Virus record (IMG/VR): IMGVR_UViG_3300035662_000013
Source: an uncultured virus (IMG/VR IMGVR_UViG_3300035662_000013)
Lineage: Duplodnaviria > Heunggongvirae > Uroviricota > Caudoviricetes
Direction: 5' to 3' (one strand)
Length of the DNA stretch: 20,000 nt
The notes under the pieces were generated by a model. The model ran no database searches, was not told the origin of the DNA, and saw nothing but the letters and a program-made list of their open reading frames with translations. Each line of letters starts with the position of its first letter. Position 1 is the first letter of the stretch. Shown here piece by piece: positions 1 through 20,000 of the stretch. The position numbers and the translations under genes are program-made.

Positions 1-1227
1 ACGATAAGACTCAAGTGGTTTACCAGTAACTGGATGTAACTTACGGTTGTGGATAATATCGTCATACAAAGGCATATGGCGAACTGTAAGCTCAATACCA
101 TTAGTCATTCTGTATGTGGTAAATTGACCACCAAGGATTAACTGTTGTCCAGCGCCTGTAATGAATTTAGAGTCAACAACTGTATAAGCTGCAACTTTTT
201 CTTTCAATACACGGTCGAACTCACGCATACCCATCTCGCCAGTGAAGGCTACGAATTTACGTTCAGAAGCACCCAACATATTATAAGACATATCAAATAA
301 GAAGTCTTCAAGTAAGTCTGCGCTCAACTGAGTATAGTAACGACGGTTAGCAGGAGCAATCTGTTGTAACAATCCGGCGCCAATATAAACTGGACGTCCG
401 TTTGTACCCATAAGGTCTGTAGTACCATCTGAATTAGCATTGTATTTAGAATATACTAATTGACGTTCCATACGTTTGTTCCACTCACGCATGGCTTTCC
501 ATTCCTGGAAGTCAGACCACAAGTAAGTAGTTTTTCCTGATTTAGGATCTTTCAAACCAACTGCTAATACAGTGCTGTATGCAGAACCGGTGATGTCATA
601 AGACAAACGGTGAGTAGTCAAGTGGTTTTTCAACTCAATATGAGTATTGTAGTTGATGATATCTGCTTCTTCAGAATACTCTTCGTATGCAGAACCAAGA
701 CGAGATACTTGACATCCGGCTTGTAAATATTGATAAGGAACATAAGAATCGGCTTGACCGTCAGCAATAAAGCAAGTGTAAACCCACTCGTTGCCATCCT
801 GATAAGGAGTGCCGGCTACGCGTAATTGATATTCTTTGTCGTCAAGTTCGATTATAGCACCTGGACCAAACCATTTATCTTCAACAGATAGCATGATAGG
901 AGTGTTGCCAAGACCTGCCTTAGAATTTGAATCTACTGCAGCACCATTCCATTTCGCAGAGCGAATTGTTACAGCACGGTCTGAATCGATCATAACTTTC
1001 CAACGATATTCGCGTTGGTCGATAGTCATTTTTTTGCCCATACCTCCTGTTAAGAAGTCAAGTACAGAGCTGTACCCCTGATCCATTGCACCAAACACGT
1101 AGGATACTACGCCGGCAACTTCATGAGGTTTTGTAAGTAATGCATTGGCTAACATATTCTCATCCACAAGGTCAGAGAACCATTTTCCTTTATACATTAC
1201 CAAGTCATTAAGAATTGAATTTTCCAT
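1..1227 (-). CDS. Major capsid protein, crAss-like (3' end runs off the window)
   Basis: Missing from the ORF track because it has no stop in the window. ATG at 1227 opens a frame to position 1: MENSILNDLVMYKGKWFSDLVDENMLANALL...LGSAYEEYSEEADIINY...NGRPVYIGAGLLQQI...GGQFTTYRMTNG...LHPVTGKPLESYR. Resembles crAss-like MCPs from memory and sits in the TerL-portal-X-MCP order. Confidence 0.93.
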   Translation of the reverse strand, partial: MENSILNDLVMYKGKWFSDLVDENMLANALLTKPHEVAGVVSYVFGAMDQGYSSVLDFLTGGMGKKMTIDQREYRWKVMIDSDRAVTIRSAKWNGAAVDSNSKAGLGNTPIMLSVEDKWFGPGAIIELDDKEYQLRVAGTPYQDGNEWVYTCFIADGQADSYVPYQYLQAGCQVSRLGSAYEEYSEEADIINYNTHIELKNHLTTHRLSYDITGSAYSTVLAVGLKDPKSGKTTYLWSDFQEWKAMREWNKRMERQLVYSKYNANSDGTTDLMGTNGRPVYIGAGLLQQIAPANRRYYTQLSADLLEDFLFDMSYNMLGASERKFVAFTGEMGMREFDRVLKEKVAAYTVVDSKFITGAGQQLILGGQFTTYRMTNGIELTVRHMPLYDDIIHNRKLHPVTGKPLESYR

Positions 1228-1258
1228 ATAAAACTGATTAATTAATTGGCCAATTATA

Positions 1259-2356
1259 TTATGCCAGTAGTGATTTTGAGGCTAAGGTCCATAGTGGTGC
1301 ACTAGCTCCGGTACTTATTGGCTGTTTAGACTTTCCAAGCCCAGTCGTCTTTATCGCCTGTCTGAATTTATCAGTGGCGGTTGTTTCTCCACTTTTTTTC
1401 GCGGAGTTTAATAGTGAGTCGCCCTTCATAGTGAAGTATGCGGACTCTATTAAGTTTTTAGTAGATTTGGCGTAGTCCTTTTGATATTTAGTTCTACCGT
1501 CAGATTCTACATTAAATAGATAATTGGTCAAGGCTTTTTTATCTTCTTTTGGTATTTTAATACCGCGAACATTGTCCATAGCCTCTATTTCACTCATAAC
1601 GGTGTCAACAAACTTTTGTTGTTCCTGTTCTGCGAGAGCTCTACTTTTCTTCTGTTCTTCTAATAGCGTTTTCTTGTCTTCTTGAGCCATCTCTTTTAGA
1701 GACTCAATTGCGTCTTTTGCCTCGTCTTCTAGAATTTCAGCATCTTCATACTTCTCTAGCTTTCTTGATATTTGAGCTTCCGAGAAACCTTTCTTTGATA
1801 AGAATTCGCTAACTACTCGTTTTTGCATATACTCATTAGATGTGTCTATGTTATCATAGTCGAATTCACCGGAAGCCTTGATAAAGTCCTCCATCTTTCC
1901 ACCGTTTCTAACGAATTCATCAAGAGCTGCTACATCATCATTAGCGTATTGAGGTTTTGAGTTCTCAGATATAACGTCCTTAAAGTATTCTATAAGCTCC
2001 TCTGGAGTCTTTGGTTTTGCCTCAGCGTCAATATCTTCCCACCCAGCAGCCTCTGCTATCGCATCAAAGAATAAAGCAGTAGCCTCATCTCCTGTTTCAG
2101 CAGGCTCATCTTCTTCTGTAGATATCTTTTCTTCTGGTTCATCATCGTCATCCTTGTCTGGCTCTATATCCAAATCATCCGGAGTCATATCTGGCTCATC
2201 ACCTGATGGAAGCCTATCTAGCTTTTCGCTATATTTAACATTTCCATTCTCATCTATCTCTGGCTCGTTTCCTCCGCCTAATACTTTCTCTGGGTCAATA
2301 CCTTCGTTCGATATCTCTTCGAATATGGCAGAAAATCCATTTAGTGTATCTTTCAT
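1259..2356 (-). CDS. Conserved crAss-like head-module protein between portal and MCP, probable scaffolding protein
   Basis: 365 aa, very acidic low-complexity N-terminus and helical/coiled-coil C-terminal half. Position directly upstream of MCP. Scaffold role is inferred. Confidence 0.7.
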   Translation of the reverse strand: MKDTLNGFSAIFEEISNEGIDPEKVLGGGNEPEIDENGNVKYSEKLDRLPSGDEPDMTPDDLDIEPDKDDDDEPEEKISTEEDEPAETGDEATALFFDAIAEAAGWEDIDAEAKPKTPEELIEYFKDVISENSKPQYANDDVAALDEFVRNGGKMEDFIKASGEFDYDNIDTSNEYMQKRVVSEFLSKKGFSEAQISRKLEKYEDAEILEDEAKDAIESLKEMAQEDKKTLLEEQKKSRALAEQEQQKFVDTVMSEIEAMDNVRGIKIPKEDKKALTNYLFNVESDGRTKYQKDYAKSTKNLIESAYFTMKGDSLLNSAKKSGETTATDKFRQAIKTTGLGKSKQPISTGASAPLWTLASKSLLA

Positions 2357-2374
2357 AATTTAATCTATTTAAAT

Positions 2375-4918
2375 TTATTTCTCGCCAGAAACCTTATTAG
2401 CTCTAGCTGTTTTTGCTTTTAATTGTTCTCTTTTGTAGGCTGCATCATCTTTGGCTTTTTGAAGAACCTTGGCTTGCTCTACCTTGTATCTTTCAAGATT
2501 AAGTTTTGATTTCTCAATCTCTACCTTAGCTTGCTCTGCCTTCTCAGATGCGGCTACTTTTCTTTTTTCTATATCTATCTTAGCAGATTCAGCTCTCATT
2601 TTCTCTGACGCTTGCATAGCCTTATCAGCTATATCTGCATTCATTTGAGTTTGTTTTATGGCTAGATTTCCAAGTTCTATTGGATCTGGAACTCCATTCA
2701 TATCTGCATCTAAATCCTCAGCGCCTCTATATGCGTTAAGCTGGGCAACATATATTCTAGTCTGATTATCAGTATCTATCTTATATTTCTCCATATCAAG
2801 CTCAGCAGACCTAAGCTGCATTTCAACTTGCTTGGCTTCGTTTTGGGCTTGTATAAGCTGCATTTGTCTATCATTCTCAGCTTGATTAGCCTGCTCTTGC
2901 AATTGCATCCTTTTCTCTTCAATGCGCTTCAACGCTTGCTTCATCTCTGTAATATTATCAAGAGTTATAATCTCGGCAATATCAAGAAGCGTAGCTCCGT
3001 TCTGCATCGCAGGTTGATAAAGGCTTTTAACCATTTCAAGGTTTTGCATCTCTTTAGTTGAATCTACAACAAATATATCCATATCTTCATAGAAGAATGG
3101 CTCCTCTAATTCAAGGAATGTCCTTGTGGAATCATCAAGTATGTAATGTAATTTAGTCTTACCTGAATCTCTCCATGCCTCTTTAGCTGTATTTATAAGC
3201 CCTTTTAAGACGTTCTTTTTACATTGGCTATGGGTCCAGAATAACGATTCAGTTATATATGCGGACTGCTGTACAGAGCGTTCAACATTTCCAACAAGCT
3301 CGCTACTTGATATAGAACCTTGTCTTTGCCTAGTTACACCAGATATTTCTGATATCATATCTTCTATCTTAGACATAAGATTGACGTACTCTCCAATAAC
3401 ATTAGACATTGTTAAGTCCACTGCAGCTATCTGATTAAAGCCACTAGCCCTACCTCCTTCTCTGCCTGGAATATCATATCCATTGTCGTATGGATTAATA
3501 AAGTTAACACCTACTGCAGATAAATAGTGCATCCATTTTGCTGGATCTATATTCATGTCCTTAGGTATCTGCGTTATGTCCATATTAAGTACCTTACCTT
3601 TATCTCTAGCTAGCGCCAACTCAAGTCGATACCAAAGTATAATATACATATATTGAAGTGGCTTCATTATTGACACTAATGATTTTCCACCATTATATAT
3701 TACGCCGAAGTATGGCAATTTCTGCGAATTTGGATTTTCTCTAGATACATGTTGGTATTCTATCGGCTGCACTCCTACGTATAAATCAGCCCCAATTCTG
3801 TAGCCTTCCCATACCTCAATAACCCATTTCCATTCAATAGACTCTTCTGTTCCAATAACCAAATAGTTCTCAGAGACAACAGTTTCTACCAATTCTCCAT
3901 TATCGTCTATATACTTAACGAAGCCTATTTTCTTATATGATTTCCATGTAGCATGCCATACGTTAACGACATTTGAGTCAAAATTGTCTTCATTTCTAGG
4001 ATTTGATATCATAGTGTCCATGTGCACGTAATCAACCATTGAATTCTTCATAGGGCCGTATTTGCCTGATGTAGGTTTTTGTCCTGTAATATCCAATAGC
4101 TTGTCTAGGTCTTTTTCTGACATTTTATCGTACAATCTATCATATGCTTCTGTATAAGACATTCTCATTCGTCTGCAAGCCCAGTCTCCATCTTCAATGA
4201 ATTCTAAGTCAGGTGCAGTGTCATGAGTGAAGTATAATGGATTTACTCGCTCCAATGTAGGATCCCCGTTTTGAATCCCTACATAAAATATCTCTTTAGA
4301 ACCTTTTAGCAAGTCAGAGAATCCTTTATTAAATTCATGTCTCGTATTAAGCCTCTCCTTAAGATAACTCATTGCATGATATGCAGATGATTCTGCTACA
4401 TCTTTATACTCTTTAGACATAAATGACGCAATCTTCTCAGGTGGCATAACCTCACCAGACTCAAGCTTAGCTTGAAATTCAGCAGCTTGTTCCTCTGACA
4501 TTGATGCAGTTACAGATGCCATTACATATTCCATAAGCATTTGCTTCATAGAATCCTGCATATCTGATGCAGCTGATTGACTGGTCCTGGATATCTTATA
4601 ATTGTCAGGCCTTTTAGTTTCCTCTCCAATTAAAAGGTCTATTTTTGGTTTTATTATATTGAAGTTCTGAGGTGAAGCAGGAAATCCATCTTCTTGATTA
4701 AATGGGTCTGTAACATACTTCAGGTCGTTTTTGTCAAAGATACTATTGTATAGATCGTAGTTCGATTTCATTTCATCGAATTCAGTCTTGTCTCCAAACA
4801 TCTTCGAGTTCTGCTCTCCACTACTTATTATGTAGTCGACGCATAGTTCTCCCCATTCCTCATCCTTTTGCTTCATTGGAAGCTTCTGTATTGGGAATGC
4901 AGTTATTTGATTTTTCAT
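2375..4918 (-). CDS. Portal protein
   Basis: 847 aa between TerL and the head genes. Motifs such as NIIKPKIDLLIGEE, WVIEVWEGYRIG and ISGVTRQRQG, plus a long C-terminal coiled coil, are typical of crAss-like portals. Confidence 0.9.
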   Translation of the reverse strand: MKNQITAFPIQKLPMKQKDEEWGELCVDYIISSGEQNSKMFGDKTEFDEMKSNYDLYNSIFDKNDLKYVTDPFNQEDGFPASPQNFNIIKPKIDLLIGEETKRPDNYKISRTSQSAASDMQDSMKQMLMEYVMASVTASMSEEQAAEFQAKLESGEVMPPEKIASFMSKEYKDVAESSAYHAMSYLKERLNTRHEFNKGFSDLLKGSKEIFYVGIQNGDPTLERVNPLYFTHDTAPDLEFIEDGDWACRRMRMSYTEAYDRLYDKMSEKDLDKLLDITGQKPTSGKYGPMKNSMVDYVHMDTMISNPRNEDNFDSNVVNVWHATWKSYKKIGFVKYIDDNGELVETVVSENYLVIGTEESIEWKWVIEVWEGYRIGADLYVGVQPIEYQHVSRENPNSQKLPYFGVIYNGGKSLVSIMKPLQYMYIILWYRLELALARDKGKVLNMDITQIPKDMNIDPAKWMHYLSAVGVNFINPYDNGYDIPGREGGRASGFNQIAAVDLTMSNVIGEYVNLMSKIEDMISEISGVTRQRQGSISSSELVGNVERSVQQSAYITESLFWTHSQCKKNVLKGLINTAKEAWRDSGKTKLHYILDDSTRTFLELEEPFFYEDMDIFVVDSTKEMQNLEMVKSLYQPAMQNGATLLDIAEIITLDNITEMKQALKRIEEKRMQLQEQANQAENDRQMQLIQAQNEAKQVEMQLRSAELDMEKYKIDTDNQTRIYVAQLNAYRGAEDLDADMNGVPDPIELGNLAIKQTQMNADIADKAMQASEKMRAESAKIDIEKRKVAASEKAEQAKVEIEKSKLNLERYKVEQAKVLQKAKDDAAYKREQLKAKTARANKVSGEK

Positions 4919-4924
4919 AAGCGC

Positions 4925-6973
4925 TTAAAAATTTAATAATGATTTTCTATTGTCTCTACCTGTTTCGAACCATTTAGAGCCAAATAATGGGACTTCAAAA
5001 AGCCTCATACTTTTTTCTTCTTCTGCTTTCTTTTTTACATGCAGATTATGTAATTGTTCTCTATATATCATCAAGCATTGCAGTGCTCTAACTCGGTCAA
5101 AGTTTCCTTTGCTATTATATTGAATTAGTTCTTCCAATAATGGCTCAGACAATATTCTAGTTAAATTTTTGTATCCAGGAGCATATTCTTCGTTGAGCCA
5201 GTCCTTGATTAGTATCTCAGAGAAGTCTATTATACCCTTTGTCATGTGTATGCCTTTCCGCCTATTTACGGTGGATTTAGATATAATATCTGATATAATG
5301 TCAGGCTGGTCTGCTAAAAGATAGTCACAGTGCTTATTAGTAAAGTACGTATATAAGCCTTTTTTTTCATTCTCATATAGTAATCTAGCATTATAATACA
5401 TCATTAGCTTACGCACATTCTCATAGTACTCATCAGCCGTATCAGGCCTACCTGTATATTCAGCCACTATAATGTCATAGTACTCTTCAAAGTTTTGGAA
5501 TCTTTTATATACTATAGTAGCTCCAAGTGATGTTGAATTAGCAGCTTCGTTAAAGTCATAAGGGTCATTGCCTGCTATATATAATCCTGCTGGTGCATCT
5601 TTCACTGGGTGCTCCCATATAACTATAGATCCTTCTTTCTTATCGTCTTTACCTAATGGATATTTAGTAATATCTCCAGTCTTCTTTATAGTCCATTCAA
5701 CCTGGCCATTTACCCAGTTTAAATCACCCACCTGTTTATGGTTTTGAAGCTTCTTGTTGACGCGTATAGCATTGAGCTGCGTCATTAGGTCTTTCTTCGG
5801 GAAGATGTTACCAGTGAGCTCTAAACAAGCCTCCTGGGGCGTCATTGGGTTCTCAGCTACATATCTATCTATTGCCCTTGAATCTGACGCTCCATCTATT
5901 ACTTTCTTCCTCTCAGACATGGCAAAGTCAGTGGCTTTTTCCTTTAGACTATTGCCAAACTTATCCATGTACAGCTTATTGCCTTTTGCATCAAGCATAG
6001 ACATATTAGCCCATACAGGTACAAAGAAAGCACATTTAGTACCTTCAGCTCCAGTATCCCATATATTAGGGAAAGTCTTTACGTTATAACCATCTGCATG
6101 GTAGAACATCTCCTTTAATCCATCAAACCTACTACCTTCATCTCCGCCTGTACCATACGCAATAAGCATAGCGTAAGCATATCCATCTTCTTCTACTGAC
6201 GGTCTAGCTATTTGCCATGCTTGCAATATATCCTTGAAGGAACCAGCCTCCTCGAATAGTATTATCTTTCCACGTTTACCACGAATTTTATTTGGGTCAT
6301 TCTTTAATGTAACCCCGATTATCTCAGATTTAAATCCAGCCTCAGTCTCGTTTCCAAACTCATCTTTGATTTTAAATCCAGACTTTCTATGCATTTTAGT
6401 TGTAACAAGCTTCTTTTTTGACCAAGCAGTATTGTTATCTATAAAGTCTATTAAGTCCCATGCTTTTGATAAAACACCATCCTTTATTAGATATTCAGCC
6501 TCTGAGGCTACGGCATATGATTTAGATTCAGGGATTAAAGCGTAGTTTCTAACGAGCATTGATGCGCCCTTGAATGAATATCCACTACCACGTTTCTTTA
6601 GAACAACCATATGTTTTCCATCATCTTCAGCATCTTGAACAGCTGTAAAGTAATGAGCATCGTAGTCATAGAAGTCAGGAAACTCCCTATTCTTCTCACG
6701 TCTAGTTTTTATATTTCCATTCCTATCTTTATACTGAATCTCTACAAGCCTTAATATAGGGCAGTAGTTTAAATAGAAATAGTTATACCCACTAATCCAA
6801 TCTCCATTTGGAGCTGTATATCCGTCAAGACATCTAGACTCTTCTTTATCCCAGTATTCAGTATACTCGGTTGTCCCTTCTGGTGCAAAACAGTAAACCC
6901 CGTGCTTCTGGAAATGAAGCGCCGGGGCTTGAAAGTGTTCTACGTTCTTGTATTTCTTATTGAAATTTACCAT
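4925..6973 (-). CDS. terL: Terminase large subunit
   Basis: Walker A-like KKRGSGYS, Walker B IILFEEAG, coupling motif YGTGG, RNase H-fold nuclease motifs GNDPY and NFDRV. Confidence 0.95.
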   Translation of the reverse strand: MVNFNKKYKNVEHFQAPALHFQKHGVYCFAPEGTTEYTEYWDKEESRCLDGYTAPNGDWISGYNYFYLNYCPILRLVEIQYKDRNGNIKTRREKNREFPDFYDYDAHYFTAVQDAEDDGKHMVVLKKRGSGYSFKGASMLVRNYALIPESKSYAVASEAEYLIKDGVLSKAWDLIDFIDNNTAWSKKKLVTTKMHRKSGFKIKDEFGNETEAGFKSEIIGVTLKNDPNKIRGKRGKIILFEEAGSFKDILQAWQIARPSVEEDGYAYAMLIAYGTGGDEGSRFDGLKEMFYHADGYNVKTFPNIWDTGAEGTKCAFFVPVWANMSMLDAKGNKLYMDKFGNSLKEKATDFAMSERKKVIDGASDSRAIDRYVAENPMTPQEACLELTGNIFPKKDLMTQLNAIRVNKKLQNHKQVGDLNWVNGQVEWTIKKTGDITKYPLGKDDKKEGSIVIWEHPVKDAPAGLYIAGNDPYDFNEAANSTSLGATIVYKRFQNFEEYYDIIVAEYTGRPDTADEYYENVRKLMMYYNARLLYENEKKGLYTYFTNKHCDYLLADQPDIISDIISKSTVNRRKGIHMTKGIIDFSEILIKDWLNEEYAPGYKNLTRILSEPLLEELIQYNSKGNFDRVRALQCLMIYREQLHNLHVKKKAEEEKSMRLFEVPLFGSKWFETGRDNRKSLLNF

Positions 6974-7251
6974 TTAAAAGTTTTTCTCAACCAGTTTAGG
7001 AACTTAAATTTTTCTTTCTTAGTAGGAGTAATATCCTCAGATGTAAATACATCAAGGATGGCATTCTCTGGGATTGCCACATCTTCTACTGCAAGGACAA
7101 CAATTTTAGGCTGCTCTTGTTTGTTCTTGTTATGTTTCTTACGTGGTTTATAGTTTTTCTTAACCACTGGTTTAACTTGTTCGTTAATTACTTCTACTGT
7201 AGGCATCACTTCATTAGTGGCTTCCACCTTGTTTGCTTTTGTGTTTTTCAT
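6967..7251 (-). CDS. Hypothetical protein (94 aa, basic)
   Basis: Overlaps the TerL start and lies downstream of a promoter-like motif at ~7275-7302. Confidence 0.6.
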   Translation of the reverse strand: MKNTKANKVEATNEVMPTVEVINEQVKPVVKKNYKPRKKHNKNKQEQPKIVVLAVEDVAIPENAILDVFTSEDITPTKKEKFKFLNWLRKTFKW

Positions 7252-7271
7252 AACATTAGTTTGTTTTACGT

Positions 7272-7302
7272 ATAAAAACGTATATTATATTTAGTTGTTT
7301 AT
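7272..7302 (-). promoter_or_regulatory. Putative late promoter, ECF-sigma-like
   Basis: Minus strand ATAAAC-N16-CGTTTTTAT in an intergenic gap upstream of the TerL/portal/capsid genes. One of four similar copies. Confidence 0.55.
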
Positions 7303-7317
7303 TTTGATTTATATTCC

Positions 7318-7821
7318 TTATATCAATATAGAAATATAACAGCCTGGATTATCTTTGTCTACCGTATACCACTTGTTATCTATCTTCATAGGAAATGGGA
7401 GTATACAGTCCATATTATCATCCTCGATTATGTCGAATGCCACCATTAAGTCGAATATTATTTGACATATATTATGGAAGTCAAACTTAGATTTTGTTTG
7501 GCGAACGAAGTGAACGCCAATTTTTATAGGCCCTCCCTCTAATCCTGTCTTCAATGACCCAGAGATTAAGTCCTTGAGGTCTTTTACCGGAAACATGCAT
7601 GGCCGAGTCTTGTAGTAGGTTATCTCTTTCTTTGATACCGAGTAGTGTTGAATACCCATCTCCCTTAAGAATTTTCCCACTGTCTTCGAGTGGAAGATCC
7701 CCTTGCTTGTTGCTACCTTGCTGTTCTTGCTGCTTGGTATATTCCCTTTTATGAATACCATCTGTGTCAATTCTACCTGCGTTCCCCATCCTGTATCTAC
7801 TATTTTAAATCCGCTTTCCAT
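7318..7821 (-). CDS. RusA-like Holliday junction resolvase
   Basis: N-terminal GNIPSSKN and C-terminal FDFHNICQIIFDLM...IIEDDN match the RusA D-x-D-N-x-x-K...D...DD layout, with substitutions. Confidence 0.7.
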   Translation of the reverse strand: MESGFKIVDTGWGTQVELTQMVFIKGNIPSSKNSKVATSKGIFHSKTVGKFLREMGIQHYSVSKKEITYYKTRPCMFPVKDLKDLISGSLKTGLEGGPIKIGVHFVRQTKSKFDFHNICQIIFDLMVAFDIIEDDNMDCILPFPMKIDNKWYTVDKDNPGCYISILI

Positions 7822-8047
7822 CTTTTATTTTTAATAAATAATTATTTAAATTAATGCTAAAGTCTATAGATCCATCAATATTGCTTTGTTTGTTGTTTAT
7901 CATTATGAATTCATATAAGGATGATAATGGAGATTTAGATTTAAATGCGATTAGTTCACTGTCTTTATTTCTTGAGTAAATCTCATCTCCATCTATGATT
8001 GCAATCAGCAATTCTCTCAATGTTGGGGTGTAGTATTTATTTTCCAT
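7805..8047 (-). CDS. Hypothetical protein (80 aa)
   Basis: In-operon ORF with ATG start, overlapping the next gene. Confidence 0.65.
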   Translation of the reverse strand: MENKYYTPTLRELLIAIIDGDEIYSRNKDSELIAFKSKSPLSSLYEFIMINNKQSNIDGSIDFSINLNNYLLKIKDGKRI

Positions 8048-8053
8048 GTTATT

Positions 8054-8452
8054 TTATTTTTCTTTAAATTCAACTCGACAAACTTCATCTATTTTTTCTA
8101 CAATCCAACCTACTAAATACGCATTTGCTTCAGAGCCGAAATCTATAGTATCCTCTCCTATGTAATTATATATCATATCTGCTGCATGACACGCCTCGTG
8201 TGCCATTTCACTTGGCTTTAGCTCAGCTCCAAGGTATATCATGACTCCAGAATTAGTTGTCTTTCTATTATATAGCAACTCAGAGCAATATGCGTATGTT
8301 TTCATTTTTGTATTAGGATTAACCTCTTCATGTAAGTAGTCTTCTCCATCTTTGATATACTCAAACTCTTCCGCTAGTTTTCTTTTATCTCCATTTACTA
8401 CAATCCATATTCTTACTGGATATATGTTTGGGTGAAATGTATATATCTTCAT
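8054..8452 (-). CDS. HExxH zinc metallopeptidase-like protein
   Basis: AHEACH motif followed by EANAY. Start moved to the ATG at 8452 (MKIYTF), just after the upstream stop. Confidence 0.65.
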   Translation of the reverse strand: MKIYTFHPNIYPVRIWIVVNGDKRKLAEEFEYIKDGEDYLHEEVNPNTKMKTYAYCSELLYNRKTTNSGVMIYLGAELKPSEMAHEACHAADMIYNYIGEDTIDFGSEANAYLVGWIVEKIDEVCRVEFKEK

Positions 8453-8453
8453 A

Positions 8454-8981
8454 TTATTTCCTAGGAATTTCATAATATCCAACCTTTCCTCCGCCTCTAA
8501 CAGTAGATGTTTCTAATTCGTCTTTTCTAACCTGGTCTTCTAAGTTCTTAATAGATTTAATAGCCTTCTCTGCTTTAGACGCTAAATCTAGCAGCTCTTT
8601 CATATCTCTAAATGACATATCCTCGTTAGTTGATTTTCTAAGAGACTTTGTCATTAGCTCTATATTAAGCCTTAATCCTCTAAGCATCTGTAGCGATAAT
8701 GTATCTGTAAATGCAACATACATTGCCTCTGCTTCAGAAAAACTATCTACCAGCACTGAGTCTCCAGCGAATAATCTATCTACTAGCTTCTTCTTTCTAA
8801 TCTCAGTAGGCATTGATTTGACATATGGACTATCGTGATGATTGTTCAGTACTATATATTTTATTATATTAGTAGCTATTGACTTGTCATCAAACTTATT
8901 CCATATGTCTGTGAATGCTGGAATTGCTAAAGCATCTGCATGAACAACTACATTATCTCCACTTATATCAAAGTATTTCAT
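8454..8981 (-). CDS. Conserved crAss-like helical protein, terminase small subunit candidate
   Basis: 175 aa, helical, with coiled coil and C-terminal VRGGGKVGYYE. Lies upstream of TerL. The function is inferred from position and size. Confidence 0.45.
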   Translation of the reverse strand: MKYFDISGDNVVVHADALAIPAFTDIWNKFDDKSIATNIIKYIVLNNHHDSPYVKSMPTEIRKKKLVDRLFAGDSVLVDSFSEAEAMYVAFTDTLSLQMLRGLRLNIELMTKSLRKSTNEDMSFRDMKELLDLASKAEKAIKSIKNLEDQVRKDELETSTVRGGGKVGYYEIPRK

Positions 8982-8983
8982 TA

Positions 8984-9400
8984 TTATTCAGGATTAGCTG
9001 CAGGAACATCTTTTTTAGGAGCTTCTGATTTATCTTCAAACTCAAATTCAATAGTAGGCTTCTTAATTATAATCATTCTACCTATAATATCCTCTTGTTT
9101 GAATAATGAAGGTATAGCGTCAGTATTTACCTTATATCGCACTACAAGCTCTTCTGTGCTTGAGCCTACGACTATTTGAGGGCCTCCTGCTTGATATAAT
9201 GAATTCCCAACAGCTCGCTCAGGAGCCAATAGTATACCTATCTCGTCCTCATTCATCTCTATTGTTAATCCTGTTTTATATCCAAGTACTACTTTATTAT
9301 CTGCTCCAGCTTCAACTGATACGTCTACTGCCTCAAAACTAATTATTCCGTTAGTCACGTCCGGAGTCTTCGCTAGGTTGTTTATTTTTGTTATTTTCAT
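8984..9400 (-). CDS. Degenerate trimeric dUTPase-fold protein
   Basis: K...AKTP start, YKTGLTIEM..DEIGILL and EDIIGRMII retain the dUTPase scaffold. Catalytic motifs 1, 2, 3 and 5 are absent. Confidence 0.65.
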   Translation of the reverse strand: MKITKINNLAKTPDVTNGIISFEAVDVSVEAGADNKVVLGYKTGLTIEMNEDEIGILLAPERAVGNSLYQAGGPQIVVGSSTEELVVRYKVNTDAIPSLFKQEDIIGRMIIIKKPTIEFEFEDKSEAPKKDVPAANPE

Positions 9401-9515
9401 TGTTTCTTATTGTTCGTTGTTCATTACTTCTTTCTATAAGCCAGTTTACCTTATTGCCTATCGGCGCTCTCTTCCAGGCTTCTGATACATAAAATTCTAA
9501 TCTAGTCTTACTCAT
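9351..9515 (-). CDS. Small hypothetical protein (54 aa)
   Basis: Not in the ORF track. MSKTRLEFYVSEAWKRAPIGNKVNWLIERSNEQ... fills the gap, and its ATG overlaps the methylase 3' end. Confidence 0.45.
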   Translation of the reverse strand: MSKTRLEFYVSEAWKRAPIGNKVNWLIERSNEQRTIRNNENNKNKQPSEDSGRD

Positions 9516-9933
9516 AATTATTAAATATCACTATCATTGATGGAAATGGTGCACTTGTCTTGCTGCCAGAGAACTTTAATCTGCCTTTTATAAATTCATA
9601 AGATATGTTGTCTTTCTTATATATGTAGTCATGAAACCACCGCGTATCTACTCTAGCGGGGACTAGCATTACTACTAAGCAGTTTTTAGATTCAGCCGCC
9701 TTTCTAACCCAATCTGAGCAATTTGAATAAGGTGGATTACACCACACTATCTCATTACTCCAGTCTTTAGATAAGCCATCTTGCTTCTCATTATAGTATC
9801 TCTTAACCTTATAATTACTAGTATCAGCACATACATCCACTGTAAATTTATACTTATTATCTAAGTCTTTGAATAGGTCTATTGGCGTTGACCAATTTCC
9901 AGTTCCACTGCTAAACATTATGTCTTTGTTCAC
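9508..9933 (-). CDS. Phage DNA N6-adenine methyltransferase (T1 Dam-like family)
   Basis: W.TP, VDVCA, catalytic VWCNPPY, LVPARVDTRWFH, GRLKF and APFPS motifs. Confidence 0.92.
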   Translation of the reverse strand: MNKDIMFSSGTGNWSTPIDLFKDLDNKYKFTVDVCADTSNYKVKRYYNEKQDGLSKDWSNEIVWCNPPYSNCSDWVRKAAESKNCLVVMLVPARVDTRWFHDYIYKKDNISYEFIKGRLKFSGSKTSAPFPSMIVIFNNYE

Positions 9934-10183
9934 TTTTACTAATTTTAAATAATCTTTTTTCTAATTCTACAGTCTTTCTGTATTTCTCAAGCTTCTTTCC
10001 AATCTGAGTCCTTTTTATTCTAAACTTCCCAAAGAAATGAATCATTACTATATCTTCATTAACTGGGTCCATTATTCGTCTTCTTAAGAACATGAATGGG
10101 AATTGACATATTATAGAAATAATCTTCTTATCTACTTTGTACTTTTCAGACAGTTCTGTAAATATATCTTTTTTCTTTACCAT
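9911..10183 (-). CDS. IHF/HU-like DNA-binding protein
   Basis: KKDIFTELSEK helix followed by VMIHFFGKF, resembling the HU V.L.GFG.F strand. Basic, 90 aa. Confidence 0.65.
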   Translation of the reverse strand: MVKKKDIFTELSEKYKVDKKIISIICQFPFMFLRRRIMDPVNEDIVMIHFFGKFRIKRTQIGKKLEKYRKTVELEKRLFKISKSEQRHNV

Positions 10184-10341
10184 ATAAAGAATGACCTGTA
10201 TGTAGGATATACGTAAGTGTATCTATCTATATATACTACTGTTGGTCTTTTTCTTTTTACATATAAAGATACTTTTGGATTATAACTTCCCGTTTTTTCA
10301 AATGACGTTTTTGTCAATGAATTAAATAATTTGTTTAGCAT
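10177..10341 (-). CDS. Small hypothetical protein (54 aa)
   Basis: Not in the ORF track. MLNKLFNSLTKTSFEKTGSYNPKVSLYVKRKRPTVVYIDRYTYVYPTYRSFFIW* overlaps both neighbours, and its end (ATATGGTAA) contains the next gene's ATG. Confidence 0.55.
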   Translation of the reverse strand: MLNKLFNSLTKTSFEKTGSYNPKVSLYVKRKRPTVVYIDRYTYVYPTYRSFFIW

Positions 10342-10708
10342 TTTCTTGTATTTTTATTATTATGGACGTTTGAATAACTCTTCCTCCTATTATGTCTGGT
10401 ATTAATGATTCGAGTATTGATATCTTGCCATTCTTGGCTCGTATTAATAGTCCTTTTTCTATGAATGTTTTTACGTACTTACTAATATTATCTTTTCCAA
10501 TATTCAACGTTGACATCAGAATCTTTCTATTATCAGTCCTATCGACTGGTAGTTTTAAATTCTTTTCTTTTATATCAAGCATTCTAAGGGAGACGAGAGC
10601 CGAGAATACCTCAAGCTCTCTATTAGTTAATCCCATTAATCCATTTAGACCACGTAGAAATTCATAACAAACATCAGATTCTCGAACAGTCTTTATGAAT
10701 TTATTCAT
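10322..10708 (-). CDS. Winged-helix DNA-binding protein (RepL/MarR-like)
   Basis: LTNRELEVF and LNIGKDNISKYVKTFIEKGLLIR give an HTH plus wing pattern. Confidence 0.7.
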   Translation of the reverse strand: MNKFIKTVRESDVCYEFLRGLNGLMGLTNRELEVFSALVSLRMLDIKEKNLKLPVDRTDNRKILMSTLNIGKDNISKYVKTFIEKGLLIRAKNGKISILESLIPDIIGGRVIQTSIIIKIQENAKQII

Positions 10709-11181
10709 TATTTAAGCCCTTTTAATACTGTTAAGATATTTTTATAAACAGTTAAGTCCACGTCTATTTCATTAAAGAATGTAGCGTATTTCAAGTTATC
10801 ATAATGATTAACATACAAGTCTTCAAACTTCTTAATCTGCTTATCAATAGATTCTACCAATGAGGCATAAGATTCATCTGCAAGCTGCATTTTATCCTCT
10901 AGCTCTACAATTACCTTAGATAATTCATCGCGCTCTTGAACTAATGCATTAATGCGTTCTTTATTAGTAAGCGGTTTTTCTGCAAACCATTCTATTGCTA
11001 CAAAGTGATCTTTATCCAAAAGAGATTCTGATAATTCTACTATCTGTTTGTGAGAATGGTCTTTACCTGCATATTCTGATTTATACACAAAGTTGTCGTT
11101 TGAATTTTCTCTAGACAATACTGCGTCTACGTGTAAACCATATACTGGCTTAGTCACTGCTACTGATTTTATATTTTTCAT
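10708..11181 (-). CDS. Hypothetical coiled-coil protein
   Basis: Likely start is MKNIKSV (ATG at 11181), because the longer ORF start at 11244 lies inside a promoter-like motif. C-terminal heptad pattern. Confidence 0.65.
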   Translation of the reverse strand: MKNIKSVAVTKPVYGLHVDAVLSRENSNDNFVYKSEYAGKDHSHKQIVELSESLLDKDHFVAIEWFAEKPLTNKERINALVQERDELSKVIVELEDKMQLADESYASLVESIDKQIKKFEDLYVNHYDNLKYATFFNEIDVDLTVYKNILTVLKGLK

Positions 11182-11211
11182 ATTTTTATGATTTGTTGTT
11201 TGGTTACATAT

Positions 11212-11243
11212 ATATAAACGTATAACATAGTCAAATTGTTGCA
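11212..11243 (-). promoter_or_regulatory. Putative late promoter, ECF-sigma-like
   Basis: Minus strand TGCAAC-N17-CGTTTATAT. Confidence 0.6.
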
Positions 11244-11298
11244 TGTTTTATATATCTTTTTTAAAATTAGACAAAAAAATAGGAGCTATTACTAACCC

Positions 11299-11751
11299 CT
11301 ATAGTATCATTGTTGCTCTACTCCCATACATGCCATCTCTAGCGTTCTTGGCTATTTCGTCTGCAACTGCATTCTCTTCTCTAGGAATCCATGTAACATT
11401 GACATCCATCATTGATATTAGCTCATATAATCTAATCCATAGATCGCTATTCTTTATCTTATCAAAATGCGTTAACATCCATCTATCTAGCCATTTGAGG
11501 TTAATCGGATTCTCTATATATTTAGAGTCAGTGTATATGTTGATTTGAGTTCCAGGTTTTAAGTCGGGGCTATTTAAAGCCATTTCTAATCCATTGATGA
11601 ACCCAATTAACTCCATTCTGTTGTTTGTAGTATCAGAATCATGACCGCAAGTTATTACTTTATCACAACCTGAACTTAGAACAGCGGCCCAGCCACCAGG
11701 CCCTGGGTTCCCAGAGCAGGCGCCGTCTGTGTATATTTCTATACTTTTCAT
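11299..11751 (-). CDS. rnhA: Ribonuclease HI
   Basis: IYTDGACSGNPGPGGW, TTNNRMEL, IYTDSKY, NSDLW and NAVAD supply all four DEDD catalytic residues. Confidence 0.95.
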   Translation of the reverse strand: MKSIEIYTDGACSGNPGPGGWAAVLSSGCDKVITCGHDSDTTNNRMELIGFINGLEMALNSPDLKPGTQINIYTDSKYIENPINLKWLDRWMLTHFDKIKNSDLWIRLYELISMMDVNVTWIPREENAVADEIAKNARDGMYGSRATMIL

Positions 11752-12170
11752 TAAGCTTTGACTTTAAATAAGACATCAAATGGCTTAACCAACATGCTAT
11801 CCTTAAAAAGGTCAAATTCAACAGAATTAAACTTGCCATTGAATACTATTGTATCTCCAACATTAATTTCTTTACAATAAGCAGAATCAATAGGCAATGC
11901 CAATACTATACCTTTTCTAAATATAGATGGTACCTGCTGAATCTCTTTTCTCATCTCCATGATAGGCTCTCCATCTTCGTCTAATTCTTCAGACTTAAAT
12001 GGTACATTAACCTCTCTATCTATCATGATTGGCTCAAGTGGTTTAACTAGGATATCTTTGATTGGTTCGTATACTAATTTTTCTACAACCATTTCTAATA
12101 ATTTTTCATTACTCACGTTATCAAGAGTTTCCATTACTTGCTCTTGAGTAGTATAAATTTGTTCTTCCAT
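11751..12170 (-). CDS. GroES/Cpn10-like co-chaperonin
   Basis: PIKDILVKP...KGIVLAL...INVGDTIVF...LVKPFDVLFKV follows the GroES pattern PL.DRVLV...G.V.AVG...V.VGD.V.F...DIL..V. Confidence 0.7.
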   Translation of the reverse strand: MEEQIYTTQEQVMETLDNVSNEKLLEMVVEKLVYEPIKDILVKPLEPIMIDREVNVPFKSEELDEDGEPIMEMRKEIQQVPSIFRKGIVLALPIDSAYCKEINVGDTIVFNGKFNSVEFDLFKDSMLVKPFDVLFKVKA

Positions 12171-12196
12171 TTCTTTTTAATTAATTAACTATACTT

Positions 12197-12228
12197 ATAT
12201 AAACGAAAAAAGCGACACTATTGTTGCC
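12197..12228 (-). promoter_or_regulatory. Putative late promoter, ECF-sigma-like
   Basis: Minus strand GGCAAC-N17-CGTTTATAT upstream of the GroES-like gene. Confidence 0.6.
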
Positions 12229-12322
12229 GCTTATCCTTATTATTTTTATCTTTTTGTATATCTGCGCACGTGTCATATATTGAGTGCCAGCACTTACAAT
12301 CATTGCAGTATCCGTATTCCAT
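12218..12322 (-). CDS. Small Cys-rich peptide (34 aa), possible zinc binder
   Basis: MEYGYCNDCKCWHSIYDTCADIQKDKNNKDKRQQ* with a CxxC...H...C pattern. Confidence 0.4.
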   Translation of the reverse strand: MEYGYCNDCKCWHSIYDTCADIQKDKNNKDKRQQ

Positions 12323-12340
12323 AGCGTGTCGTATAATAGT

Positions 12341-12425
12341 ATTTTAAGCCTCTCTAAGGCATTATCTCTGTAAAGTAATACATTTGTATCATTTAAAAAT
12401 TAAGTGCTTTAAAAGAGCTTAGAAT
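12341..12425. repeat. 85-bp imperfect inverted-repeat element, copy 1
   Basis: Left arm ATTTTAAGCCTCTCTAAGGCA and right arm TGCTTTAAAAGAGCTTAGAAT are near reverse complements. Related copy at 17643-17727. Confidence 0.6.
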
Positions 12426-12429
12426 GGGT

Positions 12430-13995
12430 TTAATGGACTTTAATTATTTTTCCATCTGGACTAATTTCTATTCTTGCTTTGACATTCATTGGTTTTGCAA
12501 CACCATATGCTTGGTATGGATCTATATCACCTATTTTTTTTAATACTTTTCTAACTATTTTTTTTACCATTTTTGGCGCATTTGTTTGTTCAAAGTTTCT
12601 TGTTGCAGATTCCATTGGCGTCCTGAGCGGGTTTATATCCCAAACGTCATTTGCCTGAAATTCAAAATTGCCTGTATCTAATTTCTTGACGTCCATATTA
12701 TAAAATCCCATTGTCTTATGGAACATATCTTTGTTGCCTCCAACATTATATTCGTTGTCAGAAATTTTAACTACATTAGATCTATCCCTTTTCGATGCTG
12801 CTGAAGTCTCTCCGGTCATGGATCTTATCTTAGAAGAAACTCTTTCTGCTTTATCTAAAAATGCATTAGCATCGACTGATTTAGGATTAAATGTATATAC
12901 TAGGTCCTTATTTGTAGACAAATCACTAACTCTATATGCACTATTTTTATGTTCAACGCCCATAAATGTATCATATGCCGATACTCTATTTGGGTTTTCC
13001 GACATAGACTTTTCTCTGATTTTTATAGCCGCCTCTCTAGATGTTTTTGAATTAAATATAGGGTTTTCTATATTGTATGATTTTCTGTAGTTGTCTATTA
13101 ATCTAGCCTGGTCCTCTTTTGAAATCGCAGTAGAGCTAAATCTAGTAGCCTCCTCTAATCTGTTTTTTATATATTGCTCCTCAGTGATATAGTTCTTATT
13201 TTTAGAATTGAATGAATATCTAAGAATATCCTTGCCTCTTTCTACTACATCCTGATATCCAAATGGATCTATAGCCTTGTGTATTGAATTTTTGAATAGC
13301 CTGTTTCCTGTTTTTTGAATTTCCAGGACTCCATTTTTTTCAATTTCATTATTCATTAAGTCTAATTCATATTGGTGTAGTGGTCTTCCTGAATTATTTT
13401 TATTTATCACATCCTTTGATGACTTAGGCGCCTCTAATTTTGATTTGATCACATCATCCAATACTCTTGTTTGCGCCTTACTCTGTATAGCTTCGCCTGC
13501 CATTTTACCTGCTATTTTTGTACCAGCAGCATTCATTATTTTACCAAGCATCTCTGCTTCTAGTACGCTGGTAACACCATCTGCAACCATTCCTGCTTTT
13601 TGGATTGGGGTTCCAAGCCTACCAGTCTCTATATCTTCTTTACTAGTAGGAGTTATTAATCCTGCTGTATATTTAGATACTGCATTTGCAGTCTTTGGTG
13701 ATATATCATTAATAGCATTACCAATCAAACTTCCGCCCAGAGTCTTCATTGCACTAGCAGTGTATGTTCCAATATCGCTAACCTTATCTCCGATAGTTGG
13801 ATATTTTAATCTATACGCTTTATCTATCTGTTCTTTCGTATTTTTCCATACCAATGATTCTGGGGCAACTGTAGCCTCCACTACTTTTTTAGCTGGAGTT
13901 CTTGTATTATCCCTGGGAGTATTTCCTATAGATGTGCTATTTATTAACTTGCTATTCCAGTATCCTGTTCTACTATTGTTTTCTTTTGGCTCCAT
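12430..13995 (-). CDS. Hypothetical protein (521 aa), possible virion/ejected protein
   Basis: Long ORF in the late block. Gly/Ala/Thr-rich amphipathic segment at ~aa 70-170 and a separate globular-looking C-terminal region. Confidence 0.7.
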   Translation of the reverse strand: MEPKENNSRTGYWNSKLINSTSIGNTPRDNTRTPAKKVVEATVAPESLVWKNTKEQIDKAYRLKYPTIGDKVSDIGTYTASAMKTLGGSLIGNAINDISPKTANAVSKYTAGLITPTSKEDIETGRLGTPIQKAGMVADGVTSVLEAEMLGKIMNAAGTKIAGKMAGEAIQSKAQTRVLDDVIKSKLEAPKSSKDVINKNNSGRPLHQYELDLMNNEIEKNGVLEIQKTGNRLFKNSIHKAIDPFGYQDVVERGKDILRYSFNSKNKNYITEEQYIKNRLEEATRFSSTAISKEDQARLIDNYRKSYNIENPIFNSKTSREAAIKIREKSMSENPNRVSAYDTFMGVEHKNSAYRVSDLSTNKDLVYTFNPKSVDANAFLDKAERVSSKIRSMTGETSAASKRDRSNVVKISDNEYNVGGNKDMFHKTMGFYNMDVKKLDTGNFEFQANDVWDINPLRTPMESATRNFEQTNAPKMVKKIVRKVLKKIGDIDPYQAYGVAKPMNVKARIEISPDGKIIKVH

Positions 13996-13997
13996 GA

Positions 13998-14525
13998 TTA
14001 TAAGTATAATAGATATGGGTTATAAGGAGCTTTGCCTCCTGCTCCAATAGTATTAGACAATACATCCACTACAGGCTTAGGCTTTCTTTTACTGCTAACA
14101 TAGTCTTGATTAAAATAACGATACTCAGGTGTTCTCTTTATTAAATCCACGTATTTATCATTTACATCATTAAACATATAGTAGTCTTTACCGGCAACCT
14201 TGCCTTCTGGTCTATATTGTAATGCATTAAGCAATTCATCTGTAGACTTGCTATCGAAGTCTTCTAACTTAAATCCTTTAGATGATAGTATCTTAGATAC
14301 AGTATCTTTATATTCAGACAGCTCCTCTTTGCTGTTTTTGTATTCTAATCTCTTCTCATTACTACTCAAGCCTAGAGAGCCAACCCTCGGTTGTCTACCA
14401 CCTTCACCGGCCCACTTAGCCGCCATTAAATGAGTGAGGGCTGGAGAAAAGCCTAAATTATTCGCCTCTTCTATCAGCCCATCCACATAACCCCAATTCT
14501 TTGTATATTCCTTCTTTGGATACAT
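13998..14525 (-). CDS. Divergent GH73/FlgJ-like lysozyme-fold protein
   Basis: LMAAKWAGEGG resembles AAQAALESGWG, YKNSKEELSEY resembles Y.S..ES..DY, and LLNALQ...Y...KYVDLI resembles AL...GYATDP.Y...L. Confidence 0.45.
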   Translation of the reverse strand: MYPKKEYTKNWGYVDGLIEEANNLGFSPALTHLMAAKWAGEGGRQPRVGSLGLSSNEKRLEYKNSKEELSEYKDTVSKILSSKGFKLEDFDSKSTDELLNALQYRPEGKVAGKDYYMFNDVNDKYVDLIKRTPEYRYFNQDYVSSKRKPKPVVDVLSNTIGAGGKAPYNPYLLYL

Positions 14526-14526
14526 A

Positions 14527-14835
14527 TTATATCTTTATATATAAATTACTAAGCCAGATTGATACTAGCCCAGTGTTCTTTCCTTTTATCCATAAATCCA
14601 TCTTTGTTACAAGTCCATCTGATGATTCAAATCTAACAAAGTATTCTCCTAGCTCAGTAGCTCTTCTGCTGCCTCTTCTTATAGACTCACTATAGATATC
14701 CTTCATATCTATGAATGCTTTTCCATGTTTAACCTCTTTAATTCCACAAGATATAGGCAAACCTACCCTATTGAATATAGTTATCCCTGCCTTCTTAATA
14801 TAATCTATATTAACCTCTTTAATACATCTTAACAT
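14527..14835 (-). CDS. Hypothetical protein
   Basis: First ORF of the minus-strand block. ATG at 14835 (MLRCIKE) preferred over the TTG at 14862. Confidence 0.55.
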   Translation of the reverse strand: MLRCIKEVNIDYIKKAGITIFNRVGLPISCGIKEVKHGKAFIDMKDIYSESIRRGSRRATELGEYFVRFESSDGLVTKMDLWIKGKNTGLVSIWLSNLYIKI

Positions 14836-15184
14836 ATATAATTTATATATCTTTCTTCTCAATTAAACATAATTCACCCCTTGTCGCCGGACCATATTTC
14901 GGCATGGTTTATAGAGTTGTTCATTATTATGTCTGTACGTCGGCTATGCCTTTGCATTGCTTACACCCATCAGCTTATCTCAATCTCCCCTTATTATTCA
15001 CACATTCTATATCAAATATATAGCAGTGAACCGCTGCACATAACTCTTACTTAAAACCTTTTGACTCTGCCGGAGAAAACATATTATCTAGTATGTAAAT
15101 GCGATAATACCAATCCGACGTCTAACCATTTAAACTTTCGCCCTTATGGTGGTCAGCCCCAGGTGGGTGCCGAAGTCATTATAC

Positions 15185-15214
15185 TATAACGTATATAATT
15201 TTATTTTGTTTACA
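15185..15214 (-). promoter_or_regulatory. Putative late promoter at the head of the minus-strand block, ECF-sigma-like
   Basis: Minus strand TGTAAAC-N16-CGTTATAG. Confidence 0.6.
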
Positions 15215-15445
15215 TGATGTTGAGAAAAAATAGCAAAAAAATGCATTATTTTTAAAAAAATATTAAAAAAAGTGATGAAATAGTAAAATTTTTGGGAAAA
15301 ATATTTTTCGAACAGTATGCCCAGGCTTGTGCAAAGGTAAAAAAATTTAGTATAATAATTTTTAAACAGCATATCCATGCTTACACAAAGGTGTCTTAAA
15401 TCAATCCCCCTGGCTAAAAACTCGCGCCAAGTACCCCCGGTGGGT
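15215..15445. other. A-tract-rich strand-switch region, candidate genome terminus or origin
   Basis: Long A/T tracts at 15225-15365, a 28-bp imperfect direct repeat (15311-15338 and 15365-15392), then C-runs (TCCCCCTGG, GTACCCCCGG). Lies between divergent gene blocks. Confidence 0.5.
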
Positions 15446-15721
15446 AGATACCTCAAGCATTATCTCTTGGCCGTCGGAAGACTCAACCGATACTGATAAT
15501 GTTGACTGATGTGAATCAGACATACAATCCTCTATTATCTATGTAGTTAGTACATGTTGTTTAGACATAGCCAAGGAATGGGTTAGGAGACCTGTTGCAT
15601 GGAACACTACATAGCTTACCATTGTATTGTATATACACACTAAGTATGAGGCACGAATACGTGGCTCTCCGCAGGGCGGAGCGGGGAGGTGGGTATAGAC
15701 AGTTAATAACTGTTATGATAT

Positions 15722-15762
15722 AAGAATATGTCATTGGCAGTATGCCTATTAAGATAATTGGC
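15722..15762 (+). promoter_or_regulatory. Early-region repeated motif, copy 1 (putative promoter)
   Basis: AAGAATATGTCATTG-N7-GCCT-N6-ATAATTGGC. Confidence 0.6.
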
Positions 15763-16007
15763 CTGCACGTAAGGCGGGGTAGAGACATAACGTATCTTGA
15801 AACTCTACAAATTCATGTTAAACTCAGCTAAAGGTTGGCCTCAACCTGCACATTATAGTGCGAATTAAGTGGCATTGAAAGCTCATATACAGATGAGTGT
15901 GTGTAGGTCACACCTGCCTACCATTGGACGTCCAATGAAAACAGTTATTGTGAAAGCCAGTGAATACTGACGGTGAAAGCCCGTAATCTTTTTCTCTTTA
16001 ATAAGAG

Positions 16008-16048
16008 AAGAATATGTCATTGTTAGGTCGCCTTTCAATATAATTGGC
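16008..16048 (+). promoter_or_regulatory. Early-region repeated motif, copy 2 (putative promoter)
   Basis: AAGAATATGTCATTG-N7-GCCT-N6-ATAATTGGC, just upstream of the ORF at 16077. Confidence 0.65.
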
Positions 16049-16076
16049 AATTCAGCCAAATTAAATCATTATCAAG

Positions 16077-16418
16077 ATGAAACGTTTCAAATTAATCGTG
16101 TATGCCCTTGCTATGGCCATAGCTAGCGCAGTTGTTTTCAGTTCATGCAGTCCAAGCAAAAGCGAAGTTAATCGCATTGAACGTCAGGCCATTAAGAAGT
16201 ATGCAGCTGTTATGGACAGTCTTGCTGCAAAACCTGTTACTGTTTATTGCGGTCTTGTTGAGTGTTATCGTAATGATACACTTGTTAGCAGTGAGGCTGC
16301 ATATAACAGAGATGCTATCGCCCTAAGGGTTGATGTTGATGTTATTCATTCCAATTATGCCAAGTACAGTCCACAAGACAGTCTTAGTGTTACATATTGG
16401 GAGCTTACTGTTAAGTAA
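16077..16418 (+). CDS. Putative lipoprotein
   Basis: Signal peptide MKRFKLIVYALAMAIASAVVFSS followed by Cys (lipobox). Confidence 0.75.
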   Translation: MKRFKLIVYALAMAIASAVVFSSCSPSKSEVNRIERQAIKKYAAVMDSLAAKPVTVYCGLVECYRNDTLVSSEAAYNRDAIALRVDVDVIHSNYAKYSPQDSLSVTYWELTVK

Positions 16419-16422
16419 TTAT

Positions 16423-16439
16423 GGGGCTTCGGCCCCTTT
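16423..16439 (+). terminator. Stem-loop / possible intrinsic terminator
   Basis: GGGGC-TTCG-GCCCC followed by only TTT, immediately after a stop codon. Confidence 0.6.
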
Positions 16440-16480
16440 GCTTGAATTATCTTTATTATTAATTATATACATTTATTACA

Positions 16481-16744
16481 ATGAAAACAAGAATTGTTAA
16501 AGCAGTTGGTATTACAGGTGTAGATTTCAGCCTATCTGTATTTGAAATGATTGAATTGAAGAAAAGAGTCAATGCCATTAAAGCAGGAAGAGAGGCTATT
16601 GACAACGGTATGCTCGAGGGAGGAGTAGTTGCTATTGCACATTGTGCTGCAGACGAGTTGGCTGTATTTGTAGATAAGCTATGCTTTGATATGAGTGATA
16701 TCGTTAAAGATTGCGAAGAACTATTTCAAGAACCAATGGCATAA
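16481..16744 (+). CDS. Hypothetical protein (87 aa)
   Basis: ATG after an AT-rich leader typical of Bacteroidota genes. Confidence 0.75.
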   Translation: MKTRIVKAVGITGVDFSLSVFEMIELKKRVNAIKAGREAIDNGMLEGGVVAIAHCAADELAVFVDKLCFDMSDIVKDCEELFQEPMA

Positions 16745-16841
16745 TGAGCAAGAGTTAGGATATTTAGAGGGTAGGCCTCTTTATATCCTGCTCTATCTGT
16801 CGTCCTCAACACGCCTTTGCCGTAACCGCAGAATTAAAGAA

Positions 16842-16856
16842 AAGAATATGTCTTTG
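16842..16856 (+). promoter_or_regulatory. Early-region repeated motif, copy 3 (core only)
   Basis: AAGAATATGTCTTTG, ~67 nt upstream of the ORF at 16923. Confidence 0.6.
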
Positions 16857-16922
16857 CCACTACTCCTGTCGGGAAAGGTGCGAGTATTATTAATTTTATC
16901 AACATTCTAAATTTAAAGGAGT

Positions 16923-17399
16923 ATGAAGTACGACGTTTTAGCGGTTACCCGCAAAGAAGTAGAAGAGGGCGACAACAAAGGTAAAGCTTATTTTGTAGTT
17001 GAAGCCAAAGACCCTGACCCAATGGTTACACGGTCTATTAATTTCCCTGTTTTCCCTGAATCAGAAGCAGTGATTGAGTGGTGGGAAGAAACTGCGGCTA
17101 AATTTGAAGCAGGCGACAAGAGTCGCTTAAAAGCTATCAATGTAGGTCGCTATTCAGTGGGCGATACGGATATTAATCCGAATTCAGAACCACTTCCTGC
17201 ATTTCAGCTGATGAATAGCAAAACTAAGGAGTATGGTGCAGTGAGCACGTCCATGACGGTTCATGTGTTGCTTGATAGCGACGGCAAGCCTCGTGTTAGC
17301 CCACGCAAAGAAGCCATGCGTATCATTGCCAATATCGGCAGGTTCGTGGATAGTCACGTGAGCCAAGAGCCACAGGCTGATACCGAACCACCTGTTTAA
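16923..17399 (+). CDS. Hypothetical protein (158 aa)
   Basis: Clean ORF with a beta-rich N-terminus and acidic Pro-rich tail, followed by a terminator-like hairpin. Confidence 0.8.
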   Translation: MKYDVLAVTRKEVEEGDNKGKAYFVVEAKDPDPMVTRSINFPVFPESEAVIEWWEETAAKFEAGDKSRLKAINVGRYSVGDTDINPNSEPLPAFQLMNSKTKEYGAVSTSMTVHVLLDSDGKPRVSPRKEAMRIIANIGRFVDSHVSQEPQADTEPPV

Positions 17400-17416
17400 T
17401 TGACGCATAAAGTGAT

Positions 17417-17457
17417 GCAGTAGTCGACCATTCGGTTGGCTATTGCTGACCTTTTTG
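17417..17457 (+). terminator. Probable intrinsic terminator
   Basis: GCAGTAGTCGACC-ATTC-GGTTGGCTATTGC hairpin (with G-U pairs), with a T-run a few nt downstream. Confidence 0.55.
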
Positions 17458-17642
17458 TCTAAATTATGGTGTTTTTGGGACACACAGTTCTTTACCTCGT
17501 AACCGCAAAATTAGTGGTAAAATAGTAGTGTAAAATGAGTGGATATTTGGAGGATTATCTGATTAACCCCCAATTCTACCCTTCTACCATATAACCGCAA
17601 AACAACTCACCCTTAGATACGCATAATATAGCCCTCAAAGCT

Positions 17643-17727
17643 ATTTTAAGCCTATTTAAGACACTTTCTATATTAAAACGTATTACCCTACTATAAGTAC
17701 CTTAGTATGCTTAAAACGCTTTAAAAC
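17643..17727. repeat. 85-bp imperfect inverted-repeat element, copy 2
   Basis: Left arm ATTTTAAGCCTATTTAAGACA (17/21 identical to the copy 1 arm) and right arm ATGCTTAAAACGCTTTAAAAC. Same length as copy 1. Confidence 0.5.
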
Positions 17728-17761
17728 ACGTCATTTATTAATCAATAATAACAAACAAAGC

Positions 17762-17983
17762 ATGTTTAATTTAACAGAATTCTCATTATTATTAAGTGGA
17801 ACTTCTTTAATTGCAATACCAATTATAACATTAATGGTATATATATTCATGAAGGTAGACTCAGACGGCATATATAAAATACGAAAGAAAGATATTAGTC
17901 CTATAATTATATCATGGGTAATAATGCTATTGGTGTTTTTATTTGTATTATTTATAGCAAAACCGCATTATATTAATCAATAA
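17762..17983 (+). CDS. Small two-helix membrane protein
   Basis: Two hydrophobic stretches separated by a basic loop. Confidence 0.7.
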   Translation: MFNLTEFSLLLSGTSLIAIPIITLMVYIFMKVDSDGIYKIRKKDISPIIISWVIMLLVFLFVLFIAKPHYINQ

Positions 17984-17990
17984 TAACAAT

Positions 17991-18365
17991 ATGAAAAGAG
18001 AAAGAGCAAAAGATTTATTACCTATTATCACTGCCTATGCAGAAGGTAAAGTAATAGAATGCAGAGATGCAGTAAGAGCAAAACAAGGGTCATGGGAGAT
18101 AGTAGATGAACCAAGTTGGGTTGACACTATTGAATACCGTATTAAACCTAAGCCTAGGTACATACCATTCACATTTGATGACAATTTGGTAGGTAGAGTT
18201 GTAGTTACTAGAGGAGGGGGTAAGGCGCTAATTGTAGGGCAAATAGAAGGAGGGGTATATGTTGGAGCTGGACTAGAGCCAATAACATATATGGCATTGT
18301 TACTTTGGACCTTCTTAGATGGCAGCCCTTGTGGTAAACTATCAGAACCAAAAATAAGTGATTGA
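17991..18365 (+). CDS. Phage hypothetical protein
   Basis: LLPIITAYAEGKVIE...W...EYRIKP pattern, recalled from Bacteroidota phage hypothetical proteins. Confidence 0.75.
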   Translation: MKRERAKDLLPIITAYAEGKVIECRDAVRAKQGSWEIVDEPSWVDTIEYRIKPKPRYIPFTFDDNLVGRVVVTRGGGKALIVGQIEGGVYVGAGLEPITYMALLLWTFLDGSPCGKLSEPKISD

Positions 18366-18403
18366 ATTCACTATTTCAACTAAGTCCAACCTATATGGTT
18401 GGC

Positions 18404-18477
18404 CTATTAATGCAGCAGTTAAGTCACAAGCCTTAACACTTCTAGCTTTTGGAGGCGGGAATTATGCAGAGTGGTAG
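18404..18477 (+). ncRNA. Twister ribozyme (type P1, with P5 and no P3)
   Basis: P1 CUAU(18404-07)/GUAG(18474-77). U^AA cleavage site 18408/18409. P2 UGCA/UGCA. T1 GC. P4 GUUAAG/CUUAAC closing loop UCACAAGC. P5 CUUCUAG/UUGGAGG. Conserved GA at 18469-70. T2 pseudoknot CAC/GUG. Confidence 0.9.
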
Positions 18478-18925
18478 AGAATAACTGGTTTATGTCAAAC
18501 GTACTGTAATCCAACCACAGTCAGCCACTTCCTCGTGGTAGAAGAAATTAATAGCTCGCAAGGCTATTTGAGTTGGAGCTATACACACATATTATCGTTT
18601 CTATGTGTGGAGGATATAGTTTTTAGATAACGAACGGGTTAGTCTAGCTCGTTAATAAATCCCATTGCAGCAGGGATGGGCAACGCTGCAAATTAATCCT
18701 ACACCGGGAACGCTGGAAATAGGTGAGTTCAATACCAGCATAAAAATAATCAGAACTATCGGTACGTAATCGGGTATATAACGGGAGGAAAGGGACATTC
18801 GAGAGCCCAGCCAACTGTCCTTATACTGACGAGATTACCAGTTGCTCCCAGTATTAGTCTTCGTGATTAATAAAACTGCCACAATCTAAGACCTCTAAAC
18901 CTTGTAACGGGAATAGGAAGAGGTC

Positions 18926-18984
18926 GCATTAATGTAGCCACAGCAATGTGAGAGTCCAAAGCCTCTATAAATACAGATGGATGC
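18926..18984 (+). ncRNA. Twister ribozyme (type P1, env22-like)
   Basis: P1 GCAU/AUGC. U^AA cleavage site 18930/18931. P2 UGUA/UACA. T1 GC. P3 CACA-GCAA-UGUG. P4 AGAG/CUCU closing loop UCCAAAGC. Conserved GA at 18976-77. T2 CCA/UGG. Every canonical element is present. Confidence 0.95.
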
Positions 18985-19112
18985 ACTATTTTCTATGATA
19001 CAACGCATCATATGGTTGCACAGAGTTCGTTAAAACGCGCATGCTTAATAATTACGATATCATAGATTAAAGTGTAGCGTATAAATAATATTAATCAATA
19101 ATAATAAACAAA

Positions 19113-19340
19113 ATGGACAAAGGAATTAGTCATTTATTTTTAATTGCAATAGCAATACTATCTTTTGTGATAGTGCTTGGATACGCAAGCTGCAAGCCAG
19201 GAGCAGATGCAGCAGCAGAGCTAGCCATACCTATTATATGTATAATAGCAGTGTTAGGTCTTTTTGAATACTATGGTAGAGACAAAGATGAAAAAGAGGG
19301 CGATGATGAGGACTTAGACCCTAATATGACAGGAAGATGA
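19113..19340 (+). CDS. Small membrane protein
   Basis: Two hydrophobic helices and an acidic tail. ATGA overlap with the next gene. Confidence 0.75.
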   Translation: MDKGISHLFLIAIAILSFVIVLGYASCKPGADAAAELAIPIICIIAVLGLFEYYGRDKDEKEGDDEDLDPNMTGR

Positions 19341-19825
19341 GAAAGTTATTTACTTACATTGCATTCTTGTTTATTATATTATCATGTAATCGCGTTAAAA
19401 ACGAAGACAAGTTAATAGAGAAATTAGGGATTTGGAGCAATTTTGAAGAGGTAAGAGAAAGTAAAAGATATAAATTAAGACAAATGAGCTCTGGTAACGA
19501 ATCATATTCAAAGACAAGTGCTTCATTCTTTTTAATTTGTGGGAGTTACAGTAAAGAATCAGGTCAGGAATATAAAATAAAAGTATTCTGCGAGACTGAT
19601 AATGGTTATAAAATATTTGATTTAGACCCTGAAGATACATATATATGTGTTGATAATAGTCTTGAATCACCAGAATTGTCAATTAGATATCGCACAAGAC
19701 CAAATGAGGAGAAGTGCGCTAATCTAGAGCGTAAAATAGATTGGATAACTACAAAGGTGTTAATATACACACCAGAAAAGTATTTCCCAGAATCAATTGA
19801 GGCATTTAATATTAACAACAAATAA
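19337..19825 (+). CDS. Putative lipoprotein
   Basis: Signal peptide MRKLFTYIAFLFIILS followed by Cys (lipobox). Confidence 0.75.
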   Translation: MRKLFTYIAFLFIILSCNRVKNEDKLIEKLGIWSNFEEVRESKRYKLRQMSSGNESYSKTSASFFLICGSYSKESGQEYKIKVFCETDNGYKIFDLDPEDTYICVDNSLESPELSIRYRTRPNEEKCANLERKIDWITTKVLIYTPEKYFPESIEAFNINNK

Positions 19826-19850
19826 TTATTCTCTAAAACTCATTATCAAA

Positions 19851-20000
19851 ATGAAAAAACTAACAAAAGCAGTATTAATCGAGAGAGGTAAAGCACTTGG
19901 TCTTGATTTAACAATGAAAATGACAGCAGTTCAAATGACTGAAGCTATTGCAGGGGCAGTAGTTAGCGATGTACCGGAAAAAGAAGCTGAAAAGCCAAAA
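19851..20000 (+). CDS. Partial ORF with a possible Rho-N/HeH-like N-terminal domain
   Basis: MKKLTKAVLIERGKALGLDLTMKMTAVQMTEAI... is open to the window end. Confidence 0.55.
   Translation, partial: MKKLTKAVLIERGKALGLDLTMKMTAVQMTEAIAGAVVSDVPEKEAEKPK

What the first reader, a model, noticed from the sequence alone, without database searches (positions are those of the whole stretch)
18404..18984. Two tandem twister ribozymes would excise a 522-nt structured ncRNA, a candidate phage circular RNA
Seen: a ~750-nt ORF-free gap in the early region holds two same-strand twister ribozymes with all stems and both pseudoknots intact. Their sequences differ in a covarying way (T2 CAC/GUG vs CCA/UGG, P2 UGCA/UGCA vs UGUA/UACA), which argues for selection on function rather than recent duplication. 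Established: twister cleavage leaves 5'-OH and 2',3'-cyclic phosphate, the ends joined by RtcB-type ligases, and tandem ribozymes generate circles in retrozymes and the engineered Tornado system. Inference: cuts at 18408/09 and 18930/31 release RNA 18409-18930, which is packed with hairpins and pseudoknots. It could be a protein-independent system that makes a stable linear or circular RNA early in infection.
Basis: partly seen in the sequence, partly recalled or inferred. Interest (0 to 1): 0.92.

Follow-up and report, generated by a model that had tools for sequence, protein, structure and literature searches.

The report
Twister pair releasing phage noncoding RNA
Two self-cutting twister ribozymes in a lake-water crAss-like phage bracket a 522-base gene-free stretch, and RNA assembled from lake samples matches just that stretch, so the phage most likely trims out a linear RNA of unknown job rather than a circle.

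Summary
The 747-nt ORF-free gap (18366-19112) of a freshwater Crassvirales phage carries two same-strand type-P1 twisters. Unit 2 (18926-18984) matches Rfam twister-P1 end to end (52.5 bits, below the 67.2 cut-off). Rfam misses unit 1 (18404-18477) because it lacks P3 and has a 22-nt hairpin at the P5 position. A strict structural descriptor finds exactly these two units (0 hits in 300 shuffles). A covariance model built from 21 other twisters also finds both (34.1 bits, E 7e-8; 69.7 bits, E 1e-18). Predicted cuts are at 18408/09 and 18930/31. Metatranscriptome contigs from two lake samples (one study) cover 18418-18927, 18426-18911 and 18501-18925. None of the 12 RNA contigs bridges a cut site. 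One carries adapter directly at 18418, and a DNA contig runs through. Excision of a ~522-nt RNA is therefore supported. Circularisation is not: no junction, a linear end, and no phage RNA ligase. The insert has no relatives, no Rfam match, and folds no better than its flanks. Other phages show twister pairs around RAGATH-7, GOLLD or small genes. Ribozyme clusters that process phage transcripts have been in print since 2011. This is a new variant with rare natural-sample RNA support.

The parts
18404..18477 (+). Twister ribozyme unit 1, type P1, with no P3 and an extra hairpin at the P5 position. P1 18404-18407/18474-18477. UAA 18408-18410. P2 18411-18414/18465-18468. P4 18418-18422/18433-18437. 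Loop GUCACAAGCC 18423-18432. Extra hairpin 18440-18461. Pseudoknot CAC 18425-18427 with GUG 18471-18473.
   Evidence: Descriptor hit, 0 in 300 shuffles. Independent CM 34.1 bits, E 7.1e-8. Sequence read, hairpin fold. L052 and L057 are natural twisters with the same layout.
18408..18409 (+). Predicted cleavage site 1 (U18408 | A18409).
   Evidence: Position of the UAA relative to the Rfam twister-P1 consensus. The RNA contig starts at 18418 with adapter directly before it. That cleavage falls at the U-A step is recalled from Roth et al. 2014, which I did not read here.
18409..18930 (+). Predicted excised RNA of 522 nt. Its 5' part is the folded body of unit 1, and its last 5 nt are the 5' strand of unit 2's P1 plus the U before the cut.
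   Evidence: RNA contigs 18418-18927 (X18), 18426-18787 plus 18761-18911 (X19), 18501-18717 plus 18701-18925 (X23). The DNA contig of X2 spans 17000-19243.
18478..18925 (+). Insert body of 448 nt, an orphan noncoding sequence.
   Evidence: No Rfam match at E up to 10 apart from chance-level rows. No sense ORF of 25 aa or more starting with ATG. No similarity to other inserts or to 34 plus 43 phage records.
18926..18984 (+). Twister ribozyme unit 2, type P1 with a short P3. P1 18926-18929/18981-18984. UAA 18930-18932. P2 18933-18936/18972-18975. Loop GUCCAAAGCC 18954-18963. Pseudoknot CCA 18956-18958 with UGG 18978-18980.
   Evidence: Rfam 52.5 bits, full model. Own CM 69.7 bits. Descriptor hit. 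About 86% identical 62-nt homologues in crAss-like phages cr7_1 and cr124_1.
18930..18931 (+). Predicted cleavage site 2 (U18930 | A18931).
   Evidence: Alignment to the Rfam consensus. RNA contigs end at 18927 (X18) and 18925 (X23).
17991..18365 (+). Upstream ORF (124 aa, unknown function). Its mRNA would end at the first cut.
   Evidence: Weak PHROG hit of unknown function.
18985..19340 (+). Leader plus downstream ORF 19113-19340 (75 aa, hydrophobic). After cleavage this mRNA would start with the body of unit 2.
   Evidence: Inverted repeat 18984-19000/19058-19074 in the leader.

Best explanation
A transcript of the + strand small-ORF block of this freshwater crAss-like phage carries two active twister ribozymes. 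They cut themselves at U18408/A18409 and U18930/A18931. This releases a linear 522-nt noncoding RNA. Its 5' end is a 5'-OH followed by the compact pseudoknotted body of twister 1, and its 3' end is a 2',3'-cyclic phosphate. The same cuts end the upstream mRNA and give the downstream mRNA a ribozyme-capped 5' end. The released RNA persists well enough to be assembled from natural lake metatranscriptomes. I take it to be a trans-acting phage RNA. By context it is equivalent to the RAGATH and GOLLD RNAs that other phages place between twisters. Its partner and job are unknown. Shown: both ribozyme folds, and RNA contigs that match the predicted product. Inferred: the cleavage itself, the end chemistry, the linear form as the main species, and any function.
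For: Both units meet every structural feature of twister-P1. They differ from each other by compensatory changes in P2 and in the loop pseudoknot. All 12 RNA contigs laid from 3 RNA runs (2 samples, 1 study) are listed. Five of them tile 18418-18927, and none bridges 18408/09 or 18930/31. The X18 contig has 22 nt of adapter directly before 18418. The DNA run's contig crosses both sites. The 9-nt shortfall at the 5' end fits the usual loss at RNA 5' ends in random-primed libraries (my knowledge, not tested). The gap has no terminator-like site, and promoter-like sites are not in excess (8 found versus 5.0 +/- 2.2 in shuffles). So the RNA's ends are better explained by the ribozymes. The same layout occurs elsewhere. 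The complete relative G015 (TerL 63% identical) has Hatchet, RAGATH-6, twister, RAGATH-7 (91 bits, E 1e-19), twister, then an ORF, all on one strand. L034 has a GOLLD match (86.6 bits, E 2.7e-21) between two twisters. Five of 44 twister-bearing loci have a second same-strand twister within 1.5 kb. Print precedent for ribozyme clusters processing phage transcripts: PMC3088659 section 6 and PMC6765202 section 13.
Against: The RNA evidence is from assembled contigs only, from one study. The tool itself rates contig stops as at most a weak hint and says contigs cannot prove starts, ends, strand or level. Unit 2 is below Rfam's gathering score and Rfam does not call unit 1. No cleavage assay exists. 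The insert has no homologue anywhere I searched, so no covariation supports a conserved fold. Its folding energy is unremarkable. The closest complete relatives by terminase (G007, G022) show no twister-P1 hit and no match to the gap, so the element is not conserved in the lineage.
Confidence: 0.7

Rival explanations
1. The excised 522-nt RNA is closed into a circle by a host RtcB-type ligase.
For: Twister products carry the 5'-OH and 2',3'-cyclic phosphate ends that RtcB joins (established knowledge; the Tornado design is recalled, not read). The first and last 5 nt of the product are complementary, AAUGC/GCAUU, and pair in the MFE fold. RtcB is found in 10 of 14 control genomes, including Bacteroides thetaiotaomicron, so a host enzyme is plausible.
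Against: No joint of any kind in 3 RNA runs (table 5). Adapter is joined directly at 18418 in the X18 contig, which means recurrent linear fragment ends. No RtcB or Rnl2-type ligase in G000, G002 or G015. The end complementarity is absent in the 7 other twister pairs (sequences, read by eye), and about 1 in 64 would show it by chance. Perreault et al. looked for circular products of clustered phage hammerheads and found none. Contigs drop rare variants, so a minor circular fraction is not excluded.
Confidence: 0.1
2. The ribozymes are only punctuation marks that separate and stabilise the flanking mRNAs, and the piece between them is a functionless spacer.
For: In other phages, twister pairs bracket small protein genes: L007, L016 and L025. 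Clustered hammerheads flank genes in prophages. The insert is an orphan, is not conserved in relatives, and does not fold better than its flanks.
Against: The RNA contigs recovered between 17418 and 19577 are the insert itself, in both samples. In G015 and L034 the bracketed cargo is a catalogued structured RNA. One ribozyme would be enough to separate two mRNAs.
Confidence: 0.2
3. The RNA is an independent transcription unit with its own promoter and terminator, and the ribozyme-like folds are incidental.
For: Two sigma-70-like matches lie inside the insert, at 18568-18595 and 18799-18827.
Against: Promoter-like sites are not in excess (8 versus 5.0 +/- 2.2), and there are 0 terminator-like sites. 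The contig ends fall at the ribozyme cut sites, not at these matches. The two folds are highly non-random.
Confidence: 0.05
4. The insert encodes a micropeptide.
For: Sense ORFs of 31 aa (GTG start) and 34 aa (TTG start) exist.
Against: No ATG-initiated ORF of 25 aa or more. No longer frame under TAG=Q or table 4. ORFs of this size are expected by chance in 522 nt.
Confidence: 0.03

Closest known systems
Type-P1 twister self-cleaving ribozyme (Rfam RF03160; Roth et al. 2014, recalled, not read here)
   Same: Both units have P1, P2, P4, the UAA cut-site loop, the GUNNNAAGCC loop and both pseudoknot complementarities.
   Different: Both score below Rfam's gathering threshold. Unit 1 lacks P3 and has a 22-nt hairpin at the P5 position, so Rfam's model does not report it.
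Clustered hammerhead ribozymes flanking genes in prophages (Perreault et al. 2011, PMC3088659, passages read)
   Same: Several same-strand self-cleaving ribozymes in a phage transcript, with the proposal that long transcripts are cut into units. Circular products were considered there too.
   Different: Here the ribozymes are twisters, the cargo is noncoding, the phage is a crAss-like lytic type, and RNA matching the predicted product is seen in natural samples.
[quoted passage not shown]
   Same: Noncoding RNAs found beside phage ribozymes with unknown function (33 members unexplained according to PMC11061315). In G015 a RAGATH-7 match sits between two twisters just as the insert does here.
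   Different: The window's insert does not match any RAGATH model. It shares only a split AAUCCA...CGUGGUAGA motif that I picked after seeing both sequences.
GOLLD / ROOL large ornate phage RNAs (RF02032; PMC5737381 and PMC12286853, passages read)
   Same: Several-hundred-nt phage noncoding RNAs of unknown function. In L034 a GOLLD match lies between two twisters and ends 10 nt before the downstream one.
   Different: No GOLLD match in the window. GOLLD was found in only 1 of 43 twister-bearing records. No evidence of ornate structure here.
Retrozymes and the engineered Tornado system (ribozyme-flanked RNAs that become circles; PMC7761336 passages read; Tornado recalled)
   Same: A unit flanked by two self-cleaving ribozymes that leave ligatable ends.
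   Different: No junction was seen. The two ribozymes are not repeats of one another. There is no reverse-transcription context and no ligase in the phage.

Membership tests
Twister ribozyme, type P1 (unit 2, 18926-18984) | Match to the Rfam covariance model at or above the gathering score (67.2 bits) | tested here: not met
   52.5 bits over the full model 1-68, E 9.5e-11. Homologues in other crAss-like phages score 52.6-61.5 bits, also below the cut-off.
Twister ribozyme, type P1 (units 1 and 2) | P1, P2 and P4 helices, conserved UAA, GC, GUNNNAAGCC loop and GA, plus a 3-bp pseudoknot between the loop triplet and the 3' strand | tested here: met
   The descriptor finds exactly these two sites in 27 kb and 0 in 300 shuffles. 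The independent CM gives 69.7 and 34.1 bits.
Twister ribozyme, type P1 (unit 1, 18404-18477) | Recognition by the Rfam twister-P1 model | tested here: not met
   Only a partial Twister-P5 row, 15.7 bits, E 1.6. The cause is the missing P3 and the 24-nt insertion seen in the CM alignment.
Twister ribozyme (both units) | Site-specific self-cleavage | not testable with these tools
   Indirect only: RNA contig ends lie within 9 nt and 3-5 nt of the predicted sites.
RAGATH-7 RNA (RF03159) | Match to the family model | tested here: not met
   No row for the insert at E up to 10 or up to 0.5. A weak 20.9-bit hit lies elsewhere in the contig, at G000:25597-25774, outside the window.
GOLLD RNA (RF02032) | Match to the family model | tested here: not met
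   No row in the window.
Ribozyme-derived circular RNA (retrozyme- or Tornado-like) | Back-joined 3'-to-5' junction in RNA | tested here: not met
   No joints in 3 RNA runs, and an adapter-tagged linear end at 18418. These are contigs only, so a minor circular species is not excluded.
Ribozyme-derived circular RNA (retrozyme- or Tornado-like) | A ligase for 2',3'-cyclic phosphate and 5'-OH ends | tested here: inconclusive
   None in G000, G002 or G015. The host is unknown. RtcB is common in bacteria (10 of 14 controls).

The most novel reading that the evidence does not exclude
Pairs of self-cleaving ribozymes are a general, protein-independent maturation cassette by which phages make trans-acting noncoding RNAs with defined, decay-resistant ends (a 5'-OH behind a folded ribozyme, and a 2',3'-cyclic phosphate). 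The orphan 522-nt RNA here, RAGATH-7 in G015 and GOLLD in L034 would be different cargoes of the same device. That would give the long-unexplained clustering of ribozymes in phage genomes a concrete purpose. A minor fraction may be circularised by host RtcB.
Probability: 0.3. Interest if true: 0.75.

Novelty: new variant of a known kind. Interest (0 to 1): 0.6.

Why it matters
Why bacteria and phages cluster self-cleaving ribozymes has been an open question since 2011-2015. The 2019 review still calls their roles 'largely elusive' (PMC6765202). This locus is a clean case: two different twisters, a noncoding cargo, and natural-sample RNA that matches the predicted product. It also ties the ribozymes to catalogued RNAs of unknown function placed the same way in other phages (RAGATH-7, GOLLD). 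That yields a testable idea: ribozyme pairs define the mature ends of phage noncoding RNAs. Full-text searches for twister with crAss, ribozyme with Crassvirales, circular RNA with phage, twister and RtcB, and GOLLD with twister found no paper describing this. The library lacks most subscription journals, and Weinberg et al. 2015 could not be read.

Tried and rejected
- Rfam at gathering thresholds: 0 hits in the window.
- RNA cover on the flanks: no RNA contig lies on 17505-18413 or 18928-19577.
- Contig depths (11.9, 3.9 and 6.5-7.8 for the insert versus 2.2-3.6 for neighbours) cannot rank genes, by the same rule.
- Relatives of the insert were not found in any of these searches:
  - phage records;
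  - 46 loci, of which 43 match only 18928-18991;
  - the flank proteins, which found none and one weak hit;
  - the unit 1 core 18-mer, whose one hit L049 is a chance match in a coding region;
  - the metagenome scan, which gave 7 unrelated twisters;
  - the viral scan with the degenerate core, 0 hits;
  - 34 terminase relatives, which gave only 18-27-nt matches;
  - 43 twister-bearing records, 0 hits with no positive control.
- Contigs with an identical terminase (L059-L061) do not reach the locus.
- Flanking direct repeat (ACTATTT...ATATGGTTG): 20 of 500 shuffles score as well, so I rejected it.
- Antisense targets in the phage contig: only 11-12-nt matches.
- Terminal 5-bp complementarity: present only here, so I rejected it as a design feature.
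- Dense structure: z -1.77 on the + strand and -2.39 on the - strand. Windowed z is no different from the flanks.
- RAGATH-7 kinship through the split motif: 2 hits in 2000 shuffles, but chosen post hoc and with no other shared architecture.
- Phage RNA ligases: none.
- Promoter and terminator scan: nothing in excess.
- Earlier-findings look-ups by place and by sequence: empty. The eight-word query was also empty.
- Weinberg et al. 2015 is not held.
- Supplements of the 2017 paper, where the RAGATH motifs are described, were not opened.

Full report
**What the window is.**
- The window is bases 818-20817 of a 27,353-b virus record.
- Its minus-strand genes include a crAss-type major capsid protein (Pfam Crass_capsid, E 1.5e-169), a portal and a large terminase. 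This is a Crassvirales phage.
- Public runs that hold the locus are lake-water and freshwater metagenomes: 20 DNA-type runs and 4 metatranscriptome runs from one study.
- From about 16.1 kb the genes switch to the + strand and become small ORFs without annotation. Whether this block is 'early' was not tested.

**The observation.**
- Between ORF 17991-18365 and ORF 19113-19340 lie 747 nt with no + strand ORF of 40 aa or more. There is no long frame under TAG=Q or TGA=W and no tRNA.
- At Rfam's curated thresholds nothing in the window is called.
- A permissive scan of the gap finds a full-length twister-P1 match at 18926-18984 (52.5 bits, cut-off 67.2, E 9.5e-11). The first unit gets only a partial row.

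**Unit 1 read by hand.**
- Its elements in order are CUAU, UAA, UGCA, GCA, a P4 UUAA/UUAA around the loop GUCACAAGCC, a 22-nt hairpin (18440-18461, fold), UGCA, GA, GUG and GUAG.
- It is therefore a type-P1 twister without P3 and with a hairpin where P5 sits in other twisters.
- Two unrelated metagenomic twisters, L052 and L057, have the same layout.

**Two formal tests of unit 1.**
- First, a descriptor demanding all helices, all conserved letters and the loop pseudoknot finds exactly units 1 and 2 in the 27-kb contig, and nothing in 300 shuffles.
- Second, I built a covariance model from 21 other natural twisters, with both window units left out. It ranks unit 2 first (69.7 bits, E 1.1e-18) and unit 1 second (34.1 bits, E 7.1e-8, full model). 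The next hit has E 0.2.

**Covariation between the units.**
- P2 is UGCA/UGCA in unit 1 and UGUA/UACA in unit 2.
- The loop pseudoknot is CAC/GUG in unit 1 and CCA/UGG in unit 2.
- Twisters found by Rfam alone, without my descriptor, show CCC/GGG (the consensus), CAC/GUG and UAC/GUA. So this covariation is not an artefact of the descriptor.
- The predicted cuts are U18408/A18409 and U18930/A18931, giving a 522-nt product.

**RNA evidence.** I laid three metatranscriptome runs (two samples, one study) and one DNA run on 17000-20000. All are assembled contigs, not reads.
- All 12 RNA contigs are listed. Five of them tile the predicted product:
  - X18: 18418-18927;
  - X19: 18426-18787 and 18761-18911;
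  - X23: 18501-18717 and 18701-18925.
- None of the 12 bridges either cut site. The DNA run has one contig running from 17000 to 19243.
- The X18 contig begins with 22 letters that do not belong to the phage. I recognise them from memory as the end of an Illumina adapter. For them to be assembled there, several short library fragments must have ended exactly at 18418. That is what a fixed RNA 5' end a few bases upstream would give.
- No joint of any kind was reported.
- The tool warns that contigs cannot prove starts, ends or levels, and that stops are at most a weak hint. The absence of RNA contigs on the flanks is not counted as evidence.
- What carries weight for me is that both ends of the covered stretch fall within 9 nt and 3-5 nt of two positions predicted beforehand from the ribozyme folds.

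**What the insert is.**
- It is an orphan. It has no Rfam family and no sense ORF of 25 aa or more starting with ATG.
- It has no similarity to phage records, to 46 loci sharing unit 2, to 34 terminase relatives, to 43 twister-bearing records, or to other twister-bracketed inserts.
- Contigs with an identical terminase do not reach the locus.
- The closest complete relatives show neither the twisters nor the gap sequence.
- Its predicted folding is not exceptional: z is -1.77 for the whole insert, and 150-nt windows are no better than the flanks.
- A possible flanking direct repeat, antisense targets and a terminal 5-bp stem were each examined and set aside.

**The wider pattern.**
- The 62-nt unit 2 has about 86% identical copies in the gut crAss-like phages cr7_1 and cr124_1. 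In cr7_1 a RAGATH-1 hammerhead (68.6 bits, above its cut-off) and a weak Twister-P5-model hit, probably a further twister, lie upstream on the same strand.
- A complete relative, G015 (terminase 63% identical), carries this array on one strand:
  - a Hatchet ribozyme (95.2 bits, above its cut-off);
  - RAGATH-6 (124.9 bits);
  - a twister;
  - RAGATH-7 (91 bits, E 1e-19);
  - a twister;
  - then an ORF.
- The two G015 twisters are 571 nt apart and bracket a noncoding unit, as in this window.
- In L034 the 858-nt unit between two twisters contains a full-model GOLLD match (86.6 bits, E 2.7e-21) that ends 10 nt before the second twister. GOLLD was found in only 1 of 43 such records.
- Other pairs bracket small protein genes: L007, L016 and L025. 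L010's 810-nt unit holds only 53-57-aa ORFs and is ambiguous.
- So twister pairs delimit transcript units of either kind, and here the unit is noncoding.

**Mechanism and rivals.**
- Most likely (0.7), the two ribozymes cut a longer transcript and release a linear 522-nt RNA. Its 5' end is protected by a 5'-OH and the folded body of unit 1, and its 3' end by a cyclic phosphate. The flanking mRNAs get new ends in the same step. The end chemistry and the stabilising effect are inferred from what is known of twister cleavage.
- The circle reading (0.1) lacks a junction, is contradicted by the adapter-tagged end, and has no phage ligase behind it.
- A pure punctuation role with a functionless spacer (0.2) fits the orphan status and the ordinary folding. 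It does not explain why the spacer is the RNA that is recovered, or why relatives put catalogued RNAs in the same place.
- An independent promoter-terminator unit (0.05) and a micropeptide (0.03) have little support.

**Comparison with what is known.**
- Perreault et al. 2011 described multiple hammerheads flanking genes in prophages. They proposed processing of long phage transcripts, showed cleavage in vitro and in E. coli, and reported looking for spliced or circular products without detecting them (PMC3088659, passages).
- The 2019 review states that bacterial ribozymes lie close to each other and to phage genes, and that their roles are largely elusive (PMC6765202, passages).
- A 2024 paper notes that 33 RAGATH members remain unexplained (PMC11061315, passages).
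- GOLLD and ROOL are described as phage RNAs near tRNAs with unknown function. The passages I read make no mention of flanking ribozymes (PMC5737381 and PMC12286853).
- A Crassvirales review mentions ribozymes only as introns (PMC10136315). A 2026 preprint says hatchet ribozymes are largely confined to Crassvirales.
- Roth et al. 2014 and Weinberg et al. 2015 are recalled, not read (one search failed).
- Earlier notes of this scan describe similar ribozyme-bracketed phage RNAs in other genomes. They are unverified leads. One of them pointed me to the 2011 paper.

**Verdict.**
The circle is not supported.
- The finding is a new variant of a known kind: clustered phage ribozymes, here twisters releasing an orphan noncoding RNA.
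- Interest is moderate to good, because it offers a concrete and testable purpose for ribozyme clusters.

Noticed in passing
window 17400-17765 (+): A 366-nt ORF-free gap folds far better than chance (z -4.26, 0 of 100 shuffles). It opens with a strong hairpin at 17417-17446 followed by a U-run, which looks like a terminator. RNA contigs of X18 and X23 stop at 17417 and 17414.
   Followed up: partly
window 17740-17761 and 19090-19112: A shared motif, ATTAATCAATAATAA(T/C)AAACAAA, sits directly upstream of the start codons at 17762 and 19113. A 27-nt copy at 96% identity occurs in another crAss-like record (G029:41510-41536) and an 18-nt copy in G014. It may be a conserved promoter or translation-start element.
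   Followed up: no
L051 1880-1945 (same contig, outside the window): A hammerhead-like sequence with type-I topology (stem I UUCCC/GGGAA, core CUGACGAG...CGAAA) lies upstream of an ORF. Rfam Hammerhead_3 gives only 22.8 bits, E 0.3, and the position that should be U16.1 is C, so activity is doubtful.
   Followed up: partly
L051 4898-5075 (G000:25597-25774, outside the window): A weak RAGATH-7 match (20.9 bits, E 2e-4 per genome) lies in a second ORF-poor gap of about 890 nt on the same strand. No flanking ribozyme was found. The tRNA at L051 4135-4206 lies about 690 nt upstream.
   Followed up: partly
L130 1445-2423 (-), record G015: One strand carries Hatchet, RAGATH-6, twister, RAGATH-7 and twister in about 980 nt with no ORF. 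It looks like a ribozyme-punctuated array of noncoding RNAs.
   Followed up: partly
L034 1469-2386 (+), record G064: A GOLLD RNA match (1916-2317, 86.6 bits, below the 150 cut-off, E 2.7e-21) is bracketed by two twisters (1469-1556 and 2327-2386). I found no paper linking GOLLD to flanking ribozymes. GOLLD occurs in 1 of 43 records searched.
   Followed up: partly
L001 1640-2597 (crAss-like phage cr7_1), also L025 and L016: A noncoding leader of about 440 nt behind a twister with a long P5 insert is conserved at 64-84% identity among three phages and contains a T-loop-like GGTTCGAGTCC. Upstream are repeated hairpins with the loop GGTCTGTGAAGATAG.
   Followed up: no
L007 1612-1684 (-): A tRNA lies 68 nt upstream of a twister, inside a run of three same-strand twisters spaced about 1.46 kb apart.
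   Followed up: no
window 18508-18542: AAUCCA and CGUGGUAGA, which are contiguous in the RAGATH-7 consensus, occur here split by a 20-nt insertion that can form an ACCAC/GUGGU stem. There were 2 hits in 2000 shuffles of the contig, but the motif was chosen after seeing both sequences.
   Followed up: partly
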